From a virus (lineage: Duplodnaviria > Caudoviricetes), in the IMG/VR virus record IMGVR_UViG_3300029882_000009, positions 33,746-97,745 of that record: a stretch of 64,000 nucleotides of DNA, one strand, 5' to 3'. Below, one piece after another: positions 1-64,000 of the stretch (position 1 is its first letter; every line of letters starts with the position of its first letter). The notes beneath the pieces are model-generated. The model made no database searches. It saw only the letters and a list, made by a program, of their open reading frames with translations, and was not told where the DNA came from. A program made the position numbers and the translations under genes.

Positions 1-1
1 C

Positions 2-130
2 GCCAATACTTCCCTGTGGGAAACTTTTTGTCAACTTCAGAACGGTCCACTCACAGATTTCAAATTGAATGACTATGAAGACCTGTGTGAAGCTGCTGGA
101 CTTACTGACTATGTGAAGACAAATATATGA
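2..130 (+). CDS. 3' end of an unknown gene (truncated by window)
   Basis: Open frame ANTSLWETFCQ...KTNI* whose stop overlaps the next ATG (ATGA). Confidence 0.5.
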   Translation, partial: ANTSLWETFCQLQNGPLTDFKLNDYEDLCEAAGLTDYVKTNI

Positions 131-450
131 ATAAATTACTAGCTTGTTCTGTTCGTATCACATACCCAATGCAATTTACAACTTATGGTCCAAATGCTCC
201 GTGTGATGTTTGGGGGATTAAGAGTGTAACAGAGCGGATAATATCTGTGATAATTGTTGCAATGTCAGGGGCAGATATTAAACATCAAGCCTTTAAAGAA
301 GCTCAAAGAGTAGAAGTTAATGGATGTTCGAGTGGTACGTTAGAATTGGTTTCTGTAACCGACTATTCTTCTTACAAGAACAATAAACATCTATTAGATT
401 TTGATTTCCCCAATATTGACAAGGAAAATAAAGAATATGCTAATACTTGA
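127..450 (+). CDS. Hypothetical protein
   Basis: 107-aa ORF overlapping both neighbours. Confidence 0.6.
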   Translation: MNKLLACSVRITYPMQFTTYGPNAPCDVWGIKSVTERIISVIIVAMSGADIKHQAFKEAQRVEVNGCSSGTLELVSVTDYSSYKNNKHLLDFDFPNIDKENKEYANT

Positions 451-1357
451 AGGTACGGACAATACAGGTAAAACTACGGTCGCGAAAGCGTTATCTAAGC
501 TCTTACCAGGCTGGAGTTATCGACATCATTCAAAACCACCTATTGACGTCTACACCTATTTCTCTACGTTTCTTGCCGACAGTCATTCAAGAGTAATCGT
601 AGATCGTTTTCATTGGTCAAACTATGCTTACTCTCAGACATACCATGATCAGCCATTAATGAACAAACATCAATGGCGCTGTCTTGAACTTATGTTGATG
701 GCCCAAAATACTCATACTCTCTATATGTACGATGATCCTGAGAACGTTATTGGACGCTGGGGAAGTGGGGAGATGTATGAGGCGAAGGCGGATAAGATTA
801 GGGAGTTAAGCGAACATTATCTTGAACTCTACAAGGGTATTCCCGATGCGGATATTCGATGTACTTTACCTGCTAGCATGTACAACCTTAGAGATTTAAT
901 GGATGAAAACGGAGATCCAACTGAGAAATTAAAGGTTATAGCTATTAACTCCATAACTTCATCGACTGCTGCTTCAAAGTTATTGCCTCCGAGTCTTGGT
1001 ATGGGCGCGGTTGGTGGTTTCATGGTCATTGGTGATACTCCATTATGGCCAGCGGATGATGATAAACGTCCCCAAGTTCCGTGGAATTATGATGGTTGGT
1101 TATGGCAAGCTATAGATGAATATAAAGTCAAATGGTGGAATGGGTATTACACCTATGCCTCAGCGTTTGATAGTAATTATCAGATGGGACATTACATTCA
1201 CAAGGTTATTAAACCAAAAAAGATACTTTACGTAGGTAACGTACCATCCACTGTTTCTTATGTTTCAACATTACACATGCCAATACCTTTCAGCAGCACT
1301 AGATGGGTACCGGACAAATGGAAACTGGAAGTCGGAGAGTTTTTAAATGGGAATTAG
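437..1357 (+). CDS. dNMP/thymidylate kinase-like P-loop protein with C-terminal UDG-like domain
   Basis: ILEGTDNTGKTT Walker A and VIVDRF motif; C-terminal MVIGDTP...IKPKKILYVG...LHMP resembles the UDG fold; AAGGA upstream of ATG 437. Confidence 0.7.
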   Translation: MLILEGTDNTGKTTVAKALSKLLPGWSYRHHSKPPIDVYTYFSTFLADSHSRVIVDRFHWSNYAYSQTYHDQPLMNKHQWRCLELMLMAQNTHTLYMYDDPENVIGRWGSGEMYEAKADKIRELSEHYLELYKGIPDADIRCTLPASMYNLRDLMDENGDPTEKLKVIAINSITSSTAASKLLPPSLGMGAVGGFMVIGDTPLWPADDDKRPQVPWNYDGWLWQAIDEYKVKWWNGYYTYASAFDSNYQMGHYIHKVIKPKKILYVGNVPSTVSYVSTLHMPIPFSSTRWVPDKWKLEVGEFLNGN

Positions 1358-2717
1358 ATCTGTAGAGTATGACTTCGAAAATTACGCTATCAAAGAAGTT
1401 GTCTCAGATATGGAAGTATCACTGGATATTACGGCCAATTCTTACTACAGTGATAGATTGCGTGGTATGGTATACGATCTGTCAACAAAACTCGCTTCTA
1501 ACAATGTCTTTGAAGAAGTAGTTCATGATCCTGTAGTAAAGAAATATACCAGCCACACAATATCAATACCGTTGACATGGTGGGATCATTTGAAAGACAC
1601 CTATAATGAGTATTGGCGCATGAATATTTTTAAAGTTAGTAAGCGTGAAATAATGGTAGAGAGAGTAATAAACAACTATCACAAACACGTCTATAGAGTT
1701 GTTCATGTTTGTCCTCATTTACCGCTGCGAAAAGATGATTTACATAACTGTATTAATTTCATACAGAAGGATCAATATATGAGTACTATTGTTATATATC
1801 ACAAGGCTGATTTCGATGGTTTGTTTTGCAGGGAAATTGCACATAAGGCACTCGGCGATAAAGACGTTGAGTACATCGGATGGGATTATGGTGACATAGA
1901 GCCTGTGTGTGACAAAGACGACACCATTTATATACTTGACATTAATGTTCCTTCATTGATGGATCATAAAGGTGTAATATGGATAGATCATCACAAGACT
2001 GCCATAGACCGATACGGAAAATTGCCCGGACTGCAAATTGATGGAGTGGCTGCTTGTCGTCTTTGTTGGCAATATTTAATTGAGGGTTCCCGAGAAACTT
2101 TAGTTAAGGAAATGTTTATTGATCGGTTACTTCCTGAGCCTATTGCTGTACGTCTCGCTGGGGAATATGATATTTGGGATAAGAGAGACGAGCGAGCAGA
2201 TACTTTTCAGTTCGGTCTTCGTAGTGTTGATCTTAATTCCAAACCACATGGTTTATATTCATATTGGGATAGACTGCTTGATAACGGTAAATATGCAGCT
2301 TGCACTGTTGACGAACTATTACAAAACGGTAAACTGATTCAAGATTACCAAACCAAACAATATGCTAAAACTATCAAATCATGCGGTTTTACTCTGGATT
2401 GGGAAGGTATCACATTCCTTGCTATAAATACATCAAGAGGATATAATTCTCACCTGTTTACCGCAGCGTTAACAGATGATCATGATGCCTGTCTTGGTTT
2501 TGGATGGGATGGCAATAAATGGTCAATTTCCTTATATGGTGCTCCACATCGACCTGATATTGATCTTTCACAAATCGCTATCAAGTATGGTGGGGGCGGA
2601 CACAAACAGGCTTGTGGTTTTCAATCACGTAATTTACCTTTTGTCTTAATGACCGAACAAGAACGAAAAGTTCAAAAGGAAGTTAACGGTTATGGATGTA
2701 GTGATGGTGGTGGGTAA
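1347..2717 (+). CDS. DHH-family phosphoesterase with N-terminal extension
   Basis: YHKADFDG, YILD, WIDHH and GGGGHKQACGF motifs; probable internal start at 1779. Confidence 0.85.
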   Translation: MGIRSVEYDFENYAIKEVVSDMEVSLDITANSYYSDRLRGMVYDLSTKLASNNVFEEVVHDPVVKKYTSHTISIPLTWWDHLKDTYNEYWRMNIFKVSKREIMVERVINNYHKHVYRVVHVCPHLPLRKDDLHNCINFIQKDQYMSTIVIYHKADFDGLFCREIAHKALGDKDVEYIGWDYGDIEPVCDKDDTIYILDINVPSLMDHKGVIWIDHHKTAIDRYGKLPGLQIDGVAACRLCWQYLIEGSRETLVKEMFIDRLLPEPIAVRLAGEYDIWDKRDERADTFQFGLRSVDLNSKPHGLYSYWDRLLDNGKYAACTVDELLQNGKLIQDYQTKQYAKTIKSCGFTLDWEGITFLAINTSRGYNSHLFTAALTDDHDACLGFGWDGNKWSISLYGAPHRPDIDLSQIAIKYGGGGHKQACGFQSRNLPFVLMTEQERKVQKEVNGYGCSDGGG

Positions 2718-3187
2718 TGAACAGAATCAGTCTTGACACTCGCTATATGTTGATTGCTCATACCGTAGCTCTTGGTTCTACCTGTTTACGTCGTAAAGTA
2801 GGAGCAGTATTACTTCGCGAAGGTCGTATCATTTCCACAGGTTATAATGGAACACCTTCAGGAAGCCCTCACTGTTCGTCTGACACGTGCGGACCAGGTA
2901 AATCCTGCACAGACACCATTCATGCTGAAATCAACGCTATAACAAGAGCTAGAGAGCAAGGGGATACACTCTATTGTACCGACCAACCTTGTCTACCTTG
3001 TATTAAAGCCATTGTTTCTCATAATTCCAATATTCGTATCTTATATTGGCGTTCCTATGAAGACAAAGTAAGAGATGAATGGTGTCAAAAGATGGGCGTT
3101 GAAATCTATGAAATTGGCTGGGATGACATGATAGATAAATATTCAGCATTAATAGGATTAGGAGAAGATAAATGTGTGACTGTATAA
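2717..3187 (+). CDS. dCMP deaminase
   Basis: STC.RRKVGAV, GYNG, HAEINA and PCLPC zinc motifs. Confidence 0.92.
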   Translation: MNRISLDTRYMLIAHTVALGSTCLRRKVGAVLLREGRIISTGYNGTPSGSPHCSSDTCGPGKSCTDTIHAEINAITRAREQGDTLYCTDQPCLPCIKAIVSHNSNIRILYWRSYEDKVRDEWCQKMGVEIYEIGWDDMIDKYSALIGLGEDKCVTV

Positions 3188-3402
3188 CGATGGTGAATGA
3201 AGCGTTAAAACCTACAGGTTTTTCTTTGTGTTGGTCTACTGCCATACCTTCAGAGGGAGGGCAAGCATGGACATTTATTCCTATAAAAACATGGAAACAA
3301 GGTAAAGGATTAAAACTTATTGATGGTCCAGTAATTCAACCTAAATTTTGTTCGTTTTGTGGTAATCCGGTAGGATTGTGTGGGGACGGGGTTGTTGTTT
3401 AG
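3172..3402 (+). CDS. Small Cys-rich hypothetical protein
   Basis: MCDC...FCSFCG. Confidence 0.6.
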   Translation: MCDCITMVNEALKPTGFSLCWSTAIPSEGGQAWTFIPIKTWKQGKGLKLIDGPVIQPKFCSFCGNPVGLCGDGVVV

Positions 3403-3559
3403 AGAAATAATTTATGTCTATCTCTTTTGTGGCTTGACACTTATGGGACTACCATATTGGCTCACTCACATATTTAGTCCTATTAGATTTTTGCTTCTCA
3501 CACTAACATGGCCTTATTGGGTATGGGCATCTATACAGACAGGGAATGATATAGAGTGA
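3392..3559 (+). CDS. Small membrane protein (not in ORF track)
   Basis: TTG-start frame ..IIYVYLFCGLTLMGLPYWLTHIFSPIRFLLLTLTWPYWVWAS.. fills the gap; stop overlaps next start. Confidence 0.45.
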   Translation: MLFREIIYVYLFCGLTLMGLPYWLTHIFSPIRFLLLTLTWPYWVWASIQTGNDIE

Positions 3560-3834
3560 GCACATTGATTGAAAAAGCTGAACTAGCTCGCATTCATTGG
3601 GAATCTATCCCTAAAGGTACGATAGAAAAATACAATGCATGGGATGTGTGGTCCGATGCCTGTAAGCGAAGAGATAGTTGGATAAGTAGATTAACCAACG
3701 CTCGTCTTAAAGTGTGTGAAGCCGCAATATTCTTTAAAGCTAATGTATCATGTCCCCCAGACTTTGAAAATCCTGAAAAGTATCTGATAAAGTTTGTATA
3801 TACACTTGAACTTATTGAAAGTGAAAACACATGA
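3556..3834 (+). CDS. Hypothetical protein
   Basis: ORF coupled to the next gene (ATGA). Confidence 0.6.
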   Translation: MSTLIEKAELARIHWESIPKGTIEKYNAWDVWSDACKRRDSWISRLTNARLKVCEAAIFFKANVSCPPDFENPEKYLIKFVYTLELIESENT

Positions 3835-4250
3835 ATGAACGTGAACTTTACCAACCCCTTATAAAAGGTGCTAACGCTGAGGGATGGTTGTTGTGGAGAG
3901 TCAAAGACGGCACTTATGGGAAAAATCCTTTTGATATAAGTGGTGTTGCCCCTGACGGTCGAGCGGTAGGTTTTGAGGTTAAAAAATTAATAAGGATAAG
4001 AGAAGACCAACCTATTGGTTGGTCTGTCTTTGAGTCCCATCAACTTGCCTATCTAAAAGCTTATCAGAAACATGGTGGTCATGCAATCATGGGGTTTTAC
4101 GGAACGTCAGACAATCGTCTTATTCTGGTTCGATATGACGAATTGCGTAACCCTAAAGCTTTACTGGAAACTTATCAGATGGTTGAATTGAAGAAGGATA
4201 AAGAAATTTGGACTGGCTGGTCTAAATATGAAATGTTGGGGAGGCCATAA
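3831..4250 (+). CDS. PD-(D/E)xK nuclease, RecU/Holliday junction resolvase-like
   Basis: PFDISG...GFEVK...HQLAYL motif. Confidence 0.75.
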   Translation: MNERELYQPLIKGANAEGWLLWRVKDGTYGKNPFDISGVAPDGRAVGFEVKKLIRIREDQPIGWSVFESHQLAYLKAYQKHGGHAIMGFYGTSDNRLILVRYDELRNPKALLETYQMVELKKDKEIWTGWSKYEMLGRP

Positions 4251-4274
4251 CTTCATCCATTTGTCTTAGTTCCT

Positions 4275-5009
4275 CTACTGGCAAGTCCCTGCAGCGAGAC
4301 TGTAGACCTGATTAACAACATATGAACCCCTCGTCTTCGGCAGCCACTCACACAGTTCCGCAATCTCATACATGCCGGAGCCTAGATTCTGCCCCTGAGC
4401 ATCCTCATGCCAGCAATTATCGAGCGGATCTGTCAGCGTGTCGTCAATCTCAAGACTCAACAATTCCGTCATATATGAGAAATCAGTATAATAATTGACT
4501 GCGATCACGAGCCCCTTGCGGAAGGTTAGCCATGTATGTAGACTACCTGCTGCATACCCGTTGCAAGTAAAAGTAGTTCCAGGTGCGACAAATATGACGT
4601 AGATATCGTTGCCGCCGCCCTGCCTGCCGAAGATCTTGGACAGGATAGAGTTAAGCAGGCCAGTTGGCCCATACGTATTTTGTACAACCGTAGACGCTGG
4701 CCCTACATCCATCGTTGAAGCGGTGGCTACGTTGATCGATGATGAGTATGCGCCGAGTGCACCTGAATCGTACTGCAGAATTACCGGGTCCGGGCTGGAC
4801 GCGATATACTTAACAAACTGAGTAAGTGCGGACTGTGTTGCCGATGGGTAGGCTCCCATGAAAATCAAATGGTATTGCGGGTTACTGATCGTGACGCCGC
4901 CGTAGTTCTGGAACCCGGACGGGCTGATTGGGCCGACGATTGTCTGTGCAAACGACGGGCCGGAGAGCAGGAGTGATAGACACATAAGTGCCCAAAGTCT
5001 AGTTTTCAT
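4275..5009 (-). CDS. Secreted PHI-1/EXORDIUM-like protein
   Basis: Signal peptide (..PSFA|Q); YGG.TI..P..HLIF, TDP...W..D, EIAELC.W and terminal YVVNQVYS...C pattern. Confidence 0.6.
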   Translation of the reverse strand: MKTRLWALMCLSLLLSGPSFAQTIVGPISPSGFQNYGGVTISNPQYHLIFMGAYPSATQSALTQFVKYIASSPDPVILQYDSGALGAYSSSINVATASTMDVGPASTVVQNTYGPTGLLNSILSKIFGRQGGGNDIYVIFVAPGTTFTCNGYAAGSLHTWLTFRKGLVIAVNYYTDFSYMTELLSLEIDDTLTDPLDNCWHEDAQGQNLGSGMYEIAELCEWLPKTRGSYVVNQVYSLAAGTCQ

Positions 5010-5090
5010 TCTATTTTCCCCTTTTTAGCGAGTTAGTGCGCAGAAATTGCATGAGTTGAGTGATAGCAAATCATCGTGCATGGGGTGCCT

Positions 5091-5471
5091 CTATTCGAAC
5101 TCTGCGGCGACCTGGAGTGAGTTGGCGTTAATTACAGCGGACTCGATTGCAAGCCCAGCTATCTCGACTGTTACACCATTGCTGTTGCGGTGAACCGTAA
5201 CCAGCGGAGGTAGCTTGGACACATGTTCCATAATTTGATTCAACACAAAGCCTTTGACAAGGAAGGTGATCGGTAAACCTCCGGCGTCCACTTCCGCTAT
5301 CTGCGCTTCGATCCAGTTACCTGATATGTTCAGGTGAAACAACACTTTGCAATTGATCTCGTCAACCTTAGTGGTTACTTGCAGATCGTTACCTACAAAA
5401 CTAAAGACGAACGGGAGCGACAAGGCAAAGGTTACCCAATCAAAGTCGGCGGTTGTTAGATTGGCAGTCAT
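5091..5471 (-). CDS. Hypothetical protein
   Basis: ORF coupled to the upstream gene. Confidence 0.6.
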   Translation of the reverse strand: MTANLTTADFDWVTFALSLPFVFSFVGNDLQVTTKVDEINCKVLFHLNISGNWIEAQIAEVDAGGLPITFLVKGFVLNQIMEHVSKLPPLVTVHRNSNGVTVEIAGLAIESAVINANSLQVAAEFE

Positions 5472-5692
5472 TTTGTTGGAGTTGCTGGCACATCGGGGGA
5501 AATAACGATGTCTATATCGAGTGCCTCAGTGACCCCGTTGACCGTCACCGGCTGCTTGAGATCCAGTGTGCCAGTCATGCCAGCCGTGGCTTTTTCCAGT
5601 ACCGACATGTCCGCACCTTCGAGCTGACCGAAATAGGCTAACGACTTAGTAATTTCTGATGATTTTAATCCAATGTTCATTTTTATCTCCAT
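5468..5692 (-). CDS. Hypothetical protein
   Basis: ORF track; stop overlaps next start. Confidence 0.55.
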   Translation of the reverse strand: MEIKMNIGLKSSEITKSLAYFGQLEGADMSVLEKATAGMTGTLDLKQPVTVNGVTEALDIDIVISPDVPATPTK

Positions 5693-5708
5693 ACAAACCG
5701 GGATAGAC

Positions 5709-5957
5709 CTAAGCGTCTTCGTTGGGTTCGCCTACGGTCACGATTTCCTCAACGATGTTGTTGATATCTTTTTCAAGCCAGCCTTCGGGCTTAGGCTTGC
5801 TAGGCTTTGGCTTATTGTCTGCCTGTGCCTGTGCGGAGTCCGGGAATTGCGCGTCCTCGAAACTGTCGAGGGTTGGTGGGTCATTTGGATCTACTTGTAT
5901 TTCAGTCCTCCGGTTGTGGGATCTGTGATAAAAACAAAGGGATCTGTTGCCGCCCAA
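5709..5957 (-). CDS. Acidic/Pro-rich hypothetical protein (start uncertain)
   Basis: Fills the gap in the operon; no clear ATG. Confidence 0.35.
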   Translation of the reverse strand: MGGNRSLCFYHRSHNRRTEIQVDPNDPPTLDSFEDAQFPDSAQAQADNKPKPSKPKPEGWLEKDINNIVEEIVTVGEPNEDA

Positions 5958-6132
5958 TTCCTGTCCCTATGCCGAGCATTCTTTCCAAGGCATCAAGACG
6001 TTGCTTGACTTCTGCCACATCTTGACCTAATGCTGTAATCTCTGGCTCCATCTCATCAACGGTCTCTTTTACTGCATCGGTTGCTGCAGCATCGGCATCG
6101 ATTCCCTGTTGATTGTTTGGTGTTGCGTCCAT
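5902..6132 (-). CDS. Small coiled-coil protein
   Basis: GGAG RBS; heptad pattern ITALGQDVAEVKQRLDALE. Confidence 0.65.
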   Translation of the reverse strand: MDATPNNQQGIDADAAATDAVKETVDEMEPEITALGQDVAEVKQRLDALERMLGIGTGIGRQQIPLFLSQIPQPED

Positions 6133-6141
6133 TGGTTTCTC

Positions 6142-6237
6142 CTAAAGGTTCATGTTTTTGAGCTTGATTGCAAGATACACGAATGCACCGACAGCAACAA
6201 CTGCGCCGCCGAGTATGGCGGAAAGCCATGGGTTCAT
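6142..6237 (-). CDS. 31-aa single-TM peptide downstream of endolysin (not in ORF track)
   Basis: GAGG RBS; MNPWLSAILGGAVVAVGAFVYLAIKLKNMNL*. Confidence 0.6.
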   Translation of the reverse strand: MNPWLSAILGGAVVAVGAFVYLAIKLKNMNL

Positions 6238-6248
6238 AATATTTCCTC

Positions 6249-6791
6249 CTATCCCTGAATGTCGGTGGCAGTCTTCAGGGCGTCAAGGCGATTAATCCAG
6301 CCTCGTAAAAATTGTTCATCGTGCGGGTAATGTGTGGCCAGGTACTCGTAGAACTGGACGCGCGCATTGATGTCAGCGAGCGCTAGGTTCGCCGGGTGTT
6401 GCGTGTTGTGAATAGCGTCACTTAAAGCTTGTGACCATTCCTCGCTCGTTGCAGATGTGTTGAAAATCTGGTTAAGTGTCAGGATTGCACGCCCAATGCC
6501 TTCGTTTACGCTACAGTCGAAGGTCACGATATCGAGCGGGACCGGCAGTCCTTCGCAGTGACACGGGGACCAATACCGCGTACTGTAGATGTCCTCTACT
6601 TCTGTCTGTGTAATGAGCCGCACGTCCTGCGTTGGTTCACCCTTAGATTTCCGGTAGGCGTCATAGTCTATGTGGGTTATCCCGAAGTTGGTTGCGCCTC
6701 CGTTGTCGCCAGGATCATCTGTATAGCCGCCCTCAGCTTGCAGGACGAATGCGAGAGATATTTGGAAACGGGTTTTTGTCGTTGTGGTCAT
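6249..6791 (-). CDS. Endolysin, glycoside hydrolase family 108 with peptidoglycan-binding domain
   Basis: EGGY.DDPGDNGGATNFGIT and FLRGWINR motifs. Confidence 0.9.
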   Translation of the reverse strand: MTTTTKTRFQISLAFVLQAEGGYTDDPGDNGGATNFGITHIDYDAYRKSKGEPTQDVRLITQTEVEDIYSTRYWSPCHCEGLPVPLDIVTFDCSVNEGIGRAILTLNQIFNTSATSEEWSQALSDAIHNTQHPANLALADINARVQFYEYLATHYPHDEQFLRGWINRLDALKTATDIQG

Positions 6792-7984
6792 TCCTGATGC
6801 TGGCTTTCTATATCACCGATACTTGCACCACTTGCTGGCATGACAATTGCATCTGTCTCAGTATCCGCTTTCCAGAAACGTTGTGGTTGCCATAAAGGAT
6901 ATGGAAGTAAATGAATACCACGTAATCCTATATGGTGAAGACGACAATTATGTACAGCCAATCCACCACCAATATAACTGTTACAACCTGACACCTCTAT
7001 GTGGTATACTAAACCACTATGGAACTTTCTACTAATTTGCCGAGGCGCTGCCCACCGTGCCTTGAGGGCCGGAATATTAGATACGATATCAACATTTGTC
7101 GTATCTGTGAAGGGCAATTCACCGTGCCTCACAAAGTCGCCAGTAAATACACCACTTGTAGTTCCGTCTGTGAATCTTCGCGTAGAAGTATTGACAAACT
7201 GATTTATCCCAAACAAAGAATTTGCCCGATTTGTAACATGTCTTTCATTCGAGGGAAAGGAGGTCATCAATCGTTTTGCTCCAACTATGGAATTAAAACC
7301 GATAACAGAATCGAGAATCTCCAAATCTTCGAAACTAATTCCGACCACCTCAAGCACGAACATAGAATCGGTAAGTTCGACAACCGGCCTCCACGTCCCA
7401 GAAACGAGAAAGGGATGTTCGTTAGTGGCACCATATCCATTGACAATATTGATATACTCACTAACATACCGACTTCCAGTACCAGTGACTAAATGAGGGT
7501 TTAGGTCGTGTCCCACAACTTCATCACCGATACTAATTTCACTTATTGGCTTTTGGTCGCCATCAGCCATCAACACAGGGGTGTCTCCGGTTTGGCAAAG
7601 TACAGTTAGATTCCCTTCACCTTCTATGAACTCCAAAAATTGTTCATCAGATGTAAGACCGAACTCGGGATATAGTTCTTCGAACTTTGAAATATCCACA
7701 CCTTCTTGTAGTGAATATTCAACTAAAGAATGGTGTAATTCAAGATCCCCAGCGCACTCATGATTTCCAACCCAGCACTTCATCTTACCAAGTTTGGTAA
7801 GACGTGCTTTGGCTTGGTTAAAATATTTGTAGTGAGGATCTCCAACACGTGGAGGATGTTCAGGTACAGCTTCACGAATATGAATGGTCGTGCTTTGATA
7901 ATGAGCGGCAGTGACAGTACTGACATTTGTTGCAGTATTGGTCACTGTTTGCTTAACATCGACTGTCTCTGTAACATCTGCCAT
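6788..7984 (-). CDS. HNH-type protein interrupted by an intein
   Basis: Exteins join as CWV...C..DLELHH...NLTVL|CRLHH...GIH. Confidence 0.75.
   Translation of the reverse strand: MADVTETVDVKQTVTNTATNVSTVTAAHYQSTTIHIREAVPEHPPRVGDPHYKYFNQAKARLTKLGKMKCWVGNHECAGDLELHHSLVEYSLQEGVDISKFEELYPEFGLTSDEQFLEFIEGEGNLTVLCQTGDTPVLMADGDQKPISEISIGDEVVGHDLNPHLVTGTGSRYVSEYINIVNGYGATNEHPFLVSGTWRPVVELTDSMFVLEVVGISFEDLEILDSVIGFNSIVGAKRLMTSFPSNERHVTNRANSLFGINQFVNTSTRRFTDGTTSGVFTGDFVRHGELPFTDTTNVDIVSNIPALKARWAAPRQISRKFHSGLVYHIEVSGCNSYIGGGLAVHNCRLHHIGLRGIHLLPYPLWQPQRFWKADTETDAIVMPASGASIGDIESQHQE
6947..7597 (-). mobile_element. Intein (HINT domain, 217 aa)
   Basis: Block A CQTGDTPVLMADG, block B TNEHPF, block F VYHIEV, block G VHN followed by Cys+1. 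Confidence 0.9.
7019..7492 (+). pseudogene. Antisense Zn-finger/HNH homing endonuclease remnant inside the intein
   Basis: CxxC..F...CS repeats; GIKTDNRIENL...H; the first His strand of the HNH motif appears absent. Confidence 0.6.
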
Positions 7985-8380
7985 TTAAGCGACTTTCTTC
8001 AATGCTGCTACTGCCGCAGCGTAAGCTGTTGCAATTGCGCCTGGTACGAGACCGACCGCATACGCAGACAGGCCACTAACGATTGTTCCAACTACAGGAT
8101 TGATCTTTGATAGACCAGATACAACTATAGCAATAGCGGTATCATTTTTTGGTTGAAGAATTGCAGCAACTGCTGCTTCACTGAGAGTTCCATCAGCGCT
8201 GAGAAGTGTGGTAATTTCTGACTGAAAATAAGTTGTAAGATTTTCGGTAAGTGGAGTTACCAAACCTTCAATTTGGGCGGTCGCTGCGTTTTCATCAGCG
8301 ATACCTTTTAGGTGTGTTTCAAAGTATACATATGGCTTTACAACGAGCCAATGAAGAACGTCTGATTCAATACTGGGCAT
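7985..8380 (-). CDS. Hypothetical protein with hydrophobic C-terminus (holin candidate)
   Basis: AAGGA RBS; first gene after the lysis-cassette promoter. Confidence 0.5.
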   Translation of the reverse strand: MPSIESDVLHWLVVKPYVYFETHLKGIADENAATAQIEGLVTPLTENLTTYFQSEITTLLSADGTLSEAAVAAILQPKNDTAIAIVVSGLSKINPVVGTIVSGLSAYAVGLVPGAIATAYAAAVAALKKVA

Positions 8381-8415
8381 GATATTTATCCTTTTCTTTC
8401 GATAATTACACTTAT

Positions 8416-8444
8416 ATTATACAGGATTTTTGAATAGTTGTCAA
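8416..8444 (-). promoter_or_regulatory. Consensus sigma70 promoter upstream of the lysis cassette
   Basis: TTGACA-17-TATAAT. Confidence 0.8.
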
Positions 8445-8446
8445 TA

Positions 8447-9058
8447 TTATGGTTTTGGGGCTCTGGTGACAATATTGGTTTCGGTTACATTCATGGTGTC
8501 ATCATGTTTTTTGGCGTTATCTTCGAGTACTTTTACTCTCGACATTAATTCCTTACCAACACTTACCTCATGCTCCCACAGATCCTTATAATTTTGAGCT
8601 TCTGCCTTAGCTGCTCTGATATCAGCCTGGGCCGCACCAAGTTGTTGCATCACATCTCCAAGTCGTCGCTCCGCATCAAGCAATTGAGTATAGAGTGTTT
8701 CTTGAAGCCCATCGACTCGCGCGTTAATTGTAGCTCTTTGGCCATTGAGTTCGGACCATGCATCACTTAATTCTTTACGAGCTTCAAGTTCCCGGTCTAA
8801 AGCCGCTTGCGCTGAAGCGGCTTTGGCAACTGCTATTTCAGTATCACGCGTTGCTTTGATTAACTCAGCTATTCGTTTAGCTTCTGCAATTTCCCCGTCC
8901 GATTTCGCTTTCGCGTCTGCCGTTGCCGCATCTGATTTTGATTTCGCTGCTGATATCTCTTCCTTGCGCTTACTTAAAAATGCCGATATCATTGAAGCTA
9001 TTGTGAATAGTCCAAGAATAGTGCCTACAACCGCTTGTGTATTTGTTATGGATATCAT
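8447..9058 (-). CDS. N-terminal TM plus coiled-coil protein (spanin/holin-like candidate)
   Basis: One TM helix followed by a long coiled coil; lies between tail and lysis genes. Confidence 0.55.
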   Translation of the reverse strand: MISITNTQAVVGTILGLFTIASMISAFLSKRKEEISAAKSKSDAATADAKAKSDGEIAEAKRIAELIKATRDTEIAVAKAASAQAALDRELEARKELSDAWSELNGQRATINARVDGLQETLYTQLLDAERRLGDVMQQLGAAQADIRAAKAEAQNYKDLWEHEVSVGKELMSRVKVLEDNAKKHDDTMNVTETNIVTRAPKP

Positions 9059-9105
9059 TTTTTAAGTATACCAGAATGTCTTTTGTCTGTGAACAATTAA
9101 AAAGA

Positions 9106-10725
9106 TTATGGTAGTATGATTTGTTGCATAACATTGCCAGATAAGGTCTGTATAGAGATGTAAAGCGTATCGCTTGTCCCCAATGTCTCAAATATCGAAT
9201 ACGGATTCGTGTAGAGATTGCTACGTTCGCCGCTCGTGAGCTGGCGGTTAAAGGCGTAAAAGAAATCATAGCTACCTATAAACGGGTAATTGCCAAGTAC
9301 TAATTCATATCCTCCTATACAGGCATTTGTATTTGATGCAGTAATTGTTGTAAAGGTCCCGCTAGCCTCGGCTGTGCCGGAGCCGTCTAAATAGATAGTC
9401 CAAGTCGTGCCATCAAACGTAAAAAATGCTGTGTGCCAATTGTTATCGACTACATCAGTAGTTCCCGTAACAATAGTGCTGCCATTATTTATTTTTAAGA
9501 AATTTGATTCTGTATAGATGTTAATCTGACCGTCTCCTGTAGCCGGACCCATCGAGAATAAAACACCCAGTGGCGCTGACGCCGTTTTAAACCTTATCAT
9601 GAACTCGCGAGGATTGGAGCCTAAAACCAGGTCAGTATCCGGGAATAATACTCCATTATTGCTAGATGCACCAAGCAAACAATATCCTGCATCGCCTGTC
9701 GTCCAAGACATACCAGTCTGCAGTGTACCAGTCTGGCTATTGGCCGCTTCTTGTGTGGATGTGCCGGTGCCCTCGTTAAATTGAAAAGCAGCAACACAAG
9801 CCGTAGCTGGTCCTGTAGATGTCATAGATGCAGGGACAGCTAACTTAGTAGTAGTACCTGGTGCTGGTGCAACACCTTCCAATAGATACATTTGTCCCCG
9901 ATTACCACTGGTTGGTGATGGTAGTGATGGTACAAGGATAACACCGCCCCCTGCACTACCGGTACTTGAAAGTGTTCCGTCTGGAGTAACAGATAAACCA
10001 GATCCGACTTTTATACCACCTAATTGGGTTGTTGTTGCCGGTAACAATAACGATGAGCCACCACCTACATCTCTACGTATCCAAATCTTGTTAATAGCAT
10101 CAAGGCGATACATTCCCATTGACGTTTCATAACTATCAATTAAATCAACAATAGTATTATGAAATAATTTAGTGGTGGCAGGATCTGGTAAAGAGAAGAG
10201 AACGAGCGGTACGGCAGTTATGGTCAGCGATCCATCGCTAACACCCCCTGATGTTACACTTTCTGGAGTTGTCGCAAAATAAACATTAGCACCTGGATCA
10301 AGTACAAACCCTTTAACTTCAGTACTTGCAGCCTCCAACAAAAATGATGTATTTTCAAGGATTGGTGGTTGAATTGAGGCTAAATTAGCAGCGGCTGTTA
10401 TCGCTGCAGATTGTGCGGAAGCAGCAGCAAGAGCATTTGTCCCAGTGCCGGAAGACCCATAGCCTATAATCTGAGGGTTGTGATTTTTACCTTTAGTATT
10501 ATTAACAGTAACTTGATCGCCAGCCCTGAGATTATTACCTGTAGAATTTTCAACTTGAATAAGTGACTGTATTTGGCCAGCAACCAATACATCTGCTGCG
10601 TAAGTGCCATTTGCATTTGTATAAACACGTGTTACAGCACCCTTTTGAGTCTCAATCGTAGCATTAGCTTCCGCTTTAGCTCGGCTTTGGGATGTATTTA
10701 CAATTGATGTGTAGAGACCACTCAT
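9106..10725 (-). CDS. Tail fibre/receptor-binding protein with LamG-like domain
   Basis: LPATTTQLGGIKVGSGL fibre repeat; WHTAFFTFDG..IYLDG...FNRQLT. Confidence 0.8.
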   Translation of the reverse strand: MSGLYTSIVNTSQSRAKAEANATIETQKGAVTRVYTNANGTYAADVLVAGQIQSLIQVENSTGNNLRAGDQVTVNNTKGKNHNPQIIGYGSSGTGTNALAAASAQSAAITAAANLASIQPPILENTSFLLEAASTEVKGFVLDPGANVYFATTPESVTSGGVSDGSLTITAVPLVLFSLPDPATTKLFHNTIVDLIDSYETSMGMYRLDAINKIWIRRDVGGGSSLLLPATTTQLGGIKVGSGLSVTPDGTLSSTGSAGGGVILVPSLPSPTSGNRGQMYLLEGVAPAPGTTTKLAVPASMTSTGPATACVAAFQFNEGTGTSTQEAANSQTGTLQTGMSWTTGDAGYCLLGASSNNGVLFPDTDLVLGSNPREFMIRFKTASAPLGVLFSMGPATGDGQINIYTESNFLKINNGSTIVTGTTDVVDNNWHTAFFTFDGTTWTIYLDGSGTAEASGTFTTITASNTNACIGGYELVLGNYPFIGSYDFFYAFNRQLTSGERSNLYTNPYSIFETLGTSDTLYISIQTLSGNVMQQIILP

Positions 10726-10728
10726 GAT

Positions 10729-13700
10729 TTATGTTACCGCAATCGCATTGTAATGATTAAGTATGGCACCCGCCGACAATGGATAGTTGTAGATCGCAAG
10801 ATTATTATATTGAGAATCAGTAAAACCATCTGCTGTTGGGTATCCTCCACCACTCCCTTGTACATACCCAAGCGAAAATAAATTAGATCCCACAAGTGGT
10901 GTCCCGGACGGTATAAAAGATTGAATAAGAACTCCGTTTAAATATACTGCTAGATTTACACCGTCCCAAGTCATAACAATATGCGCCAGTGTATTGAAGG
11001 GTCGCGGGGTATAACTTGTAGTGTATGTCCCTCCTGTGAATGCCATGCCGATTATTAACTCAGTTGGGACGCCGTAAATCGCGTTGGCTGTATCGGTATT
11101 ACAGTTAAACATAATTCCGGAGGTTAAACTACTCCATTGCGTTGTTGTTCCTGCAAAACCGAGGCCGTTGTCTATGCTTGGGAGATTACACAAGAACTCT
11201 ATCGTGAATTGTGGCAGACTCTCTGGTTGTACAGTCGTTTGAATACCAGGCGTTGTAGACGAGCCCGACTGCATCCCAAATGGCTGATCAGCACATAATG
11301 AAGATCCAGAAATCACCACCCCAGTGTATGCGCCAGTATACGTCGATCCTATAATTAGATTTTGTGCCGTCTCATCATTTACAGCGTCACTTAAAGGCCA
11401 GAGAGCAAGAGGTTTAGAATTTAGTTGTTGTTGCGTAAATCCACCACGTTCTTGAGAGAACAACAAGAATCCTGTATATTCATCATACATAGTAGCAGTT
11501 TTAACATCTTGGCGTTCTCCAACACGTACAATTCTTTGAACATAAGACCATTGATCAGACCCTTGAACCCCAACTCTGGGGTTAAAATACTTGATGATTT
11601 GACCAGGCTCAATTATCGGAATACTTGCGGTTTTTTGATAAACCGGATTACGCTGCCAAGCGTTCATATTCATAAACCATTGACCAGTTTCAGTACACTG
11701 ATCTAATGTACCAAGCAACGGGTTATTTATTTCTTCATTTTTAATACCGTATAGTAATTGATTTGGTGAATATGCACCTGTCACATCCACTGTTGGGGGT
11801 GTTGGTGTGATTTCTGTGTCACCACAATTTATGACTGCCCCCGTTGCTTCGATACCTTGGGGATCGTAGACCTCTATGGCAGAAATCATTGCATTTCCGT
11901 ATTGTTGACCTGATGGGGTTCCACTCGGAGGTGACACATTTTGAAAAGTGATAATTATATTCCCAGACGCATCACATCCAATACCTTCATAAGTTTTAGT
12001 TGAGGCTACTAATGATCCGTTCGCGTTTGCCCATGTATCAAAATTTTCATCTATGAATCCGTTGTTGAATATAATGTTAAATACACGAAAACCAGGACCA
12101 GATGTTGGCAAATTAGGAGCCGCTGGGGGAATTGTGTTTGGTGGGACTATTGTTGGATCACCATAACTGAGTATTACTGTATAGCCACGACCGAACTGTA
12201 ACCCACCAATTGTATAAGTGAACGAATCGCCCGTAGCATTCGTGGTTGTATAACGAGATGTTTGGAATATTTCTTGTGGGGCAGGTACTGTTAAATAGGT
12301 TAAGTCAAATGTTTCACCATCTGGATAACCTGCTTCTTCTACAGTTTTTGAAGTTCCACCAGACGATGTATACCCAGGTGGTTGATTGTTTGGAAACGCT
12401 GGGGCATCTGGGATTCCTTCGACTTCGTTGGATGCAGTTCCAGCTATTGCTCCATAATATGGCACTATATAATAATAATACGGAGTTCCATTTATCAATC
12501 CTGTATCGCTATAAGCGGTTCCTGTTAGCCCCGAAACAAGTAATGTTTCGCCCCCAGAAGTTAACCCTCGATATAGGCTATATGAGGTAGCTCCATGAGC
12601 ATCTACTGTCCATGCAAGATCTACACCCCCACTTGGTTGAGAAGTCAAGCTTAAAATTACTGGTGGGGGGTTGTCCGAACCATAATCTTTATAGGTCATA
12701 TCGTAAAAAACGATTTGGCCCTGTTCGTAAGCAATCTGCGCAAGTTGAGATATATATAATCCATCAGCGGAAATAACCAGTGTCATTGGGGTTACTTCTT
12801 CCCCGGCTAGATGGCTATATTGTAATGAGTTCTGAAGAGCAAAAGTAGTTCCTGTTATTTTGCGAATTATTGCATATTCTCTGGTTTTGCCAGTACCAAT
12901 AGCAATTACGTTCATTGTTGCAATACTTGGTGGTGAACCAGGAGTTGTGTAACCAGACGCACTCACTACTTGAATAGTTTGAGGGGTGGGTGGAATTGTT
13001 GTCGCAACCGGAGACACATTGCTTGATAGTGTTGTGGGAGATGGAAGGGATGATAAATTCACATAAACTTCTACGGGTGTACCCATACCTAATGGTTGAA
13101 GGGATGTAGAGTCTTCTGGATTAAGCACTTGGTAAGTCCGATGATCCCCAAAAACATCAATAGCGGTTGCCAAAGAAAATGAAATGGAATTGTAATCAGT
13201 GATCTTTGTAAGTGTAGCGTTAGTGCTTGCAACTGGTTGACCATAAATGTCAATATCAAAATCCCAACCATTGTTGTCTGAGTTGGCGTAACCAAAGAAT
13301 GGCAAATCTTGCCATACAGTTAATCCAGTCGCCGGGGAGAGAGCAGCTACCAACAGAAACAACATCCCCATATCGTGACCATTGTCATCAGTGGCTATGA
13401 CACCGGGATATGGACCGGTATCATTATTATGCCCATTACTCTCCCACGGCCCCATAGGAACAGGTGTTCCATCAGGAGTAATAGCTGTCGGGTCAGCACA
13501 TAGTGTTTTAAGATTATCGGGACTTCCAGATACATCACCACCGGAAGAATTGTGAAAATTCGGACAATAAACAACTGCGTAAACGCCGGTAGCAGTCAAC
13601 AAATTTTGAGATTGGCTATTCTGCGTCAACGGAACAAGATAACTCGCCCCTTTACCTGTAGAAATACTATTCAGAGTATTGGCATTACCTAACGATGTAA

Positions 13701-14535
13701 GAAGTTGTGGTGGTCCATAGGTAATTACTTCATTAAGCGACTGACCCAAAACCGTAACCTGATTATTAAATGTAAATATACGATTGCTTGGTCTTATAGT
13801 CATTGTTATGGTTCCGTCAGGGAACACGAAAGAAACAAGACTATCATCCGGCGGAGAAGTGGCGTCAGGCCAGCCAACTAAGGCAGGAGCGCCGGAAGCA
13901 GCACTGCCAACTCTTGGCCTCGTCGCTAATGCTCCCGTATAGTTGAACCACACGAAATATAGTACAAGGTTGAATATATCTGCAAAGGCATCAGCAACAG
14001 ACATTCCTGGAAACTGCACAAATGGAACAACGTAGTCCAGCGGAAACAGATTGGTGTTTGCGCTCTTCGCATATTGAAATAACATGTCCGAAGCTATCAA
14101 ATTTGCTTGTTGATTGTACCAAGGGTTAGTTGTGACGTTCTTGGTCAACAATGGATACATGGGATCGAAAACTATGACAGAAAATAGATCAGAACTTAAA
14201 CGTCTATATTCCCAATCTGTTTCGGTAATCGAACCAAAGAAAATTGGGTAATAATAATCGGTTTCGGTTGATGGATCATAAAATCCAATTTCAAGACTAA
14301 TTATGCGACCTTCAACAAAAACATTCGCAGCGGTAGTTGATCCATAAGTGTCAAAATATCCGTTCGCGTTTGTGAGTGTTAATGTAAGTTTATGAGATTC
14401 AAGTACATCAGTATGATCAGTTTCATATCTTTGTACATATGAACTAACATCCATAAACGTGGTGACGCCATCAGCCTCCAATGCAAGGCAGCGAATAATT
14501 CCATGTCGGGTTGTATTTAATAAGTTGTATGTCAT
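10729..14535 (-). CDS. Large tail/baseplate hub protein with FN3, malectin-like and LamG-like domains
   Basis: VDLAWT..GATSYSLYRG..YSDTGL.NGTPYYY (FN3); RVFNI..N...FD (malectin-like); HIVMTWDG..VYLNG (LamG). Confidence 0.8.
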   Translation of the reverse strand: MTYNLLNTTRHGIIRCLALEADGVTTFMDVSSYVQRYETDHTDVLESHKLTLTLTNANGYFDTYGSTTAANVFVEGRIISLEIGFYDPSTETDYYYPIFFGSITETDWEYRRLSSDLFSVIVFDPMYPLLTKNVTTNPWYNQQANLIASDMLFQYAKSANTNLFPLDYVVPFVQFPGMSVADAFADIFNLVLYFVWFNYTGALATRPRVGSAASGAPALVGWPDATSPPDDSLVSFVFPDGTITMTIRPSNRIFTFNNQVTVLGQSLNEVITYGPPQLLTSLGNANTLNSISTGKGASYLVPLTQNSQSQNLLTATGVYAVVYCPNFHNSSGGDVSGSPDNLKTLCADPTAITPDGTPVPMGPWESNGHNNDTGPYPGVIATDDNGHDMGMLFLLVAALSPATGLTVWQDLPFFGYANSDNNGWDFDIDIYGQPVASTNATLTKITDYNSISFSLATAIDVFGDHRTYQVLNPEDSTSLQPLGMGTPVEVYVNLSSLPSPTTLSSNVSPVATTIPPTPQTIQVVSASGYTTPGSPPSIATMNVIAIGTGKTREYAIIRKITGTTFALQNSLQYSHLAGEEVTPMTLVISADGLYISQLAQIAYEQGQIVFYDMTYKDYGSDNPPPVILSLTSQPSGGVDLAWTVDAHGATSYSLYRGLTSGGETLLVSGLTGTAYSDTGLINGTPYYYYIVPYYGAIAGTASNEVEGIPDAPAFPNNQPPGYTSSGGTSKTVEEAGYPDGETFDLTYLTVPAPQEIFQTSRYTTTNATGDSFTYTIGGLQFGRGYTVILSYGDPTIVPPNTIPPAAPNLPTSGPGFRVFNIIFNNGFIDENFDTWANANGSLVASTKTYEGIGCDASGNIIITFQNVSPPSGTPSGQQYGNAMISAIEVYDPQGIEATGAVINCGDTEITPTPPTVDVTGAYSPNQLLYGIKNEEINNPLLGTLDQCTETGQWFMNMNAWQRNPVYQKTASIPIIEPGQIIKYFNPRVGVQGSDQWSYVQRIVRVGERQDVKTATMYDEYTGFLLFSQERGGFTQQQLNSKPLALWPLSDAVNDETAQNLIIGSTYTGAYTGVVISGSSLCADQPFGMQSGSSTTPGIQTTVQPESLPQFTIEFLCNLPSIDNGLGFAGTTTQWSSLTSGIMFNCNTDTANAIYGVPTELIIGMAFTGGTYTTSYTPRPFNTLAHIVMTWDGVNLAVYLNGVLIQSFIPSGTPLVGSNLFSLGYVQGSGGGYPTADGFTDSQYNNLAIYNYPLSAGAILNHYNAIAVT

Positions 14536-14544
14536 TATGTTGCG

Positions 14545-14919
14545 TTACGGCATTGATACGACTTGCATTTTTAAGGTTACATTCATCAATGCGTCCAAAC
14601 TGCCCTTTAATTGTCCATCAGCAGGTTTTAGATCCATGCAAAATACGGTGTAGGAAGTTGGCGGGTCATTCCAGTCGGTGAACACTAAATTCTTTACAAG
14701 AGCTACCTTACCTACCAGAACATTATATATAGCCGTTGGTATGGTAGGCCACATCAATTCTATGGTTTGATCTGAAACTATCACTCCATAGGTTGTGATA
14801 ACACCGCCTTGAAGTGTAGGTTCGTATGTGGCTGACACAGGCTGGTATGGAACCTGTTTAGGAGCGTTAAAAGGAAAGGTGTATCCATCCAATGTGCATG
14901 TTGTTTGGTTCGTCATCAC
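14545..14919 (-). CDS. Distal tail protein-like
   Basis: Size and position immediately after the tape measure gene. Confidence 0.6.
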   Translation of the reverse strand: MMTNQTTCTLDGYTFPFNAPKQVPYQPVSATYEPTLQGGVITTYGVIVSDQTIELMWPTIPTAIYNVLVGKVALVKNLVFTDWNDPPTSYTVFCMDLKPADGQLKGSLDALMNVTLKMQVVSMP

Positions 14920-17900
14920 GAAGTTCCTCTACGGGCGTTATCAATGGTCAACAGATGACCCAGCGCCTCAGAAGTATCATTAACTATATGAGAATGAATA
15001 GCTGAAGGATCTGGATTGCCATTCACTGTAATATGATTAACAATTGTATGGTTTGCGGGGGTTGGCGCTGGGCCGGATTCCATACTGTGAACGCCAGCAG
15101 CGCCCATACTTGTAGTCCCCAATAGCGCACGTAGTCCGTCCTGCCCTGTATACTGACCTTTAGCTATAGGACTATAATCCGTAAACACATCTTGGAAATC
15201 TTGTTTTTGTGTAACATCCCCAACGGCATATTTAGAAGGTCCACCATTGCCAAAAGCCCCAAACATCTGTGCTACAGACATTGCAAGACCGACATATCCC
15301 AGTGCCGTACTTAATCCTGCCATACCAGTTGATGCTGTTTTGGCTGCAGTCGCCGCTGCAGTCGCCCCGGACGCACCTATACTAGCTGCAGCCGCCCCAG
15401 CCGTGGCCGCCGAGGCGGCTGCAGCCGCCCCAGCACTGGCTGTTGCTGCAGTTGTGGCGGCAGAGACAGCAGCACCGGCTACAGGACCTAATGTAGCAGC
15501 GGCTACTGCAGCACTCGCAGCATTGGCTGCAGCCATACCTTGCGATGCTGCAGTTATGACTGTTGATGCTTTTGGCATTAACGACATTACACTTTGAGCA
15601 ACTTTTAAACCAGATTGGACTTTACTTAAAGTTTTTTCTACAGGGGTTGTTGCGTCACCTTTCAATCCTAAAGCCGCTGCTCCTGCCGTAACCGCATTCG
15701 CATCCGCTGTAGTTTGAGAAACAGAGCCTTGCGGAGAATTAGCTGCATCCGATATACTGTTGAATGCACTAATATCACCAGATACATTACCAAGTCCTTG
15801 TGTGGCTCCAATTGCACTGGATGTGCCTTTTCCATTCCCGCCGCTACTTCCACCATCACCACCCACCTGTTGCGTAGCGATCACGTGATCAACTGCTTTC
15901 TGTGTCTCGGTTAAAGGATCTGGGGGTGCTTGGGGTGTAGTAGATCCAGATGATTTCCCAACACCAGTTAAGGCCGCAACTAGTTCTGGGAATCTGGTGT
16001 TAATTATTGCAGACAAACCATTCAATGCTGGTACTACAATATTACCTACTTGAGCATATTTATCAACCCATGCCTTAGCGTCATCCGCAGCTTTTTTAGT
16101 AGCATCTTCTTTCGGATTTTTACCTTTTAGCTCAACCGACAAAACTTCCTTTTTAACGAAATCGGTCAGCGACTTCTTCTCGTATTCTTTAAGAATATCC
16201 TCTCCAGCCTTACGAATATTCTCAGATCGATTACCTTTACTGGTGAGTACATCAAATGCTTTTTCGAAATATCCTCCAATTGTATCAGCAGTCTTTTTCG
16301 CATCCTCTTGTGTAGAGGCGAGTTGTTGTTTGGTCGCAGTCGCTATATCTGATGCAACAGTCTTTGCCTCCTCCGGCGAAAGAGAAGCACCCTGTAACGT
16401 CTTCAAATCAGAGATATAGCTCTCAAGAGAGAGATGGCCTTCCTTAACAGCATCTTGCCAGCCAGAAATCATATCTGTGGCATCTTGCCAATCTGCGGAG
16501 CGTAGAGTTTCGGCAATAGGGGCCATTTTCTCATTGAATTGTTCAGATGTTATAGTGCCAGCATCTAGTTCCGCACGTAGATCATGTATGTCTTTTATAA
16601 ACCCATTACGTAAATTATCCCGACTTGCTGCGCCCAAAGCGAACAATGCCTGAGTCTGGCGATCTGTGGCTGCTATCGTTGTATCTAAATCTTCTGATTT
16701 GGCAGCATTTGTAGCAGCCGTGACATACCGTTGTACATCAACAGCCGATTGTGGTTTTTGTTTTGGATCAGTGGGATGCAAATATAGTTGCGCCTGATCT
16801 TGAATGGCCTGTAACTTATCTGACAAGTCTGTTTTGCCCGTAGCGGACGCAGTCGCATCATGAAGTGAGCGACTAGCTTCCACATATGCTCGTGCAGCCT
16901 CAGCAGTGTCTTTAGCAGTTTGTTTTAATGTTTCAGCATGTTTTTTTGCAAATTCATCTAGAGAATCCCCAAAACTATGCTCACCATTTTCAGCCTCTCT
17001 AAGTGCAGCGGTTAATTCTTTAAGTTTGTCTTTTGCTGCTTCGTAAGCATGTTCTTGGTCTTGAGTTGCACCCTTACCATGCTTCATTTTTTCAGGGTCA
17101 GAAAGTATACTTATATGTTCTTTCATCTCCTTAACAGTACTTATCGCTACTTTCATCTTCTCATTAAGAAGTGCGAATGCGTTTACATCCGCGTCAATAG
17201 GTTTATGTGTTTCGCGAAGATGATTTTCCCATGCGGTTGTAGCAGCGTCCAGTGCGTCAATCTTTGACTGGTATATTTCACTTTCTGTTTGATTTTCAGA
17301 TAATAAATCTGCCGCTGAAGAAGATTTTATACCCTTACCTGAAGTACTACCATCACTCACACCTTTTTTACTATTATCAGGAGCGCGAAGAGGACGGTTT
17401 GGATCAAAATCATTAATATTATAATGATCCATAATTTTTCGTGCCGCAGTTTCAGCTTGATCATAGCGACCACGCAAATCTGCTCTAGGCTGTTGTACAT
17501 TAGCCGCATTGTTACCTGGGGTATGATTAGGGTTCCAAATCTTAAATAGTTGATTATAGTATGATGCTGCCGCTGTTGCAGGGTTTGTCATGCTAGAAAC
17601 AGGACCCCATTTGTCTGTCTCTCCCTGTCTCTGCTGGAATACCCCTATACTATCATGATCGTTGTGTTTCCCAAGATCTGGAAGATTTTTCAAACCACTT
17701 TCTACGATACCTGTTTCAACAGCCGATAGAATCTGGCTTTGTGATGCACCCATCTTCTGGCCCACTTCAATGATAGTTCGCGCAATTGCCCCGGACGAAT
17801 TGGGGTTGGTTGCGTCCATTGCCGCATCTGTTCTTGATTGATTATAATTTTGTGTTAAGCCTGATTGTATTGTGCCCAAATTACGTAATTGTGCTGCCAC

Positions 17901-20900
17901 ATCAGACAATTCTTGAGGGGTTCCATGATGAAGAACTGAAGTTTTTAAACCATTTACATCACCACTGCCAAATAATCCATTACCCTCATACTGAGAAGTG
18001 TATGGGTTACTCATATCTTCTGGATTGTTGGGATCTGCATCTCTAAACTGCCACCCTTTCAACCACGGCAATGCGTTACCATTAGGATTTTCTGTGGGCA
18101 CCATACCGGTCTTGAGAGACCACTGTAATCTTTTGATATCCGTAGCATTGTCGTCTCTTTGTTCTGCCGTACCTTGAGCAGTTACCAGATCTGTTTTTTC
18201 GAGGGCATCTTGAGCCGCTGCGGTCATATCTCGAAGATTGTTCGCTGCAGTAGCCGCGTTGTTGCCCATAACTAAGATAGCATTACCTTGAGCATCGTAG
18301 CCGCTAACCAAATCAGGAGATAGCAATGATATTTTATTCTGAATATCGTGAATTTCATCTAATTGCTCTTTTGTTTTTGGCCCTTTATTGTCATTCAGGT
18401 CAGCGAGTTGTTTAAGCAGGGCCAATGTAGCTTGTGCATGTTCTTGCCCTGCTCGTGCAGCTTTCAAATGGGCGTCTTGCTCATCCAGCAAATCCTGATT
18501 AGTTTTTGTGTGACTATCACCTAATTTATCGTATAGATAAATGAGACCGGCTATTACTGCTACCAAAGCAGTTATTGCCCAAACTACAGGGCCACCGAAC
18601 ACTTCTGATAGAGCAATACCTCCAGCAGCCAACTCTCCTGTTTCCGTTGTAACTACTGATAGTGGAAGTGCCCAAGACTTAAACGCTGCACCTATACGCA
18701 TTCCATAACCAACAATTGTGAATAGGGCACCAATCAACACAGCACTAACCGCAGCAAATGTGGTTGTTTTAACAATAGCACCTTCCATTGCAGGTGACAT
18801 ACCGTTAAAAGTAGTAATAGCCCCCTCAATTGTTGTCATTAATTTAATGACTGTAGGTTTTAATATAGACTCGGCATCTGAAGCGAATGAGGCCACTGAA
18901 GCATTAAAATGTTTCTGAGTTTGTTCCAAACTCGTATTCATCATGTCGCTGGCTTTTGTTGTACTTCCGGCTGAGTTGGAAATATCATTAAGTGTTTTGG
19001 CAAATCGAACGCCGCCATCATTCAGCAATGAAAAGACAGCTTGATTCTTACGCATATCAGGAAACAGCTTATCGAGCATGTCTGATTTGCCACCGGTTGC
19101 CTTTTCAAGTTCCTGTATTGTCTCTTCAAAACCAAACTTTCGAATATGCTCGGAACCTTCACCCAAAGCCAGCCAGCTAAGATGCAACTTATCTGCTTCT
19201 TTGCGCATAGCAACCGTTGGGTTGATAAGGCCGTTCATGAAGTTTTTAAGATACGTAGATGCAGTTGCAGCATTCTTAGTTGTCTGAGTCATGTTGGCGA
19301 GCGCAGCAGAATATTCCTGCACACTCATACCAGCATTCTTCGCCATCTCCATGCCGTTTGCGAACGCCGGGACCATTTCCTTACCGGGTTGTAGTGAATC
19401 GGTAACGGCACGTGTATAAATGTCTGTAACTTCCGCAGCGTCAGAAGCATGGAGTCTAAAGGCAATTAATGTTTTGGTTAATAGTTCAGTACTATCACCC
19501 ATTTCTGCTTCATTACCTTTAGCAAAATTGGCTGCATTAGCAAGAACTTTCATTCCCTCAGCGCCCTTAAATCCAGCACTTTCAACAGGGTATAGTGCTT
19601 GCGCTACAGCATCAGGCATCTGATCATAAGCTTTGGCAACAGCAATTACTTCCTTACGTATTTGTTCGTATGGTCTAGTATCACCGGCAGTTGCCTGGAT
19701 ACGCTTAATCATATCTTCGGTCTGCATACCATTTTTTACAAGCTCACCAATACCATATAGAGCAACACCACCAGCAGCCGCAAGTGCAAACCCGGCACTC
19801 GCCATCATATAGGATTGACCCATAAGATCACGCGAACCAGAACCTGTAAATTGAGAAGATTGTTTTGCTCGTGCTTTTATGGCTTCGGGAGATTGTAGGT
19901 AGTCAATCTTACCTTGTTTTGAAGCAGCAGCCAACATAGCATCTGCTTCATTCTCGGCCCTTTCAACACTCCCAGCTTTATTAACGGCTGTTTTAATAGC
20001 CTCAGAACGTTGATATTGTTCAACAGAAAGGGCTAAGGCTGCGGACTTTTCTGCCTCACTCTGCCTAAACGCTTTTTCATCTTCTTTATATCCAAAATTA
20101 GCGAGTAAGACTCGTTGTTTTTCTAAATCTTTTTCTTCTTTTATTACTATACGTGCTAACGCTAATTTGTCAGCTTCAGCTGCACCAAACATATCCTTTT
20201 CGTATTTGTATAGTACTGCTTCTGCCGCAGCAACTTCCTTTTCCATTTCTATGCGTTCTGCAGCAAGTGTTTTGGCGCTGGCAAGTTTCTCTATCTCGCC
20301 TTCTTTAAATTCTTGGACTTCGTCAGCAGCCGCTTCCCTGGCCACTGTTGTTCCAAGGCCACGCCGTGTGTTCAAGAGTCTTTGATATTCAACACTATCT
20401 GCTACCGCTCTATTTTCGGCGGCTAGCTCTGCCTCTAAAGCGTTTAACCTACCAGTTAAATATTGGTCGTATTCTATAGCACTAAGTCTATTGCCTTCAA
20501 ATGCTTTAGCACGAGCCGCGTCTAGATTTACTATGCGACCACCAGCACCACCTGCAGCCGTTCTTCCACGTCCACCACCGCCGCCTCCTCCGCCAGTATT
20601 GCCAGCAGCTCTATTAGCGTTATTTATAGCATCAGTTACACGACCGAGAACGCCCAAATCTGTTGCTAGACCGCGAATTTCTGTTCGTGCTATACCAGCA
20701 GATGTACGAACGCCATTTAACCAGGTAGTTGTAGTTTCTAGTTTTGGATTTAGAGTGTCTGAGGCTGCTGTGAGACCGTTGAAAGACCCGGAGAGTAGAT
20801 CTATTTTGCCAACAAGGGAATCAATGCGTCTATTGAGTGCAGTGATAGGGCCGCCGAGGGATTTTTGAACACGCTCACCAATTGCTTCTACAGTTTTGGC

Positions 20901-20999
20901 ATAACCATCCAGGCGGCGTTCGGCATCCATCAGGGCTCTATCAAGCCCTGTTAGATCACCGCCGAGCGCTACTGTGGGATTTGCAATTTCTTCTGACAT
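14916..20999 (-). CDS. Tail tape measure protein (TP901 family) with lysozyme-like insert
   Basis: 2027 aa, Ala-rich helical; TP901-type core; VESGLKNL..DHDSIGVFQQR..WG domain. Confidence 0.92.
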   Translation of the reverse strand: MSEEIANPTVALGGDLTGLDRALMDAERRLDGYAKTVEAIGERVQKSLGGPITALNRRIDSLVGKIDLLSGSFNGLTAASDTLNPKLETTTTWLNGVRTSAGIARTEIRGLATDLGVLGRVTDAINNANRAAGNTGGGGGGGGRGRTAAGGAGGRIVNLDAARAKAFEGNRLSAIEYDQYLTGRLNALEAELAAENRAVADSVEYQRLLNTRRGLGTTVAREAAADEVQEFKEGEIEKLASAKTLAAERIEMEKEVAAAEAVLYKYEKDMFGAAEADKLALARIVIKEEKDLEKQRVLLANFGYKEDEKAFRQSEAEKSAALALSVEQYQRSEAIKTAVNKAGSVERAENEADAMLAAASKQGKIDYLQSPEAIKARAKQSSQFTGSGSRDLMGQSYMMASAGFALAAAGGVALYGIGELVKNGMQTEDMIKRIQATAGDTRPYEQIRKEVIAVAKAYDQMPDAVAQALYPVESAGFKGAEGMKVLANAANFAKGNEAEMGDSTELLTKTLIAFRLHASDAAEVTDIYTRAVTDSLQPGKEMVPAFANGMEMAKNAGMSVQEYSAALANMTQTTKNAATASTYLKNFMNGLINPTVAMRKEADKLHLSWLALGEGSEHIRKFGFEETIQELEKATGGKSDMLDKLFPDMRKNQAVFSLLNDGGVRFAKTLNDISNSAGSTTKASDMMNTSLEQTQKHFNASVASFASDAESILKPTVIKLMTTIEGAITTFNGMSPAMEGAIVKTTTFAAVSAVLIGALFTIVGYGMRIGAAFKSWALPLSVVTTETGELAAGGIALSEVFGGPVVWAITALVAVIAGLIYLYDKLGDSHTKTNQDLLDEQDAHLKAARAGQEHAQATLALLKQLADLNDNKGPKTKEQLDEIHDIQNKISLLSPDLVSGYDAQGNAILVMGNNAATAANNLRDMTAAAQDALEKTDLVTAQGTAEQRDDNATDIKRLQWSLKTGMVPTENPNGNALPWLKGWQFRDADPNNPEDMSNPYTSQYEGNGLFGSGDVNGLKTSVLHHGTPQELSDVAAQLRNLGTIQSGLTQNYNQSRTDAAMDATNPNSSGAIARTIIEVGQKMGASQSQILSAVETGIVESGLKNLPDLGKHNDHDSIGVFQQRQGETDKWGPVSSMTNPATAAASYYNQLFKIWNPNHTPGNNAANVQQPRADLRGRYDQAETAARKIMDHYNINDFDPNRPLRAPDNSKKGVSDGSTSGKGIKSSSAADLLSENQTESEIYQSKIDALDAATTAWENHLRETHKPIDADVNAFALLNEKMKVAISTVKEMKEHISILSDPEKMKHGKGATQDQEHAYEAAKDKLKELTAALREAENGEHSFGDSLDEFAKKHAETLKQTAKDTAEAARAYVEASRSLHDATASATGKTDLSDKLQAIQDQAQLYLHPTDPKQKPQSAVDVQRYVTAATNAAKSEDLDTTIAATDRQTQALFALGAASRDNLRNGFIKDIHDLRAELDAGTITSEQFNEKMAPIAETLRSADWQDATDMISGWQDAVKEGHLSLESYISDLKTLQGASLSPEEAKTVASDIATATKQQLASTQEDAKKTADTIGGYFEKAFDVLTSKGNRSENIRKAGEDILKEYEKKSLTDFVKKEVLSVELKGKNPKEDATKKAADDAKAWVDKYAQVGNIVVPALNGLSAIINTRFPELVAALTGVGKSSGSTTPQAPPDPLTETQKAVDHVIATQQVGGDGGSSGGNGKGTSSAIGATQGLGNVSGDISAFNSISDAANSPQGSVSQTTADANAVTAGAAALGLKGDATTPVEKTLSKVQSGLKVAQSVMSLMPKASTVITAASQGMAAANAASAAVAAATLGPVAGAAVSAATTAATASAGAAAAASAATAGAAAASIGASGATAAATAAKTASTGMAGLSTALGYVGLAMSVAQMFGAFGNGGPSKYAVGDVTQKQDFQDVFTDYSPIAKGQYTGQDGLRALLGTTSMGAAGVHSMESGPAPTPANHTIVNHITVNGNPDPSAIHSHIVNDTSEALGHLLTIDNARRGTS

Positions 21000-21022
21000 T
21001 ATACTTTGTCTTTATATTTTAA

Positions 21023-21295
21023 CTATCGAAAGAACGTATCGAAAGACTCACCACTTAATTGAGGAGTCTCTTCACTTTCACGGCGAATCTTATCGGGATC
21101 ACCACCGGATTCGCGAATTTTTTGGTCTATCAATTGCTCCAAATATAATTGAATTTGAAGTCTTGTCATTGATGACATTATATATTCTTTAGTGAATCTA
21201 TATTCTCTTCCGAAGATTGAATAGACAAAGGCTCGGTCAAGTTTGTTAGCGCTGTCTGGTCGCCGAATATCCCCGTCAGCGCTTCGAAGTTTTTT
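21023..21295 (-). CDS. -1 frameshift extension of tail assembly chaperone (gpGT)
   Basis: A AAA AAC at 21295-21289; -1 frame open to TAG at 21023 (..VYSIFGREYRFTKEYIMSSMTRLQIQLYLEQL..). Confidence 0.8.
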   Translation of the reverse strand, partial: KKLRSADGDIRRPDSANKLDRAFVYSIFGREYRFTKEYIMSSMTRLQIQLYLEQLIDQKIRESGGDPDKIRRESEETPQLSGESFDTFFR

Positions 21296-21690
21296 ATGAT
21301 AAGTGGTATATCTTCAGCTTCGATTATTAGACGTAGAGCTTCGAGACGTTTGTGAATACGAAGATTGTCAGAAACCCAAGACTCGGGTTGTCGCAATGAC
21401 GCTGCGATAATTACAGTAGCGTTCGGAAGTAGCACTTTGAGAATTTGAGGGACGATAGGAATCATGAGCGCTGAGGAAAATATGGGACGCTCTTCAGGAG
21501 GGAGTTGAAAATGTGCGACGGAATCAATGATAGATACGACCGACGACAAAGCATCAGTCACTTTCATTAGAGCACCATCTGGCATAGGAAATATTTCGTA
21601 GTCCGTTCCATTGTTTGAAAACGGTTTTGGTGTAGGATTGAGAATCTCTTCAGGAGTCTTCTCAGCAACAATACTCTTCTTGGCAGCCAT
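21178..21690 (-). CDS. Tail assembly chaperone (gpG)
   Basis: Between tail tube and tape measure genes; contains the slippery site. Confidence 0.8.
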   Translation of the reverse strand: MAAKKSIVAEKTPEEILNPTPKPFSNNGTDYEIFPMPDGALMKVTDALSSVVSIIDSVAHFQLPPEERPIFSSALMIPIVPQILKVLLPNATVIIAASLRQPESWVSDNLRIHKRLEALRLIIEAEDIPLIIKNFEALTGIFGDQTALTNLTEPLSIQSSEENIDSLKNI

Positions 21691-21750
21691 TTTTCTTCCT
21701 TAATTGGGGTAGTGATTATCAACTCATGTGCCAATAATCGTAATATGATA

Positions 21751-21778
21751 GAGGAGGAGGAATTACAAACTCCTCCTC
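21751..21778 (-). terminator. Hairpin after the tail tube gene (mRNA stabiliser or weak terminator)
   Basis: GAGGAGGAG/CTCCTCCTC 9-bp stem, weak U-tract. Confidence 0.5.
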
Positions 21779-21796
21779 ACATTGAACCGTAATTCG

Positions 21797-22384
21797 TTAG
21801 GAGTGGAAGCCAGGTACAGCGCCATTTGCGAAGAAGCGCTCTGCTATTCCACCGATTTGACCGTCTTGGCGGACGTAGGTGTAATCCCATAGGGCGAGAA
21901 GATCAACATCGATATCGGTAACAGCATCTCGTGTCAAATTGAAACCAATGTTGCCATCCATCTTCATCTTCGGGAACACATAAAGTTCCTGGGGATTACC
22001 GTTGGTGGATACGCCGACAACTGTCACATAACCAGAACGGTCACTAAGATTTTCGGTATAATACTGGGTTTCTGGGCCGAACGAATCCGCAAGGTCAAGA
22101 ATGAAAGTGCCACCAAGAAGAAGCTGCCAGTAACGAAGATCAGCCTTTGCGTTACTGATTTTGCACTTGGTTTCACGATCAGTCTCAAAAGCATCAAGTT
22201 GGTGTACGCTTTCTCCGCCAGTAACACGCGCAGACTTTGAAGTCTTCGTCATGTTCATCTCTTTGAGAGCATAAAGGTTACACGCAACATTGGAAGGGAA
22301 TGGGTAGCTAGACCCAGCCGACCATGGATAGATTATAAGCGCCTGTACGCCTACACGCGCTGGTTGTACTGTAGGTAGTGCCAT
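21797..22384 (-). CDS. Major tail (tube) protein
   Basis: Position, beta-rich 195 aa, AAGGA RBS. Confidence 0.75.
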   Translation of the reverse strand: MALPTVQPARVGVQALIIYPWSAGSSYPFPSNVACNLYALKEMNMTKTSKSARVTGGESVHQLDAFETDRETKCKISNAKADLRYWQLLLGGTFILDLADSFGPETQYYTENLSDRSGYVTVVGVSTNGNPQELYVFPKMKMDGNIGFNLTRDAVTDIDVDLLALWDYTYVRQDGQIGGIAERFFANGAVPGFHS

Positions 22385-22466
22385 AGTATATTTTCCTTAT
22401 TTCTGTTTACTGCACATTCGCTATATTCGCGAAATAATTAAATATACAAATACAGATCAAAACAGA

Positions 22467-22958
22467 TCAATATCCAATCCGATTCATCATGACTTTGTAA
22501 GTCGATCCCCAACGTTCATAGGTCGGATCGGTTGTTGGCAAATAACCAGTTGGCGCAGATTGATGAAAAACATCACATCTGTAATTGGCCGATACATTCT
22601 GACCTTTGATGCCACTAAACCCTACCAATGGATTTCCAAGCAAAATGTCTTGTATTCGAACCTGTATAGCTCTTAGTGTTCCTAAAGCGTCTTCGTCAAT
22701 ATTAGGGTTGCTACGGGTCACTATCTCTAACTTAAAACGCCCCCAAAAAAAGATTGCAAGAGTATTATCCCCATAACTTTCTTGGTTATCTTCATACCCA
22801 TAAACAATTATGGAAGGGTACGAAGCATTTTTTCGCTCTCTTGGCGAAGTCACAGATACAGCACTTAATCCCGCAGCTTGGAAAAGACTTAATATAATCG
22901 CATCATTCACCAAAAGACTTCGAATGAATATGATTAAATCGTCCAATTTACATTCCAA
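22467..22958 (-). CDS. Tail terminator-like protein
   Basis: YPSIIV motif; position before the tail tube gene. Confidence 0.65.
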   Translation of the reverse strand: MECKLDDLIIFIRSLLVNDAIILSLFQAAGLSAVSVTSPRERKNASYPSIIVYGYEDNQESYGDNTLAIFFWGRFKLEIVTRSNPNIDEDALGTLRAIQVRIQDILLGNPLVGFSGIKGQNVSANYRCDVFHQSAPTGYLPTTDPTYERWGSTYKVMMNRIGY

Positions 22959-22963
22959 TTCTT

Positions 22964-23476
22964 TTATATATTGCGCAATGCTCGATCATAAATAGCTGCA
23001 ATTTCTAGAACATGTTCTGCAACAGCATTTTCAAGAAAATGTGTTGCTTGAATACCAGAAACCATATGAGGCCAAAAGAGACTATTCTCGTTACGAGATT
23101 GTGGTACACCAGTTTCGGGATTGATCCAGTGTAACGCATCAGCATCAACAAGAGGTATTTCGTGTCTCTCGGTCCCCCACTCAAGCCAACCTGCATGTTC
23201 TGAGGTAGCTGTAAGTGTCATACGAACTGTATCCCCGGTTCTTACAATTGCTGTAAACCATGAGTTACGAAGTTCTTCTGTTAATTCTTTGTCGAAAGGT
23301 GGTCTATCCTTATTATACACTAATTCGTCAAGGTTAGCAATAGCCATTGCCTGTACAAATAAAATAGCTTCACGAGTTGCTGCATTAAAGGCATTTCTGT
23401 ATTTCAACGACTCTTTTAAACGCCAATCCCGGAAGTGTTGGCTACTTCCAGCTTTCATTTTTAGTGCTGAATCCAT
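22964..23476 (-). CDS. HK97 gp10-like tail completion/neck protein
   Basis: TEELRNS...HAGWLEWGT...V.G..ATHFLENA. Confidence 0.75.
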   Translation of the reverse strand: MDSALKMKAGSSQHFRDWRLKESLKYRNAFNAATREAILFVQAMAIANLDELVYNKDRPPFDKELTEELRNSWFTAIVRTGDTVRMTLTATSEHAGWLEWGTERHEIPLVDADALHWINPETGVPQSRNENSLFWPHMVSGIQATHFLENAVAEHVLEIAAIYDRALRNI

Positions 23477-23482
23477 ATTTTA

Positions 23483-23848
23483 TTATGGCACTATTTTAGG
23501 ACCTTTTGGGTAACGCGCCCAATAAACAACAGTAGAATGACCTATATAAATATCGTTGTTGTCATCATGTGTATATTTCCAACCACCGTGTGTTAAGCGA
23601 ATATATTTAAGTGTTTTTATTGTACCTGTGCCTATCATAGCCATTATTGGCTCTCCAACATCTGGCATTTTATCTTCTGGTTTAATCCATTCAATAATCT
23701 CTTTATGTACCCTATTACTCTTATATATCTGTAAATCACGTTCCTGCTCGCGTTCATAACAATCAATACACAACACAATTGTAGTAAAGTTAGGTAATAA
23801 TTTGGAAATCTTACCATCGTTAGGACAAGATAAGGTGAAGCATTTCAT
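23483..23848 (-). CDS. DUF551-like protein
   Basis: EWIKPEDKMP...VVYWARYPKGP; ATG at 23848 overlaps the upstream stop. Confidence 0.65.
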   Translation of the reverse strand: MKCFTLSCPNDGKISKLLPNFTTIVLCIDCYEREQERDLQIYKSNRVHKEIIEWIKPEDKMPDVGEPIMAMIGTGTIKTLKYIRLTHGGWKYTHDDNNDIYIGHSTVVYWARYPKGPKIVP

Positions 23849-25554
23849 TTTGTTCTCTCCAATACAAAATGCATGGTCGATGGCCCTATCCAACCTCCCC
23901 AATCAGATTCCTCAAACTGTGATTGTTTATCAGAGGGTTTCCAACCGAACTGTTTGAATTTGTTAATCCATTGATCGTAATTCCACTTAGTCACATGTAG
24001 ATCAACACCATTACTCCATGAACTGTCATTCGAAGCAGTGAAAACACAGATCGAATCTTCGTGTGTATGTGTGCTTATATTCCAGAACATCATAGTAAGA
24101 TCGTCTTCGTGAATATGTTCTAGAACCTCAAAAGATGTTACGACATCAAATTTGTCATACGTGAGGGTAAAAGGTTTTGTTATATCCGCTGTGAAGAAAT
24201 GATCAGAGTATTTACCCATCCATTCACTATTGCCGTTTGTGATTGGATAATCTGCACCTTCTATACCGATTGATAAAACACCTTCACCAAGCATTTGACG
24301 TACAAATTTACCTCCAGCGCAGCCAAGATCAAGGTGGGATTCTATATCAAATGAAAGAAGGCGTTGTACTAATTCCGGATTTCCAGTATTCCACAATGCG
24401 CCGAGAGGGTTTTGATAATCCTGCGATTCGTAGGCGATTGGGTATTCGGTCGAAATTTTTACTGGTCCATTAACGCCATTGTTGTGCGCGTTTCTATCAA
24501 TCGCTTGTTTAATGATATTTTCCCAAATATGGATAACACGATCAGGATCGTATTTATCCTTAATAGCTGGCATCATAAGTTCGCGATTTTTCTGTTGCCA
24601 GTCAGGATCGTTTAGTGCGTTTGAAACTGCAATCGGATAATCGTTGTAATCTGCATTATGACCATATTCAACTGTATTGTGCATCCCTCCGCAATTTACA
24701 ACGAGGGGCACCGCGCCAAAAATCTGGGATTTTATTGTGGACGCTGGGGAAATTTCCGCATCGAATGTCGAAGGGTAGGTTAGTAACTCTGCTTTTGATA
24801 ATTCAATAGCTAGTTCATCATGGCTACAATTTTTGAGTGGTAATACACCAAGTTCCTCATTGCCGTTTTCCCATTTCTCAAACCAAGGACGATCAACATC
24901 ACACATTCTGTCGTGTGCGATACTGAAACGCCAACAAATTTGTAGGGTAGCATGAGGAGCACGACGCTTAATTTCCGACCAATAGTTCATAAGACGTTCA
25001 AGGCCACGCGTAGGGCAACTACAATACACACAGCGGCCAGGAATACGTTCTACATTTATATCAAACGTTGGAACCATAATTGGACATACGCGGATTTTTG
25101 ATGCTGGCACCCCGTGTTCAATGTAGAGTTTTCTGTGATGCTCATTGAGAAGAATTATAAGATCAACATTCTTTAATGCACCGTTCTCAATCTCTTCGTG
25201 TGTAAACATATGGTCAGATATTGGAATATCGTGACACAAAAGAACTTGTAATGGTGCATGTCGTTCTCTCACTAAATTCTTGTTACGCTGGGAGCAATAG
25301 ACATCGCAATCTGGAGCAGGACCATCTTGATAATTGATATAGGTTACGCCATCATAAACACCAGCATGGTCACGACAATCGTTGCGAAAAGTGACCCGAT
25401 GACCAAGTTTTACAAGATATTTAGCAGTATATTGAGCCTGTTCCTCGCTCCCTCCAAAATATCTGTTTCCTTCTAAGTGCGATTCAGGCCACCAACCACC
25501 AGGAGATCCACCGGAGTCACAATCAATCACTATATTGAGAGAATTTAAATTCAA
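23845..25554 (-). CDS. GT-B (GT4-like) glycosyltransferase fused to SAM-dependent methyltransferase
   Basis: GGSE, PTRGL, YPSTF.AE motifs; LDLGCAGG and FDVVTSFEVLEHI. Confidence 0.85.
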   Translation of the reverse strand: MNLNSLNIVIDCDSGGSPGGWWPESHLEGNRYFGGSEEQAQYTAKYLVKLGHRVTFRNDCRDHAGVYDGVTYINYQDGPAPDCDVYCSQRNKNLVRERHAPLQVLLCHDIPISDHMFTHEEIENGALKNVDLIILLNEHHRKLYIEHGVPASKIRVCPIMVPTFDINVERIPGRCVYCSCPTRGLERLMNYWSEIKRRAPHATLQICWRFSIAHDRMCDVDRPWFEKWENGNEELGVLPLKNCSHDELAIELSKAELLTYPSTFDAEISPASTIKSQIFGAVPLVVNCGGMHNTVEYGHNADYNDYPIAVSNALNDPDWQQKNRELMMPAIKDKYDPDRVIHIWENIIKQAIDRNAHNNGVNGPVKISTEYPIAYESQDYQNPLGALWNTGNPELVQRLLSFDIESHLDLGCAGGKFVRQMLGEGVLSIGIEGADYPITNGNSEWMGKYSDHFFTADITKPFTLTYDKFDVVTSFEVLEHIHEDDLTMMFWNISTHTHEDSICVFTASNDSSWSNGVDLHVTKWNYDQWINKFKQFGWKPSDKQSQFEESDWGGWIGPSTMHFVLERTK

Positions 25555-25556
25555 AA

Positions 25557-25664
25557 TTAATCCTTAAATGGTCGCTTACACCACATTGTCCAGTAGTGCA
25601 TAAACACTATTCCCAAATTAAAACTGATAACAGCAATAACTAAGTCTTTTGGTGGTGTTATCAT
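25557..25664 (-). CDS. 35-aa hydrophobic peptide (not in ORF track)
   Basis: MITPPKDLVIAVISFNLGIVFMHYWTMWCKRPFKD*, ATGA-coupled to the upstream gene. Confidence 0.45.
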   Translation of the reverse strand: MITPPKDLVIAVISFNLGIVFMHYWTMWCKRPFKD

Positions 25665-26248
25665 ATTTCTACCTCTACCCATCTACGAGCTACGTTAATA
25701 ACTCTTGTATTATAATGTTGGTATTCTCCTGCGCCTTCGTGAATGTGACCGCAGATAAACAACTTTGGATGATGTTTGTCTATATAGGCACGAGCGTATG
25801 GACTACCAAGACCGTTGTCACATATCCCAAAAGGCGGCCCATGAGAGACTACAATATCAACATAAGGAAAACTCCATGTTTCCTCTTGCTGCCCTTTACT
25901 GGATGTCATATTCCAGTTGAAACAGTTTGGACCAAACAAACTTGTTTCTGAAACACCACGAATTGACATTCCATTTGATAGTGTCCATCTGTGGCTTTCT
26001 ATGCAACAACATGTATGTGTGAAATTACTAGATATTCCATTATCGTGATTCCCGCTTATCCACACAACTGATTGGTAATTTTCACTTAGTTGATTCAGCC
26101 ATACTTTAGCTTTGTCATATTCGTGTTGTCTCCAATTTCCAAAATTTGTAAGATCTCCTGCAATAATCACAACATCAGCTTCTGGCATCATTTCAGGGTC
26201 AAACCGCTCAAACTCGCAGTGGATATCAGACATACAAAGAAGTTTCAT
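25661..26248 (-). CDS. Calcineurin-like metallophosphoesterase
   Basis: SDIH, AGDL, GNHD, SHGPP and GHIHE motifs. Confidence 0.92.
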   Translation of the reverse strand: MKLLCMSDIHCEFERFDPEMMPEADVVIIAGDLTNFGNWRQHEYDKAKVWLNQLSENYQSVVWISGNHDNGISSNFTHTCCCIESHRWTLSNGMSIRGVSETSLFGPNCFNWNMTSSKGQQEETWSFPYVDIVVSHGPPFGICDNGLGSPYARAYIDKHHPKLFICGHIHEGAGEYQHYNTRVINVARRWVEVEI

Positions 26249-26958
26249 TACCTTAACTCCAACTGTCTGCGCACTTCATCTCTTTTTTCAGGAGTAACGT
26301 CATCAAGACCACCACCATGACCTTGAGGGATCTGAATATACATCTGTCGATTTGATACCTGAACTTGCGATTTAACAATATCAACAACCTTACGAAAAAT
26401 CATGTGAGTCATTATTCCATGAATATCCTCACAAATCTGAATATCGTCACTGTTAACCACAAGCGGCACCGGAGAATAGATGAGAGCTTCACCACCACCA
26501 CAACCTGTAAGGGTTATGGTGTCAAGCTTTAGTTCCTTAGCAGCTTTAAGAACTTCCATAATATTCTTAGAATTCCCACTGCTAGAAATTATAAGGAGAC
26601 AATCGTAGTTCTGTTTCTTGCGTGTTTTGAATTCATTTTTTAGTTCACAGGCAAGAGCTTCAACATAGCTTACATCATTACTCCACGCTGTGAGAAGAGG
26701 GATATTGTCAGTAAGACATCGAGCATCCATTCCGTGCTCACCGGTCTCAATGGCAATTCCTTTAGATAGATCAGCGACAAAATGAGAAGCCATTGCAGCC
26801 GAACCACCATTGCCGCAAATCAATAGGCGATGATGATTGCGCCAAACATCATGTAGTATCTTGGCAACTTTGTCAATTTGTGTAGTGTTGATTTGATCAA
26901 TGCTTCTAAGAAGATCAATCTTGTACGATTCCGTAGTATTTTTTAGATCTTGGTCCAT
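26248..26958 (-). CDS. gmhA: SIS-domain phosphoheptose isomerase-like protein
   Basis: CGNGGSAAMASHF, TAWSND, ISSSGNSKNI and CEDIH motifs. Confidence 0.85.
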   Translation of the reverse strand: MDQDLKNTTESYKIDLLRSIDQINTTQIDKVAKILHDVWRNHHRLLICGNGGSAAMASHFVADLSKGIAIETGEHGMDARCLTDNIPLLTAWSNDVSYVEALACELKNEFKTRKKQNYDCLLIISSSGNSKNIMEVLKAAKELKLDTITLTGCGGGEALIYSPVPLVVNSDDIQICEDIHGIMTHMIFRKVVDIVKSQVQVSNRQMYIQIPQGHGGGLDDVTPEKRDEVRRQLELR

Positions 26959-28778
26959 TTATGCTTCCCTGCCTTTAAGTTAAGATCCCATGCTCCAAAT
27001 TCGTTAAATTCATTTTCTTTGTGCCATTCAGGAGATGGAGTGTGCTCTGCAAGTTCTGCACCTATAGATTGAATACGTGCGACTGTTGGGAATACACATT
27101 TTACTTTATTGGCTCGTGCCCACCAGTCAAACTCTCCGTTGATATTGGAAACGTTAGATCTGTAAAGATTTCCATCAAGGCCATAGATGGCTTCATATCG
27201 ATCTTCCCACATTGCCCAACCCCAGGGAATAAATGCTTCTTGCTCTTCATATTGATAGGGGTTAATGCCTTCAATACTTGATATACGGTTATAGCCAGTA
27301 ATGGATGTTATTTCAGTATCGTCCTTATACTTGTCTCCAGCCCACACAAACCAATCAAGAGCGTCTTTGGATGGAATAGTATCGTCTTCTAGAAATATAA
27401 CGTAATCAGAGATACTAAAGGCAAGAGGGAGAAGAAATAACTTACTTTCATCAACTCCGCGTCGAGGATGGGAAACTATGATTTGAACATCTCCAGCCTT
27501 ACCACTATCCTTAAAACTCTGTGCGATCTTACGTACTTCTACACATGAGTTGAAATTGTTTGTGTCAATATCAATATGAACAAGTACGAGATAATCTTTG
27601 ATATTGTTACATTTCCCCAGTGCATCAAAAAATTGCTGGGAATATTTTGGCCTTCGGTAATGAGTTGTAGCAATTACTTTTTTACAGGTTGTTTCAATCT
27701 TCATATTGTTGCTTTTCCGATATGATGGAGTCGGACGTTCAAGTATCTTTTCGATAGCACTGACAACTTCCGCTGGGGGAATATCCAGACAATGTGGTTG
27801 GTCGTCATCAGCCTTATTCATACAAAAGTACTGGCGGCAGGGATAACGCGCACAATTATGACGTGCATCGATAGTTACCAGCTTTGTATGTGTCTCGCGC
27901 TCTGTGACATCCATAGCCCCAAAATAGGCTACTGTAGGACAATCGAGGGAACCAGCTAAATGAAAAATGCCCGTATCGGGAGTCAAAACAACATCTGAGG
28001 CTTTAAGAACAGCAGCCAGTTCTCTCATACTTAAATCGCCAGAAGCATTGATGATTGAAGGATGGTAAGAGGACAGATCGAGTTTTGTAGTGTGGGTAAC
28101 TATACAAGAATAACCTAATGTACATAGATGATTTAGAACCGCTCTGTGAGTTGATTCGCCCCAGTTACGATTATAGCGGGAAGATGTCCAATTATATGCA
28201 ATGGTAGTATGTTGATCTCCTCGCATAAGAGATACCCAATCTTTACCCCATACTATCTCGCTTTCAGTAAGGTAAAAATCAAGATGCTTGTCGTCTCCGG
28301 CTTCAATATCGGCCACTTTGCAAAAGGCGTCAACACGATGATCATGGGTTCCGGCAAGTTCAAGATTCTCTACTACCATACGAAGATCTAGAGTTATATC
28401 CCATCGATCACGTTTTTGATTATCTTCTTGTAATGAAAACACACGACGAACATAGGGGTTATGATCAAAAATCAACATATTCTCACGGTTACACATTACA
28501 TCGACAATGGCACCGAGAGCTTTTAATTTACGGACTAGTGGAGTAATTAGCAAAACGTCGCCAAAACCTGTATCACGCACAACAAGGATGGTGGTGTTTG
28601 GAGGAAATGGACCACTATATTGTCTGAATATGTTGTAATGAGCTGCCCCTATAGAGATAAGAATATCTGCAATTTCATCAGAAACGGTACACTTACCATC
28701 CGTAAACTGAATAGTTGCCCCCCCAGCTACAGGTAGTTTAAGTTTAACGTTAGGAATTTTGCTAGTGAGGGTCTTCAT
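26943..28778 (-). CDS. GT9 (heptosyltransferase-like) plus GT-A glycosyltransferase fusion
   Basis: RDTGFGDVLLITP and TPDTGIFHLAG (GT9); HYRRP.Y, IFLEDD and PWGWAMW (GT-A). Confidence 0.85.
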   Translation of the reverse strand: MKTLTSKIPNVKLKLPVAGGATIQFTDGKCTVSDEIADILISIGAAHYNIFRQYSGPFPPNTTILVVRDTGFGDVLLITPLVRKLKALGAIVDVMCNRENMLIFDHNPYVRRVFSLQEDNQKRDRWDITLDLRMVVENLELAGTHDHRVDAFCKVADIEAGDDKHLDFYLTESEIVWGKDWVSLMRGDQHTTIAYNWTSSRYNRNWGESTHRAVLNHLCTLGYSCIVTHTTKLDLSSYHPSIINASGDLSMRELAAVLKASDVVLTPDTGIFHLAGSLDCPTVAYFGAMDVTERETHTKLVTIDARHNCARYPCRQYFCMNKADDDQPHCLDIPPAEVVSAIEKILERPTPSYRKSNNMKIETTCKKVIATTHYRRPKYSQQFFDALGKCNNIKDYLVLVHIDIDTNNFNSCVEVRKIAQSFKDSGKAGDVQIIVSHPRRGVDESKLFLLPLAFSISDYVIFLEDDTIPSKDALDWFVWAGDKYKDDTEITSITGYNRISSIEGINPYQYEEQEAFIPWGWAMWEDRYEAIYGLDGNLYRSNVSNINGEFDWWARANKVKCVFPTVARIQSIGAELAEHTPSPEWHKENEFNEFGAWDLNLKAGKHKWTKI

Positions 28779-28830
28779 ATGACTCTTTCTTTGATCTATT
28801 TACTTAATTATGACACAAATAATCCTATTT

Positions 28831-29343
28831 TTAATCACCCTCGGGGCTTAGTGTTCTTAAAGGCACCTTGAGATGATGCTTACGTCCACCATCGTCTACG
28901 GCGGCTTCTACACGGTAGGTTTGTCCATTACTGTCTACGATACGGTCAAGGAATAATATATCTGTAGATGCCGCGTTTGGTACATGATTTACAATTCTAT
29001 TACAATATAAGAAATGGGTGATGTGCTGGGCCGTGCCTTCCATTTCACTGGTTAAAATACCTTGCCCTTTCATTGGAATATAAGATTGAATAGTCCCTCT
29101 AAATTGTTGAGTTGGGTAGGTCGAAAAATTAATCGTCTGATTCCCTCTCGAAGTTTCGGTATATGTTGGCCGTAGGCGTGTATAGGTATCGGGCAGTAAA
29201 TTCCAGTCAATTCCTGTGTGCCAAACACCAGCAGGATTTCCAGAAGGAAAACCAGTAGGAGCGGAACCTTGACTGACTCCGCTCCCTGGATCGTTCCCTA
29301 GACTATTGCCGGGATCATTACCTATTCCGTCTCCGAGAGGCAT
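28831..29343 (-). CDS. Head-closure (SPP1 gp16-like) protein
   Basis: THFLY...DI...DRIVD..GQTYRV...HHL pattern; position. Confidence 0.65.
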   Translation of the reverse strand: MPLGDGIGNDPGNSLGNDPGSGVSQGSAPTGFPSGNPAGVWHTGIDWNLLPDTYTRLRPTYTETSRGNQTINFSTYPTQQFRGTIQSYIPMKGQGILTSEMEGTAQHITHFLYCNRIVNHVPNAASTDILFLDRIVDSNGQTYRVEAAVDDGGRKHHLKVPLRTLSPEGD

Positions 29344-29352
29344 ATAATTTCC

Positions 29353-30174
29353 TTATGGTTGAGGTATCGTTCCGGTTGTTGTTGTACGAGAAGCGACAGC
29401 CGGATTGGTTACCTGACTCGTTGGGTATTGTGTCGATGTTGTGATGATTGGTGAACCATCACCAGAGAACTGATAAGCCGTACTTAATATATGTGTACTG
29501 GCATTCCATGTGTTCGTAACACCGGTTACTAGAGACGGAGCGGCTTGTAAGAGAACCATGATTTGACCAAACGTTAGACCATGACTGATAGTATACGACA
29601 TTAAAGTAGCCGCATTCTGTGATGCAGTTGGTGGTGTAGTTGTGAGACTATACCCTGTTTTATCATTGTTAGTCGTGACGACTACACCACCTACGGAGAC
29701 TTGGTTGCTGCTGTTTACTGTAGGCAGCCCACCCGAGGTTGTGGGTGCCGCATTCGGCAGTGCCGTTAAAATGTACGAACTATCTTTCGTAAATACAACT
29801 ATTGTTACAGCCGGAAGAAACGTGTGACCAGCAAGGGTGACTGTGAGGGGGACATGTAACTCTCCATAAGTACTTGGGTCATATGTTATACTATACCCTC
29901 CATCACCATAATCGATTAGAGTCATAATCGGTGCGCCTGACGGTTGGGCGCGTGTTCCGTTTATGAGTTCGCCCGCTGTATTGGGGACTGTTGTAGCCGT
30001 AAGTGTAGTGGTTGTGTTTGATGTTAGTGTTGTAGCCCCGATGGTTACTGTCGCTCCTGGTACAAGAACGCCTGTAGTATCAATCTGTACCCATGAATAT
30101 GTAACAGGGGCGGCTGAAACGATTGCAGGAGATCCAATAATCGTGAGAGCTAACAGAAGTTTTAAAAGTCGCAT
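29353..30174 (-). CDS. Thr-rich beta protein with signal peptide
   Basis: MRLLKLLLALTIIGSPAIVSA; TTNNDKTGYSL motif. Confidence 0.7.
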   Translation of the reverse strand: MRLLKLLLALTIIGSPAIVSAAPVTYSWVQIDTTGVLVPGATVTIGATTLTSNTTTTLTATTVPNTAGELINGTRAQPSGAPIMTLIDYGDGGYSITYDPSTYGELHVPLTVTLAGHTFLPAVTIVVFTKDSSYILTALPNAAPTTSGGLPTVNSSNQVSVGGVVVTTNNDKTGYSLTTTPPTASQNAATLMSYTISHGLTFGQIMVLLQAAPSLVTGVTNTWNASTHILSTAYQFSGDGSPIITTSTQYPTSQVTNPAVASRTTTTGTIPQP

Positions 30175-30176
30175 GT

Positions 30177-32603
30177 TTAGTTCCTTGACCTTGAGGTCTG
30201 ATGGCTCGTAAAGAGGCGGCCGCTTGATGTTGCAGGATTCAGAAGTGGCAACGCAAGTGCTGCCACCGGCGGAGCCAACGCTAAATGAGCGTAAGCATAA
30301 GGGTGCAGACTGTCTACGCTATCCGCGATATTCCACAAACCTGCCGTAGATCCGTAAATGACATTAGGGCTACCTATCGATGCCACTACAGTCTGTAGGT
30401 TCGAGGCTTCGTAGCCTCCAAAAGGTTCCAGGACAAGCTGCCTGGTTCCGTTTAGTCCTGCAAATGTGTTGGCTGTTCCTGTATAGCCTATCGCCTTAAT
30501 GATAGTCTCAAAAGCCGTAGTAATGTCTGCGCTTCCGTCGTTCGTCCCTTCATTGTAAATTACCAAATCGGGCACAGGTGAGAAGGTTCTTGCTTGCCCT
30601 GCCCAAAGCAGGTTATATGACGACGAGAGACTCGGGACATTACCCGAACCGGCTGTAATTATCCCGGTCCCATCGAATGCGACTATGCCGACCTCCGCAT
30701 TCAACAAATTACACATCAAAAATGCCCAATCAGGGAGGATGTCGTTTTGATCAGTGTCGTTAGGAAGCGTATTCCCGTAGACAAAACGACCTTCGGAAAT
30801 ACTATCTCCCCAGATTAGGGCACAGTATTTCCGAATTGCCGGGGTTGTAAGCGAAGCACCCGGATCCAACGTCAGGCCCGTGAACTGAATTGCGGTGGTT
30901 TGAGTGTTCCATCTATCGTTGCTGCCGTTGGTCGATTTGACAACGAATTCCAGTAAGTGTTTAACCTCACTGGTGCCCGTAGGAAAGGTCAAAGTCCATG
31001 TCTGCGCGCCCGACGCGGTCGGTACATACTGTTGCCATGGCCCAGTGTCCAGCCGTGCCCAACACTGAGAATAAGGTACGGCAGATCCTATCGTCAGATC
31101 AATTACACACGTCGCAGTGTTATCGATCTGGACGCGGAAATAGGCCCCACTATTGATTGTCTTTGCTGCCGAACCCGACACAAGCCAGTTGTAGGGACTG
31201 TAGAATAAATGAGAGTCATTAGGCGCAATCTGGACAGGTCCAGGATTAACGGTGTACGTTAGGTTGGAGGGATTCGTCAGCCCTCCGCCGTTCGTAGCCG
31301 AGAAAGTTGCTGTTCCGCTCGTTGACGGAGTATAGGTATCGGTTACCCCTGTCGTTCCATTCAGTGTCACGGTCGATGTGGCAAACGATCCGCTTACGCC
31401 CGATTGAGCCGGAGTGACGACGGCAGTAGTTGTCCCATTTCCGGTAAACGTCAGTGTAACTGCAGCGCCAATCGCGCCCGAAGTAGCACTCTCCGACATC
31501 GTGTACGTGGTTGCTGAGGTAGGGTTAGTCGTCAGTGGTGTACCCGTGGTTGTGGACGGCACCGTTACGGTAGCAGGGGTTCCCGCACTGTCTGTCGTTA
31601 CTCCTCGGTAGTAATATGTCGTCGCAGGAGACAACCCGGTATTTGCCGGGAACAATGGAGTAGAGCCGACAACAGGGGAGCCTACGTTTGAGTAGGTGCC
31701 ATTTGTTGCTGTCGAAGCTTGCTCCTGAGTGGAGTAAGGGGGAGTTCCTCCCGTGATCAAGGATTCTTGTGGCGTAATCGAAGTTGAAGTAATAGTATTG
31801 GCCGTGATCGTTCCGCCTGTCAACGCTGGCGCAGTATACGATGTAGTAATATCGTACTTTGTAGCCTCCGTGTAACACACTGCGTTCAGATCGCTCGTGC
31901 TCAGGTTGGCGTTGTATAACGCAAACTCTGCGACGTCGCCAATACTGGTTACCGATCCGCTGCCGGACTGGGCAGTATCTTCCGCCTCGCCGATTGAGGT
32001 AGGTCCCCCTATGGCGGTGGAATTGTAGGTTGCGGTACCAATCAGGCTGCCGTTAACGTAGAAACTGCCTGTGGTGGTGCCGGCGTTAAACTGCCAAACG
32101 TAGATAGCCCACGTGGTAGCATCGAGCAAAGAGGTGTTTGTGCTGGTCCCGTAATATCCCCCGGCATACCACCCCATATCGAGGCCGCCTATACCGGGTG
32201 ATGTCGTATAGATAAGCCATCGACCCGATGTGGTATCAAAAAGCCAGCGATTAGCTGTTGTGTCAGGTACCCTGACGACGCCGATTACTGTGTACGATCC
32301 AGCACTAGACGACAACGACGTGGTATAGAGACCCTGATTTACACCCGAGCTAAACGTCACATAGGGGAGGCTGTTCGGCCCCGTAGTGTGGTAAATGGGA
32401 TAGGACGGAGTAAGAGGCTGCGTAGGCGTAGGCCCGACATTCGCTGTCCATGACGATATCGCCGTACCGTCCGCAACAGGAGTGATGTCGCCGCCGCGTA
32501 AGAGCCAGATCGGCGCAGTTGTAATGCCGCCGAGATTCTGCGCCCAAGCTCCGACAGGCAAAATCATCAATAGAACGAGCAGTATTAGGTTTCTAAGTTT
32601 CAT
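30177..32603 (-). CDS. Signal-peptide protein with LamG-like, FN3-like and SGNH/GDSL esterase domains
   Basis: ..GAWA|Q signal peptide; WGDSISEG, NEGTND and DSLHP SGNH blocks. Confidence 0.8.
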   Translation of the reverse strand: MKLRNLILLVLLMILPVGAWAQNLGGITTAPIWLLRGGDITPVADGTAISSWTANVGPTPTQPLTPSYPIYHTTGPNSLPYVTFSSGVNQGLYTTSLSSSAGSYTVIGVVRVPDTTANRWLFDTTSGRWLIYTTSPGIGGLDMGWYAGGYYGTSTNTSLLDATTWAIYVWQFNAGTTTGSFYVNGSLIGTATYNSTAIGGPTSIGEAEDTAQSGSGSVTSIGDVAEFALYNANLSTSDLNAVCYTEATKYDITTSYTAPALTGGTITANTITSTSITPQESLITGGTPPYSTQEQASTATNGTYSNVGSPVVGSTPLFPANTGLSPATTYYYRGVTTDSAGTPATVTVPSTTTGTPLTTNPTSATTYTMSESATSGAIGAAVTLTFTGNGTTTAVVTPAQSGVSGSFATSTVTLNGTTGVTDTYTPSTSGTATFSATNGGGLTNPSNLTYTVNPGPVQIAPNDSHLFYSPYNWLVSGSAAKTINSGAYFRVQIDNTATCVIDLTIGSAVPYSQCWARLDTGPWQQYVPTASGAQTWTLTFPTGTSEVKHLLEFVVKSTNGSNDRWNTQTTAIQFTGLTLDPGASLTTPAIRKYCALIWGDSISEGRFVYGNTLPNDTDQNDILPDWAFLMCNLLNAEVGIVAFDGTGIITAGSGNVPSLSSSYNLLWAGQARTFSPVPDLVIYNEGTNDGSADITTAFETIIKAIGYTGTANTFAGLNGTRQLVLEPFGGYEASNLQTVVASIGSPNVIYGSTAGLWNIADSVDSLHPYAYAHLALAPPVAALALPLLNPATSSGRLFTSHQTSRSRN

Positions 32604-32617
32604 GAAGATCCTTTAAC

Positions 32618-33322
32618 TTACCAGACACCCATATTGCCATCTTTATTTTGCCCATAATTAGGGTCAAATATACGTTTTGGTGAGTTTGTTATTGTTGATT
32701 GAATTACAAGTGATCGAAGCCTTTTGGCTCTTTCACAAAAACTCTTAGAAAGTTCAGCTTTGTTTTGCATATATTCACCAATCTTTACAATATATGCAAG
32801 TCGAGCATCGCTTGTTGCTATCTGTTCCAGCGCCCATGCTGCAGCTAATATTGGATTTTGATTGCTAAAACTCAGACAATAAATAAGTTCAGCATCGGTA
32901 AATATTGCCTTGGCAAGATTTTTATCGTCTACATGAAAACGAACTTGTCCAATTAATGTTGTAGGATCATAGGCTGCACCCTCAACTATAATAGATTGAG
33001 CAAGTATTATCTCATAATTGTAATCTAAAATACGAGTTATTGAGTCCGCATTTGAAGTAATGGACACAGAGAAAAGACCGGAATATACGGCTGGTGCTGG
33101 GAAAGGGGTTGTGTTAAGCAGGTAATAAGCTTGAGGCTGCGCCAGCGCTCCTGGATCAGAACCACTTATTGAAGAAGGGCCAAGAAATATAGTCCCATCA
33201 CTACGAGTTAATGTGAAAGTACCATTGACGATAGTATATAACGACCCAATAGGAGCATTGAATTGTGCAGTAAGTACTGGCTCTTCACCTGAACGAGCAT
33301 AGAAATTAGCATCGTAGGGCAT
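32618..33322 (-). CDS. Head-tail adaptor with N-terminal Ig-like domain
   Basis: GQVRFHVDD...FTDAEL...AAAWALE.IA. Confidence 0.7.
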   Translation of the reverse strand: MPYDANFYARSGEEPVLTAQFNAPIGSLYTIVNGTFTLTRSDGTIFLGPSSISGSDPGALAQPQAYYLLNTTPFPAPAVYSGLFSVSITSNADSITRILDYNYEIILAQSIIVEGAAYDPTTLIGQVRFHVDDKNLAKAIFTDAELIYCLSFSNQNPILAAAWALEQIATSDARLAYIVKIGEYMQNKAELSKSFCERAKRLRSLVIQSTITNSPKRIFDPNYGQNKDGNMGVW

Positions 33323-33773
33323 CGACTTCTAGCTCCTTGGAACTATCATGAATCTCTTCGTTTACAGATGGAGGCATTATAAGGCTGTTTGTTTCAGCGT
33401 TTATTGTCGATCCATCACTTTGCTTCTCAAACTGACCACAATCATGAAATGCCAACCAGTGAAGGATATGATAGCGCCATGCAATGGCGTGTGCTTCAGA
33501 TCGAACTGGTAGAGGAGCATCGTAAGGATTGTAATCGATCACTATACAGGCCCGATTTATTTTGTTTTTACTATTTGGATGGAAAGAAAACCATTCCATT
33601 TTATCGTCAGTGGTGATCTGTCTTTGATCCCCAGCAAGCTTGTATATAAAATCTTCAGCTTGTGTTTTTGATTCAAACACCACAACACGTTGACTAACCG
33701 ATAAAAGACGATAATTACCGGACTTAGGAACACCGACCGCTATAGCGCAGTAACCTTTAGGGATTTCTATCAT
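33306..33773 (-). CDS. Hypothetical protein
   Basis: Coupled ORF. Confidence 0.6.
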   Translation of the reverse strand: MIEIPKGYCAIAVGVPKSGNYRLLSVSQRVVVFESKTQAEDFIYKLAGDQRQITTDDKMEWFSFHPNSKNKINRACIVIDYNPYDAPLPVRSEAHAIAWRYHILHWLAFHDCGQFEKQSDGSTINAETNSLIMPPSVNEEIHDSSKELEVDALRC

Positions 33774-34102
33774 GAATTTCCTATCCCATTTCTACTGCGT
33801 ATACGATGCAAAAGCCACTGTAAGGCTTCTTGAACCTTAACAATAGCATGTTCATTTTCCGGGCATTTAGTATGGCTCTTGAAGTTCTGTAGGCGATGTA
33901 GAACAACGGCTAGAAGTACCTCGTTCGTAATTCCGTTTACACCATTTTCAGAAACAGGACCGTGTTGAAAATTTAGCTCAGTATAAAACCCGTTTTCTGC
34001 TGAAACCTGATAACAATATATATCAGACATTTCAACATTCAACTGAGTATTGATAAGATTAATCTCGTGAGCATTAACCTTTTTATTTGTCGGAGTTTCC
34101 AT
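33770..34102 (-). CDS. tad1: Tad1-family anti-Thoeris/anti-CBASS cyclic-nucleotide sponge
   Basis: FQHGPVSENGVNGITNEVLLAVVLHRL..F....CPENEHA..K.QEAL.WL..R. Confidence 0.8.
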   Translation of the reverse strand: METPTNKKVNAHEINLINTQLNVEMSDIYCYQVSAENGFYTELNFQHGPVSENGVNGITNEVLLAVVLHRLQNFKSHTKCPENEHAIVKVQEALQWLLHRIRSRNGIGNS

Positions 34103-34139
34103 GTAACTCTTTTCTTATATTCTTACTTATATCTGATTG

Positions 34140-35165
34140 TTACAGGGTACAACCAGAGATCAAATAGCCGCCGATTGCAAGGCCATTCGCGTCCTTGGCA
34201 ATGATCTTCCAGTCACGAAGGCAGGAGCCTTCGATATACTGACCGTTGAGGATTTCCCATCGGTAACGACGAACTTGAAACCCGCGTACTCCGGTAGTCT
34301 CATCTGGAGCTTCGAATGTTCGACCAAAGTGCATCGTTCGAGGACCAGTGTTTGAAGTACGGTAGTAAACAAGAGCCATATTCTGGCCCTGATCATCCAC
34401 CCATACATCTCCAGTAGTCGCTGCGCCAGTTGGATTTTCAGCCTGAGTATTCTTCTGCTGGAAACCTTCGATGACATCCAATCCTCTAATGGTCTTAGAA
34501 AGACCAGAAACCGTCTGGCCTTCAATTGTGGTGAACTTGTACAAATCCTTGTAGAGCGGGTGATCTGCAAGGGTTCGTGCGCTATCTACGGTCAATAGAA
34601 GCGTATTTGCGTTTCGCTGAATACCCTTGATAACCTGAATACGACCATTTTTAAGATCGGTAAACGGGTTAGAGTTTGCACTGGCATACTGCGCCCATGA
34701 AGTTCCGGTAGAGCCAGTTGTCAACTGTTCCTGATAAGCTGCATTATAATTGGCACGAGTGCCAACCTTATTTGCAACCTGAACCTCATTATCGAGCTTG
34801 ATACGCTCAGTAACGAGATAGGTAGCATCAATGTCAGGTTGCAGCGGATTATCAGCATATGCCAACTCTTCGTCGGAAACCAAAGATTTCAGAGAGAGCT
34901 TTTCAGCATAGTAGTTATCGGTTGAGACCGCATAGTCAATCGACGCGGCTTCTGTTCCGGGGCGGCGAATTGAAAGGGGATTGCCCTTTGCATCCGTTCC
35001 AGAAGTTGATAGGAATGCGCTGGTCGAATAAACAAAATATTTATCCGAACGCTTTGCAACCGGAAGTGGCGGAAAAACATCGTCAGCAATCAGATTTTCA
35101 TTCATATACATGATACTCAAATCTGAAAGTGCCTGGTCGATGTGAACTTGTCCTAGTACTGGCAT
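34140..35165 (-). CDS. Major capsid protein
   Basis: HIDQALSDLSI.Y.N...IAD.VFP N-terminus, 341 aa, position. Confidence 0.85.
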   Translation of the reverse strand: MPVLGQVHIDQALSDLSIMYMNENLIADDVFPPLPVAKRSDKYFVYSTSAFLSTSGTDAKGNPLSIRRPGTEAASIDYAVSTDNYYAEKLSLKSLVSDEELAYADNPLQPDIDATYLVTERIKLDNEVQVANKVGTRANYNAAYQEQLTTGSTGTSWAQYASANSNPFTDLKNGRIQVIKGIQRNANTLLLTVDSARTLADHPLYKDLYKFTTIEGQTVSGLSKTIRGLDVIEGFQQKNTQAENPTGAATTGDVWVDDQGQNMALVYYRTSNTGPRTMHFGRTFEAPDETTGVRGFQVRRYRWEILNGQYIEGSCLRDWKIIAKDANGLAIGGYLISGCTL

Positions 35166-35185
35166 TTATTTTAACCTTTCTTAAC

Positions 35186-35584
35186 TTACGAAGCTGAACC
35201 AGGGTTCAACATCACATCAACAAGATTGCCGGAAAGTGCGGTATTAAGCGCAGTTCCGATAACGAGTTGGAGCGCACCCCCAGAAGCCGATTCTGAGATA
35301 GGTACTGCCTGACCAATTGAGTTAGATGTTAACTGTTGACCAGCGGTAACATTTGCACCGGCTACAACCTGTGCAATATCATCCTGTTGAACTCCAGCGT
35401 AACCTTTTGGGTCAGTTGGTTCAACGGTAATACCAATAAAACCAAGATTGTAAGGACCAGATGCAAGAGCGGCATTTCCTGCATTAACAAGAGATGTAAC
35501 CGCAATTAGATATTGTCCTATAGTAGCTGCAGGTGCTCCGTCAAACGGAAATGTAGAACGATTTCCGATTCTCTGTAGGGCCAT
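35186..35584 (-). CDS. Capsid decoration/cement protein (DUF2190-like)
   Basis: VVAGANVTAGQQLTSN..GQAV...IGTAL..A..G..V.V.L. Confidence 0.75.
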   Translation of the reverse strand: MALQRIGNRSTFPFDGAPAATIGQYLIAVTSLVNAGNAALASGPYNLGFIGITVEPTDPKGYAGVQQDDIAQVVAGANVTAGQQLTSNSIGQAVPISESASGGALQLVIGTALNTALSGNLVDVMLNPGSAS

Positions 35585-35612
35585 TTATTTGTCCTCCTTT
35601 AGGACCGGATGA

Positions 35613-37958
35613 TTATACATTGAAAGATTCCCGATGCTGCATGGCTAGATCCTTGTGTTCCATGCAGACTGCCGTAAATGCAGATGCATAATCCTCTTTG
35701 GTATCCTTCATGCGATCTTTGGTGAGTTTTGTAAGTTGAGCACCAGCATCACTCGATGCACCTTCGCGTGAATAACGAGAAGTTGCACCATCCGCTGTTG
35801 GTTTATTACCGGCGAGGGCAGGAATTGGCTGAGCCAAATCATAAGATGGTTTAACCGCTGCAAAGGCTGTAGGATTGTCCTTTGCCAACTTCAGGAGTTC
35901 GTCGGCTTGCGCCGGGGTAATCTTGAAATCATCCTTCAATTTTTCGATATAGTGCGAATCTTCTCCGAAGAGAATTGCACTTTCACGATCAGCGACTGCT
36001 GTAGAGAGTGTTGCAATCTGAGTTTCAAAACCAGTAAGCTGAGTCTTGAAACCAGCATTTTCGGTCTTAAAAGCAGCATTGTCCTGCTTGAGAGCCGCGT
36101 TTTCCTGCTTGAGAGCATTGAACTCCGCGCGGTCGGCTTCGCTCATTTGAACCGTAAGTGTAGCTTCCGACATATGTATATCCTCCGTGGTAGTCGCCAG
36201 TGAAGGCGGCGTATAATTGTCAGGCATTCCTGCTTTGAACCAGCTTTTAATTTGAGCAAACATACCGGGTCTGTTTGTTTGTTGTAGTTTTACACCCTTA
36301 TAATTTTCGTGGGCTAAAGGCATACCCATAAGTGCGCGTGACATATACGCATCGCACGAAGCACCGTTACTCATGCTTGAATCATGAATGTGCTGTATCT
36401 GCTTCAGGAGAGCAGGGGTAATGAATTCTGCCGTCTCGTTTGTGAAAGCAGATTTACCATCACAATTTGCACCCATGCAACAAGCCATATCGTGATGTGC
36501 TTGCATTGGACTGGAGTAATAAGCATCATCCATTCCGCCCATTTTAGCCTTAGCATTCGAAAATGCGGCCATCATAGCAGCGGATTCGATACGTGGATGT
36601 TTTACAATAGCAAGACCATCTAATGTCTTTGTTTTACGATCCCATGTACAGCTCAACTTCTTTTCATCTGGCGAAAGAAGATTGTCGAGCCAGGTTGGGA
36701 TGGCAACAGCGCCGAATAAATCATTGCCTTCTTTGCGAACACCAACCAGCTTGCCAAGTTTGCCATCAAGTACGGTATCTGTATGTTCAAGATCAAGCTG
36801 TACTGGTGTGAATTTTTGTACAGCGTTTTCCATGTTGTCAACACTAAAAGTAAAATCCTTATCAGGATAGTCCCCAACCTCAAATAGTTTTGAGTTTGGG
36901 TAAACTACATAATCCCCAACAGCATTTTTCTTATCGGTCAAAAATGGTACTACATTAACAAATTTGTCTAAGTCCATATTAATTTCCTTGTTAAACTGTG
37001 TAAGATCTACAGCCAACGGCATCGGTATTGCCCCATGTTTGAGGGGTATCAAGGTTCTGCGACCTTTGTAATCTGAAAATATAAGTTCATCAACTGAGTG
37101 TTCAGTGCCTATTAATGTGTGTGATTCAATACTATTATTTGAATATTTTACACCAGTTCCAGGTTTAAGATACCCTATTGTGGAGTGTGGTACATATTCC
37201 CCATATGATTGAATGTTTGGTAAACACTTTAATTGATCGTGAAGCAAACTTAGTGCTGGACTAATTATATCATATTTTAACACATCGTGTTCACTATTTG
37301 CAAATATATTTGTGGAACTAAATATTATTTGAAAAGGATCAACTCCAATTAGGGATTTTTGAATGTCGCTGGTATTCACTTTGCGGTCTAAACCATAAAG
37401 AACAGTGATGTGGGGATTGTTCTCGCGACTATCTTTTTCGTTAATGGCAAAATCAGAAGGGTCTATCGGATATGACTTGATCTTGTTACCGTAGGGTGTT
37501 GGAGCAAGATCGACGTAAACGCATCCAAAATCGTGAGAATAATCTACTTCCTCAGACATCGCCGCAGTTTCGCCACAAAGAGGACATTTTGTAAATGGTT
37601 CATTTGTGGTGAGAGTGGAAGTTTCAAAACACGAACCACATCTATATTCTCTATTTTTCTTCTCTTCACCTATTGGCTTATCAACATGAAGACTGCCAAG
37701 GTCGGCAAAAAGGTTTCTGCCGTGAATACCGCCGTGCAACAAGCTCTCTATGTATCGAGGATCGTCCACAGGCTGATCGAAGAAGTGAGAATTGTTTACC
37801 CACCAATTATGATTAACAAGAAATTGAAACGGGGTTAGGTTTTTGGTGGCAACAATATCTTCAGCAAAGATAGGTATTGTGCCAACACTAAATGACTGCA
37901 AATTTGCAGATTCTAATCCTATTTGACAAGATGTTAATAACTCAGATGGTGGCTTCAT
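35613..37958 (-). CDS. Acb1-like 2H phosphoesterase / Mu gpI-type prohead protease / scaffold fusion
   Basis: PHITVLYGL and YVPHSTIGY (two Hx[T/S] motifs); LDLEH..KLSC..LAIVKHPRI protease; C-terminal coiled coil. Confidence 0.8.
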   Translation of the reverse strand: MKPPSELLTSCQIGLESANLQSFSVGTIPIFAEDIVATKNLTPFQFLVNHNWWVNNSHFFDQPVDDPRYIESLLHGGIHGRNLFADLGSLHVDKPIGEEKKNREYRCGSCFETSTLTTNEPFTKCPLCGETAAMSEEVDYSHDFGCVYVDLAPTPYGNKIKSYPIDPSDFAINEKDSRENNPHITVLYGLDRKVNTSDIQKSLIGVDPFQIIFSSTNIFANSEHDVLKYDIISPALSLLHDQLKCLPNIQSYGEYVPHSTIGYLKPGTGVKYSNNSIESHTLIGTEHSVDELIFSDYKGRRTLIPLKHGAIPMPLAVDLTQFNKEINMDLDKFVNVVPFLTDKKNAVGDYVVYPNSKLFEVGDYPDKDFTFSVDNMENAVQKFTPVQLDLEHTDTVLDGKLGKLVGVRKEGNDLFGAVAIPTWLDNLLSPDEKKLSCTWDRKTKTLDGLAIVKHPRIESAAMMAAFSNAKAKMGGMDDAYYSSPMQAHHDMACCMGANCDGKSAFTNETAEFITPALLKQIQHIHDSSMSNGASCDAYMSRALMGMPLAHENYKGVKLQQTNRPGMFAQIKSWFKAGMPDNYTPPSLATTTEDIHMSEATLTVQMSEADRAEFNALKQENAALKQDNAAFKTENAGFKTQLTGFETQIATLSTAVADRESAILFGEDSHYIEKLKDDFKITPAQADELLKLAKDNPTAFAAVKPSYDLAQPIPALAGNKPTADGATSRYSREGASSDAGAQLTKLTKDRMKDTKEDYASAFTAVCMEHKDLAMQHRESFNV

Positions 37959-38242
37959 GAATCTAGTGGTGTAGAAAACTGACGGGTTTTGATCCGTACT
38001 TGATCTCTTGGAAGAGAATTGTTTACCTTAAAATAAGATGGAAACGGTTGATTACACAACCGATAATAATGAGTTGCAAATTCATAGAGTGCTCCGTTTA
38101 GTTGCGCGTACTCTAGTTTTTGAGCTTTTATCGGTAACTCTATCGCCTTCTCTACCTTCAACATCTGTCTCTTGTACATATCCTGGCGCGAGAATGGCAT
38201 CAGGTTGAGGGGCAGAAAGTCTGTTCGTTCGAATATACTCAT
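37955..38242 (-). CDS. Hypothetical protein
   Basis: GGAG RBS; coupled to the protease gene. Confidence 0.55.
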   Translation of the reverse strand: MSIFERTDFLPLNLMPFSRQDMYKRQMLKVEKAIELPIKAQKLEYAQLNGALYEFATHYYRLCNQPFPSYFKVNNSLPRDQVRIKTRQFSTPLDS

Positions 38243-38459
38243 GGTCGTCTCCTGTTATGTTGGGACAATTTATTCCGTCTGTAATATATATTGCACATTC
38301 ATTACAGATTGCATAAACGCATTGGCAATCTTCACAATAAAAACTGGAGATATGTTCGGTGTCAAATCGTTCATTTTCCATGCGGCGCTGATTTTGATCA
38401 TGTTTGCAACGACCGCAAAACACGCGTCTATCATTTACAACTTGCCAAGGGAGGGTCAT
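38082..38459 (-). CDS. Cys-rich hypothetical protein
   Basis: Three CxxC motifs; C-terminal part overlaps the next ORF. Confidence 0.45.
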   Translation of the reverse strand: MTLPWQVVNDRRVFCGRCKHDQNQRRMENERFDTEHISSFYCEDCQCVYAICNECAIYITDGINCPNITGDDHEYIRTNRLSAPQPDAILAPGYVQETDVEGREGDRVTDKSSKTRVRATKRSTL

Positions 38460-39343
38460 TATTTCAATATCCTATTCACTTGTGTAATGAATCGTCCTAT
38501 ATTATCGTCGAATTCTACGAGTTCAACATTTGGACTGTTCAGCCATCGTCTGAAATAACTATCAGGATGTCCCAGAGGTTTATTGGCAATAACTAACGCT
38601 GGAATATTCTGGATAACAGAATAATGAGACAAAGCTGATGATGTTGTTATAATACCCTGACTCATATCACAAAGTGCAAATACATCCATCATAGTATTTG
38701 AAAGATTCAGCCGATTATGAAGACGTGGATGAAAAATATCTACTTCATAACCCATTCCAGTCAAAACATAATGGTGTGGTGTGTAAGATAGTAAATAAGC
38801 TATTGCTTGCTCCCACAACGGCCAATGATCTTCTATAGGACTACTATTGAACGAGTATGGGTGTAATACATAGAATTCTCCGTCTGGCTTAAACTCTCTG
38901 GCCCAACTCCATGCTTTGTGAGGGAGACGCGCCCCAGACCAATGATAAGCTCGTCGTCTTTCCATCAACGCTGCGGAAATATGGGTAGACACCACTGTAA
39001 ATGGGTCAATATCAGTACGGGCGATTACACCCCTTGCTGGCCATTGATCCTCATCAATTGGTGTTCTGCTTGCATAAAAATAACAATCTTCATAATCGCC
39101 ACGGTCTTTTGGTTTAACATAAACACATTCGTCTATAAAAGACTGTTTACAAATGAACTCTTGGATAGTCGGGTCCATACCAAAGTGAATCATGCCCCCA
39201 CGTCCCACAAAGTGTTTGAATGTACCTAAATCGATTAGTGTATCACCCCATGCACCAAAAGAAGTTCCCCACATATGAGGTCTATGTCTTGGTGTCCATC
39301 GAGGTTCGATCAGTGCATTCTTGATCGATATCAAAGATTCCAA
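38459..39343 (-). CDS. Divergent GT9-like glycosyltransferase
   Basis: GAWGDT, YVLHPYS...WP and GIITTSSALSH...NIPALV. Confidence 0.65.
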   Translation of the reverse strand: MESLISIKNALIEPRWTPRHRPHMWGTSFGAWGDTLIDLGTFKHFVGRGGMIHFGMDPTIQEFICKQSFIDECVYVKPKDRGDYEDCYFYASRTPIDEDQWPARGVIARTDIDPFTVVSTHISAALMERRRAYHWSGARLPHKAWSWAREFKPDGEFYVLHPYSFNSSPIEDHWPLWEQAIAYLLSYTPHHYVLTGMGYEVDIFHPRLHNRLNLSNTMMDVFALCDMSQGIITTSSALSHYSVIQNIPALVIANKPLGHPDSYFRRWLNSPNVELVEFDDNIGRFITQVNRILK

Positions 39344-39345
39344 AA

Positions 39346-39612
39346 CTAATCTCCATATTCAATAATTATATTGGATGCCGTTGTACTGGCTGATTTAATC
39401 ATCTTAAATCTTCCTGTAAGGCGAGTACCGCTTGGTATATTCATATACACACCACTTGAACCATCATCAAGTACTAGGTTGACGTTTCCTGTAGTGCCCA
39501 CAAATATAGATACACAAGTACCACCCGAGAACAATACATCGTTGGTGTAGGTGGATACACTTGAAGGCGGATCTGTCGGGGAAGAAACAAGACTGCCAAT
39601 TGCGAATGCCAT
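39346..39612 (-). CDS. Head spike base-like protein (RcGTA Rcc01079-like)
   Basis: IFVGTTGNV.LV...G....NIPSGT.L......STTASNI. Confidence 0.6.
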   Translation of the reverse strand: MAFAIGSLVSSPTDPPSSVSTYTNDVLFSGGTCVSIFVGTTGNVNLVLDDGSSGVYMNIPSGTRLTGRFKMIKSASTTASNIIIEYGD

Positions 39613-39627
39613 AATTTTATCCTTATT

Positions 39628-39873
39628 TTACTCCAGTCCAAGACCAACCCCCAACTGCGCATCCGTAAGAGAAGAGTTGGGAACATTACCACTCAGTGCA
39701 AGTTTTACGTCATCAATGTGTAAAAAGTCATTGGTGTCTACATACTCACCATTACCTTTTACCGTAAAAAATGGACCGTTAAGATTTTTAACACTGATCG
39801 ATACGCGTTTAAGGCTACTGATCTTTATAGCCTTATCATTATCAACTGCAAGTCTGCCATTGTGATAATACAT
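39628..39873 (-). CDS. Hypothetical protein
   Basis: Tightly packed ORF. Confidence 0.55.
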   Translation of the reverse strand: MYYHNGRLAVDNDKAIKISSLKRVSISVKNLNGPFFTVKGNGEYVDTNDFLHIDDVKLALSGNVPNSSLTDAQLGVGLGLE

Positions 39874-40350
39874 TTACTTATACCATGATGGGTCAAAGTT
39901 ATCTGGGAGTCTCATGCTTGTCTTTGTTACTGGGCAGCGCCACATGTTTGGGCGACCATCGTTCAATTTTTCGAGAAGTTCTGGTCGAACACCATCCGGG
40001 AAAGTGATCCCTGGTCGTTCTTTTGTAGAAACATTGAGGGCATGAGAATTTGTAGTCTGCAGTATTGCTGGTGTCTGTACAGCATTGGGGTTCAATTGTC
40101 GTTTCAAATCTGTGTTTTCGATACAAGCTTGTTCATATCGAGTTGTCATTTCAAGAAGCTTATCTTGAAGATCAACGATAACTGTCTCCGATGATTGTTC
40201 AAGATCGACTACTGGCTCTTTTGTCTTCGGAAGCTTCGCTGGTGGAGTAACAGTTGGTTGCTCGTTATAGACAACAGGTGTTACTGGCGGTGTTTGGTTG
40301 TTAGAACCGGTGGCCGATTCTCCAGTGGTTGATGGTGTATAAGCTCTCAT
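39874..40350 (-). CDS. Hypothetical protein
   Basis: AAGGA RBS. Confidence 0.65.
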   Translation of the reverse strand: MRAYTPSTTGESATGSNNQTPPVTPVVYNEQPTVTPPAKLPKTKEPVVDLEQSSETVIVDLQDKLLEMTTRYEQACIENTDLKRQLNPNAVQTPAILQTTNSHALNVSTKERPGITFPDGVRPELLEKLNDGRPNMWRCPVTKTSMRLPDNFDPSWYK

Positions 40351-40360
40351 AGTTTATTCC

Positions 40361-41740
40361 TTAGTGTGTATTGGTATCGGTCGCTGTCGGTAGTTGTACT
40401 GGCGCTGGCAATTTTTTATCACCGGGGTCTATTGGTGGAAGACCAAGAATGTCACGAACCTGTTTAGATAGTGGGTTCATGTTACCCAATTCCATGAGGA
40501 TTTGAAGAGATTGAGCTAAGAAGAACATTCCTTGTGGATCTTTCTTATCACTGGTAAGAGTAATGGAAGGAGCAAGATCGACTGCCGATTCTCCATAATT
40601 ATACCGGATAAGACGGCGCATTATCTGGCCATAAACAACCTGTTCAAGATCTGCCTTTACAAGATCGATACCATACTGCTGAGTGTTCTCGTGAACTTCC
40701 CCCAGCGCCATTGAACCTACCCGCATTCCTTCACCGGTGGTCAGGGTGTTTCCCAAGAGATTCTGAACAATCTCTTCCTTGTGCCAGTTTGCAATAGTTT
40801 TAAAGTTATTTAGAGTATTGGCATCAAGAGTTACAACTTCATATTCACAATTGTCGGGGAGAAGGGCGGCAGAGCCTTGTCTTATGTTATCTATCGCTAC
40901 CTGCGCAGCAGCTAAGGCAATAAGGTCTCCGATTGGATACTTAACAACCAGGAACGGAGAACCAAACCGTTCGGCAGCCATAGCCCAAAACTTGAGTACG
41001 GAATCCAATATCCAATAATGTTTGTAGGAAGCACGTGCGTCACCATCTCCATAAGGAAGCCCATGTTTAGGATTATAAGTATAGAATATGACCTTTTCGA
41101 CTGGGATGGGTGGCTGATAACCCTCAAGCGGGGTATATGGTCGTATATTGACCGGAGCCAATGTTCTAAGATCGACATCAAACCCAATTTCTTTTGCAGG
41201 TTTAGAGGCAAAATATTCAAATCCAATTTTACCCTTATAAGGACCATCTTTAAATGTGCGCCATATCATTTCAGTACAGTGAAAACCGTCCCAACAAGCA
41301 CGTAGAAGTTCGAAGAGGACCATTCTGAAGTCTTGAGGTAGATCTTCCTGTGTCTGAATATGAGTTAAGGTGTAATGGGCAAAAGCGGCAAGCTCGGCAG
41401 CTTTTTCGAATTGAGGATCTTGAGGGTCGCGAATGGCAGAGATAACACGCCAACCATCAGCAAGGATAGAGTTTCGTTTAACGTTAAAAGGAGCACGGCA
41501 AGCAGCCAGAGTTAGCATCGTATCAAAGATGTCATAACCTTTTTGAGAGATTAATTGATCTGGATTATATTGAGCAAAACGCATCGAGGCGGCATAGATG
41601 GAATCATATGCACCCATGATAGCCTGAAAACGTTCTTTTGCCTCCATGATAACAGGCATGGCTTCACGAATATAACTGGTTGCTTGAATCGCAGTTACTG
41701 TTTGTCCTATTGGCGCTGCGGATACTGGATTTGAAGGCAT
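40361..41740 (-). CDS. Portal protein (DUF935/Mu gp29 family)
   Basis: PYG.G...Y, W...AERFGSP and LGNTLTT..G..GS.ALGEVH motifs. Confidence 0.9.
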   Translation of the reverse strand: MPSNPVSAAPIGQTVTAIQATSYIREAMPVIMEAKERFQAIMGAYDSIYAASMRFAQYNPDQLISQKGYDIFDTMLTLAACRAPFNVKRNSILADGWRVISAIRDPQDPQFEKAAELAAFAHYTLTHIQTQEDLPQDFRMVLFELLRACWDGFHCTEMIWRTFKDGPYKGKIGFEYFASKPAKEIGFDVDLRTLAPVNIRPYTPLEGYQPPIPVEKVIFYTYNPKHGLPYGDGDARASYKHYWILDSVLKFWAMAAERFGSPFLVVKYPIGDLIALAAAQVAIDNIRQGSAALLPDNCEYEVVTLDANTLNNFKTIANWHKEEIVQNLLGNTLTTGEGMRVGSMALGEVHENTQQYGIDLVKADLEQVVYGQIMRRLIRYNYGESAVDLAPSITLTSDKKDPQGMFFLAQSLQILMELGNMNPLSKQVRDILGLPPIDPGDKKLPAPVQLPTATDTNTH

Positions 41741-42031
41741 TTAAACTCTCTCAGAAACTTGAGGTTCTAAGAACCAATCTGCATCTACTGCTGGAGGACC
41801 GAAACTTGCGTATATGGTAGGTTTATCACCTAACGATACAAGATAGTACGCCATTGTAATATCTCCATCAGTATTATGACCAAAAAGTATACGAATTGCG
41901 TGGATACAAACGTCAGCGTCTACAGCATTGACATGAACACCCTGAGTATCAACTGCTTCACGTTTTACATGAACAAGTTGGCCCAATTGGTATTTAGGTT
42001 GAGTAAACGGAACGTCTGTTAATTTTACCAT
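41741..42031 (-). CDS. Hypothetical protein
   Basis: PKYQLGQLV start; tightly packed. Confidence 0.6.
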   Translation of the reverse strand: MVKLTDVPFTQPKYQLGQLVHVKREAVDTQGVHVNAVDADVCIHAIRILFGHNTDGDITMAYYLVSLGDKPTIYASFGPPAVDADWFLEPQVSERV

Positions 42032-42037
42032 TATTTA

Positions 42038-42388
42038 TTAAAGAGCCTGAAACTGCCCTCTATCACAACAACCACCGTATAGTACTGCCTCACCTATAAA
42101 TGGTTGTAGTGGAATTGGGCCAAGATACAGATTTGTGCCATCAGTACAAATCTGAACTCCAGGCACAAAACAAAGAGCTTCGGCAATGTTATCACCCTGT
42201 TGGGTTGTGACTTGAACTACACAACCAATGCCATCTATCTGCATGGCCTTTGTGGACTTCATCCAACCACCAGATTTACTGGACGCTTTTGAAATGAGAC
42301 GAAAAAGATCTCCATTTCCAAACGTTTTAAGGTCAGAAATTTGTGCTTTTGCTTGTTCTATATCAGTTATATCTAATACTTTATCCAT
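42038..42388 (-). CDS. Conserved small phage protein
   Basis: GWMKSTKAMQI.G.GCVVQVTTQQ..N.AEAL.FVPGV. Confidence 0.7.
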   Translation of the reverse strand: MDKVLDITDIEQAKAQISDLKTFGNGDLFRLISKASSKSGGWMKSTKAMQIDGIGCVVQVTTQQGDNIAEALCFVPGVQICTDGTNLYLGPIPLQPFIGEAVLYGGCCDRGQFQAL

Positions 42389-42400
42389 ATTATTTCCTTA

Positions 42401-44137
42401 TTACCAATTTGTTCCTACATTATTGATTGAGAAAGTAAGTTTCTTTTGGAGTTCGTTAACTTTCTTCGCTTCTTCGAGGGATTTCCTTGTAACTCCATTA
42501 TACGGCGAAAAGCAGTAAGAAAGCATGTCTGCAAAGTCAGGGGACTGAATTCCGCGTCTTTTCATGTCAGTCTTTGACTCTATCTTTATCTTACCTGTTT
42601 GTGTAGAAAAATAGAGTGGTTGTGATAGTTGAGAAATAAGCTCCTGATGGTTGGGAATGGATATCAAATCCTCAATAGGATGTTGAACACCAAGAGTTAC
42701 ATATTCCCATGTCTTTTCAAAACGTGTACGGAGACACCAATACGATTCGGCACGAATATTAAGAAATTTTTGGGTGGAAGTACGTCCATCAGGCCATTTA
42801 GCTTTAGAAGCTGGTTCACCACCATTTATACCACGGATAGAGAAAGCTGGCTGTTTGTCTAAGGAGGCAAGAGCACCTTTTACTCCAGCGCCTACACCTA
42901 CGCAGTCATAATTTAAGGCATCAACATGATATTTATTGCAATATTCTACCGCAAAATTTGCCGTTTCTGTTGTGTTCTTGTTGCGCCAACTATGAATATG
43001 TTGCAAAATCGGACCTTGACGCTGACCAAAGACAGATTGATTTTTACCTGAGTCAGATACATCAAGTCCAGCTACTTTGTCCCACATGGAGTCAAATGGT
43101 AATTGGAGATTAATAGCGGCGCGTATCCAAATACCAGGAATTGTAATACCTTCGATAGAGGCAGTGTAGTCTCTATCAATTTCTTGAGCAAGAATAACAG
43201 GATCAAGACGGCCCTTTTCTTTTTCGTACCAGGGATAGATAAGGCGTGAGAGAGGGGGAGCGTCTTCACCCCATCCGTGACCCGAAGCCAGATATATGGA
43301 TGGGGAATCAGGAGTGGGAATAGAGAACGCATTCCATAAATTCTTACGTGGGTCGTCTTTCCAGTCAAATTCGAAGACAGAGACAAGACCGGAGTGTCTT
43401 TTTCTGTAAAAAGCATTACCAGGACCATTTGGGGTGGAAATATCTACTGTGACACGGGTATTTTGAGAGAGAGCGCCTTCTACCTTCTCGGCACGTTCGA
43501 TAAAGGCAGATTCATCAACAAAATACATCGAGGTTCGGCCACCACGACCAATGTTGTCACCGCCTTCTCCGCTGACCATAGAATTATTGTTAGGATTAAC
43601 AATTTTGTTGATATGGTCGTGTTTAGATGGAATAAAAGATGGTGGCATCATCCATTTTGGAAGATGACGGTATAGAAACCGAAATTTCTCAAAAATTGAG
43701 TCAGGTTCGTCAAGGTTGTCTACCAATTCCAACTTACGGGAACCAAAACCGAACTTGCGACCTGAGAAGAAGAGGAAACGATGGAGGACGAAGACGCAAG
43801 AGAGCCACGTGAAGCCTACATCCCTACATTTCTCAGCGAGACCATTTTCTTGAGTTTCTTCCAAAATAGAAAGCCAACTGAGATAGTCTGCTTGTTTAGG
43901 AAACAGAATAAACGGGAGAGTAGATGCTCGTTCGCGAGGATCAAATGTATAGCAGAATTCGTTTACGAAATAGTTGATGTCAAGCTTGCAACGTAAGAGG
44001 ACAGCGGCCTGTAATTCAGGATCATCGTCCATCTTACAAAGGTTAAAATAACGACGTGAAAGTTCGGCATGAAGCTCTGAAGGAGAAAGAGCGCTAGTAG
44101 AAAGTTGATATGGTTCGCCTGTATATGGAAGGAGCAT
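42401..44137 (-). CDS. terL: Terminase large subunit
   Basis: EKCRDVGFTW Walker A, FVDESAF Walker B, STPNG, GLDVS and SPDFAD; probable start ATG 44137. Confidence 0.93.
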   Translation of the reverse strand: MLLPYTGEPYQLSTSALSPSELHAELSRRYFNLCKMDDDPELQAAVLLRCKLDINYFVNEFCYTFDPRERASTLPFILFPKQADYLSWLSILEETQENGLAEKCRDVGFTWLSCVFVLHRFLFFSGRKFGFGSRKLELVDNLDEPDSIFEKFRFLYRHLPKWMMPPSFIPSKHDHINKIVNPNNNSMVSGEGGDNIGRGGRTSMYFVDESAFIERAEKVEGALSQNTRVTVDISTPNGPGNAFYRKRHSGLVSVFEFDWKDDPRKNLWNAFSIPTPDSPSIYLASGHGWGEDAPPLSRLIYPWYEKEKGRLDPVILAQEIDRDYTASIEGITIPGIWIRAAINLQLPFDSMWDKVAGLDVSDSGKNQSVFGQRQGPILQHIHSWRNKNTTETANFAVEYCNKYHVDALNYDCVGVGAGVKGALASLDKQPAFSIRGINGGEPASKAKWPDGRTSTQKFLNIRAESYWCLRTRFEKTWEYVTLGVQHPIEDLISIPNHQELISQLSQPLYFSTQTGKIKIESKTDMKRRGIQSPDFADMLSYCFSPYNGVTRKSLEEAKKVNELQKKLTFSINNVGTNW

Positions 44138-44139
44138 GA

Positions 44140-44424
44140 TTAATATACAAAAAACATAATAGTCTTGCCACAACCATGACATTCCCAGCATGTTTTGGCA
44201 CATCTTACACAAACGGTATGTAGATGATTGCACTCACACAATACTGAAAAACAATAACCTGTTTGATGAGATGGTGTTGTTCCAGCCTCGAACAAATAAT
44301 GAGGTTTAAGAATTAATAGACCATCGTTATCACATTTAGCATCTATAAGATCAAACCTTCTCTGGGAAAGATGATCGGGATAACTCGGAGTATTTAAGTT
44401 TAAACTAACTTTCTGTTGGTTCAT
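44140..44424 (-). CDS. Cys-rich hypothetical protein
   Basis: C-terminal CxC/CxxC motifs. Confidence 0.5.
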   Translation of the reverse strand: MNQQKVSLNLNTPSYPDHLSQRRFDLIDAKCDNDGLLILKPHYLFEAGTTPSHQTGYCFSVLCECNHLHTVCVRCAKTCWECHGCGKTIMFFVY

Positions 44425-44996
44425 GCGTCAACCAAAATTCCATCTCTTAGAAAGCCATGATAGTTTCCGGCTTGAATAGAACCCGCACCAGCACTACAAG
44501 TGTTGCCATTTTTATCAACCGTAATTTTCGGAACCTCGCCATGTCTTATCCAGCATCTGTGTTCATTATCTTCTGGTTTTGTACAATTAGAAGCTCTTGA
44601 ATCTATACACCAAGGGCCGCCAGGAGTTTCAACAAAAAGAGCTTGAGTTCCTTCTGGAGTATTAAAAGAGTAAGACTCGCCCCACCACATTGCACCAGGG
44701 ACAGATTGATCGGAAGGTTCATTATTGTCAACTCTATGCCAAGGATGATATAGGCCACCACCATAGTAGTCAGCGATAGTAAACTGAAAACCACATTTAC
44801 AGATTGGAAGTGGAGAGTTGTGAGCTAAGTTGGAAAGAGCAAGAGAGTTTAATTCTGAAAATTGTTCTGTTCCTACAATTTCACTGCGATGGTAATTATA
44901 ATTGCCTGGGTATTCACATTTATCGTGATTTGAAAATACTGCTCTTAGATATCCGTATTCGTTTTTCTCTATCAAAAAACATTCAATATTTGGCAT
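44421..44996 (-). CDS. Cys/His-rich protein with DUF6527-like C-terminus
   Basis: W.RHGEVPKITV...SIQ...YHGFLRDG. Confidence 0.55.
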   Translation of the reverse strand: MPNIECFLIEKNEYGYLRAVFSNHDKCEYPGNYNYHRSEIVGTEQFSELNSLALSNLAHNSPLPICKCGFQFTIADYYGGGLYHPWHRVDNNEPSDQSVPGAMWWGESYSFNTPEGTQALFVETPGGPWCIDSRASNCTKPEDNEHRCWIRHGEVPKITVDKNGNTCSAGAGSIQAGNYHGFLRDGILVDA

Positions 44997-45001
44997 TGTA
45001 G

Positions 45002-45295
45002 TTATACAGTTTCATAGGTCAGGTTAAAGATTTCTTCTTTGCACGGATATAATTCACCCTTAACACCTTGAATAATAAAATCTCCCGGATTAACTTCCAT
45101 GATACCTTCTAATGTGCAGATAACCCACAGACCATTTGCGTGAATGTAAACACTTCCTTCTGTGGCTGTACCTTTGATGATGCCATTGAGTAACCACAAG
45201 GGCCATTCATGTTTTACATCCAAGAGATTTGCGGGAGGTTGATAACACATTTGGAATGCTTCTATAACGACTGGCTTTTTTTTAAATTTAGGCAT
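45002..45295 (-). CDS. Probable Acb4-family cyclic-nucleotide sponge
   Basis: KKKPVVIEAFQ...TLEG.M....GDFIIQGVKGELYPCK..IF..TYE. Confidence 0.6.
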   Translation of the reverse strand: MPKFKKKPVVIEAFQMCYQPPANLLDVKHEWPLWLLNGIIKGTATEGSVYIHANGLWVICTLEGIMEVNPGDFIIQGVKGELYPCKEEIFNLTYETV

Positions 45296-45409
45296 TTATT
45301 TCCATCCACGAACAAAATGTAAAGCGCCATATGTCCAACAAATTGCCAGTGCTACCATATAACTGATTGGAGTTATCTGATCGGAACGTTTTCGATGATG
45401 TAGCGACAT
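45296..45409 (-). CDS. 37-aa TM peptide (not in ORF track)
   Basis: MSLHHRKRSDQITPISYMVALAICWTYGALHFVRGWK* fills the gap exactly. Confidence 0.45.
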   Translation of the reverse strand: MSLHHRKRSDQITPISYMVALAICWTYGALHFVRGWK

Positions 45410-45411
45410 AA

Positions 45412-45627
45412 TTATCGTTCCCTTAATGCGTCAATTAGTGCATCTCTTTCCATATAAGCTTTCGTCAATCTTTGATAATCAATACTGGACCACTGAACTC
45501 CGTAAATCTCAGTCTTTATGTTGTCATAAATGGCAAATAAGGATACACGCACAATCTCTTTGTGATCATATTCAGCATCATGGTTAGCATCAAACTTGCT
45601 GGTTACAGGCACAAATTGAACTGACAT
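45412..45627 (-). CDS. Hypothetical protein
   Basis: AAGGA RBS. Confidence 0.55.
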   Translation of the reverse strand: MSVQFVPVTSKFDANHDAEYDHKEIVRVSLFAIYDNIKTEIYGVQWSSIDYQRLTKAYMERDALIDALRER

Positions 45628-45630
45628 ACA

Positions 45631-46239
45631 TTATCCTTCATATTCCTGGCCTTGCAGTTTTGCATGAATACGTGCGGCAAGTTCTGTGGGATCGAGATTG
45701 GCAAGAGCGGCCATTGATTCATTTCTTAAGGATGTGTTTGTAGTAGTATCAGAAATCTCCTGAACATTCGTAGGCTTGCCCATAACACGGTCTATCAAAT
45801 ATTCATTAGCAGCACGGTCTGGTTCAGCACGAAGCTGGCGACGTTCTACAATCACAAATTCTGTAGGTACAATATCAGGAAACGCTGGGCGACGGATACG
45901 AATGGGCTTGCCCTGTACGTCAAACATGGTTTGGCCATCGGGGGTACGAAGAGTATCTTCAACAGTTACAATAGCAGCAGGTTCCCAACGCTCTTCCCTG
46001 CGATCAAACCCACCGTTCGCGAGGCGAATTAAGTTCGCTACAAGTTGCGGAAGGTTATCGGCAATAAGAGATCTGGCTTCTTCAGATTGTTCAATACGAC
46101 GTGAGATAGACTGACGCTTAGTTTTGGTAGGGGAAGATGGCGCTCCCTCTGATTCTGTATTGAGCGAATCCACAGAAGGCGTATTTGGGTCAGGAGCTTC
46201 AATATCTATCGGTTGGTAATCTGCGCGTATTCGTGGCAT
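45631..46239 (-). CDS. Probable terminase small subunit
   Basis: DRAANEYLIDRVMGKPT motif; first gene of the packaging operon. Confidence 0.55.
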   Translation of the reverse strand: MPRIRADYQPIDIEAPDPNTPSVDSLNTESEGAPSSPTKTKRQSISRRIEQSEEARSLIADNLPQLVANLIRLANGGFDRREERWEPAAIVTVEDTLRTPDGQTMFDVQGKPIRIRRPAFPDIVPTEFVIVERRQLRAEPDRAANEYLIDRVMGKPTNVQEISDTTTNTSLRNESMAALANLDPTELAARIHAKLQGQEYEG

Positions 46240-46245
46240 GTAATG

Positions 46246-46274
46246 ATTATATCGGTTATTAGGAGAAAAAGCAA
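46246..46274 (-). promoter_or_regulatory. Promoter for a probably leaderless terS mRNA
   Basis: TTGCTT-17-TATAAT with ATG 6 nt downstream. Confidence 0.65.
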
Positions 46275-46307
46275 TAACCCTATCGAGAGTTTATTATCGA
46301 TAGGGTT
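46266..46307 (-). terminator. Intrinsic terminator ending the candidate ncRNA
   Basis: AACCCTATCGA/TCGATAGGGTT 11-bp stem followed by ATTGCTTTTT. Confidence 0.65.
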
Positions 46308-46615
46308 GGAAGTCTCCGGTCAATCCTCTTCGGCCACCTAGTTTTTAGGAACTCAAACCTTACGGTGAATTTCCCCGCTCCGGCCTTTCGGCAACGCTTA
46401 CGCGCTTCAGATACCCGCAACCACCACGATGCAAGTCGTGTTCGTCTCCCGGCTAGGGTAATCAACCCCACTTTAGCCTACATATGCACCTGACGCATAA
46501 CGTCAGCCTTCGACTAAGCAGGGTTGTAAATAACCAGCGCATACTAAAGTATTTGGTACTTCCTTCTTTGGTTGTACTTCCCATCGAAGAATAAATAGGC
46601 ATAGGCGCTGGCCTT
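46270..46615 (-). ncRNA. Candidate structured non-coding RNA (~345 nt)
   Basis: Own extended -10 and terminator; nested stems with GNRA loops; no RBS-supported ORF. Confidence 0.6.
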
Positions 46616-46621
46616 AAATAT

Positions 46622-46630
46622 ATTATATCA
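46622..46630 (-). promoter_or_regulatory. Extended -10 promoter
   Basis: TGATATAAT. Confidence 0.6.
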
Positions 46631-46641
46631 CAAAATTGAAG

Positions 46642-46672
46642 AAAAACACCCACTATTTTGGATAGTGGGTGT
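46642..46672 (-). terminator. Intrinsic terminator
   Basis: ACACCCACTAT/ATAGTGGGTGT stem followed by a U-tract. Confidence 0.75.
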
Positions 46673-46712
46673 GGTTGATTTGCTGTGGAGGAGGGTGAAC
46701 AAAACCATAGAA

Positions 46713-46994
46713 TTAAGCTGTCAAAGCAGCTTCATCAGCTTTTACTTCGGTATCTATAGCAGTGAGACGAGTGAGTTCAGCCTGGGCAGCCGTAACCTGG
46801 GCAGTAGCATCAGGAGGGGCGCTGCCAGCAGCAATTTCGGCATTGAGAGTGGCAATCTGAGCATTAAGATCGGCAATCTTTGTCTGGATTGCTGTAACAT
46901 CTGTTGCTTCTTGAGCTTCATCACCTTCGAGAGTGGTGAGTTCAGCATCGGTGGCTGCCTGGGCGGTAGAGACATCTGAGAGTGTGTCGGCCAT
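46713..46994 (-). CDS. Acidic Ala-rich coiled-coil protein
   Basis: AAGGA RBS before ATG 46994; TATAAT upstream and terminator downstream. Confidence 0.7.
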   Translation of the reverse strand: MADTLSDVSTAQAATDAELTTLEGDEAQEATDVTAIQTKIADLNAQIATLNAEIAAGSAPPDATAQVTAAQAELTRLTAIDTEVKADEAALTA

Positions 46995-47106
46995 TGTTTT
47001 TAGTTCCTTTTCTAAATCATGAGTAGTGAGATATTGTAAATTTTTCAATAAGAGTTTCACAACTTATTATACCCAATCTCAGAAAATATAATCTATTTAT
47101 CATTCT

Positions 47107-47358
47107 TTAAAATAGAGAAGTCCTTTTCATTCGTTGTTGGGGGTCATCATTATATGTAGGCCGAACAGTTCCGTCAGTATTTGTGAAGGCTCCACAACGA
47201 CTGCATCGCGTGTATGGACCTAAATGATCTAATCGACCTGAGCAGTCTTTACATCTTGGAAGTAAACGATTTCGGCCATGTGATGGGATAGCTCGTTTTA
47301 TAGGTCTTCCATCGATAGAACGCTGTATTGGAATGTCTGTGGGAATATTAACTTTCAT
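47107..47358 (-). CDS. Zn-ribbon protein
   Basis: CKDC..CSRCG. Confidence 0.6.
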   Translation of the reverse strand: MKVNIPTDIPIQRSIDGRPIKRAIPSHGRNRLLPRCKDCSGRLDHLGPYTRCSRCGAFTNTDGTVRPTYNDDPQQRMKRTSLF

Positions 47359-47539
47359 CTTTAAATCCTATCTGTTCGCCAAATATTCTACAAATTTCAC
47401 AAAATGCTTGATCTTGTGTGTAGTGAGGCCAGTTTATAATTTCTTCAACATCAAGTACAAAGGCTTCTAGTTTTTTAAGACGTTCGTGTGTTTTAATCAA
47501 ACCATCTGCGCTTTTAAAGTAATATAAATTTTCAGTCAT
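47348..47539 (-). CDS. Hypothetical protein
   Basis: Coupled ORF. Confidence 0.5.
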   Translation of the reverse strand: MTENLYYFKSADGLIKTHERLKKLEAFVLDVEEIINWPHYTQDQAFCEICRIFGEQIGFKDES

Positions 47540-47783
47540 GAAACCCTAACCTATTTTTCTTGGATTGTTCTATCAATCTACTAACTGGAGTTTGTACCTT
47601 CTCTATATTTGCCTCAAACTCACCACTAAGGATGTGTTGGATAACATTGGTTAAAACTGTAGTGATAAGATCAACATGTTGAGAGTTGAAATGATCAGAG
47701 TGAAGGTTTAACTCTGTGACTACAGTACCTTCACTATCATTAATGGTCAAGGCTGTATGAAGAGAGCCTTTTAAATTATCCAT
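47532..47783 (-). CDS. Hypothetical protein
   Basis: Coupled ORF. Confidence 0.55.
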   Translation of the reverse strand: MDNLKGSLHTALTINDSEGTVVTELNLHSDHFNSQHVDLITTVLTNVIQHILSGEFEANIEKVQTPVSRLIEQSKKNRLGFHD

Positions 47784-47784
47784 A

Positions 47785-48363
47785 TTATTCTTCTATATCC
47801 CTAAATTGTTTAATCGACATCACTACTCTACCTATCAAGAAAAAATCAGATTCTTGATGATATATTTTAATAGCTGGATCGTCATAACCGATAGCGGTAA
47901 CAACAGCAATATCTCCGTTTTTGGCAATTTGTTGACGCCGAGCAATTACTGTATCCCCGTCCATGATTCCAAAGTTACGCATCGAATCACCTTTGGCAGT
48001 AATGGCAAACAAGTCTCTACCGCTCTGACTCTGATCCACTGGGGGAAGTAGGGAAAGTGGGATCGCTATGGGATCGGTGGAATCTGGTAAATAAGATACC
48101 GCTGGGGAACATGTCATAGGGAGTGAAGTATCACGCTCCAAGATTTCCATTCCGTACTTGTATCTGGATCTTTTTATGTAGCCTTTTAACTCTAGCGAAT
48201 CAAGACATTTAGTTGTGGCGATAAAAGACTTTATGCCGGTTGCTTTACCAATCTCTTGAATGGTCGGCATTTTTTTGCTTGACATGATCTGACTACGGAC
48301 AAAAGCAAGAATCTCTTGTTCCTTTTCTTCATACTCTTGCAATGTATGTCTTCCAGGTTTCAT
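47785..48363 (-). CDS. LexA-like repressor (wHTH plus S24 domain)
   Basis: EILAFV...PTIQEIG...L..KGYI; GDSM...GI.DGD.V...Q..A.NGDI.V. Confidence 0.85.
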   Translation of the reverse strand: MKPGRHTLQEYEEKEQEILAFVRSQIMSSKKMPTIQEIGKATGIKSFIATTKCLDSLELKGYIKRSRYKYGMEILERDTSLPMTCSPAVSYLPDSTDPIAIPLSLLPPVDQSQSGRDLFAITAKGDSMRNFGIMDGDTVIARRQQIAKNGDIAVVTAIGYDDPAIKIYHQESDFFLIGRVVMSIKQFRDIEE

Positions 48364-48368
48364 GTTGT

Positions 48369-48581
48369 TTAATACTTATAATATTGATAAGGATATTGTG
48401 GTTTACCAGGGATAGAGATAGGGCGGGTTCTTGTTATCTGGTTGCGGTTGGTCATATCTGTAAGACTAGAAGAAATGTCAGATGTTTGACAATTTAGATG
48501 AGTAGCAATTTGTGCCGTGGTTAATCCCTGGTATTGACCGATAACTCTTTTAATGTCGTCACGCGTAATGTTTGTATTCAT
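48369..48581 (-). CDS. Small winged-helix protein
   Basis: GLTTAQIATHL...ISSSL..M...QI; ATG 6 nt after TATAAT. Confidence 0.65.
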   Translation of the reverse strand: MNTNITRDDIKRVIGQYQGLTTAQIATHLNCQTSDISSSLTDMTNRNQITRTRPISIPGKPQYPYQYYKY

Positions 48582-49108
48582 TCTGTGATTATACACCATA
48601 AATTTACATATTTTTCAAAAATTTTTTGAGAAAGGGAAATAAAAGGCCGGTATTATTGATGAGTAAGTTTTTAATAAGATTGGGAACCCAAAATTTCTAC
48701 AAAAAATGTGAAAGACCGAGTCTATCTCTACGTATACGTCGATATGTTTCTCTTTGAATATTTTATTTACATTCCTTTATCTAAAACTTTCTATCTAATA
48801 ATTCCTTACACTAATATACAAGTTCACTTCCAAGTTTGCCCACCCTCCGCTCTAACACTACAATACATGCTACAACGTTGTAGAATCAACGCACACGTGT
48901 TACACTACAATTCTGGCGCTATGGCCCACCTATCCTCATTAAGTTATAGTGCGCATTTTTGAATGACGTTGTTGACACTTGTTGACATTGCTATCTGACA
49001 CTCAGTCATACGCGCGTACGCGTTATAGTCAGTCACGCGCGTATGCACACTCTACAGACACGCTTAAAAATAATTGTTAAAAATTGTGTTAAATAGCCTT
49101 AAAATGTG

Positions 49109-49137
49109 TTGACATGTACGGTACACTCTGGTAATAT
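49109..49137 (+). promoter_or_regulatory. Sigma70-type early promoter
   Basis: TTGACA-17-TAATAT with TG extension. Confidence 0.7.
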
Positions 49138-49566
49138 ATAGTCACAGTACATTACAGTAAGGAATTGAATTAATCGGAGCGGTTACGCTGGCGGAGCATG
49201 GATCTAACAGCGTTTTTAGAAAATAGGGATTTATAAGCAACACACACATTTTGACTTTCACCAGTCACCAGTCACGTACTAGTTACCACGAAAATTGTAA
49301 CTTGCGCTAATCGGGTAGGCGCATAAAAATGAAAACGGGTTTAAGGCGCAGCAGGGACTATCGCGACGGTCGAGTCCAGTGTAGCGCATTGCCGTACAGT
49401 ATCCAACAAATAGGTTTTACAATCCTCATAGCTTAGTAAGTGCATAGTATTAGTCACAGTAGAATAACGTAGACTTGCACAATAACAGCACCTATCACAA
49501 ATTTTGTGACTGCATAGGTATCTAGCAAGTACCTATTAAGATGCAAAATGCGTAAAGGAGAAAACA

Positions 49567-49743
49567 ATGATTCAATATTTTGTTCTGACACATGGGACAT
49601 TAGATAATGGTTCTATACTAAGTACTAAACATGGCAAGATAAAAACCTTCTGCTCCCCAATTGCTGCTATACGCTGCATACGACGGGAAGGTAAACATAT
49701 AGATACGTCTAACTGGCGTGTTTATATAGTTACTCCAAACTAA
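49567..49743 (+). CDS. 58-aa hypothetical protein (not in ORF track)
   Basis: AAAGGAG RBS; MIQYFVLTHG...VTPN*. Confidence 0.65.
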   Translation: MIQYFVLTHGTLDNGSILSTKHGKIKTFCSPIAAIRCIRREGKHIDTSNWRVYIVTPN

Positions 49744-49805
49744 TTTTGTAACTCAGTTACAGAGTAAAATCTGTGACTTATGATACAAAACTAAAGGAGC
49801 AAGAA

Positions 49806-50039
49806 ATGGTCAAAACAATTGCAAAACTGTACGAAGGTAATCGCTGCCACGGAACGTTGGAAAGCGCAAAGGAATTAACAACAACAGAACAAAGGGAATA
49901 TGCACGTATTACATTGGCTGCATTCACCTATTTAACATGCGTACAATTCCGTGTGCCGAGATCGACTTTTAGCAACGATTTTACACGCTCAGATTTTTCC
50001 GGACATGTTAGGGATTTGACTAATATAGTAATTTTGTAA
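49806..50039 (+). CDS. Hypothetical protein
   Basis: AAAGGAG RBS. Confidence 0.65.
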   Translation: MVKTIAKLYEGNRCHGTLESAKELTTTEQREYARITLAAFTYLTCVQFRVPRSTFSNDFTRSDFSGHVRDLTNIVIL

Positions 50040-50100
50040 CTCATAGGCTGGCTAATCACCAGCCTATCATGATACAAAACTAAGTATCAAGGAGAATCAT

Positions 50101-50352
50101 ATGGTCCGAACAATATCGGTGAAATTTGACATGGCGAATATGAACATGTCCCGAATGATGGATTTTGAGAAGGAAGTATTGTCACTCAACAATTCTCAAA
50201 ACGAGCTATGTACCAGTCACGAAGTTGGATTTACGGCAGATCATGATGTAGTAATAATCTACTTTGTGTCAGACCTTCACACCATCAAGGCAATTAACCT
50301 TGCAATCAAAAAGTATGAGGGTATTAAAATGTCGGACAAATCTAGCTACTGA
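50101..50352 (+). CDS. Hypothetical protein
   Basis: AAGGAG RBS. Confidence 0.65.
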   Translation: MVRTISVKFDMANMNMSRMMDFEKEVLSLNNSQNELCTSHEVGFTADHDVVIIYFVSDLHTIKAINLAIKKYEGIKMSDKSSY

Positions 50353-50400
50353 AAATATAGGTACACAAATTTGGGCAAAGTATCCAAAATTAATGTATAC

Positions 50401-50466
50401 GCATAGGCATAGGCATAGGCATAGGCATAGGCATAGGCATAGGCATAGGCATAGGCATAGGCATAG
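50401..50466. repeat. (GCATAG)11 microsatellite
   Basis: 11 perfect hexamer copies. Confidence 0.95.
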
Positions 50467-50475
50467 GAGAATGTA

Positions 50476-50601
50476 ATGGACTCAATATTATCAGGATTTT
50501 TAGGAATGTTCGCTGGTGTAGTATTTATAATAATATTCCCAGTCGGATCAATTGTGGAATTTGTAATAAAATTACCATATATGTTATTCAGGAGAAAATA
50601 A
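50476..50601 (+). CDS. 41-aa membrane peptide
   Basis: AGGAG RBS; MDSILSGFLGMFAGVVFIIIFPVG...RRK*. Confidence 0.55.
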   Translation: MDSILSGFLGMFAGVVFIIIFPVGSIVEFVIKLPYMLFRRK

Positions 50602-50672
50602 TGAAAATTGAATATCTGGCACTTGTCGGCTTTCCCATGTTTGTATTAATATGGGTGCATATTGTCAATTGA
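50601..50672 (+). CDS. 23-aa hydrophobic peptide
   Basis: AGGAG RBS; TAATG coupling; MKIEYLALVGFPMFVLIWVHIVN*. Confidence 0.5.
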   Translation: MKIEYLALVGFPMFVLIWVHIVN

Positions 50673-50884
50673 TAACAGTATGTATTGATCTAATCAGTCA
50701 ATACATAATGATGTTAATTACCATGCAAAATAGTTGGCATTAGAATGGACGCTAAAATGAAAACTGGAACCTTATATATTCTAGAATATATAACACTAAG
50801 AACGTTTGAAATAACATGTAACAATATTGTTTTTGTAGATTACATATTGATAAAATCACACCAATTATAAAGGAGAATACGAAT

Positions 50885-52138
50885 ATGAACATGACAACTG
50901 AAGAATTGGCACTAAAACTAACACTGCATCTAAAATGGCTAAATGGCGATTGTGATGGAGTTAGGCTTAATCTACGCAATGCCGATCTAAACAATGCCAA
51001 TCTACGCTTTGCCGATCTAAACAATGCCGATCTACGCAATGCCGATCTACGCTTTGCCGATCTAAACAATGCCGATCTACGCAATGCCGATCTAAACAAT
51101 GCCGATCTACGCTTTGCCGATCTAAACAATGCCGATCTAAGCAATGCCGATCTACGCTTTGCCTATCTAAGCAATGCCGATCTAAACAATGCCAATCTAA
51201 GCAATGCCGATCTAAGCAATGCCGATCTAAGCAATGCCGATCTAAGCAATGCCGATCTAAGCAATGCCGATCTACGCAATGCCATAACTACAGATACTAT
51301 TCTGGGGGTTAAGGAGGAAGTTAAAATATTAATGAATTCTAAAAATCGAACATTTGGTATCGAGATCGAAATTAACGATCTTGATGAATATGAAGCAGCG
51401 GATGTTTTGCAGTTTGCTGGCATTAACGCCAAAAAAGAAGACTATAATCACAAACTTCGCACACACTGGAAATGTACAACCGATTCAACGGTTGATGGAT
51501 GTGAAGTGGTATCGCCTCCTCTGACAATTGATAATATAGAAGAGGTACGTACTGTAATATCGGCATTGGAGAATGCTGGTGCCACTGTCAATTACAAATG
51601 TGGTTTACATGTCCATTGGGCAGCATCTGACTTGACACTTCTACAATTTAAAAGAATATGTAAAGGTTATATTAGAGCACAGCCCCTTGTGAATATCTTG
51701 CTAGAGCCACCACGACGAATGAATCGTAACAGTTATCTACATGACAACCCTCCTGATTTTTGCGATATTGATAGAGCCGAAAGTCAATCAGATTTGTCAT
51801 ATATTGTATGTTGTAACGATAGATACCGCAAATTAAATCTCGAGTCTTTACAGGTGCATGGAACCATTGAATTCCGTGCATATCATGGGACATTGGATGC
51901 ACAAGAAGTGATTGACTGGATTTATTTAACTAAATCTATAGTCGAACATTCGATATCGCAATCCAATATCAAACCACTGGATACTCTTCTGGCCAAACTT
52001 GGAGAACGATCAACACTTCACACTTGGCTATCGCCTCAGTATTTAGGGCTTGATAAAAATATGCAATCTCGTTTTATGCAAAGGTATGAAGATTTGAAAA
52101 TAATGGAGGCTGAATATTGTTCAAGATCAAGGTGGTAG
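50885..52138 (+). CDS. Pentapeptide-repeat domain fused to amidoligase (Amidoligase_2)
   Basis: (ADLxN)n repeats; RTFGIEIE, EVVSPPL, CGLHVH and GTIEFR motifs. Confidence 0.88.
   Translation: MNMTTEELALKLTLHLKWLNGDCDGVRLNLRNADLNNANLRFADLNNADLRNADLRFADLNNADLRNADLNNADLRFADLNNADLSNADLRFAYLSNADLNNANLSNADLSNADLSNADLSNADLSNADLRNAITTDTILGVKEEVKILMNSKNRTFGIEIEINDLDEYEAADVLQFAGINAKKEDYNHKLRTHWKCTTDSTVDGCEVVSPPLTIDNIEEVRTVISALENAGATVNYKCGLHVHWAASDLTLLQFKRICKGYIRAQPLVNILLEPPRRMNRNSYLHDNPPDFCDIDRAESQSDLSYIVCCNDRYRKLNLESLQVHGTIEFRAYHGTLDAQEVIDWIYLTKSIVEHSISQSNIKPLDTLLAKLGERSTLHTWLSPQYLGLDKNMQSRFMQRYEDLKIMEAEYCSRSRW
50968..51282 (+). repeat. 15-bp tandem repeat array encoding pentapeptides
   Basis: Units such as GATCTAAACAATGCC, GATCTACGCTTTGCC and GATCTAAGCAATGCC. 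Confidence 0.9.
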
Positions 52139-52416
52139 GTTTAGGTGGTAATAACATCATATACGCAAATAGTGTTACAGATATGTTTCATCAATTGCGT
52201 AAATGTTCTCGTACAAGAACAAAATCAGATAGTGTATTCCGCCGTGAATATGCGAGACGGGTGGAATGGTTTTATCCGAATGTGGAGTTGCACCCGCAAA
52301 ATGCGGATATTCTGTTCCGAGAATTACAGGAACTTGGAGTAATACAAGATATAACAACGTCAAAATTACTTCGTGATGCGATTAACAAAGTAGGAAACAA
52401 TTTTAAAATAGATTAA
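52117..52416 (+). CDS. Hypothetical protein in the amidoligase cluster
   Basis: GGAGG RBS before TTG. Confidence 0.6.
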   Translation: MFKIKVVGLGGNNIIYANSVTDMFHQLRKCSRTRTKSDSVFRREYARRVEWFYPNVELHPQNADILFRELQELGVIQDITTSKLLRDAINKVGNNFKID

Positions 52417-52486
52417 CAACACCATACGCACATTTAACCAGTGTGCGTATCATGATGTTAATTTTAATGTCACACAGGGAGAATAT

Positions 52487-52987
52487 ATGAATTTAGATAT
52501 AACTGAAGAAGAACGTACATCACTGCTTAGGGCACTATCGTACCAGCATTTTACGGATTGTATGGAACTATACGATAAAATCAGGGATATTCAACCTGAT
52601 ATACTCTTATTTGTATATGGAACTCTAAAACGAGGACATGGAAACCACCATTTATTGCAATATTCAAAATTTATTGCAGAAGTAGAAACTGAGCCAGAAT
52701 TCAGATTGTATTCTGGAGGTATTCCCTACCTTATACATGATCCTAAACACGGTTACAGTGTCAGTGGCGAACTCTATAAAGTGGATTACCATACCCTCAT
52801 GCGTGTTGACCGGTTAGAAGGACATCCAGACCATTACAAACGGACCAAAATTGAAATAGGCAACATTCAGTGTGAGACATATATCTATACTCGCAACATC
52901 AAAAACACCGAAGAATTGACAAATGGAGAATATACACATGCTTTATCTGGCTTATGGATCAAATCTCAGTATCGATCAAATGAATAG
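52487..52987 (+). CDS. Gamma-glutamylcyclotransferase (AIG2-like)
   Basis: LFVYGTLKRG, GELY and DRLEGHP.HY.R. Confidence 0.88.
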   Translation: MNLDITEEERTSLLRALSYQHFTDCMELYDKIRDIQPDILLFVYGTLKRGHGNHHLLQYSKFIAEVETEPEFRLYSGGIPYLIHDPKHGYSVSGELYKVDYHTLMRVDRLEGHPDHYKRTKIEIGNIQCETYIYTRNIKNTEELTNGEYTHALSGLWIKSQYRSNE

Positions 52988-53582
52988 ACGCTGCCCTTAT
53001 GCTGATCTTGTTGACTCTTACATCCTACCTGATTTTGAATTAGTCTTTTGTGATGTAGCAACAATTCGACCAGCAGCTGGCAAACAGACATTATGCGCCC
53101 TTTACGATATCACAATCTTCTGTAAAGAGATTCTGGACATATATGAAGGAGTAGAAACTGGAAAATATAAAGTCTATACAACTATAACCCAATATGGTAA
53201 GGCTATTGTATATGCTATGCCGAACCTAAAACAAGTGCTAGAAGCCCCTACTGAGTGGTACGCTGACAAAATACGACAGGGTTATCGTGACTGGTGTTTA
53301 GATCTTGACCATTTAGAATCAATCATCTCGACCATGCCGGAACGCAACAAATGGAATAAATGGGACAATTTTGATTGGAACAAAGATTATTACACTCAAT
53401 ACGGCGATGGAGGAAAATGTTTGTCACGATATCCAGACCATAAAGCGACAAAAGAATCATTCTCAAAAGAACCAGTAAAAGCATTTAAGGCAAACAAAAC
53501 TAATTATCAGAACATAAGCACTGATAAAGATCGTATTGAAACGATGGAGTGGAATAAGAAATGGGCATTGAAGGAAGGATAG
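52938..53582 (+). CDS. Gamma-glutamylcyclotransferase family protein
   Basis: LYLAYGSNLS..QM.RRCP and LD.YEG. Confidence 0.88.
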   Translation: MLYLAYGSNLSIDQMNRRCPYADLVDSYILPDFELVFCDVATIRPAAGKQTLCALYDITIFCKEILDIYEGVETGKYKVYTTITQYGKAIVYAMPNLKQVLEAPTEWYADKIRQGYRDWCLDLDHLESIISTMPERNKWNKWDNFDWNKDYYTQYGDGGKCLSRYPDHKATKESFSKEPVKAFKANKTNYQNISTDKDRIETMEWNKKWALKEG

Positions 53583-53657
53583 GTTAAAACATAGGTTAGT
53601 AACTCATGCTGGCGCTAATCACGCCAGCATCATGATACTAATCAATAAAGGGAATAT

Positions 53658-54014
53658 ATGAGAAAAACAAAAGAGAAGTTCCATAACTTCTATTCGTATA
53701 GTAAACAATGTCGTAAAACCGCTTATGATACCCCAGAATATCTAAACGAGAACGATAAGGTTACGCTGACAGAATTAATACACTGTCTACAAACTAATGA
53801 TATATCTAGATTTCATGCGCTTGCGCGCGGGAATAATAATCAAGGTTTGTTTTGGAGAATATTAGGCTGGCCAGAAGGTCTTAATTATTGTTACGATTAT
53901 GAATTTTGCGTATTAAGTGCAATGCCGGGGTTGATACGGCACGAATTGCCAAAATTACTAGCTGGTGTACCAGTATATACTAATCAAGGAGAAAATTATG
54001 ACTACACTATTTGA
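53658..54014 (+). CDS. Hypothetical protein
   Basis: RBS-preceded ORF. Confidence 0.6.
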   Translation: MRKTKEKFHNFYSYSKQCRKTAYDTPEYLNENDKVTLTELIHCLQTNDISRFHALARGNNNQGLFWRILGWPEGLNYCYDYEFCVLSAMPGLIRHELPKLLAGVPVYTNQGENYDYTI

Positions 54015-54219
54015 GTTTCCCACCAGACAAATAGCTAACAAGTTCTATGATGAAATTGTTAATGATGGAATATTTGATAGGATAGCATCTATGGACTCCA
54101 AAGTAACAATAATTGCAGTTAACGACGAGCAAATAGAACGTATGGCCAAATACAAATCGCTTGCGTCAAGATACTACAATGCTTCATTTAAAGAAGTAAC
54201 AATCGTAATAGGAGTATAA
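53998..54219 (+). CDS. Hypothetical protein
   Basis: AAGGAG RBS. Confidence 0.6.
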   Translation: MTTLFEFPTRQIANKFYDEIVNDGIFDRIASMDSKVTIIAVNDEQIERMAKYKSLASRYYNASFKEVTIVIGV

Positions 54220-54320
54220 TTGAATAGTATTACAAAAATCAATGTGATATGTTGTCTTACTGCATTCAGCATGTTCATAATGCTAGCAGTGGCAATATTT
54301 ATTTTTGGATAGGAGAATAT

Positions 54321-54587
54321 ATGATGCAAGTATTAGGTAAGGATTTGCCGCCTCAACTTCAAAAAGAAGTTTTATCCATGTTTGTACATAGATATACAGG
54401 TATTCACAAACCGGCATGGGTTAAGTCAAATAACCCGGTACAATTTGCCGACGACAAAGACTGGTTGGCACACACGTTGTTCTATGTCACGAAGAAGGGT
54501 CAAATTGCAAACAGGCCAAATCATTGCGAATCAAGTCCGACATGGCCTAACAATCCAGAATTAAGGAAAACATTCAATGCAAGTTAA
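54321..54587 (+). CDS. Hypothetical protein
   Basis: AGGAG RBS. Confidence 0.65.
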   Translation: MMQVLGKDLPPQLQKEVLSMFVHRYTGIHKPAWVKSNNPVQFADDKDWLAHTLFYVTKKGQIANRPNHCESSPTWPNNPELRKTFNAS

Positions 54588-54987
54588 AGGCTTAGAGTTA
54601 GATAAATTCACAACCGCATATTGTGTTGCAATGTTATGGTCAAGTCAGGATTGGAGTAAAGTAGATAATGTCACAATCCATAATCCCGAACCTATGGATG
54701 CGAATTACTCAATATTAGATATTGAAAAACGCACTTTGAAATTGATCATAAAGGATTGTGCAACATTCCAATCTGCGAATTCTGAAGATTTAGGTGAGTG
54801 TGGAGCTACCTTAGAACAGGCTGGTCATGACTACTGGTTAACTCGTAATCGACACGGAGTGGGCTTCTGGGACCGTTCTGATGACTACTACAGTCAAGAA
54901 CAGAGGGACAGATTAACTCTCGCCAGTCATAAAGCTGACGAACAAGATCCCTATATCTACAGAGGAAAGATAAGGATAGATTACTAA
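54577..54987 (+). CDS. Conserved phage early protein
   Basis: AGHDYWLTRNRHGVGFWDR motif. Confidence 0.7.
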   Translation: MQVKGLELDKFTTAYCVAMLWSSQDWSKVDNVTIHNPEPMDANYSILDIEKRTLKLIIKDCATFQSANSEDLGECGATLEQAGHDYWLTRNRHGVGFWDRSDDYYSQEQRDRLTLASHKADEQDPYIYRGKIRIDY

Positions 54988-55084
54988 TGATTGACTATCT
55001 GTTATCTCACCCAATAATTCCGATTACCATATTAATCGTATGGTTAATATTCGGAGCATGGTATATATGGAAAGGATATCCAAA

Positions 55085-55276
55085 ATGATTAAGAAGTCAT
55101 ATGAAGTGTTAATCGAAACATTAGGTACACACGGCGGTTCATACAGAAAAATATCTATTTATGCTGATAACGTTCAGGATGCAAAAGATAAAATTTCTAA
55201 AATTAAAACAAATAGAGAAACTAAATACCTACTCCTTAATACTTCAATGGGAGTGCGTAAAATTTTGTGCGCATAA
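55085..55276 (+). CDS. Hypothetical protein
   Basis: AAGGA RBS. Confidence 0.5.
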   Translation: MIKKSYEVLIETLGTHGGSYRKISIYADNVQDAKDKISKIKTNRETKYLLLNTSMGVRKILCA

Positions 55277-55282
55277 ACCATA

Positions 55283-55309
55283 ACCAGCCAGAAATGGCTG
55301 GTCTTTTTT
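55283..55309 (+). terminator. Intrinsic terminator of the early operon
   Basis: ACCAGCCA-GAAA-TGGCTGGT followed by CTTTTTT. Confidence 0.85.
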
Positions 55310-55389
55310 ATCTATCTTATATCTACTTATGCGCATAAACTATAATTTCTGTACGCTGAGGGATTTGGTTTGTTATGTCATAATAAAAC

Positions 55390-56514
55390 ATGACACACAA
55401 ACAGACAGAACTTAATAGACTACGTGCGTTGGAGATCAAATACACGCGAGAACAACGCTCTACGCCTAATCTAGAGCGTTCTATACCGTCCTTATGGTCA
55501 CGTGAGTATCAATCGGCGCTGGCGGAAAATGGTCGTTTAGAACGCCTTCAGGCTAAGTCTGATCTTCTTTCCAATATTGAATTAGACAAGTACTATCTTC
55601 TTAACCCTGATCATTGGACGCCTCCAGATACCACCCCCTTAAACGATGACGACTCTCTCATTAAGGACCATATCCTATTAACACCTATTCCAAAATTATT
55701 TAATGTAAATATTCCATCGACTTGTCCTTCTGAATTTAATATCGTTAAAATTCAGAAGTCTGACACTGAGCAACGTATTCACCCACCGCGCTATCACCTT
55801 ACCGAACAAGAACAGAAAGACAATCCTCTTTTAACCATATCAGAATGTATCCAATATACTGACAGTACCCTGAATGCGAACTGGTTCTATGCCCAAATCA
55901 TTTCCCACCGGCTTAGAGCTACATGGCACATAGTGCCAGACAGTGACTATAAACAGCCGCGTGTAGCGTTCTCTGAACTACAGAGATGGAACCTTACCAG
56001 AGTACGATATCGCAATCAAAATAGTTTTAACCATAATACGATATCGCTTATTCAAGATTTTAAAGATCCTGAATATTATGAAGTTTTTGACTGGTATCGA
56101 ACGCTGGGGTATGTTTCATATTCTTCTAATAATTTTTCTGATAATATTGAGAATGCAAAACGTAATAATATCAAGAATGGTTTTTCAAAAAATCTCGTTT
56201 TAGTTTTCGATATAAATAAAAATCCCATATCCTCACCTGTTCGCATGACTGAAGCATTTTCAATTTTATTTGAAAATTCAAAATCCCATATTTCTTCTCC
56301 AAAAATTAGAAAACCATATCGCTCATTTACAGAAAAAACTGAGCGGCGTGATGAAATCTTAATTTGCCATGAATCCTTCGCTGCGAGATACGAGCACGGA
56401 ATTCCATCCTTAACCTCCATATCCACATGGGAACCCTCGTCAATGCTTGCTAAAGAGCGCTCTATTGGTTCACTCTCAGATTTATCAAAACGCAAACTTC
56501 CAAAACGAAAATAA
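55390..56514 (+). CDS. Hypothetical protein adjacent to the ori-like region
   Basis: 374-aa ORF; no recognised motif. Confidence 0.65.
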   Translation: MTHKQTELNRLRALEIKYTREQRSTPNLERSIPSLWSREYQSALAENGRLERLQAKSDLLSNIELDKYYLLNPDHWTPPDTTPLNDDDSLIKDHILLTPIPKLFNVNIPSTCPSEFNIVKIQKSDTEQRIHPPRYHLTEQEQKDNPLLTISECIQYTDSTLNANWFYAQIISHRLRATWHIVPDSDYKQPRVAFSELQRWNLTRVRYRNQNSFNHNTISLIQDFKDPEYYEVFDWYRTLGYVSYSSNNFSDNIENAKRNNIKNGFSKNLVLVFDINKNPISSPVRMTEAFSILFENSKSHISSPKIRKPYRSFTEKTERRDEILICHESFAARYEHGIPSLTSISTWEPSSMLAKERSIGSLSDLSKRKLPKRK

Positions 56515-57490
56515 ATATTTATTTCATATGAACAACAATCATAACAAGATGAAATAGCACTATTTAATTGTTAATAACTATCAACAAACGACAATCAATC
56601 AATAAGTGTGTTACGTGACACACTCTTGGAGTGCTTATATATATAGACCTTATAGATTTTACAAAATCAAGAAATCAATTAAATATGAAATATAGATTTA
56701 AAAATTGATAGGAAATAGGAAGAAATGGGTGAAACAAAAGAAGAATAATTATTGAAGAGTAGGTTATAGTATAGAGAAAACCGAATATGGGGTGTAAAAG
56801 CAAGATATATATATACATTGGAACATTTGTTTGTATATATAATATATATATTATATATATAATAAAAAAGAACTTAATATCATATATATATACCCCGGGG
56901 GGGTATCTTTAACCCTATATATACAATCTATATTTCATATGATCTTTTCCATTTTTTAGATTCTACTTTTCTCTAACTTATAAAAATCTATTTCTCAATA
57001 ATATTACGTTTTACAGTCTCTACGTGTGTAACCCCGTCAAGAGTGTGTCATACAACACACTTATCAAATCTCTCATTTACTAACACTTGTTGATACATAA
57101 CTTAACTTATTAAACTTTTTAAAAAAAATCGTTCATATGAAATATAGATTTTATTCTCAATAAATGTATCGTTAACTATCAACAATAACATTTTCCCTAT
57201 TTTCAATATTTTCAATACAGTTTTCTAATCACAAATCATCTAGGTGGAAAATTAAAGACCAACGACATTAATCCACAATGCCATTCTTTGCCGCCTCACG
57301 TCCGCGCACACACGATTAACAACAATTTACACACTATACGACCATTTATACTATCTCCTGACCATACAGAGCCATTTTTACAGGTATCAATACAAGAATA
57401 GGATATAAAGGATTACCAACTATCAAACCAACTATCAAACCAACTATCAAACCAACTATCAAACCAACTATCAAACCAACTATCAACTAC
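56515..57490. other. AT-rich non-coding region with inverted and direct repeats (origin-like)
   Basis: 27-bp inverted repeat at 56602-56628/57038-57064; repeated ATATGAAATATAGATT; AT palindromes. Confidence 0.55.
57416..57486. repeat. 12-bp tandem repeat (CCAACTATCAAA) x~6
   Basis: Five full copies and one 11-nt copy. Confidence 0.95.
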
Positions 57491-57495
57491 CACCA

Positions 57496-57524
57496 TTGAC
57501 ATTTTTTGAATCACTCATTATAAT
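57496..57524 (+). promoter_or_regulatory. Consensus sigma70 promoter
   Basis: TTGACA-17-TATAAT. Confidence 0.8.
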
Positions 57525-57552
57525 AGTGTCACAAATCCAAAGGTTATACTCC

Positions 57553-58545
57553 ATGCCAAAATTAAAACAACCACCAAGTACAGATGATAACAATAGTGAT
57601 AATGAATTTGTTATTCACACAGATTCGTTTTACCAATATACTCCTGCCGATACTCCAACATTCAATAATTCATTGGATGAAATAAACAATTCATATATAT
57701 ATCACCTTCTTAGGGCACCATATGCCTTTAAAAGAGCACAGGAATATTTATCAATTCTTGAAAAACCCGAACAGTGTTTTCAATATCCTGTAACAGAAAT
57801 GTCTGTTAACCTACTCTTGTTAAAAACACCAACACCTTCTATTCAACCAGAACCATCACTAGAGATGTCTAATATTAACAGTAAACATAACACCACTGGG
57901 GTAATACTTCCAGGGTTTTATGCCGAGCCTATTAGATCGACACCATCATCGAATAACCTAACGGCTGTTAAAATAAATTACAGGCCACCTACTGTTGGTA
58001 AAACATACCTTCACTATCTTGTTAAAATTCTCAACTATCTTGATCAACCAATAATTAAACGTATGGGAATTTATGTTTTTCTTACTGACTACCATCATCT
58101 TCGAGCCAGAGACAAAAAACAAACCTATACCTTAATTGTTGTACCGGATATTGAAAGACCGTTTATTCCTTCGACATGGAATCAATTAACATTCGATAAT
58201 GGAAATGTACCAATAGATTCAGACCTACCCCTAATCGAATGCTTAAATGAAACTCACTTACAACCTCATAAAATAAAAACATATAATTACAAACAGTACA
58301 GACCAAAAACACTTATTAATAAAAATCTTAGCGACAATCTGAAGATTAAAAATCAACAATTGCCAAAACCATCAACCCTCAGTGTAATCAAACAACAAGA
58401 ACTTAGAATAAAACTTCGACACGAAACAACACCTATAACTCCTACTTCTACGACCGACATTGTAAAAGAATTGTTTAATGATAGACCATCGGAAGAAACT
58501 CCAGATATCCTAAAAGATCTTTTCAGACCATTTGAGAAAGAATAA
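57553..58545 (+). CDS. Hypothetical protein
   Basis: Long ORF; the track TTG start is the -35 box, so ATG 57553 is preferred. Confidence 0.65.
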   Translation: MPKLKQPPSTDDNNSDNEFVIHTDSFYQYTPADTPTFNNSLDEINNSYIYHLLRAPYAFKRAQEYLSILEKPEQCFQYPVTEMSVNLLLLKTPTPSIQPEPSLEMSNINSKHNTTGVILPGFYAEPIRSTPSSNNLTAVKINYRPPTVGKTYLHYLVKILNYLDQPIIKRMGIYVFLTDYHHLRARDKKQTYTLIVVPDIERPFIPSTWNQLTFDNGNVPIDSDLPLIECLNETHLQPHKIKTYNYKQYRPKTLINKNLSDNLKIKNQQLPKPSTLSVIKQQELRIKLRHETTPITPTSTTDIVKELFNDRPSEETPDILKDLFRPFEKE

Positions 58546-58549
58546 TTAA

Positions 58550-59059
58550 GTGAGAAAAACAGCAAAAATATTAATTGATGACATAAACCAAATTTTAATA
58601 AATGGAAATTTTACAATATATGAACATTCAGATTATTATAAAGTTAGTCGATCATTAACACAAGAAAACAGAGAATATAGAAACGCAACAAATAAACATA
58701 GACAGTTTTATGTTTTAGAATATATAGAATCTAAATGTTCTAATTATAACTATAATTATTCATTCATAATTGATTGTATATGTTCTAAATCTGGAACCGG
58801 TCCAACAACTTCTTATCTTTACAATATCGCAACAATATTGAAATATTTTGAGAATAACAAACATGAATATTTAATACCTGTAATAATAAACAACAACAAA
58901 ATTTACGGTAAAAATCCTTACGACTACCAACTCATATTGTTCTCTAGACATATTCCATCAATAAATGGATCTCTAGGTAAGTTAATCACCAATCTCACTT
59001 CAACAGATTTGTTCAAACTGGCCAACAAATTAGAGTGGAAAGAAAAACAGTCAGAGTAA
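58550..59059 (+). CDS. Hypothetical protein
   Basis: 169-aa ORF. Confidence 0.55.
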   Translation: MRKTAKILIDDINQILINGNFTIYEHSDYYKVSRSLTQENREYRNATNKHRQFYVLEYIESKCSNYNYNYSFIIDCICSKSGTGPTTSYLYNIATILKYFENNKHEYLIPVIINNNKIYGKNPYDYQLILFSRHIPSINGSLGKLITNLTSTDLFKLANKLEWKEKQSE

Positions 59060-59284
59060 CCATTCTTCAATACATGTGGCCATCTCTCCTGTTCTATCGC
59101 TCAGTCGGTCATATAGTGCCCTACACACTATCATAGGTCTTAAAACGCGTTACAACGCGATTATGAGCTTTTTACTCTTAATTGCAGAGTAACTCTTTAC
59201 ATACTTTGGAATAAAGAAATATTCTAAGTTTATACACTAACCCACATTTAATTTTTACCCTTAAAAATAATTTATAACAAACTG

Positions 59285-59313
59285 TTGATTTTTAACGTTA
59301 TTTATGGTATAGT
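59285..59313 (+). promoter_or_regulatory. Sigma70-type promoter
   Basis: TTGATT-17-TATAGT with TG extension. Confidence 0.6.
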
Positions 59314-59322
59314 ATACCTACA

Positions 59323-60000
59323 ATGGAACAAAAATTAAGAGCATCTATAATCAAGGCGTACAAAGGCCGCTGCCAGTATTGTGGCAGGGAGGGCGCTGAT
59401 CAGATTGAACATATACATCCTCAGTGTACAGGCGGTACTGACGACCTACTAAATCTAACTCTTGCTTGTCAACCTTGTAATCTGAAGAAGTCGGGCGACG
59501 AACTGCCTGAAGTTTATAAGGGATTGCTTATGATTGAAGCGCAGCGCAAACTCTCGTATATCCTTCAACTCATACAGTCAACACCAAGAACACCCAAGGT
59601 AAAAACACCGAAACCTATTCCAGTATACGAGTTCTCTTATCATCTAGGTTTTAACAAAAACCCGACAAACACAAATATTTTCAATGCAATATTTAGAGAC
59701 ATCCAAAGCAACCAATTAGATATTGATAATATAATCCTTGACTCTAGCTGGTTGTCACAAAACCACTACACAATCAGCGACTTTCAAAACTTCAAGGCTG
59801 ATATGACAATATATGGAAAATCTGATGGAAGAGATTGTGGTTTTGCATGGCGAAGTATGGAATTTCGTAGAAATCAGACATCAAACAATATCACAATCAA
59901 CAATGATTTTATTAAAACAATATTGTTGATTCCTTCTGAACTACGAAGTCAATTATTGGAAACCAACAAGTGTGTATCTGATACATACTATTTTAAGTAA
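59323..60000 (+). CDS. HNH endonuclease with C-terminal extension
   Basis: CQYCG..EHIHP..GG.D...NL.LACQPCN..K. Confidence 0.88.
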   Translation: MEQKLRASIIKAYKGRCQYCGREGADQIEHIHPQCTGGTDDLLNLTLACQPCNLKKSGDELPEVYKGLLMIEAQRKLSYILQLIQSTPRTPKVKTPKPIPVYEFSYHLGFNKNPTNTNIFNAIFRDIQSNQLDIDNIILDSSWLSQNHYTISDFQNFKADMTIYGKSDGRDCGFAWRSMEFRRNQTSNNITINNDFIKTILLIPSELRSQLLETNKCVSDTYYFK

Positions 60001-60010
60001 GGATAAAAGA

Positions 60011-60319
60011 ATGAATCACAAAATCAAGTTTACACCAACAGAAGATCAAGAACTAACCACAGCGCAGAACGTGCTCAACAATCTATTCAGCGAGGCAGAG
60101 CAGGGCCGATATAAAGAATGGGAACAGTACTTTATAGGCGCTCGTGATAGGGTAACAACTGTAAAAGAAGGACAAGACAATACTCAAATACTTCTATTTC
60201 ATTTAAGACTTGCCGTAACAGCGCTCAACACTCACAATAGTTTTCCAGTCCCATCTTTGGACACTAACAGTCATGCAATAGCCGCCATGTGTTCGGAAGT
60301 AATCAGAGATTTAACTTAG
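60011..60319 (+). CDS. Hypothetical protein
   Basis: AAGGA RBS. Confidence 0.6.
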   Translation: MNHKIKFTPTEDQELTTAQNVLNNLFSEAEQGRYKEWEQYFIGARDRVTTVKEGQDNTQILLFHLRLAVTALNTHNSFPVPSLDTNSHAIAAMCSEVIRDLT

Positions 60320-60358
60320 ATAATGTTAAAATAATTTATCTAAAATTAACAAAAACTG

Positions 60359-60387
60359 TTGACAACTAACTCAATCTACGGTATAAT
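60359..60387 (+). promoter_or_regulatory. Consensus sigma70 promoter
   Basis: TTGACA-17-TATAAT. Confidence 0.8.
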
Positions 60388-60413
60388 AACCTTAGAAATA
60401 AACGAGGTACAGT

Positions 60414-60617
60414 ATGACACAAAATGAAGCAATAGATCATATTTTGTTGCAGTTAAACGATAAAATTCCCATGAGTGTTGATGCACTTATCGCCAACAAT
60501 CCCACTTTGACACAAGGGCAAATAGTAGGATGTCTTGTACTTGCTGAGATGAAAAACAAAGCACATAGATTACCCAACAATATGTTTTTGAAGGGAGTGT
60601 ATTGTCGTGACAATTAA
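60414..60617 (+). CDS. Stand-alone DprA-type winged-helix domain
   Basis: IL..L....PMSVDALI.....GQI...L...EMK....RLPNN.F. Confidence 0.6.
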   Translation: MTQNEAIDHILLQLNDKIPMSVDALIANNPTLTQGQIVGCLVLAEMKNKAHRLPNNMFLKGVYCRDN

Positions 60618-60864
60618 TGAGCACACTAATCCTGAAGACACTCTCATAAAAGCCTATGAGACTCGCGGGTCTAAATATCGTATTGAAATTTGGCACCGTG
60701 TAGTCAATAACCTGTACGATTACCGAGAGTTCACCAGCGGTTCTTTAGTAGGATGCGGAGGGCCATATACACTATCAGACGTAATGACTCGTGTTAATCA
60801 AACGATTCGATACGCAGCCGGAACTGGACCGGGAAGTCAGAATTATAAGGAGGTTAAAATATGA
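60607..60864 (+). CDS. Hypothetical protein
   Basis: GGAG RBS before GTG. Confidence 0.55.
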   Translation: MTINEHTNPEDTLIKAYETRGSKYRIEIWHRVVNNLYDYREFTSGSLVGCGGPYTLSDVMTRVNQTIRYAAGTGPGSQNYKEVKI

Positions 60865-61010
60865 ATTGTTTTGTAGTTATCAGATTTACCAACGGCAATT
60901 ATGGAGTTAAAGATATTCGTGATGGTGTTTATGTCACTGGTGGAATGACTCTAAAACAAGCTTCTGAATATGCAGACCGCAGGAATCTTAGAATGGCATG
61001 GGGTAAATAA
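60861..61010 (+). CDS. 49-aa hypothetical protein (not in ORF track)
   Basis: AAGGAGG RBS; MNCFVVIRFTNG...AWGK*. Confidence 0.6.
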   Translation: MNCFVVIRFTNGNYGVKDIRDGVYVTGGMTLKQASEYADRRNLRMAWGK

Positions 61011-61011
61011 A

Positions 61012-61266
61012 ATGGCAACAATAAAAATAGATGTAGGTGATATGGCACCATGCACAGAGATGAGACTATCTAGATATATGCAATTAATGCAAATTGGATT
61101 GGTTGTACGGCGACCAATGGACAGAAGTATTGTAGGTAAAATTATAGGATTTTCAAAACGAGGTTATGGGTGGGTAGATGTAGAGTGTATTCCACGAAAC
61201 ACATCTGGAAGAATTACCTATAAAAACAACTTGCTATATGACTGGGAAATTGTCTACGAAAATTAA
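61012..61266 (+). CDS. Hypothetical protein
   Basis: Coupled ORF. Confidence 0.5.
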   Translation: MATIKIDVGDMAPCTEMRLSRYMQLMQIGLVVRRPMDRSIVGKIIGFSKRGYGWVDVECIPRNTSGRITYKNNLLYDWEIVYEN

Positions 61267-61365
61267 CCACAAAAATAATTATAGAAAATTGTTAAAAACA
61301 CTAGTATTTTAATAATATCTGTAGTATAATAACGGTAGAAATAACACTTACGAAGGAAACATAAA

Positions 61366-62508
61366 ATGACCACCGCAACGACAGAATTAACAGTAGCACC
61401 ATTCGAATTCAGCCCAATTCCAGAGGATCGTCTTTGGTCTAACTGGCCCCAACCAATTGCTATCAAAACCCACATTCGTGATTTGCAGGTAGAACCTGTC
61501 TCTGATGATTTTCTCAGGTTCACCGTACAGGAAACCGGTGAAGACGGGATTCTTGCCCCAGTTAGTGCAGGAATCGCCACAAATGAAGCTCTGACAAACC
61601 TATCTCTCAGCGCCATATTCCCACCGGAGTTTGTGTCAAAATTGCCAACTCCTCTTCGTGCATCGGTCATTAATGAGCGTATCACGAATCAAGCGCTAAC
61701 ATCTAAACGTAAGGATGATACCTACACTCTTGTCCGCGAAGGCGCAAAAGTTGTGTCTATCCTACCTGGCCGTCGTGATCTTTTACCTTACGATCAGACA
61801 ACAGAGCGGGTTTTTCAACTTCTAGACTCTCGGTATTCCGATATTGAAGTAAAGTATGCCAATGTCACGAATGAAGGACTAAGCGCTCGATTCTTGGTCC
61901 CGAACCACCAAGAAATAATCACGCCAGCGCTGGGGGATGTTATGTCTTTTGGCGTAGAACTCACCCAGAACTATGGGGGCCATATCAACCTCGATCTTTA
62001 TACTCAGCGGCTTGTATGCCTCAATGGTATGCAAAAGAAGGGCTCACAGTTCCGATGGGGAAAAGGGGAATCAGGCGGAACGGTAGAGCAGCAACTTGAA
62101 TGGCTACAAGAAGGTGTAAACTTCGCAGTACGTGAATTTGCCAACCTCAGTGAAAAGGCTCGTCTAATGGCAAATACAAGAGCTATCGGTGATACTCAGG
62201 ACCCACAGGAAGTATTGCGCAATCGAATGCGAGCTATGGGAGTTTCCGCTCGTTACTTCGATCAAATTTGGGCAGCGTATCTTGAAGAGCCAGGCCAGAG
62301 TGAATGGCACCTTTTGAACGCTTTTACTCGTGTTGCCACTCATAACCTCAATCGCTCTGAAGGTACTACCCTTCAGCGTCAAGCTGGTGATTGGACTTCT
62401 GGATTTGAGATTGTTACAGCGACATTGCCGAGGGTTACGGCGAACCGCGTACATGCTCATATCATAGATACGATTCCGGTTCTAGAAGGTGAGTTTGTCG
62501 CAGCTTAA
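61366..62508 (+). CDS. DUF932-like protein
   Basis: RLVCLNGM and W.LLNAFT..ATH motifs. Confidence 0.7.
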   Translation: MTTATTELTVAPFEFSPIPEDRLWSNWPQPIAIKTHIRDLQVEPVSDDFLRFTVQETGEDGILAPVSAGIATNEALTNLSLSAIFPPEFVSKLPTPLRASVINERITNQALTSKRKDDTYTLVREGAKVVSILPGRRDLLPYDQTTERVFQLLDSRYSDIEVKYANVTNEGLSARFLVPNHQEIITPALGDVMSFGVELTQNYGGHINLDLYTQRLVCLNGMQKKGSQFRWGKGESGGTVEQQLEWLQEGVNFAVREFANLSEKARLMANTRAIGDTQDPQEVLRNRMRAMGVSARYFDQIWAAYLEEPGQSEWHLLNAFTRVATHNLNRSEGTTLQRQAGDWTSGFEIVTATLPRVTANRVHAHIIDTIPVLEGEFVAA

Positions 62509-62557
62509 CTTCAAATAATGGTTGGCAGTTATCCATAAACTGCCAGAAAGATAAAAA

Positions 62558-62902
62558 ATGATCAAGAATCTAACACCGCACGTAATTAACATAGTTGAGC
62601 CGGGTTACGACATCAAGTCATTCCCCTCCATTGGGGTTGCTCGGTTATTTGTTCAATATAAATTTACAGGACAAGTATTGGGAATTCCAGTAAAAAGTGC
62701 ATCGTTCGGGGAAATTGAAGGATTACCTGAATATGACGGAAAGAGTATGTATATAACGTCAGCGATGGTCGCTGAGGCAGCATGGAGATTAGGGCGCCAT
62801 GACGTTTATAGTCCAGGACAGCTTGTAAGAGATGACGCTGGGGTGATAGTTGGTTGTGAGTGTTTACTCGCTAATCCGAATGGAGGATTTGTAAATGAAT
62901 AA
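62558..62902 (+). CDS. Conserved phage protein
   Basis: NLTPH...GLP...R.D...PG.LVRD..G.IVGC. Confidence 0.7.
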   Translation: MIKNLTPHVINIVEPGYDIKSFPSIGVARLFVQYKFTGQVLGIPVKSASFGEIEGLPEYDGKSMYITSAMVAEAAWRLGRHDVYSPGQLVRDDAGVIVGCECLLANPNGGFVNE

Positions 62903-63314
62903 TCCTATTTACACTATCAATCTTGGAAATGAAGCGGGGGCCAGTTTTTATAATGGTGGATGGGCAAAATCTATTACGGCGATAGATAAAACTAAAAATA
63001 ATGGATATTCTCTCATTGGAGAATTTTGCCTTAAAAATCTTGCCGGTCATACTCCTGGCCTATACCTTGTGTGTGACAAATCAGGATCAAGAAAAAATGT
63101 AGTTGACAAATATACATTATTGTCAATTTCTCCGGAAGGTACTGTTCAGATTCTTCAAACTGTTACAGGAAAGTCAGGATATACGCGAGGGCAAACAGGA
63201 TCAGACTGGGCAGTACAGTTATGGGAAGTGATAGAAGTTGCACTTGTTGCAATTGACGAATATAAACTGATCACAGCTCAACTTCTAATAGTTGCTAGAT
63301 CTATTCAAAACTAG
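62895..63314 (+). CDS. Hypothetical protein
   Basis: GGAGG RBS. Confidence 0.65.
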   Translation: MNNPIYTINLGNEAGASFYNGGWAKSITAIDKTKNNGYSLIGEFCLKNLAGHTPGLYLVCDKSGSRKNVVDKYTLLSISPEGTVQILQTVTGKSGYTRGQTGSDWAVQLWEVIEVALVAIDEYKLITAQLLIVARSIQN

Positions 63315-63326
63315 CGGAGTTTAAAA

Positions 63327-64000
63327 ATGATAAAAATAGAAGAAATCACTCTTTCGAAAGGCAGCCACAAATCTATTGAAGACGGTATGTGTGTTATGGA
63401 AGCTGCATCTTATATTGCAAATGAGCCATATTCAGACCATCCTTCCTGTGTATGTCCGGTAATTGCATCTTTTTGCAGGGTTTGGAATGACAATCTACCA
63501 AACAATGCTGAACGTGATAAGTGGATAAAACCACTATTATCGAAATTGATTGGAACTGTTAACGATAATAAAATACAAAAGCGGGCGTATATTTGTGCGG
63601 ATTTTGCAGTACGGCAATTCGCTGCAGTTGCTTTTGAGTTTGTAAAGTTACCAGAAGAGGCTAAAAAACTACGGGAATTGCCCCCCATAGTTGATGTTGA
63701 GTCGGCAGAGTCGGCACGGTTGGCGGCAGAGTCGGCACGGTCGGCAGTGTCGGCATGGTCGGCACGGTTGGCGGCATGGTCGGCACGGTCGGCACGGTCG
63801 GCAGAGTCGGCACGGTTGGCGGCATGGTCGGCAGAGTCGGCACGGTCGGCAGAGTCGGCACGGTTGGCGGCAGTGTCGGCAGAGTCGGCACGGTTGGCGG
63901 CAGTGTCGGCAGAGTCGGCACGGTCGGCAGAGTCGGCACGGTTGGCGGCATGGTCGGCAGAGTCGGCACGGTCGGCAGAGTCGGCACGGTTGGCGGCATG
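63327..64000 (+). CDS. Phage protein with Ser/Ala-rich repeat tail (truncated by window; not in ORF track)
   Basis: GGAG RBS; MIKIEEITLSKGSH...CVMEAASYIANEPYSDHPSCVCPVI...WND followed by SAE/SAR/SAW/LAA repeats. Confidence 0.8.
   Translation, partial: MIKIEEITLSKGSHKSIEDGMCVMEAASYIANEPYSDHPSCVCPVIASFCRVWNDNLPNNAERDKWIKPLLSKLIGTVNDNKIQKRAYICADFAVRQFAAVAFEFVKLPEEAKKLRELPPIVDVESAESARLAAESARSAVSAWSARLAAWSARSARSAESARLAAWSAESARSAESARLAAVSAESARLAAVSAESARSAESARLAAWSAESARSAESARLAA
63700..64000 (+). repeat. Mosaic 9/12-bp coding repeat
   Basis: Units TCGGCAGAG, TCGGCACGG, TCGGCATGG and TTGGCGGCAnnn. Confidence 0.9.

What the first reader, a model, noticed from the sequence alone, without database searches (positions are those of the whole stretch)
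6947..7597. Intein carrying a homing-endonuclease-like gene on the antisense strand
Seen: a complete Cys...His-Asn/Cys intein splits an HNH protein at its NLTVL|CRLHH metal-binding Cys. The intein's middle segment has no recognisable domain in its own frame. The opposite strand (7019-7492) is open for 157 codons and encodes CxxC..F..CS Zn-finger repeats and GIKTDNRIENL...H, the second half of an HNH motif. Its RNEKGMF segment overlaps intein block B (TNEHPFL). Known: inteins normally carry LAGLIDADG or HNH domains in the same frame. Inference: a dual-coding mobile element with an inverted, separately expressed endonuclease. This copy appears partly deleted because the first His strand is missing.
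Basis: partly seen in the sequence, partly recalled or inferred. Interest (0 to 1): 0.82.

Follow-up and report, generated by a model that had tools for sequence, protein, structure and literature searches.

The report
Intein with decayed antisense HNH endonuclease gene
A self-splicing protein insert (intein) in a phage gene carries, on the opposite DNA strand, the broken remains of a homing-endonuclease gene, and intact versions of this back-to-front arrangement turn out to be common in other phages and microbes.

Summary
Window 6947-7597 (-) is a 217-aa class-1 intein (Cys1, TNEH block B, His-Asn/Cys+1). It is inserted cleanly in a phage HNH-family gene; every homologue I could read lacks it. 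The codon-aligned antisense ORF 7019-7492 (+) is a real relative of free-standing zinc-finger HNH_3 endonucleases (phmmer best E 2.8e-8 against 1.8 billion proteins). A family profile scores it 92.6 bits, the only hit among 669 window ORFs. It lacks 67 profile positions, including the catalytic His-His strand, so it is most likely dead.

The intein frame opposite it has no homologues and is predicted disordered (pLDDT <50, residues 79-193), so it reads as a spacer.

Intact antisense HNH_3 genes inside inteins recur elsewhere: 14 viral contigs, 20 bacterial or archaeal genome loci, and cultured Pectobacterium phage Ymer. There the HNH frame is under purifying selection (dN/dS 0.09-0.15), while the intein frame is only kept open (0.97-1.8).

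Antisense LAGLIDADG and VSR-like endonucleases in inteins are already published. Antisense HNH was not found in print. Verdict: real, and a new variant of a known rare architecture. Expression and splicing are untested.

The parts
6788..7984 (-). Host gene precursor, 398 aa plus stop: a phage HNH-family protein interrupted by an intein.
   Evidence: ORF. The intein-less homologue L002 hits phrog_8048 'HNH endonuclease' at E 1.9e-6. It has no Pfam hit.
7598..7984 (-). N-extein, 129 aa, ending ..GNLTVL.
   Evidence: It aligns to L002 and to the other intein-less homologues.
6947..7597 (-). Intein, 217 aa: Cys1, block B TNEH at residues 58-61, C-terminal His-Asn.
   Evidence: Pfam Hom_end_hint scores 33.8 bits against a cut-off of 32.1, E 4.5e-8. 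Foldseek top matches are all inteins or Hint domains, best 6riy_A at E 5.7e-4, prob 1.00.
7343..7597 (-). N-terminal splicing domain, about intein residues 1-85 (blocks A and B and the following strands).
   Evidence: pLDDT is 92-97 for residues 1-45 and about 56 for residues 62-78. It aligns to other inteins. tblastn matches phage terminase inteins.
7022..7342 (-). Intein-frame spacer, about residues 86-192: no homologue, predicted disordered. It is the antisense image of the HNH gene.
   Evidence: pLDDT is below 50 for residues 79-193. Only the protein itself was found among 436 candidates. There is no Pfam domain.
6947..7021 (-). C-terminal splicing domain, intein residues 193-217 (blocks F and G, ..VHN).
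   Evidence: pLDDT is 88-92 for residues 195-217. It aligns with the C-terminal blocks of 11 other inteins.
6791..6946 (-). C-extein, 52 aa, starting with the +1 Cys (CRLHH...).
7019..7492 (+). Antisense ORF, 157 codons plus a TAA stop: an internally deleted zinc-finger HNH_3 homing-endonuclease gene.
   Evidence: phmmer gives 12 hits at E<=1e-3, best 2.8e-8. Nine of 10 hits scanned carry Pfam HNH_3. The family profile scores 92.6 bits, E 1e-27, as the only hit among 669 ORFs.
7028..7285 (+). N-terminal region with two CxxC...CxxxC zinc-finger modules, ending at FCSN. It matches profile positions 4-89.
   Evidence: domain 1: 66.9 bits. Invariant Cys columns appear. AlphaFold2 pLDDT is 94-97 for residues 11-50.
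7286..7288 (+). Deletion junction: one Tyr codon stands where 67 profile positions (90-156) are missing. The missing part includes the EHRxVME..VHH strand with the catalytic His.
7289..7390 (+). Second half of the HNH motif (GIKTDNRIENL....H). It matches profile positions 157-190.
   Evidence: domain 2: 31.3 bits. An independent profile of the antisense-HNH clade scores 31.5 bits, E 5.9e-9. PHROG HNH gives E 7.6e-4.
7391..7492 (+). Unconserved tail of the antisense ORF, running opposite the intein's N-terminal splicing domain (including block B) to the TAA stop, which lies opposite a Leu codon.
   Evidence: pLDDT is 43-49 for the last residues. The same layout is seen in the intact relatives.

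Best explanation
This is a composite selfish element in its decay phase. A class-1 intein sits in a phage HNH-family gene, immediately before the Cys of the gene's ..L|C..HH motif. A complete free-standing-type zinc-finger HNH_3 homing-endonuclease gene, with its own ATG, lies in the intein's endonuclease-insertion loop, between the N-terminal and C-terminal splicing domains. It is on the opposite strand.

The host gene survives because the intein frame reads through the antisense of the endonuclease gene without a stop. That stretch becomes a disordered spacer, which is removed with the intein by protein splicing. When intact, the endonuclease would be made from the other strand and would cut intein-less alleles. 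This would drive the copying of intein plus endonuclease together (homing).

In this copy an in-frame deletion has removed 67 family positions, including the catalytic His-His strand. The nuclease is therefore almost certainly dead, and the element is shrinking towards a mini-intein.

Shown: the anatomy, the homology, the deletion, and the spacer character of the intein frame. Also shown is that intact relatives of this architecture elsewhere are under purifying selection on the antisense frame. Inferred: origin by invasion of a mini-intein by a free-standing gene, past homing activity, present splicing competence, and loss of nuclease activity.
For: Intein and insertion:
- Pfam Hom_end_hint is above its threshold.
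- A Hint fold is recovered.
- Eight of 9 viral loci and 21 of 27 metagenome loci holding homologues of the host gene read straight across the site without an intein. None has one.

Antisense gene:
- phmmer against 1.84 billion proteins gives 12 hits at E<=1e-3, best 2.8e-8.
- Nine of the 10 hits scanned carry HNH_3.
- A profile of 10 homologues, built without the window sequence, hits only this ORF among 669 window ORFs (92.6 bits, E 1e-27). It matches in two pieces, positions 4-89 and 157-190.
- A second profile, from the antisense-in-intein HNH clade, also hits only this ORF (31.5 bits; the next best scores 8.2 bits).
- The ORF starts at the family's native N-terminus (profile position 4 aligns to ORF residue 6).

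Spacer:
- pLDDT is below 50 for intein residues 79-193, against 88-97 for the two splicing domains.
- No homologue of the intein frame exists beyond the protein itself.
- Given the HNH amino-acid sequence and the window's codon usage, the chance that the intein frame stays open is 0.0011.

Precedent and selection:
- Intact antisense HNH_3 ORFs of 171-310 codons sit inside inteins in 14 viral contigs, with a 15th (L006) holding a remnant.
- They also occur in 20 of the 25 genome loci tested for intein blocks and in cultured Pectobacterium phage Ymer.
- In all 11 loci tested, a synonymous-codon shuffle predicts 3.7-10.5 stops in the intein frame. None is observed, and the fraction of shuffles with no stop is <=0.01 in each locus.
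- In close pairs the HNH frame has dN/dS 0.09-0.15, with 13 of 20 to 20 of 25 substitutions at its third codon positions. The intein frame has dN/dS 0.97-1.83.
- Locus L006 shows a later decay stage: a 177-aa intein with a 61-codon antisense HNH_3 remnant.
Against: - There is no direct evidence of expression of either strand. No sigma-70-like site lies upstream of 7019, and no Shine-Dalgarno-like sequence is evident there.
- No close relative of this particular intein or of its HNH was found, so selection on either frame cannot be measured here.
- Pfam HNH_3 itself does not hit the ORF.
- The window element differs from all other antisense cases in codon phase (0 against 2), HNH subfamily and host gene. 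The precedent therefore supports the principle, not common descent.
- The ORF is still open for 157 codons despite the deletion. That fits a very recent deletion, but it also fits some retained function.
- The homologues used for the profile were first found with the window ORF as query, which is partly circular. One search does not share this weakness.
Confidence: 0.8

Rival explanations
1. Inversion. The ancestor was a canonical intein with an in-frame HNH domain, and an inversion of its middle part put the domain on the other strand. The intein frame stayed open by chance or by selection.
For: In-frame HNH_3 inteins exist in phages, for example the cyanophage CL131 dCTP deaminase intein (PMC6293099, passages read). 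The 2025 preprint itself mentions inversion or indels as routes between architectures (section 15).
Against: The antisense ORF has its own ATG at the native N-terminus of free-standing family members. It matches them from profile position 4. Zinc-finger relatives in viral contigs have no enclosing antisense ORF, so they are free-standing. In the intact antisense clade the gene is a full-length ORF with a start codon and is under purifying selection.
Confidence: 0.1
2. The truncated antisense protein is still made and useful, for example as a zinc-finger DNA-binding protein or a regulator, and this keeps its frame open.
For: The frame is open for 157 codons. Its 9 Leu and 14 Ser codons on the opposite (intein) frame avoid the three codons that would be stops in the antisense frame (P about 0.0008 under window codon usage). 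The first zinc-finger module is predicted with pLDDT 94-97.
Against: The null model is weak, because the intein-frame codons are inherited from a formerly selected HNH frame. Comparable antisense open runs of up to 143 codons occur by chance in this window. The HNH remnant folds poorly (pLDDT 43-68 from residue 81 on). No promoter-like site lies upstream. There are no relatives with which to test selection.
Confidence: 0.12
3. Chance: the antisense frame is an accidental open frame with cysteine-rich noise.
For: Openness alone is not unusual in this window. Pfam gives no HNH hit.
Against: Two family profiles hit only this ORF among 669 (92.6 and 31.5 bits). phmmer gives E 2.8e-8 against 1.84 billion proteins. 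Seven Cys and the D-N-R..N-L..H columns are invariant with the family.
Confidence: 0.01
4. The intein no longer splices, and the host gene is a dead gene kept open by chance.
For: Nothing tested speaks for this. Splicing has simply not been tested, and the AlphaFold2 confidence is low around block B (residues 46-61).
Against: All catalytic residues are present. The 398-codon frame is intact. The same protein is recorded on 11 contigs, and identical DNA is present in contigs of several runs.
Confidence: 0.05

Closest known systems
Non-canonical inteins with an antisense LAGLIDADG endonuclease. Examples are the cyanobacterial DnaX intein (Gorbalenya 1998, Gogarten et al. 2002, as cited in bioRxiv 10.1101/2025.01.02.630785, sections 8 and 15 read) and bioRxiv 10.64898/2026.09.14.751524 (passages read).
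   Same: The endonuclease is encoded inside the intein-coding DNA but not in the intein's frame. The intein frame stays open. Those papers propose secondary invasion of a mini-intein, and they report purifying selection on the endonuclease frame.
   Different: The endonuclease family here is HNH_3 with FCS-like zinc fingers, not LAGLIDADG. This copy is internally deleted. The host is a phage HNH-family gene.
[quoted passage not shown]
   Same: These are phage inteins, many in the terminase large subunit, with a separately framed endonuclease thought to come from a free-standing gene. The Gordonia phage terminase inteins that best match this intein's N-terminal domain (Angelicage, Affeca, Keitabear, Sedona) are named there among the endonuclease VII-like cases (the preprint spells the first 'Angelicase').
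   Different: That survey lists HNH only as an in-frame domain. No antisense HNH is reported. Its supplementary tables could not be seen.
[quoted passage not shown]
   Same: An intein is combined with an HNH_3-type endonuclease in a phage.
   Different: There the HNH is a domain of the intein polypeptide. Here it is a separate gene on the opposite strand.
ShiLan domain: a hidden out-of-frame HNH inside phage DNA methylase genes (PMC11855218, abstract and passages read).
   Same: An HNH gene is hidden inside a host ORF, which stays open across it.
   Different: The ShiLan HNH is on the same strand, at a frame offset (offset 2 in phage Bipolar), and no intein splicing domain is present. Here the strand is opposite and a full intein surrounds the gene.
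Fractured genes: split inteins separated by a free-standing endonuclease gene (Dassa et al. 2009, PMC2677866; only the search listing and abstract start were seen).
   Same: A free-standing endonuclease gene sits at the intein's endonuclease-insertion point.
   Different: There the intein frame is broken and splicing works in trans. Here the intein is contiguous.
Group I introns with homing-endonuclease genes in antisense orientation (recalled from memory; no call).
   Same: A self-splicing element shelters an oppositely oriented endonuclease gene.
   Different: An intron places no reading-frame constraint on the other strand. An intein does.

Membership tests
Intein (Hint domain, class 1) | N-terminal Cys or Ser nucleophile and block B TxxH. 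| tested here: met
   Cys1 and T58-N-E-H61 are read from the translation.
Intein (Hint domain, class 1) | C-terminal His-Asn followed by a +1 Cys, Ser or Thr. | tested here: met
   The sequence reads ..VHN|C.
Intein (Hint domain, class 1) | A clean in-frame insertion relative to intein-less homologues. | tested here: met
   L002 and 28 further readable homologues run ..GNLEVL|C.. without the 217 aa.
Intein (Hint domain, class 1) | Hint profile match and Hint fold. | tested here: met
   Pfam Hom_end_hint scores 33.8 bits against a cut-off of 32.1. Foldseek top hits are all inteins or Hint domains, though TM-scores are low because of the disordered middle.
Intein (Hint domain, class 1) | Protein splicing activity. 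| not testable with these tools
   This needs expression of the 398-aa precursor.
HNH_3 endonuclease (PF13392) | Score above the Pfam gathering threshold. | tested here: not met
   HNH_3 does not hit at E<=1. The only family-library hit is PHROG HNH at E 7.6e-4.
HNH_3 endonuclease (PF13392) | First beta-strand with the catalytic His (..VHH.N). | tested here: not met
   Profile positions 90-156 are absent.
HNH_3 endonuclease (PF13392) | Second half of the motif (DNR.ENL ... H) and homology to bona fide members. | tested here: met
   D95, N96, R97, N100, L101 and H110 are invariant with the family. Nine of 10 homologues scanned carry HNH_3.
Non-canonical intein with an antisense homing endonuclease | Endonuclease ORF on the opposite strand, lying between the intein's splicing blocks, with the intein frame open across it. 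| tested here: met
   See the coordinates. The same layout is found in 12 other inteins.
Non-canonical intein with an antisense homing endonuclease | Endonuclease frame intact and under purifying selection. | tested here: not met
   In the window the gene is internally deleted, and no relatives exist for a dN/dS estimate. In other loci the feature is met: dN/dS 0.09-0.15.
Non-canonical intein with an antisense homing endonuclease | Expression of the antisense gene and homing of the composite element. | not testable with these tools
   No RNA data exist, and no intein-less allele was seen in the same population.
FCS-type zinc finger | Profile or fold match to zf-FCS. | tested here: inconclusive
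   Homologues P0004 and P0010 give sub-threshold zf-FCS hits. The model's best small match is the FCS finger 2w0t (TMt 0.56, E 0.67), which is not significant.

The most novel reading that the evidence does not exclude
Inteins that carry an HNH_3 homing-endonuclease gene on the antisense strand form a large and widespread class that I did not find described in print. They occur in phages, prophages and mobile elements of many bacterial and some archaeal phyla. Most are inserted in the P-loop (G....|..GK[ST]) of terminases and helicases. The endonuclease frame is held by purifying selection, and the intein frame is merely kept free of stops. All of these use one codon phase. The window element uses another phase, another HNH subfamily (zinc-finger) and another host gene. 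Capture of free-standing HNH genes by mini-inteins has therefore happened at least twice, and the window shows how such composites decay.
Probability: 0.6. Interest if true: 0.75.

Novelty: new variant of a known kind. Interest (0 to 1): 0.62.

Why it matters
How inteins acquired their endonucleases is an old open question ('splicing first, endonuclease later').

Antisense endonuclease genes inside inteins are rare natural intermediates that speak to it. They were known for LAGLIDADG since 1998, and for VSR-like enzymes from a 2025 preprint. This work adds three things:
- The commonest phage endonuclease family, HNH_3, also uses this route.
- It does so often, with measurable selection on the antisense strand.
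- Cultured phages (Pectobacterium phage Ymer and relatives) carry it unannotated.

Together these make expression, homing and dual-strand constraint testable at the bench.

There are practical lessons too. Genome annotation misses these genes. Long 'domain-less' inteins should be translated on both strands.

Tried and rejected
**Searches for relatives of the window element**
- tblastn of the antisense ORF against 50,697 phage records: no match.
- Word-indexed search of 5.8 billion proteins with the antisense ORF: none of 5 candidates scored E<=0.01. With the intein region, only the protein itself was found among 436 candidates.
- First metagenome scan with the host protein: 132 pattern matches, none confirmed.
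- Hunt for intein-bearing relatives of the host gene: 9 viral and 27 metagenome loci, none with an intein. Seven loci were not read at the junction: my script did not read six in frame (L020, L024, L029, L032, L038, L042), and L047 is truncated.
- Locus of the nearest HNH homologue, P0002: not found in viral contigs.

**Expression and population data**
- No RNA holder is listed among 20 sequencing runs.
- Contigs of 4 runs laid on window 6000-8600: pieces are identical, with no joints and no variants.
- Promoter and terminator scan of 6600-8100: nothing upstream of 7019. Two promoter-like sites were found, against 2.6 expected.

**Structure and statistics**
- Foldseek of the antisense-ORF model against the PDB: no match at E<=0.001.
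- The synonymous-codon shuffle is uninformative for the window's codon-aligned phase. It was replaced by a codon-usage calculation.
- Openness of the antisense frame as evidence in itself: rejected.

**Tools and literature**
- Ten literature searches found no report of an antisense HNH in an intein. Supplementary tables of the 2025 preprint could not be seen and might list one.
Full report
**1. What is in the window**

The minus strand holds a 398-codon ORF at 6788..7984.
- Its residues 130-346 (window 6947..7597, 217 aa) start with Cys and carry a TNEH block B at residues 58-61. They end in His-Asn and are followed by Cys.
- A 153-aa homologue in another viral contig (L002:3001-3462, 46% identical over the exteins) runs straight across this point...GNLEVL|C... 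The 217 aa are therefore a clean in-frame insertion.
- Pfam Hom_end_hint hits the first 44 residues above its curated threshold (33.8 against 32.1 bits, E 4.5e-8).
- An AlphaFold2 model, built on an alignment with 11 other inteins, is confident for residues 1-45 (pLDDT 92-97) and 195-217 (88-92). It is unconfident (below 50) for residues 79-193.
- Foldseek against the PDB returns inteins and Hint domains as its best matches (6riy_A E 5.7e-4, prob 1.00). TM-scores are low, as expected with a disordered middle.

The host protein belongs to an HNH-like phage family.
- The intein-less homologue L002 hits phrog_8048 'HNH endonuclease' at E 1.9e-6. A second homologue gave no hit.
- Pfam gave none either, so that label is only moderately supported.
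- The gene lies next to a GH108 endolysin.
- The window is part of a 97.7-kb viral record, whose DNA is held by peat-metagenome runs.

**2. The antisense ORF is real homology, not chance**

The plus-strand ORF 7019..7492 (157 codons) is codon-aligned with the intein frame: second codon positions face each other (phase 0).
- Openness alone proves nothing. Other genes of the window show such antisense open runs of up to 143 codons in 13,060 codons. About 0.4 runs of 157 or more are expected by chance, and several antisense frames of 120-164 aa exist.
- Library profiles are nearly silent. Pfam gives no HNH hit, and PHROGs gives one weak hit (E 7.6e-4).
- An exhaustive phmmer search of 1.84 billion representative proteins found 12 proteins at E<=1e-3, best 2.8e-8.
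- Of the 10 I scanned, 9 carry Pfam HNH_3.
- All aligned members share the N-terminal CxxC...TCSxxC repeats and an FCSN.CR motif.
- A profile built from 10 of these proteins, without the window sequence, was searched against all 669 six-frame ORFs of at least 40 aa in the window. It hit only this ORF (92.6 bits, E 1e-27). The match comes in two pieces: profile positions 4-89 on ORF residues 6-91, and positions 157-190 on residues 93-126.
- So 67 profile positions are replaced by a single Tyr codon (7286-7288). The missing part holds the EHR.VME...VHH.N strand with the catalytic histidine.
- A second profile, built from HNH genes of a different subfamily found inside other inteins, also hits only this ORF (31.5 bits, E 5.9e-9; the next best scores 8.2 bits).
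- The AlphaFold2 model of the ORF is confident for the first zinc-finger module (pLDDT 94-97, residues 11-50) and poor for the HNH remnant.

The ORF begins at the family's native N-terminus with its own ATG. Its unconserved tail runs on opposite the intein's N-terminal splicing domain, including block B, until a TAA that faces a Leu codon.

**3. The intein frame opposite the HNH is a spacer**
- It has no Pfam domain.
- It has no homologue other than itself among 436 candidates.
- It is predicted disordered.
- Given the HNH amino-acid sequence and the window's codon usage, the chance that this frame contains no stop is 0.0011. That fits selection for an uninterrupted host gene.
- Conserved features of both proteins face each other over only about 12 codons (7343-7378). 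There the last HNH histidine region faces the last strands of the intein's N-domain.

**4. Relatives of this particular element**

I found none.
- Homologues of the host gene were found in 9 viral loci and 27 metagenome loci. They lack the intein wherever I could read the junction: 8 of 9 and 21 of 27. Six loci were not read in frame by my script, and one is truncated.
- The same 398-aa protein is on record from 11 contigs.
- Contigs of four further runs are identical where they cover the region. They show no joint that skips the intein.
- Selection on either frame therefore cannot be measured here.

**5. The same architecture elsewhere, intact and selected**

Viral contigs:
- A search for HNH relatives returned 7 loci. 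In 6 of them the HNH ORF lies wholly inside a long opposite-strand ORF: a terminase large subunit carrying an intein.
- A second scan returned 80 loci. Eleven of them (L056, L057, L066, L082, L085, L102, L108, L120, L122, L123, L125) show the same arrangement. L056 and L057 are the same contigs as L003 and L004.
- In total this gives 14 viral contigs with intact antisense HNH ORFs, plus one remnant.
- The zinc-finger-type relatives in that set have no enclosing antisense ORF, so they are free-standing.

Bacterial and archaeal genomes:
- A scan returned 80 loci. The HNH frame is enclosed by an opposite-strand open frame in 28, only the match is covered in 13, and neither holds in 39.
- Of the 25 enclosed loci that I tested with small profiles of the intein N- and C-terminal blocks, 20 have both blocks flanking the HNH. 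Their junctions read like G|C...HN|SGK[ST], that is, inside the P-loop.
- Pfam finds Intein_splicing in several of them. The host genes are terminases, Strawberry-notch-like helicases and SNF2 helicases, for example in a Polaromonas genome.

Cultured phages:
- Phages also carry the arrangement. In Pectobacterium phage Ymer an annotated 755-aa 'hypothetical protein' is a terminase (Terminase_6N and 6C) with an intein.
- An unannotated 242-codon HNH_3 frame lies on the other strand.
- Seven further Pectobacterium or Dickeya phage records gave the same tblastn match. I did not inspect them.

Layout, phase and selection:
- In 12 inteins that I mapped, the HNH ORF covers most of the intein. It leaves 7-82 residues free at the N-end and 22-47 at the C-end, the same layout as in the window.
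- All intein cases share one codon phase (first positions facing each other). The window has the other, codon-aligned phase.
- Shuffling synonymous codons within each of 11 HNH genes predicts 3.7-10.5 stops in the intein frame. None is observed, and the fraction of shuffles with no stop is <=0.01 in every locus.
- In the four close pairs (95-97% identical DNA), 13 of 20 to 20 of 25 substitutions fall on HNH third codon positions. dN/dS is 0.09-0.15 in the HNH frame and 0.97-1.83 in the intein frame. More distant pairs agree where synonymous sites are not saturated.
- The antisense gene is thus the frame under purifying selection, and the intein frame is only kept open.
- L006 shows a later decay stage: a 177-aa intein with a 61-codon HNH_3 remnant.
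- Intact inteins of this kind are 281-360 aa and the window's is 217 aa, so the series reads as progressive shrinkage.

**6. Mechanism**

My best-supported reading has confidence of about 0.8.
- A free-standing zinc-finger HNH_3 homing-endonuclease gene entered the endonuclease-insertion loop of a mini-intein in reverse orientation.
- Only variants whose opposite frame is free of stops survive, because the host gene must be translated through. That stretch is harmless because protein splicing removes it.
- The endonuclease, made from the other strand, would cut intein-less alleles and spread the composite.
- In this phage the nuclease has since lost its catalytic strand through an in-frame deletion, and the element is decaying towards a mini-intein.

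Shown: anatomy, homology, deletion, spacer character, and selection in analogous elements. Inferred: origin by invasion, past homing, present splicing, and nuclease death.

Rivals:
- Inversion of an in-frame HNH domain (0.1). The native N-terminus and own start codon argue against it.
- A still useful truncated zinc-finger protein (0.12). The frame is still open, but there is no way to test selection.
- A non-splicing dead gene (0.05).
- Chance (0.01, refuted).

**7. What is known**

Ten full-text searches were run.
- A 2025 preprint on actinobacteriophage inteins (10.1101/2025.01.02.630785; I read the abstract and sections 8 and 15) reports several non-canonical types. [quoted passage not shown]
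- That preprint proposes invasion of inteins by free-standing endonuclease genes. It predicts that antisense ORFs should decay quickly once homing stops. HNH appears there only as an in-frame domain.
- The Gordonia phage terminase inteins that best match this intein's N-domain are among its endonuclease VII-like cases.
- A 2026 preprint (10.64898/2026.09.14.751524, passages read) reports purifying selection on the out-of-frame DnaX endonuclease.
- PMC11855218 (abstract and passages) describes a same-strand, out-of-frame HNH inside phage methylases without any intein. My hit in phage Bipolar is that element (frame offset 2).
- I found no report of an antisense HNH in an intein.

**8. Verdict**

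The general architecture is known but rare in print. The HNH version appears to be undescribed in print, and these searches show it to be widespread. The window adds an independent, decaying example in a different phase, subfamily and host gene. I rate it a new variant of a known kind, interest 0.62.

Noticed in passing
L151:2348-2815(+) inside L151:867-3833(-); L153:2414-2839(+) inside L153:1512-3236(-): Zinc-finger HNH_3 genes lie antisense inside N6_N4 DNA methylase ORFs, which stay open across them. No intein blocks were detected. They look like an opposite-strand counterpart of the published same-strand 'ShiLan' insertion.
   Followed up: partly
L055:129-785(+) inside L055:3-2969(-); L202:2249-2875(+) inside L202:2-5044(-): HNH_3 genes lie antisense (codon-aligned phase) inside very long ORFs that have no intein blocks. 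One of these ORFs is a large polyvalent protein (LPD22 domain). It is unexplained how the host protein tolerates the insert.
   Followed up: partly
L131-L184 (20 loci) and L003-L125: Nearly all antisense-HNH inteins sit inside the Walker A/P-loop of terminases and helicases, with junctions like G|C...HN|SGK[ST]. This fits the published idea that nucleotide-binding sites let inteins switch host genes.
   Followed up: partly
L004:1152-4775(-): This terminase ORF (1208 aa) appears to hold two inteins. One carries the antisense HNH. A second, upstream insertion in the P-loop region has LAGLIDADG-like motifs (by eye).
   Followed up: no
L137:1554-5045(-): An intein-like insert (C...HHN) with an antisense HNH sits in an AAA_2 ATPase. 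It is followed by Gly rather than Cys, Ser or Thr at +1, and it is missed by my intein-block profiles.
   Followed up: no
L129 (Pectobacterium phage Ymer, record 2451-4715) and seven related phage records: The terminase large subunit with its intein is annotated only as 'hypothetical protein'. The antisense HNH_3 gene is not annotated at all.
   Followed up: partly
window 6249-6791(-) and 6788-6791: The GH108 endolysin gene (Glyco_hydro_108 plus PG_binding_3) starts 4 bases before the end of the intein-bearing gene. This suggests that the two genes are translationally coupled.
   Followed up: no
L007/L051:2114-2752(+): An HNH_3 gene has a 210-codon antisense open frame of no recognisable family, in a 45% GC contig. 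It is probably chance, but I did not examine it.
   Followed up: no
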